Below are positions 1-64,000 of a DNA stretch of 64,000 bases, in pieces. Location of the stretch: the NCBI GenBank assembly GCA_963695545.1, contig OY968796.1, positions 992,001 to 1,056,000 of the forward strand, given 5' to 3'. How positions within the stretch are numbered: the stretch's first letter is position 1; each line of letters begins with the position of its first letter. The notes under the pieces are model-generated. The model was given only the letters and a program-made list of their open reading frames with translations. It was not told the origin of the DNA and made no database searches. The translations under genes and the position numbers were made by a program. Source of the stretch: Terriglobia bacterium. GTDB taxonomy: Bacteria; Acidobacteriota; Terriglobia; Acidiferrales; UBA7541.

Positions 1-2
1 GC

Positions 3-1349
3 CTGGAAGGCTACACCCAGGAAGTTGCGGCGAAGCTCGGCGCCAGCGGTGCGGAGCTCATCAATTTTGGCCTGGTGGATTCTCCGCAAATGGCCATGCG
101 CGTCGCGCACGAACTGCGCGCTTCGGATGCCGACGTGGTGCTCCTCTACGTGACGACCTACGCGCTCTCGGCGACGGTTTTGCCTATTTTGCGCCACGCG
201 AAAATTCCGGTGATCGTGCTGATGCTGCAGCCGGAAGCCGCGATCGATTACGCAGCATTCAATCGCCTCGAGGACCGCACGAAAATGACCGGCGAGCGGC
301 TAGCCTATTGCTCCGCCTGCCCTGTGCCGGAAATCGCCAACGTTCTCGCTCGCGCCGGCGTACCGTTCCACCAGGTGACCGGTGTTCTCCACGGCGATCC
401 AGCATGCTGGGCTGAAGTGCAGGAGTGGGTCGCCGCAGCCCAGGTGGCCAAGACGCTCAGCCACAATCGGCTGGGCCTCATGGGCCACTATTACAACGGC
501 ATGCTGGACATCGTGACCGACTACACGCAACTGTGCATCACCTTCGGCGGCCACGTGCAGTTGCTGGAAGTCGACGAGCTAAGCCGGCTTCGACAAGACG
601 TCTCCGACAAGGAAATCGAGCAGCGCATCGAAGTGTTCCGTCGCGAATTTGATATTCAGAAGGACTGCCCCGAAAGCGAGTTGCAGCGCGCGGCCCGAAC
701 CTCGGTGGCGCTCGATCGTCTGGTGGAGAAAAATGAACTGACTTCGATGGCCTACTACTACCAGGGCTCCGGAATTGCCGCGAACGAAGATACGATGAGC
801 TCCATTATTCTCGGAACTTCTCTATTGACCGCGCGAGGCGTCCCCGTCGCCGGCGAGTACGAGGTGAAGAACGCGTTGGCCATGAAAATCATGGACAGTT
901 TTGGCGTGGGCGGCTCTTTCACGGAATACTACGCCATCGATTTTTCGACGGATCAAGTTTTGATGGGCCATGACGGGCCAGGCCATGTGGCCATCGCGCA
1001 AGGCAAAACGAAAGTTCGCCCGCTGCGCGTCTATCACGGAAAAGTCGGACAGGGATTGTCTGTCGAGATGTCCGTGAAATTCGGGCCGGTCACGCTTCTT
1101 TCCGTGGTCGAGGACCGCGCGAAAGGATTTAAGCTGGTCGTGGCCCAAGGGCAATCCGAGCCCGGCCCCATTCTTGAAATCGGGAATACCAACAGCCGAT
1201 ATCGGTTCCCCGGCGGCGCCAGAAAATTCATGAACGATTGGAATCGCCAGGGCCCCGCGCACCATTGCGCCGTCGGAATCGGCCACATCGCCAGCAAATT
1301 GGAAAAATTGGCCAGCTTACTTTCGATCGACCTAATCCAAGTGTGCTGA
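3..1349 (+). CDS. L-fucose/L-arabinose isomerase family protein (5'-truncated by window edge)
   Basis: Frame open from position 3; motifs GEYEVK, LMGHDGP, ILEIGNTNSR and GPAHHCA are typical of this family. Confidence 0.8.
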   Translation: MEGYTQEVAAKLGASGAELINFGLVDSPQMAMRVAHELRASDADVVLLYVTTYALSATVLPILRHAKIPVIVLMLQPEAAIDYAAFNRLEDRTKMTGERLAYCSACPVPEIANVLARAGVPFHQVTGVLHGDPACWAEVQEWVAAAQVAKTLSHNRLGLMGHYYNGMLDIVTDYTQLCITFGGHVQLLEVDELSRLRQDVSDKEIEQRIEVFRREFDIQKDCPESELQRAARTSVALDRLVEKNELTSMAYYYQGSGIAANEDTMSSIILGTSLLTARGVPVAGEYEVKNALAMKIMDSFGVGGSFTEYYAIDFSTDQVLMGHDGPGHVAIAQGKTKVRPLRVYHGKVGQGLSVEMSVKFGPVTLLSVVEDRAKGFKLVVAQGQSEPGPILEIGNTNSRYRFPGGARKFMNDWNRQGPAHHCAVGIGHIASKLEKLASLLSIDLIQVC

Positions 1350-1417
1350 GTCCGGGCCCGCCCCGCAGCGCGAATTCCCAATTTTCGCTTTCCGCAGATC
1401 GAGAAGGACTTCGTCAT

Positions 1418-2860
1418 CTATCTTCCCCTTCGGGCTTCCGTTGCGAGCGACCTGATGACGACGGCACTCATTCGCGGCACGGTCACAAGTGCATCGTGAA
1501 TGTGTTCGGCGCTCGTCGGCGTCCATCTTCCGTCCGCGTTGACTGAGGCGCCTCCGAACGTGACTCCGCTCCTGCTGTCGGACGAAGGCGCAAGCAGCCG
1601 GTGCGCGATCGCCCTGCCCATTCCCAGTTCCGCGATGGAAATCTCTGCATCCTGCGACCTATCCCGGTTTACAACGACAACGGTGCGCGGCTTTCCGCCC
1701 GCTCCGCAGACGTAGATGGTGAGATTGATGCCTTGAGGATCAAAGTCGATCAGCAGAATCTCCGGGGAGCCGGCGACCGCCGCGACAAACGCGAGCATGC
1801 CGTAATACGGAACGCCGGCCGTGTTGATGCCAGCGCCATCATCCTCGATCGGCGAGTACGAGCTGATGAACCCGAGTTGGTTTACGCCGGTCTCCATGTT
1901 CACGCCGGAGCAGCCATACTGCGCGAGCAAAAGCATGTAATCGAGCGTCCACAGAGCGCCGAGCATGGTGTCGCTCACGCCCGGTAGTCCACCCCCGGAA
2001 AAAGAGTTGGTCTCACACATCCGCCAGGGAATGCCGCCCTCCACGGATGCGCGGCCCAGGCGTTCGAGCTTCGTCTTAAGATTCGCGTCCGGATAGGTCA
2101 GTTCGTCGGCTGATCCTTGCTTCTGTCCGCCACGGTAGTAGTGAGTCGTGAGTAGTTGGACTTCACCTTTTGCGTCCTCAGCCATGCGCTCAACCCACTC
2201 CACCGACGTTGCCGTATCCGGCGCGGCAAAGCGCACCCCGGGAACGGACTTCGCAATGGCATCGTGCCACGCGTCATATTCGGTGCGATACGCCTCATAC
2301 GTATACGGGGGCGCTCTCAAGGGCTTTATACCCTTGCCGTAGTTATCCACCTCGTTTCCAATCTCGATGGCGTCCAGGCGCGAGCCGAAAACGCCGACAA
2401 CATCTTTCGCTTCCTCGATCGCCTCAGTAAGCGAACCCTGTCCGAAGTTCAAGCACCAAATTACGGTCCAGCCCGTTTTCTCGAGAAATCCGTTCAGCTG
2501 CTCGAGGCTTGCCCGCGTGATGACGGTATTCTTCGGCTCCGCGACGCTCTGGCCCTCGGCATCGTACCGGCTGAAATCGGACACAATGCCGCCGATTCGC
2601 GCAACGCCTTTACCGCCCAGATTGCTCACGAGCTGCACATACCTGGCGTTGGTTACGCTCAATAGACCGGTCACAGCGGCCGAAGATTTCTCATAGCCCA
2701 GGCCGATGAAGTTTGCGGGCACATATGCGAGAGCGCCCGCGTGTCGCAGACGAATCGAAACAGGCGCGATTGTGCGCCCCCAACCCCGCACAGCTCGGCA
2801 GACCGCCAGGCCTGCCGACATCCTGGCTGCCGTGCTCAAGAACATTCTACGATTCAGCAT
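1418..2860 (-). CDS. Glycoside hydrolase family 79 (beta-glucuronidase-like), Tat-exported
   Basis: RRMFL twin-arginine signal; RIGG, EIGNEVDNY (acid/base Glu), CETNS (nucleophile Glu), GVSDT-GALWTLDY. Confidence 0.8.
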   Translation of the reverse strand: MLNRRMFLSTAARMSAGLAVCRAVRGWGRTIAPVSIRLRHAGALAYVPANFIGLGYEKSSAAVTGLLSVTNARYVQLVSNLGGKGVARIGGIVSDFSRYDAEGQSVAEPKNTVITRASLEQLNGFLEKTGWTVIWCLNFGQGSLTEAIEEAKDVVGVFGSRLDAIEIGNEVDNYGKGIKPLRAPPYTYEAYRTEYDAWHDAIAKSVPGVRFAAPDTATSVEWVERMAEDAKGEVQLLTTHYYRGGQKQGSADELTYPDANLKTKLERLGRASVEGGIPWRMCETNSFSGGGLPGVSDTMLGALWTLDYMLLLAQYGCSGVNMETGVNQLGFISSYSPIEDDGAGINTAGVPYYGMLAFVAAVAGSPEILLIDFDPQGINLTIYVCGAGGKPRTVVVVNRDRSQDAEISIAELGMGRAIAHRLLAPSSDSRSGVTFGGASVNADGRWTPTSAEHIHDALVTVPRMSAVVIRSLATEARRGR

Positions 2861-3125
2861 GTGGCGCGCCGCCAGCCATCAACGCAATCTGAGCGCGAAA
2901 TTTCCCCTCGTCAAATTGGGGCCTCGCGAACGGGAGGGCTTAACTCCCTCCTCTCCGCCATTCACTCAAACTAGAGCACTTTGCATTGGTGTCGTGCAAG
3001 CTGTCGCACCCCCGATTTCCGCCGCCTTGCGTCTTCTCCGCGGCGAGGAACATTTCGAGCGGCGCCCAAGAATGCGCACCCAAGCCGGGTACAATCGCGT
3101 CCAATCAGGAAGGAGAAAATCGACC

Positions 3126-4580
3126 ATGAACCCCGCCAGAATCCGGGCTTGCGCCAAACCGATGCGCTGCTTTCTCGGTGCGCTTCTGTGCTTGCTGCTC
3201 AGTGGTTCGCTATTCGCGCAAGCGCCGAATGCGAAAAGCCGGACAGACTTGCTATCCCAATTCAGCAGCGAACTCGACGCTCTTACGTTGCGCGTGTCCC
3301 CGTCCGTCGTTCAAATTCAGGTGACTGGATTTCAAGCCGTGAACGAAGGGAACGCAAACGACACAGCCGTGGTGGCCCGAAGCCGCGTTCTGGGATCCGG
3401 CGTGATCGTCGATCCGAATGGTTACATCATCACCAACGCGCATGTGGTCAGAGGCGCGCAACGAGTGCGCGTTTTTCTCACGGCCGCGCCGGCTGGCTCG
3501 CAGGTGGGCGCCAGCCTCGGTCTCACCGATCGATTGCCGCCGATGGACGCGAAAATCGTCGGCGTCGACCCGGCCATCGATTTAGCCCTTCTCAAGATCG
3601 ACGCCACGGGACTCCCCGCTCTCTCGTTCGCCGACTACAGCAAGCTCGAAAAAGGCCAAATCGTGCTCGCATTCGGCAATCCCGAGGGCTTTGAGAATTC
3701 CGTCACCATGGGCGTCGTCAGCGCGGTTGCCAGACAAGTGGATCCCAGCGTTCCATCCGTTTACATTCAAACCGACGCGCCCATCAATCCGGGCAACAGC
3801 GGCGGTCCGCTGATCGATACGGATGGCAAAATCGTTGGAATCAACACGCTGATTGTGAGTGAAAGCGGCGGAAGCCAGGGCCTTGGTTTTGCAATCCCCA
3901 GCTTTGTGGTCGAGTTCGTTTACGGGCAACTCCGCCAATACGGCCACGTCCACCACATCGTGATCGGCGTCGAACTTCAGTAGATCAGTTCCGACCTCGC
4001 GCAAGGTCTCGGCCTCAGCCAGCAGGAAGGTGTGATCGTGTCTGACGTCGAGCCGGGCGGTCCCGCGGACAAAGCCGGTCTTCAGATCGCGGATATCCTC
4101 GAGAGTCTCGACGGAAGTTCTCTTGGCAGCGTGCCATTGGCTAAGATGATCATCGCCACGCAGGCCAGCGACGCCGTGCTGCAAGCCGTGGTCTTGCGCG
4201 GCACTCAGAAATTGACGCTTCAGATTCCAGTCAAGGAAGATCGCAGTGATGTCGACCAGATCGTCGATCTCTCCGACCCCAGCAAATCGCTGGTCACCAG
4301 GCTCGGCATCTTCGGCGTCGAAATCGACGGCAAGCTAGCCGCCAGCTTACCGGATCTGCGCCGCCCTTCCGGCGTGATCGTCGCGGCCCTCGCGGCAAAT
4401 TCGCTGGGGATCGAGACCGACCTACAGCAAGGAGACGTGATCCACGCTCTCAATGGGAAACCGATTACGACTTTGGACGATTTGCGATCCGGTCTCCGCG
4501 GAGTCCCGGCCGGCACGCCCACCGTCCTGCAAATTGAACGTGATGGCATATTCATCTACGTAGCGTTCGAGTTGGAGTAG
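3126..4580 (+). pseudogene. htrA: HtrA/DegP serine protease (trypsin + 2 PDZ) interrupted by an in-frame TAG at 3981-3983
   Basis: AGGAG RBS before ATG 3126; TNAHV, DLALLK and INPGNSGG triad motifs; frame continues past the TAG (ISSDLAQGLGL...) into two PDZ domains. Confidence 0.8.
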
Positions 4581-4651
4581 GCGCGAAGCTCGGACTGAAC
4601 CGAGAAGCAAAGCGAACCGACATTCCATCCGTGGTTGTCAAACGTGCTCGC

Positions 4652-6214
4652 CTATCTGTTCGGCGGCCGAAAGCATCCCTGGCCGTTCAACTCTCCGGCC
4701 TTCAATTCGCGCAAGCACAGCTTCGTCTGATCCGCCGCGTCACACTGGCAGATTTCCGCCATCGGCAAATCTCCCGGCCGCACAACATATCGCCCCGTTT
4801 CCATCAGCGATGAATCGTCCGCCGACGTCGTGACCATCGCGTTCTCCGGCAAAGCGCGAATCCGGAATTGTCGCGACGCCGGTTCATAATCCTCGTAGGA
4901 AAAGCAGTGATCAATGCACGCGCGATCCACGATGTGCCCGATGTACGAGATTCCCAAAGAATTTCCGTCGATCGCGCTCGCAGGGGTTTCACCATGAGCC
5001 TCACGCAGCGGAAACCAAATCGACGCAGTCACCCTCTGTCCGCGCGGCAGCCCGCGCACCAATTGCGAGGCCTGCGATTCCATCCGGCTCAATGTTCCGG
5101 TGTCCTGATGCACCCACACGAAAAAAACGGCCGCGCAAAGCGCAAGCCCAACCAGATACCGGCGCCGCGGCTCGAGGCACGCCACGATGCTCAAAGCCAG
5201 TACGGCGGTGGTCGATGTTAGTCGCGGTACCAGCAAAGCGGCGGGCGCTCCGTAATGCGGCAAATAGATATCGTTCGGCAAAATCGCTGCGGCAAAAACC
5301 GATGCGGTCCACAGCTCAAGCGGCGCGCGAAACGCCCATCGTGTCCCGGTTGTCTTTCGATCGATTAGCAACCCGAACAGGACCGTCGCCAGGCTCAGCA
5401 CGAACACGATGCCCGCAAGCCACAGATATCGCGGGCTGAACAGAATGATCTGATCCGCGCCGGTGTAAAAATAAAAGTGCGCCATCTCCGTGGGACCCGT
5501 CCGGAAGCGATGCATCACGAATGTTCGCGCGCCCAAAATCGCCACGAACGCCGCGGCCGTCAGCAGCCAACGCCAGGCTCCTCGCAGCGCCGCCGCTATT
5601 TTGACGTACATGACGATTCCCACCAGCCACACTAGACCCAGCGGATGCGCGACGAACGCGAGTGCTGCGAGTGCGATTCCTACGATCCAATCCACTTCCC
5701 GCCCTCTCCAAAAAAGCGCCGCGCCTGCGAACGCGAACCCCAGCGACACGTAGTAATTCATAAAACCCATATGAAACGTCCATCCATAGGCCACCATCGC
5801 AATACCCGGCACGAGGAACCAGGGAGCACGCCGTGCCGCGGCGCTCATGAAAGCGAACGCGCCCCAGAAAAAAATCAGCACGCACGCCGACACGGCGATT
5901 TTCTCCGCCCAACCGAGGCCCACTACACCCGCTAGCTTCATCAGGACCACGTCAAACAGCACGTTGTCCCACCGGTTCGCGATGTAGAGTCCGGGCGCTT
6001 GTCCCCGTTCGATTAGTTGCGAGAGCCACGCGTTGTAGATGTGGCTGGCCAAATCGCCGGCCTCGATTCTCGCGTGCCAGTAGCACGGCACCAGTAGCGC
6101 AGCCGAAATCGCCGCCATTCGCCCGTAGCGCTCTTTCACCAGGCGCAACGCCGCGCCGATCGCGGATTCGCCGCTCGTCGGCTCTCGCACGTTATCCTTA
6201 TTTCTTGGCTCCAC
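4652..6214 (-). CDS. Polytopic membrane protein, possibly GT-C-like
   Basis: 520 aa with many hydrophobic segments and a soluble C-terminal domain; start uncertain. Confidence 0.55.
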   Translation of the reverse strand: MEPRNKDNVREPTSGESAIGAALRLVKERYGRMAAISAALLVPCYWHARIEAGDLASHIYNAWLSQLIERGQAPGLYIANRWDNVLFDVVLMKLAGVVGLGWAEKIAVSACVLIFFWGAFAFMSAAARRAPWFLVPGIAMVAYGWTFHMGFMNYYVSLGFAFAGAALFWRGREVDWIVGIALAALAFVAHPLGLVWLVGIVMYVKIAAALRGAWRWLLTAAAFVAILGARTFVMHRFRTGPTEMAHFYFYTGADQIILFSPRYLWLAGIVFVLSLATVLFGLLIDRKTTGTRWAFRAPLELWTASVFAAAILPNDIYLPHYGAPAALLVPRLTSTTAVLALSIVACLEPRRRYLVGLALCAAVFFVWVHQDTGTLSRMESQASQLVRGLPRGQRVTASIWFPLREAHGETPASAIDGNSLGISYIGHIVDRACIDHCFSYEDYEPASRQFRIRALPENAMVTTSADDSSLMETGRYVVRPGDLPMAEICQCDAADQTKLCLRELKAGELNGQGCFRPPNR

Positions 6215-6406
6215 GCTATTCGCCTGCGTATTGCTTCGCGCCGTCTTCCAACGCGCTCGGGCGTCCGTATATTACAGGAAGCCCGACATCCGCCGTGATT
6301 CGCTGACCTGGCTTCATTCGGCAGGAACTGCGCCAAAGATTTTCCCGTTTTCCCACAACGCTGATCGCAACTTGTGGCATTCTGAAACAGCCTCGCCCGC
6401 GCCTAA

Positions 6407-7159
6407 ATGCCCGCAGATCACAACTGGCTCGCGCCCCCGAATGCGATTCTTCCGCAGGGCGGAGAATTGCACGTGTGGCGCGCGAGCCTCGCCGCGAATC
6501 CCGAGGCCATCGCGCATTTTGCCGCCACGCTCTCACCCGACGAAAACAATCGCGCCGAACGATTCTACTCACCGGAACATCGGGACGCGTTCGTCGCGGC
6601 GCATGGAATCTTGAGGGACATTCTGGGACGCGCGGTCGCGCGAGTGCCCTCCGCGCTGGTGTTTTCAACCAGCCGCTACGGTAAACCGCGCTTCGCGCCC
6701 GGCTCGGATCTTGAGCACGTGCATTTCAATCTCTCACATTCCGGCGGACGCGCGCTCTACGCCATTACGCAAATTGGGGAGGTCGGAGTCGATCTCGAAA
6801 AAATCCGGCCATTGCCGGACATGCCCTCGATGGTGCCGAGAGTTTTTTCTCCACGGGAGGCGCCCCTTTTTCTATCGCTTCCGCCATCCATTCAGGCCGA
6901 GGCCTTTTTCACTTGTTGGACGCGCAAGGAAGCGTATCTAAAAGCTCGGGGCGAGGGTTTCGCGATCGAGCCCTCGTCATTCGAGGTCACATTTGCTCCG
7001 GGCGCGCCGGCGGCCATCGTCGGAGAAGAATACTCCGCGTGGTCTCTTCGGGAACTCGCTCCGGCATCCGGCTACGCTGGCGCCGTCGCGGTGAGAGCCG
7101 CCGCCTTCGATCTGAAGTTGTGGGATTGGCAGGCGGCAGAGAAGAATCGAACCCGCTGA
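6407..7159 (+). CDS. Sfp-type 4'-phosphopantetheinyl transferase
   Basis: YGKP, FNLSHS, VGVDLE and WTRKEAYLKARG motifs. Confidence 0.9.
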   Translation: MPADHNWLAPPNAILPQGGELHVWRASLAANPEAIAHFAATLSPDENNRAERFYSPEHRDAFVAAHGILRDILGRAVARVPSALVFSTSRYGKPRFAPGSDLEHVHFNLSHSGGRALYAITQIGEVGVDLEKIRPLPDMPSMVPRVFSPREAPLFLSLPPSIQAEAFFTCWTRKEAYLKARGEGFAIEPSSFEVTFAPGAPAAIVGEEYSAWSLRELAPASGYAGAVAVRAAAFDLKLWDWQAAEKNRTR

Positions 7160-7256
7160 GCGATTCGGTCCGTCAAAATTTTAGAGAGGCGATCGGAACC
7201 GCCGTGTTTTGGGCGCGCCGGCGTGGAACTTCTGCCGGCCGCCACGTCCGCAGCGG

Positions 7257-8171
7257 TCACTCGGTAAGATGGAGCGCCGAGTTCCTATCCGCACCGTAAG
7301 CGTATGCGTAATCTTCGTATCCAGGTATGGCTTCCACACGATTCAAAACCACGCCGATGAGATTCTTTTCCAGAAATTCATTGCACGCCTTCTGCGCGAG
7401 ATGGACGTCGGTGCCGTTGGCCTTAACAACCACCAACACGCCATCGCAATGGGATGCCATCATGGAAGCGTCCGCCACGGGCACAACCGGCGGAGAATCG
7501 ATCAGGATCCAATCGAAGATGGGCGCGACGAGGTCGAGCAGTTGCTTGAATTCCGGACCGGAAAGCAGATCGCTCGGCTCGCGGGCCGACCTCGATGACC
7601 CCCCGGGAATCAGACAGAGATTCTCGACAGGGCCGAATTGAATAGCCGAAAAAAGATCCGCTGCTCCACCGAGAAAATCGCTCAAGCCGGGCGATGCGGG
7701 AGCTCCCAACGTCGTGTGCTGGCGCGGAGCGCGAAGATCGCCGTCAATGATCAAAACGCGGCGATCGCGCTGCCTGACCAATGACTGCGCCAGGTTACTC
7801 ACCGCGAATGTTTTCCCTTCACCGGCCACCGCACTGGTGACCAAAATTGTCTTCAACCGCTTCGACTCGCGAATCTGATAGAGCCGCGACCGAAGCGTGC
7901 GAAACTGTTCGGCCGCCAGCGACGATCGGCCGCTGTCCACAAACACGTTGGCGTTTGCATCCATTTTCCAGGCGGGATGAGCGCATTTATCTTTCAGTTC
8001 GTTGAAGCGCAGTATTTCGGGCAAGCTCATGCCGCTGTCGCCGGCGAATAACGGCCGCCTGGCGTGCGGCACTTCACCGGCCCGCTCCGGCTCGGAAGAA
8101 GTGGCCACGCTCCCGGCGTTCGCCGCCTTCTCTTCTTCCGCCTTCTTCAACGCATCGTGGATGCGGCTCAT
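7257..8171 (-). CDS. CpsD/CapB-family bacterial tyrosine kinase
   Basis: EQFRTLRS, GEGKT, IIDGDLR, ILIDSPP and a C-terminal Tyr cluster (YEDYAYAY). Confidence 0.9.
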   Translation of the reverse strand: MSRIHDALKKAEEEKAANAGSVATSSEPERAGEVPHARRPLFAGDSGMSLPEILRFNELKDKCAHPAWKMDANANVFVDSGRSSLAAEQFRTLRSRLYQIRESKRLKTILVTSAVAGEGKTFAVSNLAQSLVRQRDRRVLIIDGDLRAPRQHTTLGAPASPGLSDFLGGAADLFSAIQFGPVENLCLIPGGSSRSAREPSDLLSGPEFKQLLDLVAPIFDWILIDSPPVVPVADASMMASHCDGVLVVVKANGTDVHLAQKACNEFLEKNLIGVVLNRVEAIPGYEDYAYAYGADRNSALHLTE

Positions 8172-8187
8172 ACTTTTTTCCTCCGCT

Positions 8188-9120
8188 TTACTTCCGTCCG
8201 GATTTGCCGGTTTGTCGAAATCTTTCGATTAGCTCCGTGATCAGCAGCTCCATCACCGGATCTTCCGCCGACGCACTCTCCTGCGCCGCCGGACTCATGA
8301 CCGTCTCCGTCTCTTGCAGCTCGAATTCTCGCGCGACTTCCTCCACCAGAGACGGTTGAACCTCCGGCTGCTGATCCACATACGCATTGATCAGCGTGTG
8401 CTCGCAGAGCAGGTTGGTGACTCTGGGAATGCCCTTGGCGTACTTGTGGATCGCCACGATCGAGTCGGCCGTGAAAATCTCCCGGCTATCCCCGCCGGCA
8501 ATGCGCAGCCGCTCGGCGATGTAACCGCGCGTCTCGTCCAGCGTGAGGGGGCGCGTCTTCGTGCGGATCGTGATCCGCTGGCGCAATTGGCGCAATTGAG
8601 GAAGCTTTAGTTTTTCTTCGAGCTCGGGCTGACCGGAAAGCACAATCTGCAAAAGTTTCTCCGTGGCCGTCTCCAGATTCGTCAGCATGCGAATTTCTTC
8701 GAGCACCTCAAAAGAAAGGTGCTGCGCCTCATCGACGATCAGCACGGCGGACTGGCCGTCGCGGTATCGCTCCAACAGCCACTCGTTCAATCGAATCTGC
8801 CGAAGGCTTTGAGAGCGTTCCTCGCACGGAATCTCGAAGTCGTTGAGGATGAAATCGAACATCTGGTTGACGTTCAGATGAGAATTGAAAACGAAGGCCG
8901 TCGCAACGTTTCGCTGGCGCAGCCAGTCGAGCAGCCGGTTCAGCAGAGTCGTCTTGCCCGTTCCCACCTCGCCGGTGAGCAGCAGAAATCCCTTGCGCGT
9001 GTCGATTCCATACGTCAGCGCCGACATCGCCTCCTCCATGGCCTGCGTGAAAAACAGGTAGCGAGGATCGGGGTTGACGTTGAACGGATTTTCCCGGAGC
9101 CCGAAAAACTTTTTGTACAT
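8188..9120 (-). CDS. ExeA/GspA-family AAA ATPase (EPS/PEP-CTERM-associated)
   Basis: MYKKFFGLRENPF..PDP, TGEVGTGKT, LIVDEAQ, GQPEL, GIPR. Confidence 0.9.
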   Translation of the reverse strand: MYKKFFGLRENPFNVNPDPRYLFFTQAMEEAMSALTYGIDTRKGFLLLTGEVGTGKTTLLNRLLDWLRQRNVATAFVFNSHLNVNQMFDFILNDFEIPCEERSQSLRQIRLNEWLLERYRDGQSAVLIVDEAQHLSFEVLEEIRMLTNLETATEKLLQIVLSGQPELEEKLKLPQLRQLRQRITIRTKTRPLTLDETRGYIAERLRIAGGDSREIFTADSIVAIHKYAKGIPRVTNLLCEHTLINAYVDQQPEVQPSLVEEVAREFELQETETVMSPAAQESASAEDPVMELLITELIERFRQTGKSGRK

Positions 9121-9128
9121 GAGAACCC

Positions 9129-10643
9129 TCAGGCCTCGCGACGCACAATCGAACCGCGCTTGGCCCCGCCGAGCAAACTGCCGCGTTTTAGCCCGGCGGG
9201 ATCGTATTGCGGGATCATGACGATGGCCGGCACGTGCATCAACGTCTCGACGTCCCGGTCGTTATGCAAGGTGCTGTCCTGAATCAGGAAGAATGCGATC
9301 ACTCCCAAGCCCAACGCCAACCCAATGCCAAATCCCCCAGCGGAAAAAAGGATCGGGTTGGGGAACGACGCCCGGCTCGGCAGATTCGGCGGATCGAGCA
9401 CGCCAAACTGCTGGCCTTCCTGCTCGTGCTCTAGATCGGTCGCCTCCGCTGATTCGTCGTGCTCTTTCAGCAGACCGTTGTAGAAGTCCAACGCCGTTTG
9501 ATAATCGCGCGTCAGATCCTTGAATTGTTCCTCGACCTCGGGACTCGCCCTCACCTTCGCTTGCAGCGAGCCGATCTGGCCCTGCAGCGTCTGCTCCTGT
9601 TTCAACGCGCCTTGCACGGCGATAGCGGCTTCTTGCAACTGCGCACGCAGCTGCTGAATCTGCGGCGGTTCTAACGTGCTCGGTTTAACGGCGACGCTCG
9701 GATCCGCGGGACCCGGCTGTTGCGCTGCCGCGATTTTCTGGTTGATCGCGGCCAGATCCTCCTTGGCCTTGACCACGTCCGGATACTCGTCGGTGTACTC
9801 GGCTTGGAGCGCGGTCAGCCTGGCCTCGGCCGCCTGCTTATCCTTCAACAGAGTGTCCGGGTCCTGACCCTGGCTTACCTGCGACTGTTTCCACGCCGCC
9901 ACCTGCTGCGTCAGCATCGATTCGTCGAAGGCTTTCTCCTGCTGCAAGCGGCCGACGTTTTGCGTCACCGCCTCCAGTTGCGTGTTGTAGGCCATCAAGA
10001 GTTGCAAGTTCTGTTGCTCTTCATCTGGCAGGGCGCCCAGATTCTTCTGCTTGAACGCCGCCAGCTTGGCGTCCTGGTCGTCCAGCTTGGCCTTGGCTTC
10101 TTGCAGCTGCTGCGAAAGAAATTGCGTGGTATTCTCGGCGTGTTCCTCGCGGAGCCGGGTGTTCTGCTCCATGAACATAGAGGTAATTTCCTGGCAGATC
10201 TGCTGCGCGTGGGCGGCATCGCTAAACGTGACAGTAACATCGAACCCGGGTAGCGAGCGGTCCGGATCTCCCTGAATCGGTTCCATCGGATCTACTTCGA
10301 TGGCTTTCTGCAAGCGATCCACCAGGAGGTCCATCGGAACGCTCCCGTTGTCGTTCGGGTATAGGTTCAGTTTTTGGATCACGTCGCTCAACCGCGTGCG
10401 GCTCAGAATCTGTTGTTGCATCGAGGCCAGCCGGGCGTTCCAATCCTCACTCACCGCCGCAGGAACGTACGTCGCGGATACGCTCGGCTGCTCGACCAAA
10501 ACCTTCGTCTCGGACTCATAGCGTTTCGGCAATAGCAACGCCAGAGTGATTCCAATCGCTAGACCAATGGCGGCGGTGCATGCACAGATGGGCCAGCGCC
10601 TGCGGAACATTGCCAGAAAATCTTGTGGTGTAAACTCTCTCAC
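9129..10643 (-). CDS. Polysaccharide chain-length determinant (GumC/Wzc-N)
   Basis: Two terminal TM helices, coiled coils, YTDEYPDV and LDPPNLP motifs. Confidence 0.85.
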   Translation of the reverse strand: MREFTPQDFLAMFRRRWPICACTAAIGLAIGITLALLLPKRYESETKVLVEQPSVSATYVPAAVSEDWNARLASMQQQILSRTRLSDVIQKLNLYPNDNGSVPMDLLVDRLQKAIEVDPMEPIQGDPDRSLPGFDVTVTFSDAAHAQQICQEITSMFMEQNTRLREEHAENTTQFLSQQLQEAKAKLDDQDAKLAAFKQKNLGALPDEEQQNLQLLMAYNTQLEAVTQNVGRLQQEKAFDESMLTQQVAAWKQSQVSQGQDPDTLLKDKQAAEARLTALQAEYTDEYPDVVKAKEDLAAINQKIAAAQQPGPADPSVAVKPSTLEPPQIQQLRAQLQEAAIAVQGALKQEQTLQGQIGSLQAKVRASPEVEEQFKDLTRDYQTALDFYNGLLKEHDESAEATDLEHEQEGQQFGVLDPPNLPSRASFPNPILFSAGGFGIGLALGLGVIAFFLIQDSTLHNDRDVETLMHVPAIVMIPQYDPAGLKRGSLLGGAKRGSIVRREA

Positions 10644-10725
10644 GACGATTGCTCCTTCGCTCCTCTATCGGCTCAGGTTCGAGCCGCTCGGAGAAATCTT
10701 ATTGCGTGCCACATACGGCGCGCGT

Positions 10726-11709
10726 TCAAACCCCTGCCTTGCCCCGCTCCTCGAATTGCTTGATTTTGCAGAGCAGCGACTTGTAGCTGATGTGCAGTTG
10801 CTGGGCCGCGAGCTTGCGGTTCCATCGCGTGTGCTCCAGCGTTTTCAGGATCAAATTGCGCTCGGCCTCGCGCGAAGCTGCACGCGCGGCCACCTTGAGT
10901 GAGGTTCCCTCCGGCTCCAAACCGTGCACGGCCTGTAGGATGTCGTCCCGGCCCAGGTCCGCCAGCGCGAAATCGTCGTCGCCAAGCACCACGATTCTCT
11001 TCGCCATGTTTTCCAGCTCGCGCAAATTACCCGGCCACGCGTGATCGGCCAGCCGTTTCATCGTGCGCACCGAAACATCCGGCCGCGGGCGCTGCAGCAA
11101 GTTCGATTGCTTGTCGAGAAAATAGTTCGCCAACTTAGGTATATCCGTCTTCCGCTCTCGCAGCGGCGGCACGCGCAACGAAACCGCGTTTAACCGATAG
11201 TAAAGTTCCTTGCGAAACTTCCCGTTCTGCACCTCGGACTCCAGGTTCTTGGTCGTCGCCGAAACCAACCGCGCCGAGATCAAGCCCGGACCGGGCGTCC
11301 ATTCATCGTCCGGCAAGGACGAGAGCAGCATTTTCTGGCAGAGCGGGTCAAGCTCGCTCACCTCGTCAAAAAAAAGCGTGAGCGTGTCGCCGCTTGCTGC
11401 ATCCGCGCCCGCACCGGCTTCGGCCAACACATCGGAAAACCGCGCTTCGTTCAAAGCCGCGCACTGGATCTTGCGAAAGCTCGACGCGGGGCGCCCTGAA
11501 AGTCTATGAATGTGCCGTGCGTGGGCTTCCTTGCCGACGCCACTTTCACCCGTTAGCAGAACCGGAATGTTTGTCCTGGCCACATCAGATGCCACGCGTT
11601 CCAACGACTGCATCACCGGATCCGAGCCAGCGACGAATGCTTCGGGCTTCGCCGGAGGGGCGGTGTCGGTCAGGATCTCGGTGCTTGGGCCGTGAACGGA
11701 CATACTCAT
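10726..11709 (-). CDS. Sigma-54-interaction-type AAA+ regulator with Fis HTH; lacks a sensor domain and the GAFTGA loop
   Basis: TGESGVGKE, FFDEV, FRKELYYRLN, WPGNLREL and C-terminal HTH; start uncertain (11703-11772). Confidence 0.85.
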   Translation of the reverse strand: MSMSVHGPSTEILTDTAPPAKPEAFVAGSDPVMQSLERVASDVARTNIPVLLTGESGVGKEAHARHIHRLSGRPASSFRKIQCAALNEARFSDVLAEAGAGADAASGDTLTLFFDEVSELDPLCQKMLLSSLPDDEWTPGPGLISARLVSATTKNLESEVQNGKFRKELYYRLNAVSLRVPPLRERKTDIPKLANYFLDKQSNLLQRPRPDVSVRTMKRLADHAWPGNLRELENMAKRIVVLGDDDFALADLGRDDILQAVHGLEPEGTSLKVAARAASREAERNLILKTLEHTRWNRKLAAQQLHISYKSLLCKIKQFEERGKAGV

Positions 11710-12250
11710 GGATGCCCCCAACGGGGACGCGCACTCTCCCCTACGACATGAGATTAGCACGAACGCTTCCAATCTTGGGCTGAAGCCAAATTTGCCTTGG
11801 TCGCGCAGATCCTCAACTGAATGAATGGCTTACATCGAAAACTGACGACCTGGACCCGAGCGTGAAATCCCGCGTGTTTGGCGAAACTTCCATTTAGTGG
11901 CATATCATTTCCCACAAATCAAGAGCGTCCGGCCAGTGATAGCAAAAAATGGCGAATTTTGAGTCTAAGTTGCTTGCAAAGAGCGATATAGCGAAGGTTC
12001 CCGCTAGCTCGATACTCACCTGGTTCGTCAAATGTCGCCCTCTGTCCAATCTGGAGCTCCATTCGACCTGGTGCGCTTTGCAGTTCTCGGCCGCTCGCGG
12101 TCCGCTGGTGGAGACGCTGCATTTACCGCCGGATCTCTCCGCGTCCAGACTGCCAATTTTGCGCGTCTGTGAATGCTTCGAACCGCTCCGGCTGACGCGA
12201 GTATCATAGACTCTATGGAGGCCCGGATTCGCATCCGGTGAATCGCATTC

Positions 12251-12694
12251 ATGCAATACGATTCCGATCGAGAACCTTCGGGCGTTTTTCGCAATCCTCT
12301 TCTCTACTCCTCGGTGATCCTGGTCATCGTAGCCGCGGTGGTCGGCTGGATCTTTTTCTCGCGCTGGCAGGAAAACCGCGCCTTCGCCGAGCGAGCCGCG
12401 CAGCAGACGCGTTCGCAGGATCAACACATTGTCGACGCGATGGGCGGTGACACGTTCGAGATCATGAATTTCTACGTCACTCCTCTTTCGATCGAAGCCG
12501 GAGAATCGGCCGAGGTTTGTTACGGCGTCGCGAATGCCAAGCAGGTACGTCTCGATCCCCCGGCGGGCCCGGTGTGGCCGTCCTACAGCCGCTGCTTGGA
12601 CGTCGCGCCGCGCAAAGATACGACATACACGTTGACCGCCGAAGACGCCGCGGGCAATGTGAAGACCGCGACCGTCACGCTGCGCGTGCATTGA
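12251..12694 (+). CDS. Membrane-anchored protein with an Ig/PKD-like beta domain
   Basis: N-terminal TM helix; C-terminal TTYTLTAEDAAG strand pattern. Confidence 0.65.
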   Translation: MQYDSDREPSGVFRNPLLYSSVILVIVAAVVGWIFFSRWQENRAFAERAAQQTRSQDQHIVDAMGGDTFEIMNFYVTPLSIEAGESAEVCYGVANAKQVRLDPPAGPVWPSYSRCLDVAPRKDTTYTLTAEDAAGNVKTATVTLRVH

Positions 12695-12867
12695 TCGCGC
12701 TGCGACTAATCCGCGCGCGCCGCGTCGCGTTGCGGCATGCTCTTGTCGGGCGGCGCGGGGTGCCCCTATAATCACACCTTCTGCCGCACGGGACTGGCGG
12801 GCACTTCCTGGCCGTCCCTTCTTCACGGAAAAGAGCAGCAAGAAATCGGGCTGAAAAGAATACGGAT

Positions 12868-13344
12868 ATGGCGGACGCACTCACCAACGTCAAGAAAAAA
12901 CTGGCCGATGAAATCGCGCAGCTCGAACATGAGCTGGCTTTCGATCTTCCAAAAGAAATTATGGTCGCGCGCGCGCACGGCGATCTTTCCGAGAACGCCG
13001 AATACAAGTACGCGAAAGAACGCCAGGGCTACGTTTCCGCGCGTCTCGGCCAACTCAAGAAACGCCTGGGCGATTTGGGAATGCTCAATCTGAACAATAT
13101 TCCCAAAGACCGCGCGGGGTACGGCTCGCGCGTCTGGGTGCGCGAAGCGAAAAAACCCGAGGTCGAATACAAGCTGGTGACCACGGAAGAAGCCGACGCC
13201 ACCAAGGGTTTGATCTCCACAACCTCGCCGATCGGCAAAGCGTTTCTGGGGCGCAAAGTCGGCGAGGACGTGAGCGTGCAGACGCCGGCGGGCATGCGCG
13301 AGTTCGAGATCGTGCGAATCAAAACCATCCACGACGAAGAGTAA
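12868..13344 (+). CDS. greA: Transcription elongation factor GreA
   Basis: ARAHGDLSENAEY and ISTTSPIGKAFLG. Confidence 0.95.
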   Translation: MADALTNVKKKLADEIAQLEHELAFDLPKEIMVARAHGDLSENAEYKYAKERQGYVSARLGQLKKRLGDLGMLNLNNIPKDRAGYGSRVWVREAKKPEVEYKLVTTEEADATKGLISTTSPIGKAFLGRKVGEDVSVQTPAGMREFEIVRIKTIHDEE

Positions 13345-13600
13345 GCTGCAAGAAATTGCGCGATTCCCGCACGCGAGACGACTCCGCAGCGCGCGACGAC
13401 GTTCCTGCGCGTGCGCGACGCCGCACCGGCGCCCTCATCGCGGCCTCCCCTCGCCCTCCCCGCCATCCACAGGTCAGATCATTGCGCCGGTAGGGCGGCA
13501 GTGCTAGCATCCCGGCCGTCGGGCATCGAACCGCGGCGTGAGCGGACCATTCCGAGCATTGCACCTGGGGACCGCTCTCCGGGCCGGGATAGGGGCGCAC

Positions 13601-15733
13601 ATGAAAGCTTACGAGACAGCTTTCCTTCGTGATGTCGGCATTGTAGGTCATGGCGATACGGGCAAGACGCAGCTCGTATCGGCGCTGCTGTTCACGGCGG
13701 GGATGACCAACCGCCTTGGCAAGGTCGCCGAAGGGACCACGACCACCGACTGGGACGAAGAAGAGATCGCGCGAAAGATTTCGATTCAAACCAGCCTGGC
13801 ATTCGCCGAGTGGGCCGCGAACGGATCACCCGAAAAAACCAAAATCAATCTCCTCGATACGCCGGGCTACAGCACGTTTGTGAATGAAGCGCGCGCGTCG
13901 CTGGTGGCGGCCGACGCGGCGCTGATCGTGGTGGACGCGGTGGCCGGCGTGCAGGTGGTGACGGAAAAAGTGTGGGATTACGCAACGGAGTACGACCTCC
14001 CGCGCGCGTTTGTGATCAACTGGATGGATCGGGAGCTCGCGAATTTCGATCGGGCGTTCGCCGCGATCCAACAAGTGTTTGGCCGGGGCGTGGTCGCGGT
14101 GCAATTGCCGATCGGCGAGGAACGAAGTTTTCGCGGCGTGGTGGATTTGATTTCGATGAAAGCGCACGTGTACCAGGCGGACGGCGACGGCCGAGCGAAG
14201 ATCGAAGAGATACCGGCCGACATGGCGGACGCGGCAAAGGCAGCGCACGAGGCGCTCGTCGAGATGGTGGCCGAAGGCGACGACGCGCTGATGGAAGAAT
14301 TTTTCGCGCAGGGCACGCTTCCGATCGAAGATTTGACGAAGGGATTGCGGGCGGCGTTCATCGCGAAGCGCATCCAGCCGGTGGCGCTGACTTCGGCGCT
14401 GCACAACATCGGGAGCCAGTCGCTGCTCGATTTGATCGTGGAGATTTTTCCGGACCCGGCGGCGCGCGGACAGGCCACGGGCAAAACCGAGACCGGCGGG
14501 AAGGGCCAGCCGATCGAGCGGCGCATCGCGGACGCGGAGCCGGTATCGCTATTTTTCTTCAAGACGCTGGCCGATCCTTTCGCGGGACGCATCAGCTACT
14601 TCAAGGTGAATTCCGGGACGCTTAAGAATGATGCGACGCTGGCCAATTTCACGCATGGGTCGAGCGAGCGGCTGCAACACGTGCAAGTGATGCAGGGCAA
14701 AACGGCCGCGGCCGTGACCGAATTGCACGCCGGAGATATCGGCGCCGTGGCGAAGCTGAAAGATACGGTGACCGGCGACACGCTCGGCGATAAGGGCGCG
14801 CCGATTCATTATCCCCCGCCGCACATTCCCGAGCCTTCGATCACGTTCGCGATCGAGGCCAAGACGCGCGCGGATGAAGATCGCATCGGCGTGGCGATTC
14901 ATCGGATTCTTGAGGAAGATCTGGCGCTGCGTTTTTCGCGCGATCCGCAGACTAAAGAATTCTTGCTGGCCGGTTCGGGGCAGCAGCACGTTGAGGTGGT
15001 GGTGGCGAAGCTGCGGAAGCGCTACCACGTGGAGTTGCTGCTGAAGCCGCCGAAGGTGCCTTACCGCGAAACGATTCGCGCGAAGGCGGATGCCGAAGGC
15101 AAACACAAGAAGCAAACCGGCGGGCATGGACAATTCGGTGTGTGTCGCGTGCGGATCGAGCCGTTGCCGCGCGGATCGGGATTCGAGTTCGTGGACGACG
15201 TATTTGGCGGTGCGATTCCTCGGAATTTCATTCCGTCGGTGGAGAAAGGGATTCGCGCGGCGGCCGAGCGCGGTTATCTGGCCGGATGCCCGGTGGTGGA
15301 TTTCCGCGCGGTGCTGTACGACGGGAAGTACCACGACGTGGATTCGTCGGACATGGCATTCAAGATCGCGGGCTCGCTCGCGTTCAAAGAAGCGATGAAA
15401 TCGGCGAAGCCGTCGCTGCTCGAGCCGGTGATGAACGTGGAGGTGTACGCGCCGGACCAATATTCCGGAGACATCATGGGCGATCTGAGCTCGCGACGCG
15501 GGCGAATTAGTGGCAGCGAGGCGCGCGGAGCAAGCGTGATCGTGAAGGCGCAAGTGCCGCTGGCGGAGATGTTGTCGTACGCGACGGATTTGACGTCGAT
15601 GACCCAAGGCCGCGCGACGTATTCGATGGAATTCGCGCATTACGATTTCATGCCTCCCGAGACCGCCGAGAAAGTGATCGCCGCAGCGAAGGCCGCCCGC
15701 GCCGGCGAGCCGGTGGAAGAAGAGGAAGGCTGA
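13601..15733 (+). CDS. fusA: Elongation factor G paralogue (EF-G2-like)
   Basis: GHGDTGKT, DTPGY, KKQTGGHGQFG, YHDVDSS, LLEPVM; not in an rpsL-rpsG-tuf operon. Confidence 0.9.
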   Translation: MKAYETAFLRDVGIVGHGDTGKTQLVSALLFTAGMTNRLGKVAEGTTTTDWDEEEIARKISIQTSLAFAEWAANGSPEKTKINLLDTPGYSTFVNEARASLVAADAALIVVDAVAGVQVVTEKVWDYATEYDLPRAFVINWMDRELANFDRAFAAIQQVFGRGVVAVQLPIGEERSFRGVVDLISMKAHVYQADGDGRAKIEEIPADMADAAKAAHEALVEMVAEGDDALMEEFFAQGTLPIEDLTKGLRAAFIAKRIQPVALTSALHNIGSQSLLDLIVEIFPDPAARGQATGKTETGGKGQPIERRIADAEPVSLFFFKTLADPFAGRISYFKVNSGTLKNDATLANFTHGSSERLQHVQVMQGKTAAAVTELHAGDIGAVAKLKDTVTGDTLGDKGAPIHYPPPHIPEPSITFAIEAKTRADEDRIGVAIHRILEEDLALRFSRDPQTKEFLLAGSGQQHVEVVVAKLRKRYHVELLLKPPKVPYRETIRAKADAEGKHKKQTGGHGQFGVCRVRIEPLPRGSGFEFVDDVFGGAIPRNFIPSVEKGIRAAAERGYLAGCPVVDFRAVLYDGKYHDVDSSDMAFKIAGSLAFKEAMKSAKPSLLEPVMNVEVYAPDQYSGDIMGDLSSRRGRISGSEARGASVIVKAQVPLAEMLSYATDLTSMTQGRATYSMEFAHYDFMPPETAEKVIAAAKAARAGEPVEEEEG

Positions 15734-15794
15734 GGCGGAGCCGGAATCCTCGATAAAGTGGTTCTCGGACGCTGGACGCCAGGCCGCGGATTGA

Positions 15795-16197
15795 AGGGCA
15801 CCCCACCCCGGGTACCCAGTTTGTAAAATCATGTGAACAAAAGACTTCCGGGAAAAGTGTGCGTGAGGAGTGCGTAAGTGATTGAATTCAAGCCGCTTAC
15901 AATTCTGCGTTAAACCTTTAGTTTCAATAAGATGCGCACGCTCTTGAAGGGGTTCGGAATCCTTTGAAAATAAGCCGTTTGGAGGGGCGGTTTTTCCGTC
16001 TGAGTGCGCGTTCTGCAGGGGAACGCGGGCGCTGTGCTGAAGGGACGAGTGGCACGTGTTCCGTTGAGCGTGACGAGAGGTGAGCGACCGGGATGTGTGA
16101 TCGCGATTCATACCGAATGATACTATAGTAGTAATCCACCTGTCAAGGTAATTGATAGGGTATTCTGTTCGAATAGATGTGGAAATTCATTCGAATT
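15795..16197 (-). repeat. Dispersed AT-rich intergenic element, copy A
   Basis: Shares several ordered blocks with 58305-58660 (+), e.g. GTGCGCATCTyATTGAAAC at 18/19 identity. Confidence 0.75.
16117..16146 (-). promoter_or_regulatory. Sigma-70-like promoter TTGACA-18-TATCAT
   Basis: Near-consensus hexamers; ATG lies 5 nt after the -10 box. Confidence 0.6.
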
Positions 16198-16228
16198 GTG
16201 GGTCTGAGGAAGCGGATGTGGGGGCCGA

Positions 16229-16265
16229 ACTTCCCCACCCTTCGCGTGGCAACGGATGGGCCACC
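16229..16265 (-). repeat. REP-like palindrome, GGTGsCCCAyC...GGGTGGG family
   Basis: Resembles 53466-53497 and 58018-58054. Confidence 0.55.
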
Positions 16266-16364
16266 GCGGGCTGCGCCTTGCGCGGCCCAACGGACGCACC
16301 ATTCGGCCCCGCGGTGAAGACCCCCGGGCCAGGGAAATGGTGTGGCGCCCGCCTGCGGGCCGAA

Positions 16365-17027
16365 CTACGCGGATGCTAGCTCGCAGTTTCTTAGGGAAAT
16401 CTGAAAGCGATCAATTTCTTCAATTTCTCCCGAAACAGTGATTGTCTGCCCCTTTTGTAGAATCGAAATATGCTCCGCCCACGTTTTGTCGAAGCACATG
16501 TAAATCAGAGAGACTGGTCCTATTTGGAAAGTAACGAATTGCCCGAATGATTCGAGCGGAAGTATGTTGCTTATACTGCCGCTAGTGTTCATCCATTTTC
16601 CTATGTACGGTTGAATCGCCTTTTGCGCATCGACGCTCGTCTTGTCTTTGCATAAGTTCATCAGATCAACCGGGGCTAGGGTGCTGCTGACGAATATGCG
16701 ACTCGACTCTGATGCACGCGTCTCTTGTTTCTCGCTAAGCGCCAAAGAACTCCGGTCCTTTTGCGTTGCAGGGGTTTCTTCGATACTCCAAAGGATCAAG
16801 GCAACGCCAATCAAGACAGTTGCGAGCGAAAACAGAGGGTGAAAAATAACTGAGCGCAGGTGGCGCAGACCGATAAGGATAGCGGGGTAAAATTGCCGCA
16901 GGATCTGTGCATCGGAGACTAATTCAAACAGCCATCTTATCGGCTGGATCAGATTCACCAAAATCAGCGCTAAACCTGTTAAGCCTTTCCTAGTCTTGAG
17001 TGATCGTCGCAGTCTGTCTTCTCGCAT
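16365..17027 (-). CDS. Membrane protein with C-terminal OB-fold (tRNA_anti-like) domain
   Basis: N-terminal hydrophobic helices; YIGKWMNTSGSI...LQKGQTITVSGEI...ISLRNCEL; visibly lower GC. Confidence 0.6.
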   Translation of the reverse strand: MREDRLRRSLKTRKGLTGLALILVNLIQPIRWLFELVSDAQILRQFYPAILIGLRHLRSVIFHPLFSLATVLIGVALILWSIEETPATQKDRSSLALSEKQETRASESSRIFVSSTLAPVDLMNLCKDKTSVDAQKAIQPYIGKWMNTSGSISNILPLESFGQFVTFQIGPVSLIYMCFDKTWAEHISILQKGQTITVSGEIEEIDRFQISLRNCELASA

Positions 17028-17391
17028 AGCGGGGCATTATATACCTGCCGTCCGTTAACAAGACCGGGCCGTCAGCGGTCCCTATCGAAGTCTATTCCGC
17101 AATAGCGTCACAAGATCTCCCCGTGCGGCCGCGGCCTCAAATTCATTCGACTTACGGGTGGCGGGAGGGGGCGAGCCCGAAATGTGAACTGCCTGAACGT
17201 TTGCGTGCCGCAGCGGATGCGCGACCCCGGGCTCGCGGCCCGACCGACGCGCGATTCGACTCCTGGCTGGGACGGCTGCGCCGCGCGCGCGTGCCTTACG
17301 GCGACGCTTTGCGGCGGCCGGGCGTAAGCTTGCCTGGGTCTACCGGGGCATCTATCATCGCTGGGGCCGTCTTGGCCGGTTTGGAGGGTGC

Positions 17392-18951
17392 ATGGGTTTG
17401 AAGGAATTCCTCACGAGGCTAGGATTCACCGAGCATCCGTTTCAGTTTACGAATGCGGACGAAGAGGAACATCTACAGTCTTATTTCGTGCCGCCTCCCT
17501 ATTTTGTCTCGATCTGGGGCGACCCGAAATCTCCCAAGTCACAGGTTATCTTCGCGCCGCGCGGGGGCGGAAAGACTGCACAGCGAAGGATGATCGAATA
17601 CAAGTCGGAAAAAGCTAACGTCTTTGTCATAACGTATGATCGATTTGAGAAATTGAGTGAAGTGGAGCTCGAAACGCTGAGCGTCGATTATCATCTCAGA
17701 AATATCATCGAGAAGGGACTGCTCGGCTTCCTATTGGAGCTTCATGCAAGGGGTCTTCAAGGCCCTTCCTTCAGCAACGCAGAACGCGACCAAATAGATC
17801 ATTTATGCGACCACTACTTGTCGCGAATAACCAGATTGGAGGCCATAGAGGCCCTTAGCTCCCTGAAAACGCTCTCCGCCGGGGCGAAACAGTTTCTCCG
17901 CGAGTGGTCCGGTCCGCTGAACTCACTCTTCTCCGCGGCGCTCGCTGCGAAGGGTGTCCCGTTTACGAAGTTGAGTCTCGGCGGGGCGCCGGTTCAGCAT
18001 GACTCCCTCGGGGGGTCGCTTAAGGCACATTTCGAGCCCGTGCGCGATCTGCTTCTGAGCGTCGGATTCGAGTCCATATATGTCCTTGTCGACAAGGTTG
18101 ATGAGACGGCAGAGACCGGAAACAATGCGGGAGCGTCATTTAACTTGGTTAAGCCGCTGCTTAGAGACTTGGAATTGCTCCAAATACGTAAAGTCGCTTT
18201 TACGTTCTTCCTGTGGGATCTTCTCCTCGCGAGATATCAGGAGTACGCCCGTCCGGATAGGCTCGAGCAGTTCGAGCTGTCCTGGGGCGAGGCTGACCTA
18301 AATAAAATGCTTTCCCGACGGCTAGAGGCGTTCAGTCAGGGGAGGGTAGAGGATCTCAGCCAATTAACGGACGCGGAGCTCGCAAATTCCCTGCACTTCC
18401 TCGTCGTACTTTTCGCCGCTGGTTCACCAAGAGATATGATCCGCATCTGCCAGGAAATTCTTGCTGAGCAACTGCAGATCAATCCGGATTCGACTAACAT
18501 CGAAATCGACGCCATACTGCAAGGGATTTCGAAGTTTTGCACCCGTCGGGCCCTTGAAATCCTGTCGCCCCAAATCTACAAGGAACTCGTCAAGGTGAGC
18601 CGCCTCGATTTCACCGCGACCTATATTGCGAACGAGGTTTTTAAATTCGACGTGAATTCGGGCCGAAACAAGATTCGGAATTGGACTGAGGCTGGTGCAG
18701 TTGAAAAAGTTGGTGAGCTGGATTCAGGTGGTCACCCTATCTACCACTACGCTGTGCGTGACGTCAGGGTTGCTAAGGCGATTGCCTCGCAGCTCGATTT
18801 GCGGGAATTCATGAAGCATAAGCTGCGTAGATGCACGCGTTGCAAGGCCGTCATGATTCGCGACTGGGATATCGGGCTGGCTCCAACTCAGACCTGTCAC
18901 AGCTGTGGAATGGAATGGGAAACAAAAGTCCTGCAGGCCAGCCAGGAATGA
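17392..18951 (+). CDS. P-loop NTPase (Sll1717/STAND-like) with C-terminal Zn ribbon
   Basis: HPF..NADEE N-terminus, Walker A APRGGGKT, Walker B YVLVDKVDE, GSPRDMI, CTRC...CHSC. Confidence 0.75.
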   Translation: MGLKEFLTRLGFTEHPFQFTNADEEEHLQSYFVPPPYFVSIWGDPKSPKSQVIFAPRGGGKTAQRRMIEYKSEKANVFVITYDRFEKLSEVELETLSVDYHLRNIIEKGLLGFLLELHARGLQGPSFSNAERDQIDHLCDHYLSRITRLEAIEALSSLKTLSAGAKQFLREWSGPLNSLFSAALAAKGVPFTKLSLGGAPVQHDSLGGSLKAHFEPVRDLLLSVGFESIYVLVDKVDETAETGNNAGASFNLVKPLLRDLELLQIRKVAFTFFLWDLLLARYQEYARPDRLEQFELSWGEADLNKMLSRRLEAFSQGRVEDLSQLTDAELANSLHFLVVLFAAGSPRDMIRICQEILAEQLQINPDSTNIEIDAILQGISKFCTRRALEILSPQIYKELVKVSRLDFTATYIANEVFKFDVNSGRNKIRNWTEAGAVEKVGELDSGGHPIYHYAVRDVRVAKAIASQLDLREFMKHKLRRCTRCKAVMIRDWDIGLAPTQTCHSCGMEWETKVLQASQE

Positions 18952-19366
18952 GAAGTCAAGCTCTCGCGATGCCAAAATCTAGCTCTTGTTGCCCGCGCGT
19001 TGGCGGCGCCAACGCTCGGCCATGTCGTCCGGATCGGTCGAGACGAGGCATCGCGCGAGAGCCGGGGCATCTTGTCTCGGAGAATGGCGCCGCTACGATC
19101 CGAGACTTCGCCAACCGGGAGATTGGCGTTCCCAGGGACGAGCAAAGAATGCCTCTGGGCAAGGCGCGGCGCGAGGGGTTCTTTTCTCGCGCCCACGCGT
19201 TACGAAGGTTTGCCGGCACGGGAAGCGAACAGCGTTAAGGGCGCAGATGGAGGCCTGAAGGCCTCCGTTATAGAGGACGATTCAACGGGAAAGTCGTAGG
19301 CGGCGGAAAGATTCCCTCCGCGGCGCATTGGGAAATGCGTGCGGCGGTGAAAAGAGCGCGACGCGT

Positions 19367-19888
19367 TTAGCCGGCGTGTTGATGGCCGAGAGAAATTCGC
19401 TTTCCCACGATGAAGAGTAACCCGATTCCGATCAGCATCAGGATGACGGTGGCGGGCTCGGGGGTTTCGGTCACCGTGAGCGTCTCGGTTTGGGTCTCGT
19501 ATGTCGCGGTGTACATCCCGGCTGAGAGGAAATCCGCAGTGGGAAACTGATCTCCAGCGGTGTCGGTGATGCTGCATGTGGGGTAATTGTAATCGGTGAG
19601 GATCCCACCGGTCGCTCCATCAATCTCAACCTGGGTGATCGAGCATCCCGGACGGCCAGTGACGCTGTCTGCTGACAGGTCGCTGACGGGAATGAAATCG
19701 TTCGTGGTCACCCCGGGAATGGAATCCGTGGTCCATGAGATCACTTCATTGCCGTTGGTGTAGGTGTACGCGTATGTGAAGTCGTCTGCCCGGGAAAACG
19801 CGGGCATCAGAAGAAGCAGGCCCAGCACCAAAATCCCTGCGCTGTAGCGATTGAAGACCAGGCGCTTGAGGCTCGAAGATGATTGCAT
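19367..19888 (-). CDS. PEP-CTERM sorting domain protein
   Basis: Signal peptide ending FSRA-D; C-terminal TPEPAT, TM helix and basic residues. Confidence 0.85.
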   Translation of the reverse strand: MQSSSSLKRLVFNRYSAGILVLGLLLLMPAFSRADDFTYAYTYTNGNEVISWTTDSIPGVTTNDFIPVSDLSADSVTGRPGCSITQVEIDGATGGILTDYNYPTCSITDTAGDQFPTADFLSAGMYTATYETQTETLTVTETPEPATVILMLIGIGLLFIVGKRISLGHQHAG

Positions 19889-20167
19889 AATCTTAAACTC
19901 CCCTAGTCACGGCGATGGCGCATTAGCGCTCGCTGGTGTGCATACGGGCACGTTTGCAGCCGTTCCCACAATGCTTATTCTGAAGGACTTACCTCTCAAT
20001 CGACCGTATACAGTGAAAATAAATGCACACTGTTAGCAACGCTTTTCGCACATCCTTTGAATGGGCGGGGCGACCCACAGCAACCGAATAGCTTCGGGGG
20101 GCGCCATAATCGGCGGGCATTTGGGAGCACGTAAGACGCACGATAGGGTGTAAGGGCGAAGTCGGCG

Positions 20168-20210
20168 AAGAGGTCCCTTCCGCCATTGGCCATTGCGGAC
20201 TCGCGATGAC
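20168..20210 (-). repeat. GTCAT-headed palindromic intergenic repeat
   Basis: GTCATCGCGAG...GAAGGGACCTC, similar to the copies starting at 58085 and 58196. Confidence 0.5.
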
Positions 20211-20257
20211 CGCCTTCAAGACGAAGGCAATAGCGGCGCCAAGGCGGACGTCGATCG

Positions 20258-21340
20258 TTAGTTTTTATTGGCGGCGGGTTGGCGGAAGGAACGCTCGACG
20301 ATGTCATTGGGGTCGGTCGAGACGGGAGCGTCGCGCCAGAGCCAGCGCATCATATCGGGGAGAATGGCGCCGCCAAATTTTTGGCCGTGGAGATTGATGC
20401 CCCAGGCGTAATTCACGTCGTAGCCCTTCGCGGTGAGAGCCTTCATCAGGCGCACATTCTGATAGAACCAATCCCTCTTCTGATCATAGCTGCCGTCGGG
20501 GCGGAATCCGCGATTATCGTTGCGGCCATCGCAGAGAAAAACGCGGATGGGCTTTTTGTCGCTGGCGAGGACGCGATCGGGATAGACGTAGCCGCCTTCG
20601 ATATCCACAAAGCTGCCGACGTTGCTCAACACTTTGCGGAAATCGTTGGGGCGCTCCCAGGCGACGGCGAAAGCGGCGATGGCGCCGGAGCTTGATCCGC
20701 CGATGCCGTGCATGTCCGGGTCTTTCGAGATGTTGTATTCCTTGTAGAGCACGGGCATGAGCTCTTCGGTGATCACGCGGGCGTATTTATCGTCGGGCGT
20801 GTTGTATTCGATCCGGCGATTTGTGGAGTGATCGCCCCAGTCCTGCGGAGTGGGCTCGGGCTGCTGGGGCGTGCGGCCGGGATCGATGAACACGCCGATC
20901 ATCACGGGAATTTCGTGGCGGTAGATCAGATTGTCCATCGCGTTTTGCGCGCGAAGATCGCCATCGGGATCTTTGAAGGCCTGGCCGTCTTGAAAAATCA
21001 TCAGGGCGACGGGAACGGCGGGGTCGTACTGCGCGGGGACGTAGATCCAATAGGTGTGCTGAGTGCCGGGGAAGACTTGGCTGGGCAGGACGTATGGCCC
21101 GCGGATTTCGCCTTTGGGAACGTCGTCTTGCGGCATGGAATCGGGGCCCAGGCGATATTGTGAATTTGGATTTGGACCGGGCGGATAGGTTGCGGGGAAG
21201 GCCTGCGGGGGCGCTTGCTGCGCCGGAGGTTGTTGCGCGGCGGGTGGCTGGGACGCGGGCGTCTGCGCGATGGCGATCGCGGACGCGCAGGCGATGGCCA
21301 GAATTGCGATGGATGCGGCGGTCTTCGTTATTTTTCTCAT
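20258..21340 (-). CDS. Secreted alpha/beta-hydrolase (enterochelin esterase-like)
   Basis: Signal peptide, Pro/Gln linker, YVPAQY, FQDG and nucleophile GSSSG. Confidence 0.8.
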
Positions 21341-21473
21341 GAACTTGCTCTCCGTGTTTCTCGGTATGCGGGCGCGACGCGGCGCTCGGCGACTATAGCG
21401 TTCTAGACGGAATCCGCACATGCTGAGTTACGGCGTTGTGACTTCATGTGGATTTCTTGTATCGTGCTGGGTG

Positions 21474-22418
21474 ATGAGAAGACTGCGCGTATGCGTTCGA
21501 TTGGGGCTGGTTGCGGCGCTGGTGATGGCAAGCGCGGCGGCGGGCGCACTGCCGGCGCTTGGCTCGCTGCACGATGCGTTCGATTCGGCGCAGGCGTATG
21601 CGTATACCGCGGAAATTGCCGGCCTGGGGGAACGCTGGCCGGGGTCGCCGGGACATGCGAAGACCGAGGAGATCATTCATCAGGTTTTGCAGCGCGACGG
21701 AGCGCAGATCGAGGCGGACGATTTCGTGGCGCGGACGCCGCGCGGTCCGGTGAACGTGCACAACATCATCGGAAAATTCAACGTGAGCGGCGATCCGAAG
21801 CAGCCGATTTTTATTCTGGCGGGACATTACGACACGCTATTCAAGCCGGGATTTATCGGCGCGAATGACGGCGGATCGAGCACGGCGATTCTGCTGGAGT
21901 TTGCGGACGCGCTGGCGCATCAGAAGACCAACATGCAGATCTGGCTGGTGTGGACGGACCTGGAAGAGGCTGTGGTGGCGTTCACGGGCGATGACGGTCT
22001 TTATGGGAGCCGGCATCTGGCGCACAAGCTCGCGGCGGAGGGGCTGGTGCCGCGGATTCGCGGATTATTTTTGCTGGACATGATCGGAGACAAGGACTTG
22101 AACGTGGCGCGGGAGGATGGTTCGAGCCGGACGCTGCAGGATTTTATCGCACGGGCCGCGACGGACCTCGGGTACAGCGGCTATTTTTTTCAGTACGACG
22201 TGAGCATCATTGACGATCATGTTTCGTTCATCCGCGTGGGGATTCCGGCGGTGGACGTGGTGGATGCGCAGTTTGGTCCGATGAGCGCGGGAAACGACGG
22301 GATGGGGGCGTATCACCACACGAACGCCGACACGTTGGACAAAGTTTCGCAGCAGAGTTTGGAAATCGTGGGGCGGACGATTTTGCTGACGGTGGAATTG
22401 ATCGACGCGCAGCGGTGA
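21474..22418 (+). CDS. M28 family peptidase / glutaminyl cyclase-like
   Basis: AGHYDT, GANDGGS, DLEE, LLDMIGD, DDHVSF, YHHT. Confidence 0.85.
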   Translation: MRRLRVCVRLGLVAALVMASAAAGALPALGSLHDAFDSAQAYAYTAEIAGLGERWPGSPGHAKTEEIIHQVLQRDGAQIEADDFVARTPRGPVNVHNIIGKFNVSGDPKQPIFILAGHYDTLFKPGFIGANDGGSSTAILLEFADALAHQKTNMQIWLVWTDLEEAVVAFTGDDGLYGSRHLAHKLAAEGLVPRIRGLFLLDMIGDKDLNVAREDGSSRTLQDFIARAATDLGYSGYFFQYDVSIIDDHVSFIRVGIPAVDVVDAQFGPMSAGNDGMGAYHHTNADTLDKVSQQSLEIVGRTILLTVELIDAQR

Positions 22419-22600
22419 GGCGGCGCGGCGGGCGGGAAGCGCTGAAACACGCTCCGGTTGCGGGGGTGGGAGGCGGCTGTTAAAATTTGTGGGAAGGTTG
22501 TCGGCGCACGAAGGGCCGCGCTCGAGCGAACGCGGGCTCATCTCGGAACACAGCCCCCGCCCGGCACATAGCGGCTGTTCACCTGCCGCGGAGGAAGCTC

Positions 22601-23998
22601 TTGCCCAAATACGACTTAGCGATTATCGGAAGCGGTCCGGGAGGATATCAGACCGCGATCCGCGCCTCGGAATGGGGACTTAAGACCGTTGTGATCGAGA
22701 AGGACCCGTTTCTGGGCGGAACGTGCCTGCACGTCGGCTGCATTCCCACCAAGGTGCTGCTGCACACCGCGGAAATTCTGGATAATTTTCGGAGGGCCAA
22801 GGAATTCGGGATCGAGGCCAAGGACTTCAAGCTCGATTGGGCCGGAGTGTTGGCGCGAAAGACGAGCGTGGTGGATCGTCACGCGAAGGGAATCGAATTT
22901 CTTTTTCGCAAGAATAAAGTGGACAAGATCGTAGGCTGGGGGCGCTGGGCGGGGCCGGGCAAGGTCTCGATCGATAGCGGCGACGAGAAAACGGAGATCG
23001 AGGCCACGCACATTATTGTGGCGACGGGTTCGGAGGCGCGCACGCTGCCGGGGATGGAATTCGACGGGAAGATCGTGCTGAGCAATCGCGAGATTCTTGC
23101 GCTGCCGGCGGTGCCGAAATCGCTGGTGATCGTGGGCGCGGGGGCAGTGGGCGTGGAGTTCGCGTCGATATTCAATTCGTTTGGGAGCGAGGTCACGCTG
23201 ATCGAGGCGTTGCCGCGGATTGTGCCGCTGGAGGACGAGGAGATTTCGCCGGAGCTGGAGAAGGCGTTCCGCAGGAGAGGCATCAAGATTTTTACGGGCG
23301 CGAAGGTGGACGGACTGAAGAAAACGGCCAAGGGCGCAACGGTGACGTTCAAGGATAAGGATGGGGCGGCGCAGAGCATCGCGGCTGAAAAGGTGCTTAT
23401 CGCGGTGGGGCGCGCGCCGCGCACGGAGGGTGTGGGTCTGGAGAAATCGAAGGCCAAGCTCGAACGCGGATACGTGCAGGTTGGTCCTTATATGGAGACG
23501 GCCGAGCCGCGGCTTTACGCGATCGGAGACATCGTGGCGGGGATGCCGCAACTGGCGCACGCGGCGTCGATGGAGGGAATCACCTGCGTCGCGAAGATCA
23601 CCGGGAAACAGGTGCCGCCCCTTGAGCGCCGGCACATTCCGGCGGCGACTTACTGCGAGCCGCAAATCGGATCGGTGGGACTGACGGAAAAAGCGGCGCG
23701 AGACGCTGGATACAAAGTGAAAACCGGGAAATTTCCGTTCGTGGGCAACAGCAAGGCGACGATTTTGGGTCAGCATGAAGGATTCATCAAGGTGGTGAGC
23801 GACGAGGAGAACGGCGAAGTGCTCGGTGTGCACGCGATCGGGCCGCAAGCGACGGAGATTCTGGCCGAGCCCACGACGGCGATTCAGCTCGAGGCCACGA
23901 TCGACGACATGTTGTTCACGGTGCACGCGCATCCGACGGTGTGGGAGGCGATGGGCGATGCTTTCGCGGCCGTGCGCGGTCTGAGCATCAACGTGTAG
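22601..23998 (+). CDS. lpdA: Dihydrolipoyl dehydrogenase (E3)
   Basis: GSGPGGY, GGTCLHVGCIP, HAHPT; TTG start after GGAGG. Confidence 0.95.
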   Translation: MPKYDLAIIGSGPGGYQTAIRASEWGLKTVVIEKDPFLGGTCLHVGCIPTKVLLHTAEILDNFRRAKEFGIEAKDFKLDWAGVLARKTSVVDRHAKGIEFLFRKNKVDKIVGWGRWAGPGKVSIDSGDEKTEIEATHIIVATGSEARTLPGMEFDGKIVLSNREILALPAVPKSLVIVGAGAVGVEFASIFNSFGSEVTLIEALPRIVPLEDEEISPELEKAFRRRGIKIFTGAKVDGLKKTAKGATVTFKDKDGAAQSIAAEKVLIAVGRAPRTEGVGLEKSKAKLERGYVQVGPYMETAEPRLYAIGDIVAGMPQLAHAASMEGITCVAKITGKQVPPLERRHIPAATYCEPQIGSVGLTEKAARDAGYKVKTGKFPFVGNSKATILGQHEGFIKVVSDEENGEVLGVHAIGPQATEILAEPTTAIQLEATIDDMLFTVHAHPTVWEAMGDAFAAVRGLSINV

Positions 23999-24041
23999 GC
24001 AGAATCCGGAGCCCGCATCCGCTGGACTCGAATTGAATTCG

Positions 24042-24800
24042 ATGAAAACCTGTTTGGTTGCAAATTTGGGATTGGTGGAATACGGGGCCGCTCGCGAGAT
24101 CGAGCGGCGGCTGGTGGCGGCGCGCAAGGCCGGCGCTGTGCCGGACGTGCTGCTGCTGTGCGAGCATCCGCAGGTGATTACGCAGGGCCGCGCGGGGCGG
24201 CGGCAGAATCTGCTGGCGTCGGAGCGCGTGCTGGCGCAGATGGGCGTGAGCTATTTCGATACGGATCGAGGCGGCGACATTACGTATCACGGGCCGGGGC
24301 AACTGGTGGCGTATCCGATCGTGCAGCTGGGCGAGATCCGGCGCGACGTCGGATGGTATGTGCGGCAGCTGGAAGAGGCCATGATTCGCACGAGCGCGGA
24401 TTTTGGCGTGTCGAGCACGCGCGTGAAGTGCATGACGGGCGTGTGGGCGGCGGCGCGGGGCGCGCGCGACGGAATGGCTGAAGAAACATTTGAAAAACTG
24501 GGGGCGATCGGCGTGCATATCAGCCGCTGGGTGACGTCGCACGGGTTGGCTTACAACGTGGCGACCGATTTGCGGTATTTCGATTTGATCGTGCCGTGCG
24601 GACTCGCGGGGCGGCGGCCGACGTCGCTCGAGAAGCTGCTCGATCGCGCGGTTGGGGTGGCGGAGGTTGCGCCGCGCATGGCGCAGCACTTGGGCGAAGC
24701 GCTGGGGCTCGAGATGCGGGAGGCTGCGGCTTCGGAGATTGAGCGGCTTCTATTGGATTACGAATCTTCAATTGAAATTCCCGCGCCGGCTGTGGTCTGA
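24042..24800 (+). CDS. lipB: Lipoyl(octanoyl) transferase
   Basis: CEHP, RGGDITYHGPGQ, SHGLAYN, IVPCG. Confidence 0.95.
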   Translation: MKTCLVANLGLVEYGAAREIERRLVAARKAGAVPDVLLLCEHPQVITQGRAGRRQNLLASERVLAQMGVSYFDTDRGGDITYHGPGQLVAYPIVQLGEIRRDVGWYVRQLEEAMIRTSADFGVSSTRVKCMTGVWAAARGARDGMAEETFEKLGAIGVHISRWVTSHGLAYNVATDLRYFDLIVPCGLAGRRPTSLEKLLDRAVGVAEVAPRMAQHLGEALGLEMREAAASEIERLLLDYESSIEIPAPAVV

Positions 24801-24816
24801 GGCGCTCCACACTCAA

Positions 24817-26016
24817 ATGGAACTGACGCTTACGCGCGAGCAGCAGCTGGAGCTTTGCTACTTCATGCGGCTGAACCGCGCGCTTGAGGAACGGCTCGAG
24901 CGTTTGGTGCGGCAGAATCAAGTTGTCGGCGGCCTCTACCGCAGCTTGGGGCAAGAGGCGACTTCGGTTGGTTCCGCTTACGCGCTGGAACCGGGCGATT
25001 GGATTGCGCCGATGGTGCGCAATATCGGATCGCTGCTGGTGCGCGGGTTCAAGCCGCGGGACATCCTGACGCAAAACATGGGGCGCGCGAATTCTCCTAC
25101 GCACGGACGAGACAGCGCGAGCCACTTCGGAGACCTGGGCGCGCGGCACGTGGTCTCGCCGATCTCCATGCTGGGCGATTTGATTCCGGTGATGACCGGC
25201 GTGGCGATGGGCGCGCGCGTGTTGGGGCAGAAGCGCGTGGCCATGACCTGGATCGGCGACGGCGGGAGCTCGACGGGCGCGTTTCACGAGGGATTGAATT
25301 TCGCCGCGGTGCAGCGCGCGCCGCTGGTGCTGGTGCTCGAGAACAATCAGTGGGCATATGCAACGCCGGTCGCGCGGCAGGCGCGGCTGCGCGATTTGGC
25401 CGATCGCGCACGGGCCTACGGCATCGAGAGCACGATTGTGGACGGCAACGACGTCGTGGCTGTGTATCGCGCGGCGAAGCAGGCGGCCGATCGCGCGCGC
25501 GCGGGGCATGGACCGGTGCTGATCGAAGCCAAGACCATGCGCATGCGCGGGCACGCGCAGCACGACCCGGCCGAATACGTGCCGAAGAAAATGCTCGAGT
25601 ACTGGAAGGCGCGCGATCCGATTGCGCGCTATGAGCGCGTGCTGGCGTCGAGCGGCGTTTTGACCGAGCGCGTGAAGAGCGCGCTCGATGCGCGGATCGA
25701 GCGCGAACTGGCGGACGATGTAGCGTTCGCGGAAGCCTCGCCGATGCCGTCGGCGGAAGAGGTGAATGCGGTCGCCGACGGCGTTTATTGCGAGGGATGC
25801 CACGAAATTGCGCCGGATTGGCAGCGGCCCAAGGACGAATTGCTGCCGCCGAAATCGAAGGTCGAGGCGCGCTGGACGGTATCGGATTTCGGCGCGTTCG
25901 AGGAGCACGGCGCGCCGAGGTCGGTTGACGCGAAACGCGCGGCGGCCAAAAGAGCGCCGCATGCGAAAGCCGCGAAAATAACGAAGGCCGCAAAAGTTCG
26001 CAGGGCGCGCGGTTAG
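24817..26016 (+). CDS. 2-oxoacid dehydrogenase E1 alpha subunit
   Basis: TPP motif GDGG...ENNQWA; RMRGHAQHD. Confidence 0.9.
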   Translation: MELTLTREQQLELCYFMRLNRALEERLERLVRQNQVVGGLYRSLGQEATSVGSAYALEPGDWIAPMVRNIGSLLVRGFKPRDILTQNMGRANSPTHGRDSASHFGDLGARHVVSPISMLGDLIPVMTGVAMGARVLGQKRVAMTWIGDGGSSTGAFHEGLNFAAVQRAPLVLVLENNQWAYATPVARQARLRDLADRARAYGIESTIVDGNDVVAVYRAAKQAADRARAGHGPVLIEAKTMRMRGHAQHDPAEYVPKKMLEYWKARDPIARYERVLASSGVLTERVKSALDARIERELADDVAFAEASPMPSAEEVNAVADGVYCEGCHEIAPDWQRPKDELLPPKSKVEARWTVSDFGAFEEHGAPRSVDAKRAAAKRAPHAKAAKITKAAKVRRARG

Positions 26017-26018
26017 CC

Positions 26019-26993
26019 ATGGCCGAGACCACTTATCTTGAAGCCATTCGGCAGGCGCTCGATGAAGAGATGGGGCGCGACGCGTCCATTGTGCTGTTGG
26101 GCGAGGACGTCGGCGTGTACGGCGGGGCGTTCGGCGCGACGCAGGGATTGCTCGCGCGTTACGGTTGGGAGCGCGTGGTGGACACGCCGATCAGCGAGAC
26201 GGCCATCGTGGGCGCGGCGATCGGAATGTCGTACACCGGCTTGCGGCCCGTCGCTGAGATGCAATTCATGGACTTCATCGCCTGCTGCTTCAACCAGCTC
26301 ACGAATTTCGCGGCCAAGTCGCATTATCGCTGGGGCGCGCCGGTGCCCATCGTGGTGCGCGGACCCTCGGGCGGCGGCGTGCACGGCGGGCCGTTTCATT
26401 CGGCGAATCCGGAAATGTATTTCGTGCACACGCCGGGACTGAAAGTGGTTTGCCCGGCGACGGCGTATGATGCCAAGGGGCTGCTGAAATCGGCGATTCG
26501 CGACAACAATCCGGTGCTTTTTTTCGAGCACAAATTTTTGTACCGGCGCATTAAGGAAGATTTGCCGGCGGAGGATTACTCCGTGCCGCTGGGCAAGGCC
26601 GTGGTGCGGCGCGAAGGCGATGATTTGACGATTGTGAGTTACGCCGCCATGCTGCATGCTTCTCTCGAGGCCGCCACGGTGCTTGCGGCCGAAGGGATCG
26701 AGGCCGAGGTGGTGGACCTGCGCACGCTTCTGCCGCTCGATAGCGAAACGATTTTGGCCTCGGTGCGCAAGACCAATCGGCTGCTGGTGGTGCACGAAGA
26801 CACGCGCACGGGCGGCATCGCGGGAGAGGTTGCCGCGATGGTGTGCGGCGAAGCGTTCGACGATCTGGACGGTCCCATCGTGCGCGTGACCGCGCCCGAT
26901 GCGCCGGTGCCGTCGTCGCCGCCGCTCGAGGAACGATTTTTGCCCAACGCCGCGGGCATCGCGGATGCCGCGCGCCGTTTGGCGCTCGCTTAG
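26019..26993 (+). CDS. 2-oxoacid dehydrogenase E1 beta subunit
   Basis: GEDVG, DTPISE, EMQFMDF, GPFHS, DLRTLLPLD. Confidence 0.95.
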   Translation: MAETTYLEAIRQALDEEMGRDASIVLLGEDVGVYGGAFGATQGLLARYGWERVVDTPISETAIVGAAIGMSYTGLRPVAEMQFMDFIACCFNQLTNFAAKSHYRWGAPVPIVVRGPSGGGVHGGPFHSANPEMYFVHTPGLKVVCPATAYDAKGLLKSAIRDNNPVLFFEHKFLYRRIKEDLPAEDYSVPLGKAVVRREGDDLTIVSYAAMLHASLEAATVLAAEGIEAEVVDLRTLLPLDSETILASVRKTNRLLVVHEDTRTGGIAGEVAAMVCGEAFDDLDGPIVRVTAPDAPVPSSPPLEERFLPNAAGIADAARRLALA

Positions 26994-27030
26994 GGAACGA
27001 AGCATCAGGACGAGTCGACAGGAGACGCAC

Positions 27031-28404
27031 ATGGCCGTGAACGTGATCATGCCGCAGATGGGCGAAAGCATTTTTGAAGGCACCGTCACCAAGTGGCTGA
27101 AGAAGCCCGGCGACAAGATCGAGCGCGACGAGCCTTTGTTCGAGATTTCGACGGACAAAGTGGACGCCGAAATCCCCGCGCCCGCGGCTGGCGTGCTGAA
27201 GGAGATCAAGGTTCAGGCGGGAGAGACCGTGCCGGTGCAGACCGTGGTGGCCGTGATTGACGGCGCGGGAGCGGCTGAGGCGACGCCTGCCGCGGCGCCG
27301 GCGATTGCCGCTTCGGGCGATGAAGCGCCGGCGGCGTTGCCGGGAGGCAAGGGCAAAGCCGCCGCGACGTCCGCGAAGCCGGAAGCCAAAGTTGAATCGA
27401 AGCCGGCACCGGCAGCCGTGCCAGCGCCGCCCGCGGTTCAGACGCCGCTTGCGGCAGCACCATCGGTTCGGTCGACGTCGGGCAACGGCCGGCGCATTCA
27501 TAGTTCGCCGCTCGTGCGGCGTTTGGCGCGCGAGAACAATGTGGACCTTGCGCAGCTCAGTGGCACGGGCGCCGGCGGACGCATCAGCAAGAAGGACATC
27601 CTCGCGGCGATTTCATCGGGCGGCACGCGGCCTGCAGCGGGCGCGTCAGCCGCGGCGGCGCCAGCGTCCAGCGCGGGCGCGACGGCGGTTCCGCGCGAGC
27701 GGATTTATTTCGGACGCTACGAAGTTGCGCCGATGAGCATGATGCGGCAGAAGATCGCCGAGCACATGGTGGCCTCGAAGCGCACCTCGCCGCACGTGTA
27801 CTCGATCGAGGAAGCCGACATGACGGGGATCGCGCAGCTTCGCGCCCGCGTGAAAGATGAGTTTGAAAAGCGCCACGAAACGAAACTCACTTTCATGCCG
27901 TTTTTCTTGCGCGCCGCTGTGGAAGCCCTGCGCGCGTTTCCCGTTGTGAATTCATCGGTGGACGGCGCGAATCTGGTGATGCACCGCGAGATCAATTTGG
28001 GCATCGCCGTGGCGCTGGAGGCGGGACTGATCGTGCCGGTGATCAAGGGCGCGGACGAAAAGAATTTTCTCGGTCTGCAACGCGCGGTGAACGATCTGGC
28101 CGAACGCGCGCGCACAAAAAAGTTGAAGCCCGAAGAGGTTCAGGATTCCACGTTCTCGATCACGAATCCGGGCAGCGTGGGCGGCTTGATGGGTTTGGCG
28201 GTGATCAACCAGCCGAACGTAGCCATCCTGGCGATCGGCGGAATTGCGAAGCGGGCGGTGGTGATCAATGACGCGATCGCGATTCGCTCGATGGTTTATC
28301 TGACGCTGAGTTACGATCATCGCGCCGTGGATGGCGCGATCGCGCACCAATTCATGCTCCGCGTGAAATCTGGCCTCGAAAAGTGGGACGAAGAAATTCT
28401 GTAG
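27031..28404 (+). CDS. 2-oxoacid dehydrogenase E2 acyltransferase
   Basis: Lipoyl domain EISTDKVD, E3-binding SPLVRRLA...GTGAGGRI, catalytic YDHRAVDG. Confidence 0.95.
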   Translation: MAVNVIMPQMGESIFEGTVTKWLKKPGDKIERDEPLFEISTDKVDAEIPAPAAGVLKEIKVQAGETVPVQTVVAVIDGAGAAEATPAAAPAIAASGDEAPAALPGGKGKAAATSAKPEAKVESKPAPAAVPAPPAVQTPLAAAPSVRSTSGNGRRIHSSPLVRRLARENNVDLAQLSGTGAGGRISKKDILAAISSGGTRPAAGASAAAAPASSAGATAVPRERIYFGRYEVAPMSMMRQKIAEHMVASKRTSPHVYSIEEADMTGIAQLRARVKDEFEKRHETKLTFMPFFLRAAVEALRAFPVVNSSVDGANLVMHREINLGIAVALEAGLIVPVIKGADEKNFLGLQRAVNDLAERARTKKLKPEEVQDSTFSITNPGSVGGLMGLAVINQPNVAILAIGGIAKRAVVINDAIAIRSMVYLTLSYDHRAVDGAIAHQFMLRVKSGLEKWDEEIL

Positions 28405-28432
28405 TTTCGTCGTAAGCCCGCGCCGCCGCGCG

Positions 28433-29257
28433 TCACGCGCCGCCATTGGCGCGCAGGCGGGGGCCGAGGTCGTGGGCCCATCCGCGCAGGCGGGCCAGCG
28501 GCACAACTGAAATCTGTTTTTCTTCCAGCAGCGTCGCGACAAACCTATGGCGGCCGTCTTCGCGGGCCGGGTCGACTTCGGTGATCGCCGTGAATTCCGC
28601 GTGTTCGATGTGCGTGCGAATGGCATCGGCGGTGAAGGCCAGCACCTTGGCCTGGCCCGGATCGCGGCCCAGCGGCAGCGCCTGCACGAAGCCGCGCGTG
28701 CCGTTGCGCCGGTACGCGAAATCCATTCTCAAGGGATCGCCGGGATAGGTATAGTCCGCCACGCGCACACTGCGCTCGATGCGGCCGAGCAATCCCTCGA
28801 GGCGCAGAAAATCCGCGGCGCGCGCGCGTATATCGCTACGCGTGCGGATCTCGCGCACGTCCGGGCGGCCCGGGCGCGGCGGCTCGACTTGCTCGCGATA
28901 GATGCGATCAAGTTCGGCCTCGAAGTCGCCGGTCAGCACGCCGCGGCGCGGGCTCAACTGGATGGTGTTGGACAAGGTTTCCTCGAGTTTGCCGAGCCAT
29001 GCGAGGCCGTTCGCGCGGTCGCCGTTGCGCGGCGCATCGAACACGCCGCCCAGGTTTCGCAAAAAATCCTCGTCGGCCGTGGGGTGCAGCCGGCGGACGC
29101 GGGCAAATTCTCCGGGCTCTTCCACCAGGCGGCGCGCGACGCGGCCCGAAGTGGGATCGAAGAGCACCACGCCGATATTGATCCACTCGTCGCGGACCAA
29201 ATTCGGCGCGTAGCGAACGATGTGGTACGCGCAACTTTGCAGTTCAGTTTCGGCCAT
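28433..29257 (-). CDS. DUF3037 domain protein
   Basis: YHIVRYAPNLVRDEWINIGVVL; lies directly downstream of a HipA-like kinase. Confidence 0.85.
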   Translation of the reverse strand: MAETELQSCAYHIVRYAPNLVRDEWINIGVVLFDPTSGRVARRLVEEPGEFARVRRLHPTADEDFLRNLGGVFDAPRNGDRANGLAWLGKLEETLSNTIQLSPRRGVLTGDFEAELDRIYREQVEPPRPGRPDVREIRTRSDIRARAADFLRLEGLLGRIERSVRVADYTYPGDPLRMDFAYRRNGTRGFVQALPLGRDPGQAKVLAFTADAIRTHIEHAEFTAITEVDPAREDGRHRFVATLLEEKQISVVPLARLRGWAHDLGPRLRANGGA

Positions 29258-29307
29258 GATTTATTTCCCTTCGTTCCATATTCGGAAACATTCGTCGAGC
29301 ACCATAA

Positions 29308-30105
29308 TTACTTCCAATTTGGAAACGGTTGCCGGTTCGAGTCCCGAGCTGCAACCAGCAACTCCCGCACGCGGCCGCGGCGCTGATACAAACGCTCGAG
29401 CAGTTCTTCGAGCGCCGCGGCGTCGTCCTGATACCACTCGGGCGGAATACGCTCGGCGGCTTCGCCGAGCGCCGCGCGCGTGATGCGATGTTCGAGACGC
29501 CCGAGCCAGGGCTCAAACGATTCAAGCCCGGTGACGCGCTCGTAGACGCGCTGCCGCGCGTAAAGCCCGCGCAGAGGCGCGTCCGGAAAATTCCATTCCC
29601 CGGCGTTGAAGCAGAAGCCCTGATCGATCATCAGGGCCTGATAGCGAGAGCGGCCGGCCTCGCGAAAAAAAACAGCTTGGCGGCCATTGGTGTTGCAGGA
29701 CCATTTATCGAACACCAGCATGCCGCAGAAAACCTCAAGGTCTTCGATCTCGACGAGCTGCTCGTCCGGCAAATAATCGTACACACTGACTTCGGCCGGA
29801 TGGCCCGGATACTGCGAGCCGAATTGCCGGCCGGGCTTGCAAGCCACGCGTCCGGTGGCGAACTGCATCACCAGATCGGCCGTATTCTCCACCAGTTCCG
29901 GCGAGACTTCGACGACGGTAACCGGCGGAACGGGCAGGCCGAGGCGCGCGGCAAGACGAGTGGCAAGCATTTCATTCGCCAAAATTCGCAGATGCTGAGG
30001 GTTGTTTTGGAACTTGACGACGTAGTAGGCGCCGTCCCGGCAGCGGAATAGATGGGACTGCGCGCCGCCGCGCATTCTGCGCAAATGTTCGAGCGCCTGG
30101 AGCAT
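29308..30105 (-). CDS. HipA-like (HipA_2) kinase
   Basis: MRGGAQSHL, YVVKF, LANEMLA, FDKW..N, IDQG, IPPEW. Confidence 0.85.
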   Translation of the reverse strand: MLQALEHLRRMRGGAQSHLFRCRDGAYYVVKFQNNPQHLRILANEMLATRLAARLGLPVPPVTVVEVSPELVENTADLVMQFATGRVACKPGRQFGSQYPGHPAEVSVYDYLPDEQLVEIEDLEVFCGMLVFDKWSCNTNGRQAVFFREAGRSRYQALMIDQGFCFNAGEWNFPDAPLRGLYARQRVYERVTGLESFEPWLGRLEHRITRAALGEAAERIPPEWYQDDAAALEELLERLYQRRGRVRELLVAARDSNRQPFPNWK

Positions 30106-30308
30106 TGGCGCGTATGCTATGGTGCCGCGGAAGTACCAGCAAGGGATTATTTGCGGCGCGATGCCGACCATAACCGGTAAAGGGAAACGCGCCTGCCCAA
30201 ATTGGCTCCGCAAGATCGTTGCGCGAGCGCCGCTCGCCGCGGCGGTGGGCCATCGCTCCAAGCCATAAGCGAATTGCGCGTATTAGCTTTACGTCATAAG
30301 CTCTCCCG

Positions 30309-31055
30309 GTGGGATTTGTCTCCACATCCGAAGCACTTCGCCGGGAAGTCGCGCGCCGCATCGAGGCCGGCGAACTGACCGGCACCGAGCTTGCGCGCCG
30401 CGCCGGCTTCACGCAGGCGCACATCTCGAATTTTCTGAATCGCAAGCGCGGCCTGAAGCCCGCGGCCATGGACCGCGTTCTGAAAGCCATGGGCGTGACC
30501 ATCTACGATTTACTGGACCCGACCGAAGTGGCGCGCCGCGCCGCTGCGCGCGAAATCGCCGAACCCATCGGGGAGATCGATGCCGCGGCGATCGAAGTTC
30601 AAATTCCGGTGGTCGGCGCGGATGCCGCGGCGACCGCGGTGATACTTGAATCCGACGTGCGTGGCCGCGCGAAGTACGCAGGACTTTTTCTCGAGCGGCT
30701 TCGCGAGGATTGTCCGCCCGCGCGCCGAGCCTGGACGCGCTTCATCGCGATCGAAGCGAGCGCAGCCGATGCGGCCGCGATGTGGCCGCGACTCACCGCC
30801 GGCGCTGAGTTGCTGATCGACCGGCACTGGACCGCGCTTGACGCTTACCGCAAGGGACGACGCAATCTTTACGCGGTGCGCAAGCAGGCAGCGATTCTGG
30901 TGCGCTACGTGGAGCGCGCGGGAGACCGCCTGGTATTGCGGCCGCACAATCCGGAATCTGACGCGGAGATATTTCCGCTGCCGGCTTTCGCAGAGGGATG
31001 GACGCCAAAGGATTTTATAGTCGGGCGCGTGGCGCACATCGGCAGCGAAATTTGA
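30309..31055 (+). CDS. XRE HTH + S24 (LexA/CI-like) regulator
   Basis: TGTELARRAGFTQAHISNFLN HTH; AMWPRL...LLID...LRPHNP...IVGRV. Confidence 0.75.
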   Translation: MGFVSTSEALRREVARRIEAGELTGTELARRAGFTQAHISNFLNRKRGLKPAAMDRVLKAMGVTIYDLLDPTEVARRAAAREIAEPIGEIDAAAIEVQIPVVGADAAATAVILESDVRGRAKYAGLFLERLREDCPPARRAWTRFIAIEASAADAAAMWPRLTAGAELLIDRHWTALDAYRKGRRNLYAVRKQAAILVRYVERAGDRLVLRPHNPESDAEIFPLPAFAEGWTPKDFIVGRVAHIGSEI

Positions 31056-31155
31056 GGACAACTTCGTCTTGAATGCCGACCAGCGCCGCGCGTGCCCGGC
31101 TCGCGCACGCCGCAACAAAAACGACGCGCGCCCTGCCGAGCGGCGCACAAAACAA

Positions 31156-31182
31156 AGAGAGCCCGGGATACCCGGGCTCTCT
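31156..31182 (-). terminator. Intrinsic terminator
   Basis: 12-bp perfect stem AGAGAGCCCGGG/CCCGGGCTCTCT followed by TTGTTTT on the minus strand. Confidence 0.75.
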
Positions 31183-31216
31183 CGTACAACATTCCCTCAG
31201 AAACTTGTGAGCGCGG

Positions 31217-31540
31217 CTAGCGCCGCTTGCGCCGTTTGGCCGCGCGCTTCTTCGGCTTCGCGGCGCGCTTGGCTTTCTTTTTCGGGCGTGGCTTGGCGCG
31301 GCGCTTCGGCTTTGCGGCTTTCTTGCGTTTCGGTTTCCGCGCGGACTTTTTCTTCTTGCGCGCGGGGGCGGCCGGGGCCGAAGGCGGCGGCACCGCCGAA
31401 ATGCCCGGACTTTCCTCGATGATCAGCTCGTCTTCGGTTTCTTCTTCAAGGACGTCGTCGCGATCGCCGGCGACTTCCTCTTCCTCTTCGATCTGCGAGA
31501 ACTCGTTTTCCTCACCGTTGCCGTTTCGTTCGTAAGCCAT
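31217..31540 (-). CDS. Small bipolar acidic/basic histone H1-like protein
   Basis: GGAGG RBS; Glu-rich N-half and Lys/Arg/Ala/Pro C-half; TTGACA-18-TATACC upstream (31633-31604). Confidence 0.75.
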   Translation of the reverse strand: MAYERNGNGEENEFSQIEEEEEVAGDRDDVLEEETEDELIIEESPGISAVPPPSAPAAPARKKKKSARKPKRKKAAKPKRRAKPRPKKKAKRAAKPKKRAAKRRKRR

Positions 31541-31741
31541 AGGCGTCCTCCAGCCGAAGTGTGGTCGAGAAAGTGGCGCGCGCGAACCCGAAAGTCTGAC
31601 GCCGGTATAAACGTACGGTCATGGATTTGTCAAGACTCGGAACGCTGTTTGCTGATTCGCGAATCGCTCGGAGGACGTCGTCGAGCGCACGAAGCGGCGC
31701 TAACATACTGATTTATATAGAGATAACTACGCGCGGGCCCG

Positions 31742-33706
31742 CTATTGAGCGCGCAGGATGGTCAGCTCGTCGCCGGCCTCAAGCGGCCGGCTGAAGAGGA
31801 AGCGGTTGGCGCCGCGCAGGGCTTCCACGGTCGTGCGATAGGCGCGCGCGATAGACCATAGCGTTTCGCCGGGCTTCACTTGATAGACGATCGGCGCGGT
31901 CGAGCCGGCGGCCCCGTCGCCTGCGCGATTCATCGCCGCAGCGACCGTCGCCGCCGTGGCCGGCTTGCTGGCCGACGCGGGAGGCGGCGTCATGCCGCCG
32001 GGATACACGCTCAAGCGCATTCCGCGCGTTACGCGATCGCTGCGCAAGTGATTCCAATGGCGAAGCTCGAGAGTGGTTACGTCGAATTCATCGGCGACCG
32101 AGGCCAGGGTGTCGTCGCGCCGCACTCGATAACTCACGCGGCGGCCCATGGCCGGCTGCGCGCTGGCTTCGACAGGAATGATCAACTTTGCGCCCACCGC
32201 CAGCGTCTCGTCGGCATCGATTCCATTCGCGGCGGCGATGGCGGCGGGACTGACGCGATATTGTTTCGCGATGCTCGAGAGCGTTTCATCCGCTTCGACG
32301 CGATGATCGCGCCAGCTCACCCACTTATCCGGCGGAATCGCGGCGATCTCGGCGTAAAACCGCTCGGCGGTTCCCTCCGGTAGATGCAGCACGAAATTCG
32401 GATCGCTCGGCGTGATCAAACGCAGTAACTGCGGATTGAGCGTGCGCAGCGTATCGAGATCGACGTCGATGGTTTCGGCCACCAGGCGCAGGTCGATGGG
32501 ATGGCCGGGCTTCACGCTATCGGGTTCGATGGCCGGCTCGGGATCCACTTCGATGCCGTAGCGCGCCGGATCTTTCGAGATCAGCGCGAGCGCCAGGATG
32601 ATGGGCACGTAGTTGCGCGTTTCCTTGGGCAAAACGTTGCGCCGGTACAGTTCCCAGAAATCGGCGTAGCCGGTGCGCTGGATGGCGCGCTCGACATTTG
32701 CGGGGCCGCAATCGTAGGCGGCCATGGCCAGATACCAATCGCCGAATTCGTTATACAAGCCGCGCAGATCTTCCGCGGCGGCGCGCGTAGCTTTTTCCGG
32801 GTCCTGCCGGTCGTCCACCCACCAACTTTTCTGCAGACCGTAGAGCCGGCCGCTGGAGGACATGAATTGCCACAATCCGCGGGCGCCTTCTCTCGAGAGA
32901 GCTTGCGGCTGGAACGCGCTTTCATTTTGCGCGAGGTAAATTAAATCCTGCGGCAAACCCTCTTCGCGCAGCACGCGCGAGATCATGTCGCGATAGCGCC
33001 CGGCGCGGCGCAGTCCCGTGGCCACGATGGCGCGGCCGCGAGGCGTCTGGAAAAAATTGAGGTAGGCCAGAACGTAATCGTTCACGGTCAGCGGAAGATC
33101 GTGCTCCACCGACTCGACCTCGACTTCGGCGTTCCCGCGCAGCGCCGGGTCCGCAGGCAGAGGAGGCGCCTCGGCCAGATCCGGCATTTCGTCGAGCGGC
33201 GCGGGCGCGGTGGCTTGCTCGCTAAAACCGTCGCCGTCGTGGAAGGCCACCATCTCATCGGCGTGCACGGTCTCGACGATGTGCTCGTACAACCGCTGGA
33301 GCTGCGGCTCCTGGTTCAAATCGTAGCCGCTGCCCAGCAGCACTTCGAGCGATTGGTCGAATTCCTGGCGCGCCTGATCCAGGTGGCCGGCCTGGTAATC
33401 GCGCTGCCCGGCTTCAAACGCGGCGTTCGCCGCGCGAGCCACAAGAGCATCGCCATTCGGCGCCTCGGTAGAGAGGGCCACTGGCGCGCGGCGGGAATTG
33501 AGCGGGAGCTGATCCACCCTCGGCGCAGTGGCTACGTTGATGCTCGGCGGACGAACCGTGACCGCGGTGCGCGCCGTGTCTGCACAGCCCGCAGCCGCGA
33601 GAGAACAAACGAGGGCCGCGGCCAAGGTTCGGAGTTTGGAAGTTTTCGTCAACGTTTTGACCAAAACGCTCTGACTAACGACTCCAAAAACGATTTTACG
33701 CGTCAC
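31742..33706 (-). CDS. MltD-like lytic transglycosylase with LysM repeats (lipoprotein)
   Basis: Lipobox-like AAGC, QNESAF, GLWQFM, AAYD, ETRNYV, three LysM repeats; start uncertain. Confidence 0.9.
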   Translation of the reverse strand: MTRKIVFGVVSQSVLVKTLTKTSKLRTLAAALVCSLAAAGCADTARTAVTVRPPSINVATAPRVDQLPLNSRRAPVALSTEAPNGDALVARAANAAFEAGQRDYQAGHLDQARQEFDQSLEVLLGSGYDLNQEPQLQRLYEHIVETVHADEMVAFHDGDGFSEQATAPAPLDEMPDLAEAPPLPADPALRGNAEVEVESVEHDLPLTVNDYVLAYLNFFQTPRGRAIVATGLRRAGRYRDMISRVLREEGLPQDLIYLAQNESAFQPQALSREGARGLWQFMSSSGRLYGLQKSWWVDDRQDPEKATRAAAEDLRGLYNEFGDWYLAMAAYDCGPANVERAIQRTGYADFWELYRRNVLPKETRNYVPIILALALISKDPARYGIEVDPEPAIEPDSVKPGHPIDLRLVAETIDVDLDTLRTLNPQLLRLITPSDPNFVLHLPEGTAERFYAEIAAIPPDKWVSWRDHRVEADETLSSIAKQYRVSPAAIAAANGIDADETLAVGAKLIIPVEASAQPAMGRRVSYRVRRDDTLASVADEFDVTTLELRHWNHLRSDRVTRGMRLSVYPGGMTPPPASASKPATAATVAAAMNRAGDGAAGSTAPIVYQVKPGETLWSIARAYRTTVEALRGANRFLFSRPLEAGDELTILRAQ

Positions 33707-33935
33707 CCGTGGCGAGATTTTTCTGTCGTGCGATTGCGATTGGCGGCCCGGCGGCGATTCTCTTCCATGATAATTAGACGGCGCCGCACGGCAAAAGGGT
33801 CGCCTGAGGCATGCTACCGGCCCGCCCGCAATGGGTCAATCCAAAACGGTGGGGATGTTAACTCACTTTGTACACAACGTACTAGCGACGCGGAGGTGTG
33901 CTACGGCGGCTCGCCGGTAGATGAGCGCGCTCCGG

Positions 33936-35144
33936 CTAAGCCAGGGCTTGCTTGAGGTCGGCGATCAGGTCAGCCGCATCTTCCAGGCCCACCGATACAC
34001 GCACCGTGCCGGGCGCCACGCCGGCCGCGGCCAATTCCTGCGCACTCATTCTGTAATGCGAGGTGTATTGCGGCAAAACGATCAGCGATTCGACGCCGCC
34101 GAGGCTCGCCGCCAGAAGGAAAATCCGCGCGCGATCGCAGAAGCGCCGCGCCGCTTTCAATCCTCCCTTAAGGTCGAACGCAAGCATCCCGCCGAAGCCC
34201 GACATTTGCCGCCGCGCGAGTTCGTGACTCGCGTGCGACGCGAGCCCAGGATAGTGCACGCGCGCGACCTTGGGATGCCGTTCGAGAAATCGCGCCACGG
34301 CCATCGCCGTCGCGCACTGCCGGCGAACGCGCAGTTCGAGCGTCTTGAGGCCGCGGATCAGTAGATACGCCGCGCCCGGGTCCATCGAGCCGCCCAGATA
34401 GATCACGCGCTCGCGCACCCGCGCGATCCACTTGTGCGAGCCGACCACCGCTCCGGCGATCAAGTCCGAATGGCCGCCGAGATATTTCGTCGCGCTGTGC
34501 ACCACGAGGTCGAATCCCATCGCAATCGGTTTTTGCAGCACGGGCGAGGCGAAAGTGTTGTCCACCAGCGTCACAATGTCGTGGCGCTCTCCTACGGACG
34601 CGGCTTTGCGCAAATCCACGAGGCCCAGCGTCGGATTCGTCGGCGTCTCAATATACAGCGCGCGCGTGCGCTCGCTCACCAGGCGGTCCACGCCGTCGAG
34701 ACTCGGTTCGACGAAGCGCACGGCGATACCCAAGCTGGGCAGCAGGTCGCGCAACAAACGATACGCGCCGCCGTAGAGTTGCCGCGTGGCGATCAATTCG
34801 TCGCCGGATTGCAACACGGCGAAAAGCGCGCTCGAAATCGCCGCCATGCCCGAGGCCGTTACGATCGCCGCCTCGGCGCCTTCAAGCGCCGCCAGTTTTT
34901 CTTCGGCGATCGCCAGCGTCGGATTGCCGTAACGCGTGTAGATGTAAGCCTTCGATTTCCCTTCCGCCCAGCGCTTCATCTCCGCCGTGTCGGCGAAGAC
35001 GAAGTTCGAGGTGCGCTCGATCGCCGGCGCGACAGGGCCATTGCGTCCTGGCTTCGCGTCGCCGACGTGAATCGCGAGGGTCGCGTCGCCCCAGCTAGGA
35101 GTTTTTGCGGGGCGTTGCCGGGATTTTGGTTTGGTCTTGGCCAT
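33936..35144 (-). CDS. Cys/Met metabolism PLP enzyme (cystathionine gamma-synthase/methionine gamma-lyase family)
   Basis: [41 protein letters not shown]. Confidence 0.9.
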
Positions 35145-35269
35145 AGTCTCTCCGCGCAGAGCGCGTTGCCTCAGGTTGATTCTGCGCAATTACCGTCCGG
35201 GCGCAAGAGCCAATTTGAGCGGCAACGCGAACTGCATTAAACTCCCCACGCGCAGTTCGTTCCAAGTCT

Positions 35270-35905
35270 ATGGCCGGTCAAACCTTACGCGAACCTCGCT
35301 GGCCCGCCTTCGGCGCGATGTTGGCCGCCGCCTGCCTGTATTTGGCGTTGCCGGAATCCCTCTCGGTCGGGCCGAGCTGGTTGTTGCTCGCAATCGTTTT
35401 CGTGTTGCTGATCCCGACAGAAGTGTCCTACCGTCGCGGCCGCTACGACGTCACCCGCATACTCACGTTTGTCGCGAGCGGCGCGATCACCGCCGCCATG
35501 ATCGCTTCGCTGGTCATCTTGATCGCGGATTTGCCGGCGCATCGCGAGTCGCCGAAAAAGCTGTTGGTTTCGGCGGTCGCACTGTGGATCACAAACGTTC
35601 TGGTGTTCGCGCTGTGGTATTGGAAGCTCGACGCCGGCGGGCCGCTCGAGCGCGACAAATCCCGCGGCCGGCACCTGGGCAGTTCGTTTCTGTTTCCGCA
35701 AATGCTCAATTTGGACGATGCGAACCCGCCCTGGTCGCCCAATTTTATGGACTACCTATTTCTGGCCTTCAACACCAGCACGGCGTTCTCTCCCACTGAC
35801 ACGGCAGTGCTGACGCACTGGGCGAAATTCGGCACCATGCTCCAATCCCTGATTTCTCTTACCATCGTGGTGCTGCTCGCCGCCCGCGCCGTCAATATTC
35901 TCTAG
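35270..35905 (+). CDS. DUF1345-like membrane protein
   Basis: EPRWP, FALWYWKLDAGGP, FLFPQM, DYLFLAFNTSTAFSPTD. Confidence 0.75.
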   Translation: MAGQTLREPRWPAFGAMLAAACLYLALPESLSVGPSWLLLAIVFVLLIPTEVSYRRGRYDVTRILTFVASGAITAAMIASLVILIADLPAHRESPKKLLVSAVALWITNVLVFALWYWKLDAGGPLERDKSRGRHLGSSFLFPQMLNLDDANPPWSPNFMDYLFLAFNTSTAFSPTDTAVLTHWAKFGTMLQSLISLTIVVLLAARAVNIL

Positions 35906-36028
35906 CTTCACCTCGCGCCGATCGCCAGCCTCACGACCGATTTTTTGGATTCGAGCTTCATAGAGTCGCTTCGCGAGATCATCCCGCTCCACGGTGACAA
36001 CGTTGGGTCGTTTTGTTAGAGTCGGCCG

Positions 36029-37414
36029 ATGATTTCGACGGAAACCTATTTTTGGGACGACCTTTTGCCGCTTATCGAAGATGGCCAGGTCGTGCCGATT
36101 GTGGGCCGTGACCTCCTCGAAATGGCTCCCCAGCAGTTCTTTCACCGCATGGTGGCGGAACAACTGGCTGCGGAGCTGAAGATTCCGAGCGATCGCCTCC
36201 CGCCGAACTTCGAGACCAATGACGTGGTCTGCGCCTTCGCCGATTTTCACGGCGATTCGCTGGCCGTCAGACCGCAACTGATTTTGCGCATTCTCAGCAA
36301 GCTGAAACCTCCTGATCCGTCGGCGCTGCCCGAGGCGCTCCGGCTGCTCGCGGAAATTCCCGAGTTCCATTTGTTCATCAGCACCACGTTCGACACGCTT
36401 CTTGAAGAAGCCATCGAGTCCGTGCGCAAACGCAAGCCCGCGGTCGTCTCCTTTCCTCCTTCGTCGAGCAACATCGATTTTGACGAGGCGCTCCTCGATC
36501 AATCGGGCAGCATGGTCTTTCAGGTTCTTGGCCGCGCTTCGGTTTCATCGACGTTCGCGATGACCGAAGGACAGATGCTCGAGCAGATGCACGATTTCAT
36601 GGCCGGCGAGGGACGTCCGAAGAAATTGATCGCCAAGCTGCAGCAAAGCCATTTGCTGATTCTTGGCGTGGACTTCCCCGATTGGCTGGCGCGCTTTCTC
36701 TTGCGGCTGACCCGCTCGAAGCCCTTGTGGGATTCCCGCAACTTCATGGAATTCATTGCCGACGCCCGCTGCATGCAGCCGGGCTTCGCGCAATTTCTCG
36801 AGCGCTTCAGCCCGCTCCGCTCCCATCTTTACACCGACGGAACTCCCACGGATTTTGTGCGCGAATTGCACCGCCGCCGGTTTGAGCGGCATCCCGCAAC
36901 GGAAGCGCCGGTGGTGAATACGACCATCGATCCCGAGAAGCCGTCGGTGATGGCGCCCGGATCGATTTTCGTCAGTTATGCCAGCGAAGATAGAAAAGCC
37001 GCTTTCCAGCTGGCCGACGAGCTTAGCCAGGCGGGTTTGGAAGTGTGGATCGATCGCCGTCTGCGGCCCGGCGACAATTTCCGCGACGTCATCGAGAGCA
37101 ACATTCGCTTGTGCTCGGCGTTTGTAGGCGTGGTCTCGCGCAACACCCAGGACGATTCCGGCGAAGGGCGATGGTTCCGCAAGGAACGCGAGCAGGCCGT
37201 CGGAAGGGCGGGCTTCTGGTACGGCACGGACCGCAGATTTTTGTTTCCGGTTGTGGTGGACAACACGCCGAACAGCGAACTGATGGAATACCGCAAGCAA
37301 ACTTTCGGTGAGCGCAGCGCGGCGAGAGCCGTGGATGGCCGAGTGCCGCCGGAATTGATCCAGGAACTTGACGCCGCACAAAAAGCCTACCGGCGCAATC
37401 CACCCGTCGCATGA
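36029..37414 (+). CDS. SIR2-like + C-terminal TIR domain protein
   Basis: VVPIVG, FISTTFD, LLILGVDFPDW; TIR motifs IFVSYASED, VWID, WFRKE, FLFPVVVD. Confidence 0.8.
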   Translation: MISTETYFWDDLLPLIEDGQVVPIVGRDLLEMAPQQFFHRMVAEQLAAELKIPSDRLPPNFETNDVVCAFADFHGDSLAVRPQLILRILSKLKPPDPSALPEALRLLAEIPEFHLFISTTFDTLLEEAIESVRKRKPAVVSFPPSSSNIDFDEALLDQSGSMVFQVLGRASVSSTFAMTEGQMLEQMHDFMAGEGRPKKLIAKLQQSHLLILGVDFPDWLARFLLRLTRSKPLWDSRNFMEFIADARCMQPGFAQFLERFSPLRSHLYTDGTPTDFVRELHRRRFERHPATEAPVVNTTIDPEKPSVMAPGSIFVSYASEDRKAAFQLADELSQAGLEVWIDRRLRPGDNFRDVIESNIRLCSAFVGVVSRNTQDDSGEGRWFRKEREQAVGRAGFWYGTDRRFLFPVVVDNTPNSELMEYRKQTFGERSAARAVDGRVPPELIQELDAAQKAYRRNPPVA

Positions 37415-40400
37415 GTGCCGCCATGGCACCTTCGTCGGAACTCACGAAACAGAATCCCTGGCCTGGACTGCGCGCGTTCGGAGAGAACGATCGTGATTTC
37501 TTTTTCGGCCGGGAACGCGAGACCGCAGAACTGCTCGGTCTGGTACAGCGCTCGCCTGTGGTCGTGCTCTACGGCCAATCTGGCCTTGGCAAAACGTCGC
37601 TGCTGCAAGCCGGTTTATTTCCAAGACTGAAGGAGCTCAACTATCTGCCGTTCCGCGTGCGCTTCGATCACGGGGACGACGCCCTTCCCCTGGACCGGCA
37701 AATCACGTTGGCGGTCGCCGCGGAACTCGATCGCGCGCAAATTTCGGGGCCGCGGCCGGCCGAGGGCGAAACGCTCTGGGAATATTTTCACCGCACTGAC
37801 CTCGATTTCTGGGGGCCACGCAATCGTCTGCTCACGCCGGTGATCGTGCTCGATCAGTTTGAAGAAGTCTTCACGCTTGGCCATCGCAGCGAAAAATCTA
37901 CCGCCCGGGTGGCCGAATTCCAAAAGGAACTGGAGTCCGTGATCGAGCATCGACCTCCGGACGCCGTGCGCGAACGACTGGAAGCGCACCCGGATGACGC
38001 GCTCCGGTACGACCTGAAGAAGCAGGCGATAAAGTTCGTGATCACCCTGCGCGAGGATTTCCTGCCGGATCTCGATCCCTGGCGGGAGCGCATGCCTTCC
38101 CTGCTGCTGAATCGTTTTCGCCTGGAGCGCATGACCGGCAAGCAGGCGCTCGACGTGATCCTGCGCGGAGGCGGCGAACTTGTAGACCTTGCAGTGGCGC
38201 GCGACATTGTGGATTTCGTTTCCGCCTCGCGGCGCAAACGCTCCGCAAGAACGCTGGAAGAGCGCGAAGTGGAGCCCGCGCTCTTGAGCGTGGTTTGCGA
38301 CGCGCTCAATCTCAGCCGCATCGAGCACGGCAAGGCGCGCATCACGCCCGATCTGCTCACCGAGAAGCGCGAAGAGATCATCCAGGATTTTTACGAGCGC
38401 ACCTTCCAGGGCGTCGATCCGCGCGTGCGTGAGTGGGTCGAAGACCGCTTGCTCACCAGTACCGGCTTCCGCGATCGGGCCGCGCTCGACGACGCCAAAC
38501 GCCTGGGGCTGCCTGAATCCGATTTCGATTTGCTCGTCAATCGCCGCATTCTTCATCGCGAGGAGCGTGAGGGCGTCATCTGGCTGGAACTGACGCATGA
38601 TTTGCTCAGCGATCCAGCAGCGCGCAGCCGCGCGGTGCGCGAGCAGCGAATCCAGGCGGAAGCCGCGAAAGAACGTGAGAAAGCCGCCGCCGAGCGCGAA
38701 GCGCAAGTCCGGAGCAAACTGCGCAGAACTCAACTGGTGGTGGCCGTCTGCGGCGTGCTGCTGGTGATCGCCGCCGTGGCTCTTGACCGCGCGATCGTAG
38801 CCACGCGCAACGCGCGCGCTGCTGAATCCAAAGCGATCACGGCGCAAACGGTTGCCGTGCAAGCGCAAGCCAGCAGCGAAGCCAGTTATGGGTCCGCTCT
38901 TGAAATGACCAACAGAATGGAATCGAGCATCGATGATTCGGGGATTCCCGCAGCGACGGTGATCAAAGATATTGACGACGTGGAACGCACGTACACGCGT
39001 GTTGCGAACCAAGTGACTTCGTCTGATCTGGCGCAGTTTGAATTGCAGCACGCTCAATTCCTCACCAAAGCCGCCGACGCCTATTACCGCATCGGATACT
39101 TGAAACAGGGACTCGCCGAATCGCAGCAAGCACTCGATCTCCTCGAGAAAATCAGCGGATCGGATGTCGCCGGAGATGTGCGCCTCGCGCGCGCAGCGGC
39201 GCTTTACGATCGAGGCCACGGTTTGCAAGTAATCGGCCAGCTCGACGCGGCGCGCGCCAGCTACGAGGACGCCATCAAGTCCGCCATGCCGACACAATCG
39301 CCCGAATCAAGGCAGGCCGCCCTCCGCGTGAACGTGTTGTCGCGAATCGGTCTTGCCGACCTCGACGAACAGATTTGGTCGTACTCCGCGGCGCACACCC
39401 ACCTGCGGGATGCAATCGACATAATTAGAGCGGTGAATACGAATGCATCCGACGCGGACGCGAACGAAGTTCGTTCGTGGAACGCTTTGGCCGAGCAGGG
39501 CCTGGGCATGACTCTGACGCCGGATCCCGAGTCGCGGCAGCATTCGGCCGATGCGGCGGCTCTCATCAGGGGATTGATGGCCAGCGACCCACAAAATCTC
39601 CACTGGAAGCGAATGTTCGCTCACGTCGCGTATGTGCAGGGCATGGCCACCATGAGTCTTGGGCGGCTTGACGAGGCCGAGCCATTACTCGAACAGTCGC
39701 TATCGATCAGCGAAGATCTTTGCAGCCGCGATCCGTTGAATCTCGATTGGCGTTTGGGATTGCTCGAAGGCCACCTGGGGCTGGGTTCGGTCCAGCAAAG
39801 CAGCGGCGAGTGGGATTTATCGCAAGAGGAGTTGACCAAGGCCCAATCCGAAGCGCCGGAATTGACCGACGCGCAGCCCAGCTGGACCCAGGCGATCCTG
39901 GATACCAGCGTCGTCGATCTTGTGCTCGGCAACGTGCTCACTTCCAAATACGGCGACGAATCCGACTCCAAACAAAAAGCTCTCCTGTTGCAGGACGCAT
40001 CCTCCTTGTTCGCGAAGGCGCGCGAATGGTCGGAGAAAGGCATGCGACTCGCACCGGAGAACATGTACTTCGTCGAGTTCGCTACCGGGCCCATCGGACG
40101 CCAGGGATTGGTCCTCGCATACCAGGGCGCGGCGCTGGACACGTCCGTCAAGGGAAATCAAGAAGAGAAGAACCAGAAAGAAACCGAAGCTCTCAAATAT
40201 TACGCCGACGCTCAGGAAAAATTCCGGCCCGTCGAGCGCGTGGCCAAAGACGAACCCAGGACTCTTTCTGACGAAGCGTATCTCCATTTCTGGATGGGCA
40301 ACGCGTTGACGGCGCTTTCCAGGACAAGCGATGCGGTCTCCGCATACCAACAGATGGCTGCTTCGGCCAAGCGCTTGGTCGAACGGAATCCCGTCGGCGA

Positions 40401-42099
40401 AAGTTACAGCGTCCTTTCGGCTGCCTACACCAACGTCGGCGCCGCCTGCGCCACCGAAAACAAACCGGACGACGCTGCCGCGAACGATCTCCTCGCCGAA
40501 GATGCGATTCGCCACGCCCTGCTCTTGAAGCCGGGGAACACCGGTTACCACGCTCAGGAAGCCCAGATTCAAATCCAACTCTTCGAGATTGCGTTTCAGC
40601 GCAATGATTTTGCGGCGGCTCTCGATGCGCTCGATCGGGGAGTTTCCACTTCCCTGGCCGCGCTGAAAACCGATTATTCGGACCCGCGACTCAATCAAGA
40701 CGTCGTCTATTTCAAAAAGCAATTGGGAATCGTTCAGACCGCGCTTCAGACCACGCGTCCGCCGGAAGGACCGGGAGCGGCACAAGGCCATTTGTCGTCG
40801 GAGCAATCGGCGATACTCCTGCAGAAAATCAAAGATCTGTTGGCCGAGACTGCTCCCGACAAGCTGCTCAATCACAATTCACGGCAAGCCGATTGGACTC
40901 TGCGTCCGCTGATCCCCGGCGCGTGGCAGTATCTCGCCGATGCGGATCGTGAAGCGGCGGTCGCGAGCCTGCTGACCCTCGACAAAAATCTGAAAGCGGA
41001 GCAAGTGTGGGGCATTCGCAAGCTTCCCCTCGACTTTTACGATGATGTGACGTTGTACGAAGCGCAAGTCGTCTTGCCGGACGGAACCCACGGAATCTCC
41101 GGCTTCTTGCAGCAGGGGAAGAAACCGCCGCTTCCGGTGGATTCTTCGGGAAGCCAGATCCAAACGCTGAACGCGGAATCACAATTAAAATTGGACAACG
41201 CTTCTCGCGCGGCGGATTACATGCGCTTTTGCGTGAGCATGTTTCAAGGTGACGGTGGATTGATCCATCCGCTCGACGAGCCAGACGATATCAGTTGGCG
41301 GCCCGAGGCCACGGCCCAGCAGCGCGAGAGCGTCGTCGCGTTGATCTCGCCGCTGGTCGCCGAGCCGGTTTCCGATCGCGGTTGGCAAGCGATCGCGACG
41401 GTTCAATTCAACGGCTATCTGAGCAAAATCAGCATTCACCTTTCGCGCTTTGGCGGCTTCCAATTTTTCAACGGAGATCGCGTGACCCAGCGGCTCCCCG
41501 TCAATGTAGAGGTCTTCGACAATGGCCTGCGCGTGCCGCGTACACTGGAAGAAGTCGATAAGCAAACCTGGCAGGGACAGGTCGCGCAGCTCACGCAGAA
41601 GCTCAAGGCCAATCCGAATGACGAGACCGCTCTCTCGCAACTGCCCGGCTTCTACTATGACTTAGCGCGCTGGAACGACGCCGTGGATGCGCAAAAGAAA
41701 TGGCTGGCCTTCGTTCAGAACGAGCCCAAGCATGACGCTGCCTGGACCGCGCAATTGAATCTGGCCTATCGGTATCTCGCGCTGTACCAGCTGTTTATTC
41801 GTGACTTCGCGGGATCACTGGCTTCCAACGACGAGGCAAGAAAGCTGGACAGCTCCGCCCTCGGGATGGAACTGACCCGTGCGGAGGCTCTGGTTTTTCT
41901 CGGGCACACGTCGGAAGCAGAGGTCATCTTCCTCGGGCATCGCGGCGAGAAAATGATCCCGAGTGACCCCAATTCATCGACCTGGGAAAATCAGGTCAAC
42001 CTGAATTTCGACGCGCTGCAAAAGGCAGGGATCATCACACCGGATATGGCCCCCGAAATCGCTCACATTCGCGAACTTTTGAAGACGCCGGCGAAATAA
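37411..42099 (+). CDS. nSTAND1-type NTPase-coiled coil-TM-TPR protein
   Basis: NPWPGLRAF..FFGRERE, GQSGLGKTS, VLDQFEE, LREDF, ELTHD; TM at ~38734-38784; long TPR-like region. Confidence 0.85.
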   Translation: MSAAMAPSSELTKQNPWPGLRAFGENDRDFFFGRERETAELLGLVQRSPVVVLYGQSGLGKTSLLQAGLFPRLKELNYLPFRVRFDHGDDALPLDRQITLAVAAELDRAQISGPRPAEGETLWEYFHRTDLDFWGPRNRLLTPVIVLDQFEEVFTLGHRSEKSTARVAEFQKELESVIEHRPPDAVRERLEAHPDDALRYDLKKQAIKFVITLREDFLPDLDPWRERMPSLLLNRFRLERMTGKQALDVILRGGGELVDLAVARDIVDFVSASRRKRSARTLEEREVEPALLSVVCDALNLSRIEHGKARITPDLLTEKREEIIQDFYERTFQGVDPRVREWVEDRLLTSTGFRDRAALDDAKRLGLPESDFDLLVNRRILHREEREGVIWLELTHDLLSDPAARSRAVREQRIQAEAAKEREKAAAEREAQVRSKLRRTQLVVAVCGVLLVIAAVALDRAIVATRNARAAESKAITAQTVAVQAQASSEASYGSALEMTNRMESSIDDSGIPAATVIKDIDDVERTYTRVANQVTSSDLAQFELQHAQFLTKAADAYYRIGYLKQGLAESQQALDLLEKISGSDVAGDVRLARAAALYDRGHGLQVIGQLDAARASYEDAIKSAMPTQSPESRQAALRVNVLSRIGLADLDEQIWSYSAAHTHLRDAIDIIRAVNTNASDADANEVRSWNALAEQGLGMTLTPDPESRQHSADAAALIRGLMASDPQNLHWKRMFAHVAYVQGMATMSLGRLDEAEPLLEQSLSISEDLCSRDPLNLDWRLGLLEGHLGLGSVQQSSGEWDLSQEELTKAQSEAPELTDAQPSWTQAILDTSVVDLVLGNVLTSKYGDESDSKQKALLLQDASSLFAKAREWSEKGMRLAPENMYFVEFATGPIGRQGLVLAYQGAALDTSVKGNQEEKNQKETEALKYYADAQEKFRPVERVAKDEPRTLSDEAYLHFWMGNALTALSRTSDAVSAYQQMAASAKRLVERNPVGESYSVLSAAYTNVGAACATENKPDDAAANDLLAEDAIRHALLLKPGNTGYHAQEAQIQIQLFEIAFQRNDFAAALDALDRGVSTSLAALKTDYSDPRLNQDVVYFKKQLGIVQTALQTTRPPEGPGAAQGHLSSEQSAILLQKIKDLLAETAPDKLLNHNSRQADWTLRPLIPGAWQYLADADREAAVASLLTLDKNLKAEQVWGIRKLPLDFYDDVTLYEAQVVLPDGTHGISGFLQQGKKPPLPVDSSGSQIQTLNAESQLKLDNASRAADYMRFCVSMFQGDGGLIHPLDEPDDISWRPEATAQQRESVVALISPLVAEPVSDRGWQAIATVQFNGYLSKISIHLSRFGGFQFFNGDRVTQRLPVNVEVFDNGLRVPRTLEEVDKQTWQGQVAQLTQKLKANPNDETALSQLPGFYYDLARWNDAVDAQKKWLAFVQNEPKHDAAWTAQLNLAYRYLALYQLFIRDFAGSLASNDEARKLDSSALGMELTRAEALVFLGHTSEAEVIFLGHRGEKMIPSDPNSSTWENQVNLNFDALQKAGIITPDMAPEIAHIRELLKTPAK

Positions 42100-42157
42100 A
42101 TCCGTTTCGATGAAAGCGTGAAATCGCAGCCGCGTTCGTTCCGACTTCCAGCCGCCG

Positions 42158-43402
42158 TCATGGCGCCGCCAGCGCCGCTTCCACCGCCGCCCGCAGTTTA
42201 TCCGGCGTCTCGCCTCCCATGGTGCGGAATGCAATGCGGCCCTGGCGATCGATTAAGAACGTCGTCGGATAACCGTCCACAAAATATTTTTCCGTGATGT
42301 CCGGCTCCGCACCCAGCAGCAAAGTGAACGTGTAGCCTTTCGCGGCGGCAAACCTTGCGACCGCTGCGGTGTTCTCGCCCACGTCCAGGCCCAGCACGAC
42401 CAAGCCTTGATCCCGAAGCTCGCGATGCATCTTTTCAAGTTCCGGCATCTGCGCTTGGCACGGCGGGCACCAGCTTGCCCAAAAGTCCACAATCACAACT
42501 TTGCCGCGCAGCGCAGCCAAGCTCACGGAATTGCCGCTGGTATCTTGCAGCGTGAAGTCCGGCGCGGGCGTGCCCATCAATGTGGTTGTGGGCGCATCGG
42601 TCGCCGCTTCCGGCGCCGGCTGAGCGGGCGCGGCAGCCGCGGTTTCGAGGCGCGCCGATTTCGGCGGCGTGAATGTAAAGAGCGCGGCTGGCTCAGGCTG
42701 GTTCCACTTCACAACCGAGTACAAGACGATCTGCGCGTTTTCGTCCTTGTCGTAAATCGCAGCCTTATAGACCACGAATGTTTTCTCGTTGATGCGGTAC
42801 ATCGCAAACTGCGCGCCCGCGATCGTGCCCGCGGGCCACTGGTCGCGCGCTACCGCCGCAACGTAAACGGGCACGGCCTTCCCATTTACCACGAAAAGAT
42901 CTTCGCGCGCGATGCTCGCCTCGGTTACGTGCTGATCGAGCGATCGAAGTCCGCTGATCGCCGTAGCCGAGTCCGGCGCAAGTGGAGTTTTCGTATAGGT
43001 GTTCGATCCCCGGTCGAGCGTCCATTCCGTTCGCCCATCGGCGACCCGCAACGTCCCGCGCGGCTCTTCGTCCTCAACTCTATATCTGCCCGGACCGGCG
43101 CCGGTTTCCGTCAAGCGCCGCTCGGACATATTTGAGTCTTCGACGGTTTGCACTGTGACGCGAAATTCGTAGCTCTTGAGATTCCGATACGTCGCAGCCG
43201 CGCGCTGCAAGATCTTCATCGCGGCCGGATCGATGGCCGGCGCGGCGGCCGCCGAAGCCGAAGGCGCAGCAGCCGGAGCGTCGCTCTGCGCGGGCGCCGG
43301 GGCCGCGCCGGTCTGCCCCGCGCAGAAAGCGGCGAACAGCACGGCCAGCGCGCACAGGCCAAGCGCGCATTTCAGTATCCGAGTACGTTGAGCACGCAAC
43401 AC
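42158..43402 (-). CDS. Secreted LolA-like + TlpA/redoxin fusion
   Basis: Signal peptide, VADGRTEW and LFTFTPP (LolA-like); APDFTL, FWASWCPPC, YPTTFLID. Confidence 0.75.
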   Translation of the reverse strand: MLRAQRTRILKCALGLCALAVLFAAFCAGQTGAAPAPAQSDAPAAAPSASAAAAPAIDPAAMKILQRAAATYRNLKSYEFRVTVQTVEDSNMSERRLTETGAGPGRYRVEDEEPRGTLRVADGRTEWTLDRGSNTYTKTPLAPDSATAISGLRSLDQHVTEASIAREDLFVVNGKAVPVYVAAVARDQWPAGTIAGAQFAMYRINEKTFVVYKAAIYDKDENAQIVLYSVVKWNQPEPAALFTFTPPKSARLETAAAAPAQPAPEAATDAPTTTLMGTPAPDFTLQDTSGNSVSLAALRGKVVIVDFWASWCPPCQAQMPELEKMHRELRDQGLVVLGLDVGENTAAVARFAAAKGYTFTLLLGAEPDITEKYFVDGYPTTFLIDRQGRIAFRTMGGETPDKLRAAVEAALAAP

Positions 43403-43523
43403 GGTATCGATTGTCCCTCTTTCTCGCGCTTCTGGATGATTGTTTTCCGCGGTTGGTCCGGCACCGCCGCAGTCCGCCTCCCAAATCCCGATAAACGCAT
43501 TCCAAAAGAATATTTCTGTCCCC

Positions 43524-43550
43524 TGTCGATTCCGCCCTTCCCCCAGCGAC
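43524..43550 (+). promoter_or_regulatory. ECF42-type promoter TGTCGA-17-CGAC
   Basis: Matches the recalled ECF42 target motif, directly upstream of the DGPF-ECF42 operon. Confidence 0.6.
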
Positions 43551-43596
43551 TATCTTATGAAATAAGATGTTCAATCCAGTTTGGCCGGAGGCCACC

Positions 43597-43950
43597 GTGA
43601 AATATCTATGCCTGATCTACACAGACGAAAGCCAGGGCGCCAAGATGACCAAGGAGCAGATGGGCGCGGTTTTCGCCGAGTACACCGCGTTCACCGAATC
43701 GATCCAAAAGAGCGGCCAGTTCATTGGCGGCAACCCGCTCCAATCCGTGACGACCGCAACGACGGTGCGCGTGCGCAACGGAAAAGTCTCCACCACCGAC
43801 GGCCCCTTCGCCGAGACCAAGGAACAGCTCGGCGGCTACTACCTGATCGAGGCCAAGGATCTGAACGAAGCGATTCAAGTGGCCTCGCGCATTCCTTCGG
43901 CAAAATTCGGCTCCATCGAAGTGCGTCCGATCTGGGCGATGGCTCCCTGA
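43597..43950 (+). CDS. YciI/DGPF family protein
   Basis: [23 protein letters not shown]. Confidence 0.9.
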
Positions 43951-43955
43951 TCGCC

Positions 43956-45278
43956 GTGGCGGGAATCGATCCGACCGCGTTCGGTGCATCCGGCGCGCCC
44001 GATGCAAACGAACCACGCGAGCGCTTCGGGCCAATCGACGCGGTATATCGCGCCGATTCCCGCCGCGTGCTTGCCACACTCATCCGCCTCCTCGGCGATT
44101 TCGATCTCGCCGAGGAGGCGCTGCACGATGCCTTCATCGCCGCGCTCGATTCCTGGCCGCGCAACGGCGTGCCGCAAAATCCTCGCGCCTGGCTCATCTC
44201 CACCGGACGCTTCAAAGCGATCGATCGCCTGCGCCGGGGCGCGCGCTTTGACGCCGCGCTTGCTGCGGCCGCCGATCAGCTCGACGCTGCTGTGACCGCG
44301 CCGCCCGACTCCGGCGATGGCGACGCCGTCGAAGACGACCGCCTCCGCTTGATCTTCACCTGCTGCCACCCCGCGCTCACGCCTGACGCGCGCATCGCGC
44401 TGACGCTCCGCGAAGTCTGCGGCCTTGAGACCGAGCAGATCGCGCGTGCTTTCCTGATTCCCGTTCCCTCGCTTGCGCAGCGCATCGTGCGCGCCAAAGG
44501 AAAAATCCGCGACGCGGGCATCCCCTATCAAGTTCCCTCGCTCGCCGAACTCCCCGATCGTCTCGACGCGGTGCTGCACGTTCTCTATCTCGTTTTCAAC
44601 GAAGGCTACTCGGCTTCCTCCGGCGAATCGCTCCTGCGCGCCGATCTTTCCGCCGAGGCCATTCGACTCGGCCGTCTCTTGACCGAACTACTTCCCGATC
44701 CCGAAGCCGTCGGCCTACTCGCCCTAATGCTCCTGCACGACGCGCGCCGCGCCGCACGCACTTCGCCGCAAGGCGAATTGATTCTGCTCGGCGAACAAGA
44801 TCGCAGCCTTTGGAATCGCGCACAGATCGAGGAGGGACTTGCGCTCGTGAGGAAATCCTTAGTGTCGCGTCGCTTCGGCCCCTACACGCTGCAAGCCGCC
44901 ATCGCCGCCGTGCACGCGGAAGCGCCCGACGCGGCTTCCACGGATTGGCGCGAAATTGTGGGGCTGTATGACGTGCTCCTGCGCGTCGAGCCGTCACCCG
45001 TCGTCGAACTCAATCGCGCCGCCGCCGTGGCCATGCGCGACGGCCCCGGAGCCGGTCTCGCGCTCATTGACGCCATTTTCGCGCGCGGCGATCTGGCCGA
45101 GTATCACTTCGCGCACTCCGCCCGCGCCGAGCTTCTCCGCCGCCTCGGCCGAAATCAGCAGGCCATCGCCGCCTTCGGACGCGCGCTCGAACTCACCACG
45201 CAAGCACCGGAACGCCGCTTCCTCGAGCGCCGCCTCGCCGAGCTTGCCTCGCACGTCGCGCCACCCGACCCGTCTTAG
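43956..45278 (+). CDS. ECF sigma factor, ECF42-like with C-terminal TPR extension
   Basis: [44 protein letters not shown]; start uncertain. Confidence 0.9.
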
Positions 45279-46072
45279 TTCTTCGTTGCGCGCGTCATCA
45301 TATATTCCTGCTTAATTATGTTCTCGTCGTAGAATTTCGCGGCAAGCGCGGCGCATTCGCTGCGAAAAGCCGCGAGCTTCGCCGGATCATTCGCCGAAAG
45401 CATTTCCACCAGTTTGACCAGCGGCCCCGCGGTTCGTTCCATTTGAGCTTGATAATGTTGAAGACTCAGCGCCGGGACGCGCATCGTTTCACGCTGGAAC
45501 GCGATGTCCTTTACCGCGCTTCCCAGCCGTTCGCGCACGATGTTTTGGTCTCCCCACTGCGGCGGTGGCGAGATGCCCGGTGGCGGAGGCGGCATGTAGC
45601 TCGCGATCAGCCGGAACATACTCCCGACCAGCAGTTCTGGAGGCCACGTCGCGAAAGCGATGGTCCCGCCCGGTTTCAACACGCGCAGCATCTCGCCGAG
45701 CGCCACGCCAGGCCTCGGCGCGAACATGTGACCGAACTCGCTGAGCACCACATCGAACGCCCCGTCACCATAAGGCAATTGCTCGACGTCCCCCTCCCGC
45801 CAGTCAACCTCGAGCGCGGCGATTTTAGAATTGGCGCGCGCCCTCTCCAGAAGTTCCGGCGTCAGGTCGATCGCGCTCACCATTGCGCCCATGCGCGCCG
45901 CCGTAATCGCCGCCACGCCGGTGCCACAGCCCACGTCAAGCACTTGCTGCCCCGCCCGCACGCCGGCAAATTTCGCCAGTTGCGCTCCCACGGGCGTGGT
46001 GATCATCTCCAGCGGCGCAAAGTGCGCCCATCCCTGCTTCTGCATCGCCTTAAAATTTTCAAACGGGTCCAC
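45275..46072 (-). CDS. Class I SAM-dependent methyltransferase
   Basis: [22 protein letters not shown]. Confidence 0.9.
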
Positions 46073-46193
46073 GTATTCCCCCTCTCGGCGCCGGCTCCGC
46101 CTAGCGCTCGGCGTTTACGGTCGCCAATCTAGCATCGACCCGATCATTTCCCAACTTCCAATCAAGCCGCCACTCGCTGCTGGGCGCACTTCC

Positions 46194-46222
46194 TTGACAG
46201 CCTCACCAGCGACGCCTAGAAT
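46194..46222 (+). promoter_or_regulatory. Sigma-70 promoter TTGACA-17-TAGAAT
   Basis: Near-perfect consensus upstream of the dksA-like gene. Confidence 0.75.
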
Positions 46223-46280
46223 CTCTCGTTTGCATTGCTGCATCTAAGGCTCACCGTGCAGCTATAGGCCCGGAACGACA

Positions 46281-46634
46281 ATGGACAAGAAACGCACCGA
46301 ATACTACAAAAAGAAACTGGTTACGCGGCGCGAGGAGTTGATTAAGACCATCGCACGCACCGAAGAAGAAGGCCGCGCGGCCGACGACGATCCGACCGTG
46401 GACATGGCGGATAAAGCCGCCAACTCCTACACCAAGGAGTTTTTGTTCGGGCAGACCAACACCGACCGCACCCTGCTCAACCTGATCGAAGGCGCGCTCA
46501 CCCGCATCAAGAACAGCTCCTACGGCACGTGTACGAATTGCGGCGTGGAGCTGCAGCAAAAGCGCCTGGACGCCGTCCCGTGGGCGCGCCACTGCGTCAG
46601 CTGCCAGGAAAAAATGGAGCGCGGCCAGCTGTAA
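46281..46634 (+). CDS. dksA: TraR/DksA C4 zinc-finger protein
   Basis: DMADKA; YGTCTNCG...RLDAVPWARHCVSC. Confidence 0.85.
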   Translation: MDKKRTEYYKKKLVTRREELIKTIARTEEEGRAADDDPTVDMADKAANSYTKEFLFGQTNTDRTLLNLIEGALTRIKNSSYGTCTNCGVELQQKRLDAVPWARHCVSCQEKMERGQL

Positions 46635-46789
46635 CGCCAGCGCGGCGTCGAGGCAGCGGTCCGCTCGGACGGTTTTAGCCATGCGCTTCGGCCCGTCCAT
46701 CTAAGCGTTGCGCTCAGCAAAAGGCCGGTTGTTCTCTCGATAATTCCTCTTTGATGAATATCCGGCCTTAGTGTAGGCTTCCGGACATC

Positions 46790-47629
46790 GTGGGAATCAG
46801 CTTGGCATCCGCGCTCGCCCGCCTGCGTGATTGGGGCGGAGCCCTGGCCGCAATCCTGCTCCCCGCTCCATGCGGCGTGTGTGGCGAACTGCTTGAATCG
46901 GGCCGACGCATACCTATTTGCGACGAGTGCCTCGCGCAATTTCGGCCGCTCCCCGGGAATCTTTGCGAACATTGCGGCCGCCCGATACTTTCCGACTTCG
47001 CCGCGGAAATCTCTCCCTTGCTTTGCCATATGTGCCACCGCGGACTTTACGATTTCGATTTCGCGCACAGCTTCGCACCTTACGGAACCGTCGCTTCGCG
47101 CGCCATTCTCATGCTCAAATACGAGCAGGTGCTCCCGCTCGGCGCCTGGTTCGCGCACAAACTCGCCGAACTGGTCCGCGCGAATCCCGCCGCCTACGCC
47201 GCCGACGTCGTGGTACCGGTACCGCTTCACGCCGCGCGTTTCCGAGAGCGTGGCTACAACCAAGCCGAGCTCATCGCGCGCCCCTTGGCTCGCCTTCTCG
47301 GGATTCCGTTCCGGTCCTATTTGCTCGTGCGCACCAAGCCGCGCCCCGATAAACTCAAGCTCACCACGCGCGAGCGCTGGCGCACTGTGCGTGGCGCCTA
47401 TGCCACACGCGAGGGCACGCAGGTTGACAAGCTCCGCGTATTGCTGGTAGATGATGTATTTACGACTGGCGCGACGCTCGATGCGTGTTCGAGAGCTTTA
47501 CGCAAAGCTGGCGCCGTTCGTGTCGCGGGGCTCACAGTAGCCCGGGTGCTCCCTCCTACTTTCTCCCACCCGGAGTCCCGAAATGTGCCGCAGGGCGATG
47601 CGCCCACCGGCACCGCCGCCTCAACCTGA
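46790..47629 (+). CDS. comF: ComF family protein
   Basis: Double Zn ribbon, [24 protein letters not shown]. Confidence 0.9.
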
Positions 47630-47660
47630 CAGTTGGGCGGTTGTCCGCGAGCATATTGAT

Positions 47661-48290
47661 ATGGCCACAGGAGAGCAGGTCGGTGATAGGTCTCGGTCGA
47701 GCCAAGTGCTCGAAACCCCCGGCCCCGATGCGCGCCTGGCGGGCAATTCCCTCCGCGCCGCCACACGCAAGCCCGGCATCCTGCAGGAACCGGTTCTCGT
47801 TCTGAACGCCACCTTCGAGCCCATCAACGTCACCGCCGTGCGCCGCGCCATGGTTCTGATGCTCAAGGGCGTGGCCCAGGCCGAAGAGTTGCATCACTCC
47901 GAAGTGCGCTCCGCCGCTCGCACGCTGAAAGTGCCCTCGGTGATTCGCTTGATCGCTTACCGGCACATCCCGCAACAGACGCGCGCACTTTCGCGCAAAA
48001 ATATTCTTCTGCGCGACCGCAATACCTGCCAGTTTTGCGGCCATACCTTTCCCGCATCCGAGCTGACGCTCGATCACATCATGCCGCGTTCGCGCGGCGG
48101 TCACTCTTCCTGGGAAAATCTGGTGGCCTGCTGCTATCAGTGCAACAACAGCAAAGGCGATCGCACGCCCGAGGAAGCTGGTCTGCGCCTGGTGCGCCGG
48201 CCGCGGCCTTTCACGCTCCACACTTCGCGTCAACTCATGCGCCTGATCGGCAACAAAGACGAGAAATGGCGCAAATATCTCTTTTATTAG
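47661..48290 (+). CDS. HNH endonuclease (McrA-like)
   Basis: [46 protein letters not shown]. Confidence 0.9.
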
Positions 48291-48380
48291 CCCGAGGAAT
48301 ATCGATTAGGTGCCGGCAATTCGCTGAAAAACAATAACTTACAGAAATCTGGCGCCAGGTACTGAGAATGCGGAATTTCC

Positions 48381-48409
48381 TGCAACCAACTTCAATCCTT
48401 CGGCGTCTA
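48381..48409 (+). promoter_or_regulatory. ECF-type promoter TGCAAC-17-CGTCTA
   Basis: AAC/CGT signature of ECF sigma promoters. Confidence 0.5.
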
Positions 48410-48559
48410 ACTTTATAACATCACTTCTAGGACACACCCCGGGAAGCAGCGTTGGCTCAGCCAAGGCTGCTTCTCTTCTTTTACGGCCTCTTTTTTTCGA
48501 TAGCGCGCACTAGCTTCGGAAGCATCGGGCGCTCAACGCCGTGGTATCATGCGCTTATT

Positions 48560-48736
48560 ATGATCGCCGTCGATGTGCTTACAACAAGATCGGCCATTCT
48601 CACTGCCCTCTGCGTAGTTGGCTTGGTCGCGCTTCGATTGCTCATGATCGGAAATCACCCAGTGACGCTGCTGTTACCGAAAAGCTGGCAGCGCTGGATC
48701 AAAGGCGGATCTGGTTCGCCTCCGCACTCGAAATAA
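48560..48736 (+). CDS. Small membrane protein (hypothetical)
   Basis: 58 aa with one TM helix and an amphipathic PKSWQRWI tail; start uncertain. Confidence 0.4.
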   Translation: MIAVDVLTTRSAILTALCVVGLVALRLLMIGNHPVTLLLPKSWQRWIKGGSGSPPHSK

Positions 48737-48834
48737 TCCCTTCGTTGCCGACCCACCATCCAGCTCCAACTGACGTGAGAATCTTTATTGCCTCGCCGTC
48801 CGTTCTTACAACCTATCTTTTCGTACCGACTCGG

Positions 48835-49080
48835 TTATGGCGACGCTTTCCGAGACAGCAACTCCGCCTCAATTCTCTTCGTTAGGCAACTACGGCAAAG
48901 GCACCCGTGGACCGGGTCCTGGGGAATCGGCAAAATATTTGGAAGCTCAGCGCACCAGCACCCAGCCTCCTGCATGCAGGTTATTGGCGCACCGCATTGC
49001 GAGCAGAGTTTCTCCACCGCGGAATTATGCTGTCTCGGTATTCGTAGTGGCAAATCGGCGGATCGCCGCACGTTGCTCAT
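48835..49080 (-). CDS. Cysteine-rich CWC family protein
   Basis: CSQCG..ITC...CWC..LP...CLCRSCL; overlaps the upstream stop (ATGA). Confidence 0.75.
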   Translation of the reverse strand: MSNVRRSADLPLRIPRQHNSAVEKLCSQCGAPITCMQEAGCWCAELPNILPIPQDPVHGCLCRSCLTKRIEAELLSRKASP

Positions 49081-50588
49081 CCTGCCTGCGTCCGAAAGCT
49101 TTGTGGTCGCAGCGCCAAATCGGCATCCTTGCCCATCCGGACAACCAGTGGCAACAATGCCTCAACATCCGCGAGCGAAGTGCGAAAATTCACGATGCAC
49201 GCACGCAGCGCAAATTTTCCATTAATCACCGCATTCGAGAGATAAGCCTCGCCGCCGTTCTGCAAACGCGTCAGCAGCTCTCGATTTAGCTCGTCCAAAT
49301 ATCGCTCCACTACCTGATCGCCGCGCTCGAGATCTGGCGGCGCATAACGGAACGTGGTGATGCTCAATGATTGGGTGAACGCCTGGAGCGCGGGGTAGCG
49401 CGCTATTCGCTCGAAGAGTTCTCGGGCCAGGCGAATATCGTCGGACAGCATTTGGACGTAACCGTCGCGCCCGACCTGCTGCAGCGCGAGCCAAACTTTC
49501 AGCGCTCGAAACCCGCGCGAATTCTGCGGCCCAAGGTCGAAGTAATTGATCGCTTCCATCCCGAAATGATAGTAGGGAGGATGGTAGGCGAACGCGTCGC
49601 GCAATTTTTCGGAGTTACGTACCAGCGCGCAGCCCGCTTCAAGCGGCGCGTATAACCACTTATGAGGGTCCACGGCCACCGAATCGGCCTCACGCATTCC
49701 GGCGAGTGCGCCAGGCGCGTCCGGCAAAACCGCGGCCAGGCCGCCGTACGCGCCATCAACGTGGAACCAAAGATCGAACTCACGGCACATCGCCGCCAGT
49801 TCCGGCAATGGATCAATCGCGCCCGTGCTCACGGAACCTGCGGTGCCCACCACCAAAAATGGTCTGTCGCCGGATTTCATATCGCTCAAAATCTGTTCTC
49901 GCAGGGCCGCGACATCCATCCGCAGTTGGCCATCCGTCGCGATCCAGCGGATCGCGTCCGTGCCCAGCCCCGAAATGTCCGCGGCCTTTTGAATCCATGT
50001 GTGCGTTTCCTTTGAACAGTAGACGCGTAGACGCGCGCCGCCCATTCCCGCTGTGCGCACGTCCCACCCCGCTTTGGCTTGCCGAGCCGCGAGAAAGCAC
50101 ACGAAGTTGGCCATGTTCCCGCCGCTAACAAACAGACCTCCGCAATCCACAGGATAGTTCAGCATCTCGGCGACCCAGCGTATCGTTTGCGCTTCGATTT
50201 CGCTCGCCATCGGCGAGAGCGGCCACGCACCGACGTTTGGGTTCACCGTTGCGGCGAGCAATTCGCCCAACGCTCCAATCGGCGCGGCGGATGAGGTGAT
50301 GTATCCCCAAAAACGCGGATGTCCATTGAATAAGGAGTGCTCGAACAAAAGATCGGCGGCGCGATCGAGCAACACCGCTGCGTCCGTACCACGCTGCGGC
50401 AAAGAGCGCTCGGCCCCGAGAGCTTGTCGAACATCAGAAGGTGCTTCACCCGGAGTTACCCGTCGTTCGGGAAGCGAGTCGAGGAAGCCGGCGATCCGAT
50501 CGACAAGTTGGTAGCCCAACGCGCGAAACTCCTGCGAGCCCATGGCCAGTGGCGACACGCGTTCGCGCACACCGTCTTCGTTTTGCAT
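49077..50588 (-). CDS. Group II PLP-dependent decarboxylase
   Basis: HPRFWGY, SGGNMAN, HVDGAYG, DPHKWL, RALKVW. Confidence 0.9.
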   Translation of the reverse strand: MQNEDGVRERVSPLAMGSQEFRALGYQLVDRIAGFLDSLPERRVTPGEAPSDVRQALGAERSLPQRGTDAAVLLDRAADLLFEHSLFNGHPRFWGYITSSAAPIGALGELLAATVNPNVGAWPLSPMASEIEAQTIRWVAEMLNYPVDCGGLFVSGGNMANFVCFLAARQAKAGWDVRTAGMGGARLRVYCSKETHTWIQKAADISGLGTDAIRWIATDGQLRMDVAALREQILSDMKSGDRPFLVVGTAGSVSTGAIDPLPELAAMCREFDLWFHVDGAYGGLAAVLPDAPGALAGMREADSVAVDPHKWLYAPLEAGCALVRNSEKLRDAFAYHPPYYHFGMEAINYFDLGPQNSRGFRALKVWLALQQVGRDGYVQMLSDDIRLARELFERIARYPALQAFTQSLSITTFRYAPPDLERGDQVVERYLDELNRELLTRLQNGGEAYLSNAVINGKFALRACIVNFRTSLADVEALLPLVVRMGKDADLALRPQSFRTQAG

Positions 50589-50742
50589 TGCGCCCCCGGA
50601 AATATTTCTGACCACTCCGCACCTTATACCACTTCGCGAGAATCGCGATATCCGGCGTTTGCGCTCAAATCTTCAAGCGGCGCGCAATCTTTTGAGGAGT
50701 GATTTCGGATCGCCGTGGTCTACGTCGCGTGCGCGACAATGT

Positions 50743-52302
50743 TCACTGCCGCAAGCTGACGCGCAATCCCGATCGCCAGTTCTCTTGCACGCCCACGCGT
50801 GTCACTTCGATCTCCGGGCGCAGAAATCCAAGCAGCGTGTCCGTTGCGGGATGAAATCGCAGTGCCGGCGCCACCAGAAAAATGCGCGGCGGCTGGGCGC
50901 TGAGTTTGATTCCGTCGAAATATCCGTAGCGGTGAAAATCGTCTTGCTCCAGGTGACCGTTCACGCTCAGCCAGTAATCCGCCGCCTGCAGCACCAATTG
51001 CAAATCTTCGCCGGCCTTCAATTCCAAAATCGCCAGCCGCCCGTCGCGCGTGATGCCCAGCAAATCCAGCACTCCGCGCTCGCCGCCCGTCACCGCCGGA
51101 ACTTGCCGATAGATCCTCTGCGGATCTAGACGCGGATCCACGCGCGTCGGTTCTTCCTCCACTAAAGTTTCCAGCCATCGCTCCGGCTGGGCTCGGTACA
51201 ACGGATGCGACGTCTCGTGCGCCTTCGCGTGCCGGTGCGCGTCGAGCTGCCCGACCAACTCCGCAAGTTGCGGCCGCGTTCGCGCCGTCAGCGCCTCGCG
51301 CCTCAGGCCCAAACCGAAAACGATTCCGTTCGCATCCCACCGCGCGAACTCGAGTCCGCGAAACCGCAGCACAACGCTCCGCGCATCGGCCGCCGCGGAA
51401 GCTTGGATCGCTCGCCGCGCGAGCGCTCCTTTTGCCGCGAGCGCCATCACCGGCGCGATATCTGCGGCGGCTGCGGACAAAATGCTCTCCGCCTCGCGCC
51501 GCGGCACCAAGTGCATAGCCCAATTGCCGCCGCCCGCGCCCTCGAACCGCCGCACAATGCCGCGCTTCTCATCCAATTCATACAGCTCGATCCGCAAGCT
51601 CGGATCGAGCGCCTTGCTGCGTCGCGCCGCCGCATTCAAAGCCGCGCCCGCCGGCAAAAACAATCTGAGTCCCGCGACCGGTGGCCCTGCAGCCCTGCGT
51701 CGCGCTTGCGCCAACCACAAAAGTCCGGCAGTCAAGCTCGCATCGAGCGTCGGCGCGCTTTCTTCCGCCGATACGCCGAGCGCGGCCCAGGCCGTGCTGC
51801 CGCTCCGCAAAATCCCGCGCGCGTAACACCCGGAGAGCGAATGCTCAAGCCGCGCCGCAGTCGTCATCGATTCCACTGTGTCGTCGGCAAACTGATTTTG
51901 CAGGATCGCCAAACACCGTTCGCCGAACGATTTGCGCCGATTTTTTCCCGCCGGCCGTTCGCGCCCCGCCACGCGAATCTCAAGCACCTCGGGACGCTTG
52001 CGCCCGAAGCGCTGCACTTCAAAGCTCACGCTCTCCGCCGATTCCTCTGCGATCCCCACGACGCGCCGCACCAGATTCTGCGCGTCGTTCTGCACTCCAT
52101 TTGCCGCGTCGCTCGGCGCATCGCTTTGCGATTCCGACCACAGATGCAGCAGCGGCGCCGCGCCCTGCGGCCGCACCTCATAGCGCAGACCGTCCGCCAG
52201 TCCCGGAACGCGCCGTCCATTCTCGTGCACTTCAAGCGGCCCGCATTTCGCAAGCTCCGCCAGCGCGCGCTCGATCTCAGCTGCAAGTTGCATCGGCGCC
52301 AA
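50743..52302 (-). CDS. Hypothetical protein with C-terminal PD-(D/E)XK (NucS-like) nuclease domain
   Basis: PERWLE...LDLLG...ILELK...QAADYW. Confidence 0.65.
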   Translation of the reverse strand: MAPMQLAAEIERALAELAKCGPLEVHENGRRVPGLADGLRYEVRPQGAAPLLHLWSESQSDAPSDAANGVQNDAQNLVRRVVGIAEESAESVSFEVQRFGRKRPEVLEIRVAGRERPAGKNRRKSFGERCLAILQNQFADDTVESMTTAARLEHSLSGCYARGILRSGSTAWAALGVSAEESAPTLDASLTAGLLWLAQARRRAAGPPVAGLRLFLPAGAALNAAARRSKALDPSLRIELYELDEKRGIVRRFEGAGGGNWAMHLVPRREAESILSAAAADIAPVMALAAKGALARRAIQASAAADARSVVLRFRGLEFARWDANGIVFGLGLRREALTARTRPQLAELVGQLDAHRHAKAHETSHPLYRAQPERWLETLVEEEPTRVDPRLDPQRIYRQVPAVTGGERGVLDLLGITRDGRLAILELKAGEDLQLVLQAADYWLSVNGHLEQDDFHRYGYFDGIKLSAQPPRIFLVAPALRFHPATDTLLGFLRPEIEVTRVGVQENWRSGLRVSLRQ

Positions 52303-52327
52303 TTATAGAGAAGTGAATTAATTCAGC

Positions 52328-52600
52328 CTAGTCCCGCGCCGCCGAATTACGTTTCTTGCGGCCCGTCGACGAATTCCTTGCGCTCTTCGCATTCCGCTCG
52401 ACGCGCAACTTCCACGCGGTATGCAGCGCGCCGGCCAACACGTCCTCATCCGCCGCGGCCACGGCGCGCGCCCGCCTCCCCGCGTCGCGCGAAAACCAAG
52501 AACGCCGCTCTCGAAATCCCCGCGCGCTGGTGGCTGAAAACCACCACCCTCGCTTGAAATGCACCATCGATCCGCATTTAGCAAACGCCCTGATCCTCAA
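52328..52600 (-). pseudogene. Possible remnant of an MmcQ/YjbR-family gene
   Basis: C-terminal ADEDVLAGALHTAWKLR resembles YjbR ends; N-terminus not recognisable. Confidence 0.3.
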
Positions 52601-52662
52601 TCACAATCCCCATCGGATTGAAAAAGGTGCACTTACGCGCCATCACGAATCAGCCTCCGGTT

Positions 52663-52678
52663 TGGCACGCTCCTTGCA
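52663..52678 (+). promoter_or_regulatory. Sigma-54 -24/-12 promoter
   Basis: TGGCACG-CTCC-TTGCA, an exact consensus match ending 58 nt before ATG 52737. Confidence 0.85.
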
Positions 52679-52736
52679 TTAATTAACGCTGTAATTCGAG
52701 ATCGAACCGGACTTTGGGATCTCAGAAGGGGCCAAA

Positions 52737-53366
52737 ATGAGATATCTAAAAATCGTCACATTACTTGGCGCTTGCTTGCTCTTCGTACCTTACGCGCACG
52801 CACAAGGAGTTGAGGTCGGCGTTGGAGTCGGCCCGGCCTACGTTGGACCAGCTCCCGTGTGCGCCTATGGCTACTATGATTATTACCCCTACGACTGCGC
52901 GCCCTACGGCTTCTACGGCCCTAGCTGGTTCGACGGAGGCGTCTTCATCGGCGCCGGTCCGTGGTTCCACGGTCGCGGCTTCTACGGAGGCCCCGGCTAC
53001 TACGGCCGCGGTGGCTACGGCTACGTTGGTCGCGGCGGGTACGGCTACGCCGGGCGCGGCGGGTACGGCTACGCTGGACGCGGCGCCTACGGTGGACGCG
53101 GCTTTAATCCCGGCGGACCGATCGCCCGCGGAAGCTCACACGGTGCCTACGAAGGTGGCGGATACGCTCGCGGTTACTCTGGCGGCAACGCACGCGGCGG
53201 CGGTGGCTACGCACGCGGCGGAGGCGGGGGTTACGCCCGCGGTGGTGGCGGTGGCTACGCCCGCGGTGGTGGCGGTGGCTATGCACGCGGTGGTGGTGGC
53301 GGAGGCGGCTTCCACGGTGGTGGCGGTCACGGTGGCGGAGGGGGCCACGGTGGCGGACATCGCTAA
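52737..53366 (+). CDS. Secreted Gly/Tyr/Arg-rich low-complexity protein
   Basis: Signal peptide ending AHA-Q; CAYGYYDYYPYDCAPYG motif; 8-aa repeats GRGGYGYA and GYARGGGG. Confidence 0.8.
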   Translation: MRYLKIVTLLGACLLFVPYAHAQGVEVGVGVGPAYVGPAPVCAYGYYDYYPYDCAPYGFYGPSWFDGGVFIGAGPWFHGRGFYGGPGYYGRGGYGYVGRGGYGYAGRGGYGYAGRGAYGGRGFNPGGPIARGSSHGAYEGGGYARGYSGGNARGGGGYARGGGGGYARGGGGGYARGGGGGYARGGGGGGGFHGGGGHGGGGGHGGGHR

Positions 53367-53403
53367 ATCTCGTCTCTGAGCAAACACGCTCAGCGACAAT
53401 CGC

Positions 53404-53445
53404 AAACGGCCGACAGCTCCCCCGCTGCCGGCCGTTTCTTTTTTT
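53404..53445 (+). terminator. Intrinsic terminator
   Basis: AAACGGCCG/CGGCCGTTT stem followed by a T-run. Confidence 0.75.
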
Positions 53446-53465
53446 GTTCGGCCGAACTGGTGCCT

Positions 53466-53503
53466 GGGTGCCCCACACGCAGTAGTCGCGTGTGGGGTTT
53501 TTT
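53466..53503 (+). repeat. REP-like palindrome (GGGTGCCCCAC family) with T-tail
   Basis: CCCCACACGC/GCGTGTGGGG stem. Confidence 0.6.
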
Positions 53504-53616
53504 CATTCACGCTCGCCTCGCAGTCGCCTGCCCGCCGGAGGCGGGAAGATTCCCTCTTGCGTTTGCCAGTCGTTCTTGGAACCGCTCGGCTCCGCGATTT
53601 TCCGCAAACGCCGCTC

Positions 53617-54294
53617 CTACGCCGCTCCCCGCCGCGAATACCCATCAATCCGTTTCTTGTAAAGCAGCAGCACGCTCGGACCAAACGCGAGCAGCATGAT
53701 CGCGATCCCCGTCGCGATTCCAAAACTCGTCGCGACAGGCGCCGAGCAGTCGTCCTTGCGCCGCACGATGATGTGGCTCGGCACCGCGATCAGCAGCTCC
53801 AGCACGCTCCCGCGCAGCAACCACGAAATCACGCGCGTCACCGCATCGCTCGATCCCCGCAGATAAACGTAAAAGAAAATCCCCCACAGCGCCCACAGCG
53901 CCGCCACAAAACACACGATCTCCCTGGCGCTCGCGATCACAAACGAATTCGCGAAATCGTCGCCGCGCACCACAAATCCCACGCACCAAATCGCCGCCGC
54001 CGTCAGCAGCGCCGTCAGCCCGGCCGCCACCGTGCCCGAAATCGCGATGTGCGCTCGCGGCCGCAGCCGCCGCCACGACGTGTCCACGCGCAAAAAAAGC
54101 AGCGCAGCCTCGCCGCACACAACCATCCCCACAGGGAGCCAGAAAAGCCAGCTTGCGTACACCAACTCCAGATTTGTCCTCAACAATGACCACGTCGCGT
54201 TGTCGCCTCCCATCACCCAAATCGCGCCCGGCGTCAGGAGCCCCAAAACGATCAGCGCGTAAACCACCGTAATCACGATCCCCCATTTGCGCAT
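53617..54294 (-). CDS. Hypothetical membrane protein (~6 TM)
   Basis: GAGGAGG RBS; hydrophobic helices; GSVLELLIAVPSH..RRKDDC motif. Confidence 0.7.
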   Translation of the reverse strand: MRKWGIVITVVYALIVLGLLTPGAIWVMGGDNATWSLLRTNLELVYASWLFWLPVGMVVCGEAALLFLRVDTSWRRLRPRAHIAISGTVAAGLTALLTAAAIWCVGFVVRGDDFANSFVIASAREIVCFVAALWALWGIFFYVYLRGSSDAVTRVISWLLRGSVLELLIAVPSHIIVRRKDDCSAPVATSFGIATGIAIMLLAFGPSVLLLYKKRIDGYSRRGAA

Positions 54295-54618
54295 GGCCCC
54301 TCCTCTCGACGCCCCTCTCTATCACACTCCCCGCGCCTTAGATCGGAAAATTCGTTCGGTCGAGCAGGCCGGCGGCGAGCGTTTCCTGCGAGTCCGAACA
54401 ACCCGCGGCGCCGCATGTCTCCGCCTGCGGCGAATATTCCCACAGCATTCACGGTTCGTTCACATTGCTCGTGTAAATCCTAAGGCATCGTTGCCGACCG
54501 TGGAAGCAGATTGGGGCCTGCCCCTGTCGCAACCAAGTGCGTGACGCGCTCCGTAGCGCTTCCCACGGGCCTGATTGAAAAAGCAAGCCATCCCAATAAA
54601 TGCAAATGGAGAGCGCGC

Positions 54619-57600
54619 ATGAAGATTCAAATGCCGGTGACGCAGGCAATCAGCAGTAATCACTCCACGCGGCCGCACATCCTCCCCGTGATTCGATTCG
54701 CGATCGTTGCGCTCGCGATGATCGTCGCAAGCTTGCCGGCGCGCGCTCAATCCGAAAACGCCGAGGTCCTGGGATCCGTTCGCGATGCGACCGGAGCATC
54801 CGTCGCCGGCGCCGACGTGACGCTCACGAATCAGGGCACCCACATTCAGGACAAGACCACCACCGACGGCCAGGGAGATTACGACTTCCTGAATGTCCCC
54901 ATCGGTCAGTACGAGATTTCAGCTGAGCACACCGGCTTTTCCATTTTCACCTCGGACTTTCGCCTGGACGTCGGCGCTCGGCAGCGCGTGGACATCGCGC
55001 TGCAAGTTGGCGCAAGTTCCGCCACCGTCGTGGTCACCGGCGCGGCCGTTCCGCTCGACACCGATTCGAGCGACCACGGCCAAATCATCAGCACCGCAGC
55101 CGTCGCCGAGCTCCCGCTCATCGGCCGCAACTACGCCGACCTCGCGCTGCTCTCCACGAACGCCGTGAAATCTCCGATCGCCGATTCTTTCGGCCCCACT
55201 GGCACGCCGCGCGAGGGCGCCTTCAACGTAAACGGCATGCGCAGCACCTACAACAATTTTCTCCTGGACGGCGAGGACAACAACGCCTACTCGACCAGCA
55301 ACCAGGGCTACTCCGCGCAAGTCGTCCAGCCATCGCCCGACGCCATCGCCGAATTCAAAGTGATCACCGGCGATTACAGCGCCGAGTACGGCCGCGTCGG
55401 CGGCGCCGTGGTGGACGCTGTCATGAAATCCGGAACCAATCAGTTTCACGGCAGCACCTACGAATTTGTGCGCAACACCGTCCTGAACGCCACAGGCTTC
55501 CTGTTCAGTCCGGCCCCCAAAAACCCGCTCGAGAGAAACCAGTTCGGAGCGACCGTCGGCGGCCCGGTCCTCAAAAACAAACTTTTCTTCTTCGGCGACT
55601 ACGAAGGCTTCCGGCAAAATCAGAGATACAATAATTACGACTCCATTCCCACCGCGGCCGAAGTCGGCGGCGTTTTGCCCGTAACGGTCGTAGATGATCT
55701 GACTGGCACGGTCTACAACGCCGGAACCACGATTCCCATCGCCACTCTGAATCCGTTTGCTGCGACCGTTCTGAGCGCACTCCCCCCGACCACCCCCGGC
55801 CTCACCGGAGCCTCCAACAATTTGCTCGAGCAGTTACTCATCACCGATGACGACGACAAGTACGACGTGAAGATCGATGGCAAATTCACCAACACCATGT
55901 CCGGCTTCCTCCGCTTCAGCGAGCGTTGGGACACTCAATATTTCCAGCCGGATATCCCCGGTGCGTCGGGCGGCAACGGCAACGGCCACATTAAGGCCGA
56001 CGATCAGAACGTCTCGGTTGGTTATGTCTGGTCCCTGTCCTCGACCTCCATTTTCGAGGCTCGCTTTGGCCTCTCCCACATCGCCGCCGGAAAAACACCG
56101 GTCACTCTCGGCGAAGAAAGCATGCTCGCGCTCTACGGCATCGCCGGCCTGCCGACCGGCTCGAATCTCACCGGCGGCCTCAACTCCCAAGCGGTCAGCG
56201 GCCTCAGCCAGTTCGGCCGCCAAACCAGCAATCCCCAGTTCCAGAACCCCACTTCGTTTGGCCCGAAGTTCAGCTATTCAAAGATCGTCGGCCGCCACTC
56301 TCTGAAAATGGGCTACGAATTCATGGCCATTCGCACCGAGATCCTGGACGTCAACCCGCTCTACGGCGAAGACACCTACGCCGGTCAGTTCAGCAAACCC
56401 ACCTGCGGCCAATTGGGCATGGCCACCGGCTGCACGATTGCCAGCAATGCCACGGCTTACAATTTGGCGGATTTCATCTTCGGCACCCCCAGCACCATCA
56501 ACCTCGGCAACGATGACGTCGTCAATCTCCGCCAGCACATCCAGGCCCTCTACTTTCAAGACGACTATCGCGTGACTCCCAAGCTCACCCTGAATCTCGG
56601 CTTGCGCTGGGACTTCGCCACGCCGCTCTACGAGCGCGACAACAACTACTCCGATTTCAATCCCGCCAACGACACCATGACCCCCGCCACCAGCGGAAGT
56701 CTTTTCCAGCGTTCCCTGGTTCATCCCGACTACAAAAACTACGGCCCGCGCATCGGCCTGGCCTACAGCTTTTTGCCGAAAACCGTTTTCCGCGCGGCCT
56801 ATGGCATCAGCTACGACTATTTCAACCGCGTCGGCAGCGCGCTTGAAGGCATCAACGCTCCGCAAGCGCTTTTCGGCGTAATCAGTCAATCGATTCCCGC
56901 GGGCGGTCCGGTGCCCTCCAATTTTCTCATCACCAAGAATAGTTTCACCACCGGCATCGACGTCCCCGCGAACTTCAATCCTCTGGTTTCCAACGTGGTC
57001 TACATTCCGGCGAACAGCCCGTGGCCGTACATTCAAACCTGGTTCGCCGGAATTCAACAGGAAATCACGCCCAATACCATTCTCGAAGTCGACTACAACG
57101 GAAATCACAGCCTGGATCTCCCGATCCTCGCCGATTACAATCAGGCCGCTCCCAACGCCGTCGGCGGCACTCTCTCCATCGCCGCCCGCGTGCCGATTCC
57201 AACCTACGGACCGATCACCTGGGTCGATCCCGTCGGCAACAATAATTACAACGGCCTCTCGTTTCGCGCCGAACACCGCTTCACCGGCGGCTTATATTTC
57301 CTGAATTCGTTCACCTGGGGCAAAGCGCTCGGCGATTCCGAGCAAGCCCTCGAGTACTATGCCGGCTACGTCGAAGCCAATCCGCAAAACATTCACGATC
57401 TCTCCGCCGAATATGGCCCTTCCAGCTTCGACGTGAAGCTCAACAACGTCACCTCGATCGTCTATCAGCTTCCTTTCGGCCGCGGCCTCAGATACGGCTC
57501 GAAAATGAATCGCGGCGAAGACGCCGCCCTCGGCGGATGGGAACTCAACTTCATCAACTCCGCGCACACCGGCACGCCCCTCAACGTTTACTACGGTCCC

Positions 57601-58002
57601 ACCAGCACAGAGAGCGTCTCCAGCCTGACCAACGACTATCGCGGTGAACCTTTCCTGCGTCCCGACGTCACCGGCAGCGCCGTCTCCCAATCCACGGCCC
57701 AAATGCTCAAAACTTATTTCGCCGGCTACACCTTCACCATCCCGCCCATCAACACTCCCTTCGGCGATATCAGCCGAAACGATTTCCGCACTCCCGGCCT
57801 CGAGCAATTGGATTTTTCGCTCGACAAAACTTTCCAGATCACCGAAGGCATTCGCCTGCAGTTCCGCTCCGAATTCTTCAACGTCATGAATCACACAAAT
57901 TTCGGCATCCCCAACACCCAAACCACCTCCGCCGCGTTCGGCACCATCACCACCACGTACCCGGCGCGCCAGATTCAGTTCGGCCTCAAGCTACTTTTCT
58001 AG
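54619..58002 (+). CDS. Oar-like TonB-dependent receptor with carboxypeptidase regulatory-like N-domain
   Basis: GSVRDATGA, LPLIGRNY, KSGTNQFHG, RNQFG, QDDYRV, C-terminal RQIQFGLKLLF; start uncertain. Confidence 0.9.
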   Translation: MKIQMPVTQAISSNHSTRPHILPVIRFAIVALAMIVASLPARAQSENAEVLGSVRDATGASVAGADVTLTNQGTHIQDKTTTDGQGDYDFLNVPIGQYEISAEHTGFSIFTSDFRLDVGARQRVDIALQVGASSATVVVTGAAVPLDTDSSDHGQIISTAAVAELPLIGRNYADLALLSTNAVKSPIADSFGPTGTPREGAFNVNGMRSTYNNFLLDGEDNNAYSTSNQGYSAQVVQPSPDAIAEFKVITGDYSAEYGRVGGAVVDAVMKSGTNQFHGSTYEFVRNTVLNATGFLFSPAPKNPLERNQFGATVGGPVLKNKLFFFGDYEGFRQNQRYNNYDSIPTAAEVGGVLPVTVVDDLTGTVYNAGTTIPIATLNPFAATVLSALPPTTPGLTGASNNLLEQLLITDDDDKYDVKIDGKFTNTMSGFLRFSERWDTQYFQPDIPGASGGNGNGHIKADDQNVSVGYVWSLSSTSIFEARFGLSHIAAGKTPVTLGEESMLALYGIAGLPTGSNLTGGLNSQAVSGLSQFGRQTSNPQFQNPTSFGPKFSYSKIVGRHSLKMGYEFMAIRTEILDVNPLYGEDTYAGQFSKPTCGQLGMATGCTIASNATAYNLADFIFGTPSTINLGNDDVVNLRQHIQALYFQDDYRVTPKLTLNLGLRWDFATPLYERDNNYSDFNPANDTMTPATSGSLFQRSLVHPDYKNYGPRIGLAYSFLPKTVFRAAYGISYDYFNRVGSALEGINAPQALFGVISQSIPAGGPVPSNFLITKNSFTTGIDVPANFNPLVSNVVYIPANSPWPYIQTWFAGIQQEITPNTILEVDYNGNHSLDLPILADYNQAAPNAVGGTLSIAARVPIPTYGPITWVDPVGNNNYNGLSFRAEHRFTGGLYFLNSFTWGKALGDSEQALEYYAGYVEANPQNIHDLSAEYGPSSFDVKLNNVTSIVYQLPFGRGLRYGSKMNRGEDAALGGWELNFINSAHTGTPLNVYYGPTSTESVSSLTNDYRGEPFLRPDVTGSAVSQSTAQMLKTYFAGYTFTIPPINTPFGDISRNDFRTPGLEQLDFSLDKTFQITEGIRLQFRSEFFNVMNHTNFGIPNTQTTSAAFGTITTTYPARQIQFGLKLLF

Positions 58003-58017
58003 AATCTATCTCGACAC

Positions 58018-58273
58018 CGGGTGCCCCATCCTTGCGCGCCCCGCAAGGGTGGGGATTCTCCCTCGCCGCTTTTGCCGTAACGTTGTCATCCCGAACCCGG
58101 TCGCCGGCCCTCGGCGAACGCGGGACCGCAGCGGAGGCACCTCTCCGCCGGTTCTTACTTCGCACTTTTCTCCCCACACCGCCCACCACCCAACCGTCAT
58201 TCTGAGCGGAGAGGCGGCTCTTTTTCCGCCCGTCCGCGTCCGCGGACGAGTCGCCTTGCAGTCGAAGAATCCC
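58018..58273 (+). repeat. Cluster of palindromic intergenic repeats (one GGGTGCCCCATCC and two GTCAT-headed)
   Basis: 58018-58054, 58085-58143 and 58196-58273 (GTCATTCTGAGC...GTCGAAGAATCCC). Confidence 0.65.
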
Positions 58274-58304
58274 TCCCGCGGTTGCCCCGCCTTCCCGCTC
58301 CTCT

Positions 58305-58660
58305 GTTCGAAATGAAATTGGTACTTTTCCACCCAATCTATTCGAATAGCTCATAAAATATCGTTGACACACTAGTATTGTTCATGCTAGCGTACGGAAT
58401 GAGCCGCGAACAAACTTCCTCGTCCCAGATTGCGCCAACAACGCGCCCTGCCCCGCGCCATCTTTCCCCGTCCGTGTCGCACTCTTCTGCACAAAAACGC
58501 CTCTCCATCCACTTTAGTTTCAATCGATTGCAAATGAGTGCGCATCTCATTGAAACCATTCGATATCAACGCACTTGTTTTCACACTCATCCGCACTCTT
58601 TTCCTGGAAGTCCTTTGTTTGCAGCTTTTTACGATTTTGGTACGGGGGTGTATATAGGGG
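58305..58660 (+). repeat. Dispersed AT-rich intergenic element, copy B
   Basis: Colinear similarity to 15795-16197 (-). Confidence 0.75.
58364..58393 (+). promoter_or_regulatory. Sigma-70-like promoter TTGACA-18-TAGCGT with extended TG
   Basis: Perfect -35 box; ATG lies 5 nt after the -10 box. Confidence 0.55.
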
Positions 58661-58742
58661 CGGCTCCAAAATTACCAACGCCCGCCGCCGCTGCGCCCGC
58701 CTCACAGGTTCGCACATCGAATGCCTGGGGGGTAACACGACC

Positions 58743-59732
58743 ATGAAAGCAGCCGTTGTCACAGCGAAGGGCGGACCGTGGGAGATTCAAAGCGTTCCCG
58801 ATCCGAAGATTGAAGCCGGGCAAGTGCTGGTGAAGATGCACGCCAGCGGCATTTGCTTCAGCGACGTGCACGAAACGCTCGGCCACTTACCGGGCGCGTT
58901 CCCGCGAATCCTCGGCCACGAACCGGTCGGCGAAATCATCGCCGTCGGCGCGGGCGTCACCTCGCGCAAAGTCGGCGACCGCGTGGGCACCGCATGGATC
59001 CAGGCAGCCTGCGGCCGCTGCGAGTGGTGCCAGCGCGGAAAGCAAAACTTCTGCTCCGTCGATCCGAAGGTCACTGGAATCCAGTTGCAGGGCGGCCACG
59101 CGGAATTGATGCCCATGTACGCCGATACCACCACGCTGATTCCCGATGGCCTTTCCTACGAACAAGCCGCGCCGATTTTCTGCGCGGGTTACACCGTGTG
59201 GGCCGGCCTCCGCCTCGCCGCTCCCGTGCCGGGCGAACGCATCGCCGTGCTGGGCATCGGCGGGCTCGGCCACCTGGCCGTGCAATACGCGAAAGCCGCG
59301 GGCTTTGAAACCATCGCCATTTCGCATTCGCCCGACAAGGATAAATTCATTCGCGAGCTCGGCGCCGATGAAATCGTGCGCGACGGCAAGGGCCTCCTCG
59401 ACGCCGGCGGCGCGGACATCGTGCTGAGCACCACGAATTCCGTTCCCGCCATGGCCGATAGCGTCAATGGCATCCGCCCCGACGGGCGCTTCGTCGTCAT
59501 GGGCGCGGGCGCCGAACCGCTCGCTCTCTCGACCATCACGCTTCTCAGCAAACGCATTCGCGTGATCGGCAGCACGCAAAATGGCCGCGAATATCTTTAC
59601 GAGGCGCTCGATTACGCCGCGAAAGGCAAAGTGAAAGTGATCGCCGAAACGTACAAATTGGACGACGCGGCGAAGGCCTACGCGCGCGTCGCCGAAGGGA
59701 CCGTGCGTTTCCGCGCCGTGCTGGCGATCTGA
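58743..59732 (+). CDS. Zn-dependent alcohol dehydrogenase
   Basis: GICFSD, LGHEPVG, CGRCEWC, GIGGLG. Confidence 0.9.
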   Translation: MKAAVVTAKGGPWEIQSVPDPKIEAGQVLVKMHASGICFSDVHETLGHLPGAFPRILGHEPVGEIIAVGAGVTSRKVGDRVGTAWIQAACGRCEWCQRGKQNFCSVDPKVTGIQLQGGHAELMPMYADTTTLIPDGLSYEQAAPIFCAGYTVWAGLRLAAPVPGERIAVLGIGGLGHLAVQYAKAAGFETIAISHSPDKDKFIRELGADEIVRDGKGLLDAGGADIVLSTTNSVPAMADSVNGIRPDGRFVVMGAGAEPLALSTITLLSKRIRVIGSTQNGREYLYEALDYAAKGKVKVIAETYKLDDAAKAYARVAEGTVRFRAVLAI

Positions 59733-59746
59733 AGCGTCGTGGTTTT

Positions 59747-59771
59747 GTAGGGGCGGAGCTCGCCTCCGCCC
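59747..59771 (+). repeat. GTAG-family REP palindrome
   Basis: GTAG + GGGCGGAG-CTCGC-CTCCGCCC between convergent genes. Confidence 0.6.
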
Positions 59772-59799
59772 GCTTTTGGGAGATGAACTTGCGATGTCG

Positions 59800-60282
59800 C
59801 TATTTCAAATCGAGGCCCGTGATCGTCATCGTGGGGTACTGCTGGTTCCACTGGTCGGGGAGGTGCTCGTAGCTCAATTGAAAATCGTACTGCTGCCCGG
59901 GACCGAGCGGCCCCGCCGTCGCAGGAAACAGCCGCTGCTGATCGCGCAGCACCACCTGGCCAAAGATGTCGTGAAACTCGAGCGTGACTTCGATCTGATT
60001 CACGGTGCGCGGTCCGTCGTTTTCAACCGTGCCGAAAACATACGTCACCTCTTGATTCAGAAAATTCGTGGCGCGGCTCATCGGCGTGTTCGCCGGCCGG
60101 GTGAATTTGATCTGCGGCGCGTAGGCCTGCTCGGCGGCGCCCATCGGCAGCGGCGGCGGCGCGGTCGATTGCGTGGTGGCCGAGTGTCTGCTCCACAAAA
60201 CCGCCGCGCCGACCAGCAGAGCCACAATCACGGCGCCGATCAAAAACGCCACGGGCATTTCGCGCTTTCTAGTTTCTGCCAT
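59800..60282 (-). CDS. Membrane-anchored DUF2393/FxLYD-like protein
   Basis: N-terminal TM helix; GTVEN.G...V.LEFHD..GQVV pattern. Confidence 0.6.
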   Translation of the reverse strand: MAETRKREMPVAFLIGAVIVALLVGAAVLWSRHSATTQSTAPPPLPMGAAEQAYAPQIKFTRPANTPMSRATNFLNQEVTYVFGTVENDGPRTVNQIEVTLEFHDIFGQVVLRDQQRLFPATAGPLGPGQQYDFQLSYEHLPDQWNQQYPTMTITGLDLK

Positions 60283-60320
60283 GGTGCGAACCTCGTTCCG
60301 CTCTCTTTCGATTCGATGCC

Positions 60321-61064
60321 TCAGCGCCCGAAGGAGAGGCGCGAGATCAGCGGCTCCGGCAATCCCGCCTCGCGCATGCGTTCTTGCACCGCCGCGATAT
60401 TGTACGGCACGCGCCAGAATTCGATCACGCCGTGATCGCGATCGGCAATCGCAAAGCCCGCGCGCGGATCGCCGTCGCGCGGCTGCCCGACCGAGCCGGG
60501 ATTCAGCAGGTAGCGCGTGCCCGCTTCCACGCGCAGCGCCGCGAAGCTCGTGCCCGCCGGCACGCGCATCTGGATCACTTGCAGATCGTCATCGCGATAC
60601 GAGAAGCCGCCTTGAATGTGCGTGTGGCCGAAAAAAGTAACGTTCGTCGGCGAACCCACAAGTCCGCCGAGCGCTTGCGCCGGAGAAAAAACGTAGTCGT
60701 CTTCATCCTGATACGAGCCGTGAACCAGCGTCAGCTCGCCGGCGCGCAGCGGCCCGGCCGGCAGCCGCTCGATGAATTCGAGATTCGCGGAAGTAAGTTG
60801 CTCGCGCGTCCACTGCGCCGCCATCAGCGCCATGGGATTCAGATCCTCGGCGCTCGGATCGCCGGCGGCGGCTTTGTCGTGATTGCCGCGAATGATCGCC
60901 GGCGCGATCGATCCCAGACGATCGATCACTTCGTTCGGGTCGGGCCCGTAACCGACCACGTCGCCCAAACAGACGGCGCCTTCCCAGCGTCCGCGCGCCG
61001 CGGCCAGCGCGGCTTCGAGCGCGGTCGAGTTGGCGTGAATGTCGCTCAGTACCAGAAGACGCAT
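60321..61064 (-). CDS. Calcineurin-like metallophosphoesterase
   Basis: SDIHAN, GDVVGYG, GNHD, GHTH, NPGSVGQPRD. Confidence 0.9.
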   Translation of the reverse strand: MRLLVLSDIHANSTALEAALAAARGRWEGAVCLGDVVGYGPDPNEVIDRLGSIAPAIIRGNHDKAAAGDPSAEDLNPMALMAAQWTREQLTSANLEFIERLPAGPLRAGELTLVHGSYQDEDDYVFSPAQALGGLVGSPTNVTFFGHTHIQGGFSYRDDDLQVIQMRVPAGTSFAALRVEAGTRYLLNPGSVGQPRDGDPRAGFAIADRDHGVIEFWRVPYNIAAVQERMREAGLPEPLISRLSFGR

Positions 61065-61271
61065 TCGCTCTCACCCGCTCGCTCGCGTCGCGCGCGCCTG
61101 CGATTGCTTGCCACACGCGCGCCCCGCGCTCGCCCGAGCCGGACTTCTCGCGCGAGCGCCTGATTATAATCGAAGCCCTGTCACTCCGCGCGATCCTTCG
61201 CGATGTGCGCGCGGAGGTTCGTCGTTTTGCCAAACCGCGCGCCGTCCCGTCATCCTTTTCGCTCGCCCGCT

Positions 61272-61530
61272 CGCTCGTCCCCTTGCTCACCTATGGAAAT
61301 ATTCGGCGTCCAACGCAACAAGAATTGAAACATTCGGAGGAACGCACTCGTACTACTGAATGCAGGCGCACTGAGCTGCACGGCGCGGGAATCGAGAGCA
61401 GGCCAATCGGCGAGTAAGGCCGCAAATGGCAGGCCGCATTGCTCCATTTTGGTTCTTGTGCCGCAGCGCATCGTGCGCAGAATCGAATCGTTCGGCTTCG
61501 CCGGACGATAGCAGCAAAAGGGGTGCGAAA
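61272..61530 (+). repeat. Duplicated leader, copy 1
   Basis: Blocks identical or near-identical to 61997-62257. Confidence 0.85.
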
Positions 61531-61944
61531 ATGCGTTCTGCACGGTTCCAATTGTTCGGTCGATATCTCGTTGCGTTTCTCGGTGTCATAGCATTGACAT
61601 TCTCGGCCGCGGCCACAGCCTCGGCCAACACCACCGTGAAACACGTCACGCTCGTACATGATGTGCTTGTCGGGGAAACCATGCTTCCGGCCGGAGACTA
61701 CCTACTGGTGATTGACGGCGGGAAGATGTTAGTGGAACAGGGCAAGCGCGTCGTCGCGCAGGCGGCGGCGCGCTGGGAAGAGCGCGACGAGATGCCCGTC
61801 TACGATTCCGTGCTTTACGCGGATGGATATCACGTGATCGAAATTCGATTCAAGCACCAGCGCGATGTGCTAGTGGTCGTCGCGCCGCCGGTGCGCTCGG
61901 CAAGCTTGCCTTCGCGAAGCGACACGCAAACGCCCCAGCCATAA
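61531..61944 (+). CDS. Small secreted beta-protein, paralogue 1
   Basis: Signal peptide; LPAGDY, DSVLY, EIRF. Confidence 0.75.
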   Translation: MRSARFQLFGRYLVAFLGVIALTFSAAATASANTTVKHVTLVHDVLVGETMLPAGDYLLVIDGGKMLVEQGKRVVAQAAARWEERDEMPVYDSVLYADGYHVIEIRFKHQRDVLVVVAPPVRSASLPSRSDTQTPQP

Positions 61945-61996
61945 AACCGACCAGCCGTTTCTACGGCACTTCCGGAGTCGCCGCCGGCGACATAAA

Positions 61997-62257
61997 CGCT
62001 CGTCCCCTTGCTCACCTATGGGAGCGCTCCGCGTCCAACGGCACAAGAGTCGGGAACTTTCGGAGGGGGACGATCGTTCTTCCGAGCACAGGCCCGCAGG
62101 GCCGCGCGGTACGAAAATCCAACGCAGGCCAATCGGCGAGCGGCGCCACAAATGGCACCTCGCGACGCTCCACTTTGGTTCTTGTGCCGCGGCGGATCGT
62201 GCGCAGAATCGGATCGTTCGGACTCTTCCGATAACGAGGGGAAAAAGGGGTGCGAGA
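61997..62257 (+). repeat. Duplicated leader, copy 2
   Basis: See copy 1. Confidence 0.85.
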
Positions 62258-62617
62258 ATGGGTGCAACACGTTTGCGACTGTTCGGTTCGCGTCTATTCG
62301 TCTTTCTCAGTGTGATGGCTTTGGCGCTCTCATTCACGGCCGCGGCGTCAGCCGACACCGCCACAAAACACATAACGTTCGATCATGATGTACTGATCGG
62401 AGGGGTCAAGCTGCCGGCCGGAGACTACGTCCTGGTAATCAGCGATGGGCACCTGACCGTGAAGCGCGAAAACAAGATTGTTGCGCAGGCCACCACGCAC
62501 TGGGAGGCGCGCGACAATACGCCGACTGCAGATTCCGTGCTCTACGGAGATAACAATCTGGTGCTCGAGATCCGATTTGCTCACGAGCGCGCCGTGTTGG
62601 TCGTCGCGGCTCCCTAA
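62258..62617 (+). CDS. Small secreted beta-protein, paralogue 2
   Basis: Same motifs as paralogue 1. Confidence 0.75.
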   Translation: MGATRLRLFGSRLFVFLSVMALALSFTAAASADTATKHITFDHDVLIGGVKLPAGDYVLVISDGHLTVKRENKIVAQATTHWEARDNTPTADSVLYGDNNLVLEIRFAHERAVLVVAAP

Positions 62618-62650
62618 GCCGGTGGCACAATTGCGCGGTACGAGGCGGCA

Positions 62651-63772
62651 CTAGCGGATCAGCATGCAGTCGCCGTAGCTATAAAAGCGATAGTTCGCTT
62701 CGACCGCATGCCGATACGCAGCGAGCAAGTGTTCGCGGCCAGCAAATGCAGAAACGAGCACAAGAAGCGTGGATCGCGGAAGATGAAAATTGGTCAACAG
62801 CTGGTCAACAACGAAGAACTGCTGGCCAGGATACAAAAACAGATTCGCTGCCGCGCGGCCGGGGCGCACGCGAGAAAATAATTTGTCCGCCACGGCGCGG
62901 CGCTCATCGCGCGGTTCCGATTTGCGAGCCGCGTCTTCGAGCGCGCGCACGACGGTTGTGCCGGCGGCGAGGATTGGGCGCGCGTCTCGTTTTGCATTTT
63001 CGATCGCGCGCGCGGCAGCCTCGGAAATTTCGTAAGTTTCCGAATGCATGACGTGAGCTTCGATTTCTTCGGAGTGGATCGGCTGGAACGTTCCGAGGCC
63101 GACTTCGAGTGTGATCTCGGCGATTTCGACGCCACGTGCGCGCAATCTCGCGACAACGTCCGGCGTAAAGTGCAAGCCGGCAGTGGGCGCGGCGACGGCT
63201 CCCGGCTCCCGGGCGAAGATCGTCTGATAGCGCTCGCGATCAAAAGGTTCGTCACCGCGCGCGATGTAGGGCGGAAGCGGAACGTGGCCGAGTCGTTCGA
63301 GCGATTGCTCCACGGAACCGGGGCCGCGGAAGCACAGCCTCCGTAGTCCGAATTCGCCGCGATCCAGAACCTCGGCTTCGAGTTCGCCGTCTCCAAATAA
63401 AATCTTTTCGCCTATCGGCAATTTCCGGCCGGGGCGTACGAGCGCTTCCCACTCCTTGTCGTTAACACGCCGTGTGAGCAGGATCTCGATTTGCGCGGAC
63501 AGATGCTCGCGGCGCGTGCGCGGAGATCTTCCGACCTTTTGCGCGCGCACGCCGGCGCGTCGGCCAAACAATCGCGCCGGAATCACGCGAGTATTATTGA
63601 CGACGAGCAACTCCTCGCCGCGAAGCAGGTCCGGCAAGTCCCGGAACATTCCATCTTGAAAGCGGCCGGTCGTACGGTCGAGTAGGAGCATTCTCGACGC
63701 ATCGCGAGGCTCGGCCGGGCGCTGAGCGATCAATTGCTCGGGCAAATCGTAGTCAAATTGATCGAGGCGCAT
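62651..63772 (-). CDS. queA: S-adenosylmethionine:tRNA ribosyltransferase-isomerase
   Basis: FDYDLP, PLPPYI, AAPTAGLHF, TNFHLPRST, YRFYSYGD. Confidence 0.95.
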   Translation of the reverse strand: MRLDQFDYDLPEQLIAQRPAEPRDASRMLLLDRTTGRFQDGMFRDLPDLLRGEELLVVNNTRVIPARLFGRRAGVRAQKVGRSPRTRREHLSAQIEILLTRRVNDKEWEALVRPGRKLPIGEKILFGDGELEAEVLDRGEFGLRRLCFRGPGSVEQSLERLGHVPLPPYIARGDEPFDRERYQTIFAREPGAVAAPTAGLHFTPDVVARLRARGVEIAEITLEVGLGTFQPIHSEEIEAHVMHSETYEISEAAARAIENAKRDARPILAAGTTVVRALEDAARKSEPRDERRAVADKLFSRVRPGRAAANLFLYPGQQFFVVDQLLTNFHLPRSTLLVLVSAFAGREHLLAAYRHAVEANYRFYSYGDCMLIR

Positions 63773-63908
63773 GGTGAAATGCGACTATATCTCGAATTCA
63801 GTCGGAGGGCAATTTGCGGGGCCTGTAGCTATCACGTCTGCCGCCAAAATTCACGTACTATGATCATACTAAATGACTTACACAAGTTCGTAGATTGGCG
63901 CACTACTA

Positions 63909-63937
63909 TTGACATTATGACACGCATATTATATGCT
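63909..63937 (+). promoter_or_regulatory. Sigma-70 promoter TTGACA-17-TATGCT for a gene starting at ATG 63987 (runs off window)
   Basis: Consensus hexamers followed by a GGAGGG RBS. Confidence 0.65.
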
Positions 63938-64000
63938 TCTATGAAGATTAGATGTACGAAAACACCTTAATCGGAGGGATTAGGTCATGACAACCATCTC

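Follow-up and report, generated by a model that had tools for sequence, protein, structure and literature searches.

The two adjacent genes at positions 36029 to 42099 of the window, i.e. of the whole 64,000-nucleotide stretch of DNA analysed here, may encode a split, membrane-spanning NLR-like receptor that combines a Toll-type logic with a Thoeris-type second messenger, a reading to which we give a narrowly better than even chance. All parts of the pair are of known kinds; it is their arrangement that is new.

Gene organisation and mobility

Both genes lie on the + strand. Gene 1 (36029-37414; 461 aa) encodes a pseudo-SIR2 domain followed by a C-terminal TIR domain, and gene 2 (37411-42099; 1562 aa) encodes an nSTAND1 NTPase, one transmembrane (TM) helix and a TPR tail into which an unnamed domain is inserted. 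As stated in the original prediction, the two open reading frames share an ATGA stop/start overlap (37411-37414, + strand), pointing to translational coupling; of 115 linked loci, 80 have ATGA where gene 1 stops and a further 15 have GTGA or TTGA. The survey of pair co-occurrence that had been proposed revealed conserved linkage, kept in 112/112 homologous loci with downstream DNA. A single open reading frame occurs in 2/115 loci (L009 and L019), but as the end of gene 1 is frame-shifted or out of frame in both, a fusion of whole gene 1 in cis to the STAND protein was rejected. A full fusion was not found among the longer proteins searched, which is weak evidence, and just two TIR-TPR matches were obtained. 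The distances of gene 1 and the STAND protein correlate across homologues (Spearman 0.87), to which we give no weight since adjacent genes correlate anyway.

In the same-genus genome G048, 31 bp separate the DUF1345 and TlpA-like genes that flank the pair here, and the comparison delimits a clean 6.2-kb indel of the pair (35906-42153, unstranded). The longest direct word common to both indel ends is 6 nt and, therefore, there is no target-site duplication. The GC content is 0.59 at the locus vs 0.61 in the genome, and there is no tRNA within the 64-kb window. A promoter/terminator scan returned one promoter-like site (35994-36022) vs 1.9 expected by chance, which is not evidence.

A dead SIR2 domain as putative adaptor between TIR and STAND

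Gene 1 had been predicted to combine a SIR2-like fold with a C-terminal TIR domain that keeps the Glu residue in WFRKE, and both are recovered: Pfam SIR2_2 matches aa 115-226 (27.2 bits, cut-off 24.5) and TIR_2 matches aa 313-414 (65.2 bits, cut-off 28), and the AlphaFold2 model (pLDDT 84.6) comprises two domains connected by a disordered linker (aa 291-304). The first domain (aa ~1-290; 36029-36898, + strand), assigned by Foldseek, profile alignment and conservation, has ThsA, Avs5 and KomC as top Foldseek matches (E 3.5e-9 to EcThsA) and matches BcThsA with a profile E of 1.3e-6. In the profile alignment (motifs TTNYD and KMHG), T120 and L167 of gene 1 occupy the positions of N112 and H152, which we take to be the catalytic residues of ThsA. 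Among the gene 1 homologues the Asn is found in 0/100 and the His in 0/100 rows, and GxG (the GAG loop) reads Gx[DE] in 99/100; PDB entry 8bto has TTAYD where the TTNYD motif of ThsA stands. Thus, the SIR2-like fold of the original prediction stands, but not a second NADase: an active enzyme is ruled out, as the catalytic Asn and His are absent from all 100 rows, and, judged by these residues, the domain is a pseudo-enzyme.

The TIR domain (aa ~311-455; 36959-37393, + strand) contains Glu386 (codon 37184-37186), which is kept in 100/100 homologue rows and lines up with the GVLKE Glu of the SPARTA TIR domain. Its best PDB sequence matches are the SPARTA and AbTir NADases. The Thoeris profiles scored too low for an assignment, ThsB giving 13.8 bits (E 0.007) and ThcB4 26.2 bits vs a cut-off of 220.

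Gene 2 was said to start directly at a STAND NTPase without N-terminal effector, and nSTAND1 (PF20703) indeed matches from aa 16 (104.1 bits, cut-off 27.1). The module (aa ~13-410; 37447-38640, + strand) contains intact Walker A (GQSGLGKT, aa 55-62; 37573-37596, as predicted) and Walker B (VIVLDQFEE; 37840-37866) motifs as well as R214 and H396-D397, presumably the sensor and MHD equivalents. K61, D148, E151, E152 and R214 are invariant in 87/87 STAND rows, H396 is present in 86 and D397 in 85. Beginning at aa 13-16, the module leaves no room for an N-terminal effector or adaptor domain.

In all four genomes matched (4/4), SIR2-fold genes that lack a TIR domain or carry a CHAT fusion are located ahead of effector-less nSTAND1 genes. 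Given this position of related SIR2 domains, the dead one in gene 1 is most likely a docking adaptor, predicted to join TIR to STAND. The related SIR2-nSTAND1 modules carry apparent terminal effectors, i.e. an intact SIR2 or a CHAT protease. The SIR2-like profile gave no match when run against the STAND open reading frames, and the predicted complex of gene 1 and the STAND module (paired alignments of 64 rows, no control pairs folded) reached a best score of 0.27, the mark being 0.32, and speaks neither for nor against docking.

A recurrent SLOG-SLATT companion

Of 41 well-flanked loci, 22 have a SLOG-SLATT gene beside the pair, 15 a patatin gene and 13 a lipoprotein gene. SLOG-SLATT lies on either side and in both orientations, including the non-acidobacterial records L038, L043 and L047. 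In the companion protein a SLOG domain of YpsA fold is joined to two SLATT 2-TM units; the SLOG model (pLDDT 92.9) has YpsA (2nx2) as first Foldseek match and resembles the YpsA fold with a VIA Z of 18.9 (rmsd 2.4 over 154 residues). Identification by sequence failed, the PDB search and the Pfam YpsA profile being without match and the Atlas lead reaching just 0.81, and the assignment was settled by fold.

The locus itself contains no signal-binding effector gene; SLOG-SLATT is unlinked in the same genome and lies, with patatin and lipoprotein genes, 1.75 Mb from the pair. In an order-wide sample SLOG-SLATT occurs in 14 of 151 genomes, including all 5 with gene 1. A different TIR gene precedes it in 7 of the 9 genomes that have SLOG-SLATT but not gene 1, and some TIR gene adjoins it in 11/13 other genomes of the sample. 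Elsewhere, SLOG-SLATT follows other membrane-spanning TIR receptors, and such SLOG-SLATT/TIR neighbourhoods may reportedly have been described by Burroughs and colleagues in 2015. Since genes for SLOG-SLATT, patatin and lipoprotein repeatedly accompany the pair and occur elsewhere in the source genome, the original reading as a two-gene system, which is upheld as regards the conserved pair, is probably incomplete. Their recurrence also favours a TIR domain that probably signals by a second messenger rather than kills by direct NAD+ depletion.

The SLOG-SLATT partner is not obligate for the pair. It is absent from 19/41 well-flanked loci, and SLOG matches were obtained in 0/4 other genomes of the phylum sample with a strong gene 1 match (10 candidates per genome scored); both observations count against the main reading. 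So do two same-genus genomes that retain SLOG-SLATT without gene 1, and the several other TIR genes of the source genome (7 TIR_2 matches), any of which could serve its SLOG-SLATT.

The pair might instead be a self-sufficient killer, with the same receptor and adaptor, in which the clustered TIR domains are the terminal effector and deplete NAD+ in the manner of Avs-type TIR fusions, with SLOG-SLATT as a co-traveller served by other TIR proteins. We consider this somewhat unlikely. The loci in which the pair stands alone and the phylum sample would fit, as would the indel, in which the pair moved as a two-gene unit, the SPARTA and AbTir matches and the terminal effectors of the sister modules. 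The recurrence of SLOG-SLATT beside the pair, on both sides, in both orientations and in L038, L043 and L047, however, is harder to reconcile with it, and TIR genes beside SLOG-SLATT in 11/13 other genomes are the Thoeris pattern.

A variable sensor tail

The predicted extracytoplasmic tail of gene 2 (aa 459-1562; 38785-42096, + strand) is TPR-like and diverges fast. The ~1100 aa of TPR-like sequence predicted originally are correct in part: gene 2 itself gives weak TPR matches that do not reach the cut-off, and 22/48 homologous tails scanned give significant ones, but aa ~1157-1384 (40879-41562, + strand) form a separate, conserved and mobile domain of ~230 aa, a candidate ligand-binding module. 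A Pfam search with this unnamed domain was without match and the Atlas returned hypothetical proteins only (best 0.79); it is found in 2112 clusters at E<=0.001, also behind Ser/Thr kinase-TM units and signal peptides. The terminal TPR unit of ~170 aa (41581-42096, + strand) is present in three copies in L008, L069, L071, L076 and L085. As for C-terminal variability, whose survey had likewise been suggested, tails are exchanged among TPR, WD40 and RHS/MORN types, and in L071 sequence identity is 79% in gene 1, 74% in STAND and 32% in the tail.

Gene 1 is patchily distributed (5/151 genomes of the order-wide sample), and the pair is present in 0/5 same-genus relatives. The related genomes in the homologue counts are not independent of one another, which counts against the main reading, as does the absence of a defence island around the pair in the window, where the neighbours are DUF1345 and TlpA-like genes. 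No relatives of gene 1 were found in the viral contigs searched, and kinases (13 loci) and TrkA-RyR proteins recur in the neighbourhood. These neighbours would suit a non-immune function in envelope signalling, in which the receptor would respond to cell contact, a polysaccharide or stress on the envelope, and the product of the TIR domain would adjust ion flux or the remodelling of lipids, with no killing. The same holds for the tail domain behind kinase-TM units and signal peptides, for the lack of a viral homologue and of a PADLOC/NCBIfam system match, and for the survey of Lee et al. (PMC12803255), where 198/589 STAND clades are classed as defence-linked and the rest are not. Such a function is nevertheless quite improbable, as the patchy presence and fast sensor turnover are typical of conflict systems, and so are SLATT, patatin, CHAT and SIR2 partners.

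A predicted membrane helix between ATPase and tail

The STAND module is followed by a charged Ala/Glu/Arg/Lys stretch (aa ~411-439), at the place of the coiled coil proposed originally, and a predicted single TM helix (aa 440-458; 38728-38784, + strand), in good agreement with the aa ~442-458 proposed originally. The helix call rests on hydropathy plus conservation: this is the best 19-residue hydropathy window of gene 2 (Kyte-Doolittle 2.63), located behind a Lys/Arg-rich stretch and immediately after KLRR, and a hydrophobic helix is kept in 77/80 gene 2 partners, with K+R richer before than after it in 70/77 (positive-inside bias). The conserved helix and the charge bias argue for inner-membrane insertion with a periplasmic tail. 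Gene 2 thus appears to be oriented N-in, C-out, with a cytoplasmic STAND ATPase and an extracytoplasmic tail, as predicted from its sequence. Observations that count against the main reading are the STAND proteins with the same tail domain but no TM (16/69 without a hydropathy window of at least 1.6), the partner in L120, which has no helix, and the tail of L137, which bears an FHA domain, such domains normally being cytoplasmic.

That the helix does not span the membrane at rest, being buried or released on activation, so that the pair would be an ordinary cytoplasmic NLR with cytoplasmic tail and split-off effector, would agree with a hydropathy-based call, a helix of only about 17-19 residues here, the FHA tail and the TM-less proteins, but is highly improbable given an uncharged 19-residue window of variable sequence and constant hydropathy (77/80) with Arg/Lys in front, i.e. 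a signal-anchor signature, and the same tail domain behind signal peptides and kinase-TM units.

Proposed mechanism and implications

For the split membrane-spanning receptor we propose that gene 2 resides in the inner membrane, with a cytoplasmic STAND ATPase and a periplasmic TPR tail. At the envelope, a cue that is foreign or signals damage would bind the variable tail and cluster the receptor, whereupon STAND, by analogy with STAND biology, would form an ATP-bound oligomer. The dead SIR2 domain would dock on the STAND module, as gene context suggests, and cluster the attached TIR domains, which, with their conserved catalytic Glu, may convert NAD+ to an ADP-ribose-derived signal. The YpsA-fold SLOG domain could read this signal and cause the two SLATT units to permeabilise the membrane, a function suggested by its fold and co-occurrence, with patatin lipase and lipoprotein as putative frequent accessories of this step. 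The outcome would probably be growth arrest or death, limiting the invader.

More tentatively, the pair may belong to a Toll-like prokaryotic network, in which interchangeable membrane-spanning receptors produce one ADPR-derived messenger for a shared SLOG-SLATT pore encoded anywhere, with the sirtuin fold as MyD88-like universal adaptor, a possible but, as a whole, doubtful extension. As parts of this joint reading, the receptors would be split pseudo-SIR2-TIR/nSTAND1-TM-TPR, fused TIR-nSTAND1-TM-WD40 and TIR-TM-DUF4185 proteins, all detecting threats outside the cytoplasm, and the exapted sirtuin fold would connect effector-less STANDs to TIR, to a CHAT protease or to the active site of the sirtuin itself.

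In the literature examined, the bacterial STAND receptors that have been characterised recognise intracellular phage proteins and have their effector in cis. A periplasm-reading receptor, if true, would let the cell respond ahead of genome injection or while it is under way, and likewise to predators, contact toxins or damage to the envelope; the parallel that links NLR/TIR systems of bacteria with those of animals and plants would then also cover cell-surface receptors. For the sirtuin fold, serving in a dead form as a swappable adaptor would be a novel role in bacteria. The link to SLOG-SLATT offers a readout that can be tested and may point to a new TIR messenger.

Comparison with known systems

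Gene 2 matched 0 PADLOC and 0 NCBIfam families, in line with the original view that no characterised system has the same layout. The nSTAND1 counter-invader systems of Kaur et al. 2021 (PMC8195603), which follow the EAD principle and include a bDLD3-STAND-FGS + bDLD3-TIR pair, share the NTPase clade, the predicted conflict role and an effector supplied by a neighbouring gene. There, the two proteins are linked by a homotypic EAD that both carry, whereas gene 2 lacks any domain ahead of its STAND module, the part of adaptor may fall to a dead sirtuin, and ATPase and sensor are separated by a TM helix; the present layout was not found described in the passages of that article examined.

Avs/AVAST, TIR-NLR and bNACHT proteins (Rousset 2022, PMC9122126; Kibby 2022, 10.1101/2022.07.19.500537; Lee 2026, PMC12803255) likewise combine a STAND switch, a TPR/WD40 sensor and a TIR/SIR2 NAD+-processing domain, the SIR2-STAND protein Avs5 included. 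Their characterised members, however, are one cytoplasmic polypeptide with the effector in cis, whereas the pair is split, and the TM helix predicts the opposite location for the tail. Predicted NACHTs with multiple C-terminal TM regions that sense membrane or periplasmic signals (Kibby et al.) and a periplasmic CLec predicted on a NACHT target (Dore et al., 10.1101/2023.09.22.558884) are not of two-gene layout.

Thoeris type I (ThsB TIR + ThsA SIR2-SLOG) and type VII (TIR + SLATT effector ThsH, cADPR; 10.64898/2025.12.03.692087, a survey in which TIRs in Avs proteins were discarded) have in common with the pair a catalytic-Glu TIR, a ThsA-like SIR2 fold and, in the neighbourhood of 22 of the 41 well-flanked homologous loci, a SLOG sensor and SLATT membrane effector. 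Unlike in Thoeris, SIR2 is dead and fused to TIR here, sensing would fall to a membrane STAND receptor, and the companion SLOG, of YpsA type, forms one protein with two SLATT units.

Animal Toll-like receptors have a repeat sensor outside, one TM helix and a TIR domain inside that is recruited via an adaptor, and in plant TIR-NLRs STAND-driven TIR clustering makes an ADPR signal. The pair differs from both in that it has no LRRs and its homology is limited to the TIR and STAND folds, so that the likeness is one of analogy only.

A conserved gene pair

The SIR2-TIR gene and the nSTAND1 gene behind it form a real, conserved and apparently uncharacterised pair. Gene 1 (36029-37414, 461 aa) and gene 2 (37411-42099, 1562 aa) are ORFs on the plus strand, with the stop of the former and the start of the latter sharing an ATGA, as the original prediction had described. 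Two Pfam domains pass their cut-offs in gene 1, SIR2_2 at aa 115-226 and TIR_2 at aa 313-414, and nSTAND1 does so in gene 2 from aa 16. Against PADLOC and NCBIfam profiles gene 2 matched no family and gene 1 matched through its TIR only, far under cut-off, in line with the claim that no characterised system with this layout is known. The nearest named relatives are Acidobacteriota records (78-89% identity).

We collected 137 loci by scanning contigs from genomes and metagenomes; with ten TIR-only loci (L052-L061) removed and the window added, the set comprises 128, including some duplicates across collections. An nSTAND1 gene follows next in all 112 loci whose sequence continues for 300 nt or more past gene 1, i.e. 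the presumed coupling of the two genes is borne out. Of 115 linked loci, 80 have ATGA at the end of gene 1, 15 have GTGA or TTGA and 18 another ending; the two genes form a single ORF in two, in both of which the gene 1 end is out of frame. Record titles name Acidobacteriota, Gemmatimonadota, Verrucomicrobiota, Gamma- and Betaproteobacteria, Hydrogenedentota and Clostridia. The distribution of gene 1 is patchy: within the order, 5 genomes out of 151 have it, and none of five other genomes of the genus does. As the genes flanking the pair stand 31 bp apart in same-genus genome G048, the pair constitutes a clean 6.2-kb indel; in genome G300 it lies in another genomic context.

Six kb upstream of gene 1 lies a HipA_2-like kinase/DUF3037 gene pair (28433-30261, minus), toxin-antitoxin or defence-like, with a divergent HTH/S24-like regulator (30309-31055, plus).

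A degenerate SIR2 domain joined to a TIR

The structure model of gene 1 has two domains with a loose linker and is nearest to ThsA, Avs5 and KomC. In the profile alignment of the N-terminal domain the ThsA motifs TTNYD and KMHG stand opposite STTFD and QVLG, and none of 100 distinct homologues keeps either the Asn or the His, while all 100 keep TIR residue E386, which aligns with the catalytic Glu of the SPARTA TIR. Thus, judged by its residues, the SIR2 domain is a pseudo-enzyme, whereas the TIR, whose Glu had been pointed out from the start, looks active.

A standalone SIR2_2 query gave weaker matches in 4 of 401 genomes of a phylum sample, and in all four an effector-less nSTAND1 gene lies directly behind. 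Three of them have standalone SIR2 genes of ~300 aa without TIR (L170:6920-8847, a tandem pair; L171:7530-8471; L174), their motifs intact save one His-to-Tyr copy, and the fourth a fusion of a CHAT protease with a degenerate SIR2 (L175:10-2184). A TM helix was found in two of these STANDs, the other two loci being too short to judge. In these four genomes the order SIR2 fold, then STAND, is constant and the cargo changes, so that gene context makes the SIR2 fold the candidate STAND-facing part.

Receptor architecture

As predicted, the STAND lacks an N-terminal effector, beginning ~13 residues from the N-terminus. Its switch is intact: 87 distinct partners share Walker A K61, the Walker B residues D148, E151 and E152, and R214 without exception, and H396-D397 in nearly every case. 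The anticipated single TM helix appears, in 77 of 80 distinct partners, as a 19-residue window (hydropathy at least 1.6) behind the STAND; of the other three, one gene is frame-shifted, one is marginal (1.55) and L120 seems to have no helix. Lys/Arg are richer before than after the helix in 70 of the 77 (means 4.7 and 2.5), and helix and bias together predict a STAND inside and a tail outside.

The tail behind the helix diverges far faster than the cores (identities at L071: gene 1 79%, STAND 74%, tail 32%), and its type swaps, the expected C-terminal variability: among 48 scanned of 64 non-redundant tails, 22 are TPR, 9 WD40, 4 RHS/MORN-like and 13 without assignment. The ~1100 aa of TPR-like sequence first proposed stand in part: TPR matches are present here, below threshold, but a conserved non-TPR domain of ~230 aa lies within (aa ~1157-1384; 40879-41562, plus; homologues P0126-P0275). 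This mobile domain matches no Pfam family and occurs in 2112 protein clusters, with up to four copies per protein, also in TIR-TM-Sel1, kinase-TM-Sel1 and signal-peptide proteins. It accompanies Sel1, ankyrin or TPR repeats, with a TIR, kinase, caspase or STAND domain in front. The mobile domain is not strictly external, as 16 of 69 STAND proteins carrying it have no hydrophobic window. The partner at L137:12754-14046 has a post-TM tail that combines TPR with an FHA domain, which conflicts with a periplasmic location.

Companion genes

Clustering of neighbour proteins revealed a recurrent 470-690-aa protein with two SLATT units behind an N-terminal domain modelled as YpsA-type SLOG (Z 18.9, rmsd 2.4, 154 residues). 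A patatin akin to CBASS lipases and a lipoprotein outside any known family recur as well, and so do kinases and TrkA-RyR proteins. Where 3 kb or more is available on each side (41 loci, the window counted), SLOG-SLATT occurs in 22, patatin in 15 and the lipoprotein in 13. Loci from distant phyla (L038, L043, L022, L020, L044) repeatedly have TrkA_N-RyR proteins and M48 peptidase/zinc-ribbon genes close to the pair; a Thermoleophilaceae record has a same-family SLOG gene beside an unrelated TIR gene (L058:11565-12155).

In the window's genome two lipoproteins, SLOG-SLATT and patatin form one run on one strand 1.75 Mb from the pair (C1:2,777,500-2,783,608). Convergent to it is a 672-aa protein with four TM segments and no Pfam match (G000:C1:2,775,353-2,783,608 = L142:7353-15608 with the run), missing at the corresponding place in G048 and G074. 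A second nSTAND1 gene (G000:C1:3,239,059-3,243,171; L144:7060-11172, minus) encodes a 1370-aa cis fusion, TIR-nSTAND1-TM-WD40, whose G136 homologue directly precedes SLOG-SLATT and patatin.

Of the 151 genomes sampled from the order, 14 carry SLOG-SLATT, among them all five with gene 1; it adjoins the pair in four and is unlinked in the window's genome. Where gene 1 is absent, it directly follows another TIR gene in 7 of 9 genomes, namely six ~640-aa TIR proteins and one TIR-nSTAND1-WD40 fusion. Two of the former, when scanned, contain TIR and DUF4185 with a hydrophobic helix between (by eye). In the six genomes concerned (L148:7186-9153, L149:11742-13697, L150-L153) the TIR-TM-DUF4185 gene immediately precedes SLOG-SLATT, with which it may form a minimal two-gene transmembrane TIR receptor and effector.

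Proposed mechanism

Given the observed architecture, motifs, linkage, folds and co-occurrence, we propose that the tail senses a cue in the periplasm, the STAND oligomerises, the dead SIR2 docks gene 1 onto it, the TIR makes an ADPR-derived messenger and this opens SLOG-SLATT. We lean slightly towards this scheme as a whole. What speaks against it is that the SLOG-SLATT link is not obligate: none of the four other strong gene 1 genomes of a 301-genome phylum sample gave a SLOG hit (only 10 candidates scored per genome), three of five genomes whose pair has no SLOG next to it have one elsewhere (only one strongly), and the window's genome has seven TIR_2 matches, the TIR-nSTAND1-TM-WD40 gene among them. 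Direct NAD+ depletion by the TIR, with the same receptor and the first three steps in common, is a possible but unlikely alternative. That a pair of predicted conflict-system style serves non-immune envelope signalling is improbable, and a cytoplasmic tail, which the FHA domain would suit and the conserved helix and its charge bias oppose, is more improbable still.

Comparison with known systems

In the literature searched, where only six papers use the word nSTAND1, no description of this layout was found, in agreement with the original prediction; further works compared, each in the portions available, were Kaur 2020 (PMC7159879), Kibby 2022, Dore 2023, Brzozowski 2019, Rousset 2022 and Lee 2026 (PMC12803255). 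The parts of the pair are known. The available text of Kaur 2021 (PMC8195603), which names nSTAND1, describes a gene pair bDLD3-STAND-FGS and bDLD3-TIR, the accessible part of a Thoeris survey (10.64898/2025.12.03.692087) lists TIR plus SLATT as type VII using cADPR, and Iyer 2022 (PMC9503650), in the sections available, attributes cADPR sensing to YpsA-like SLOG.
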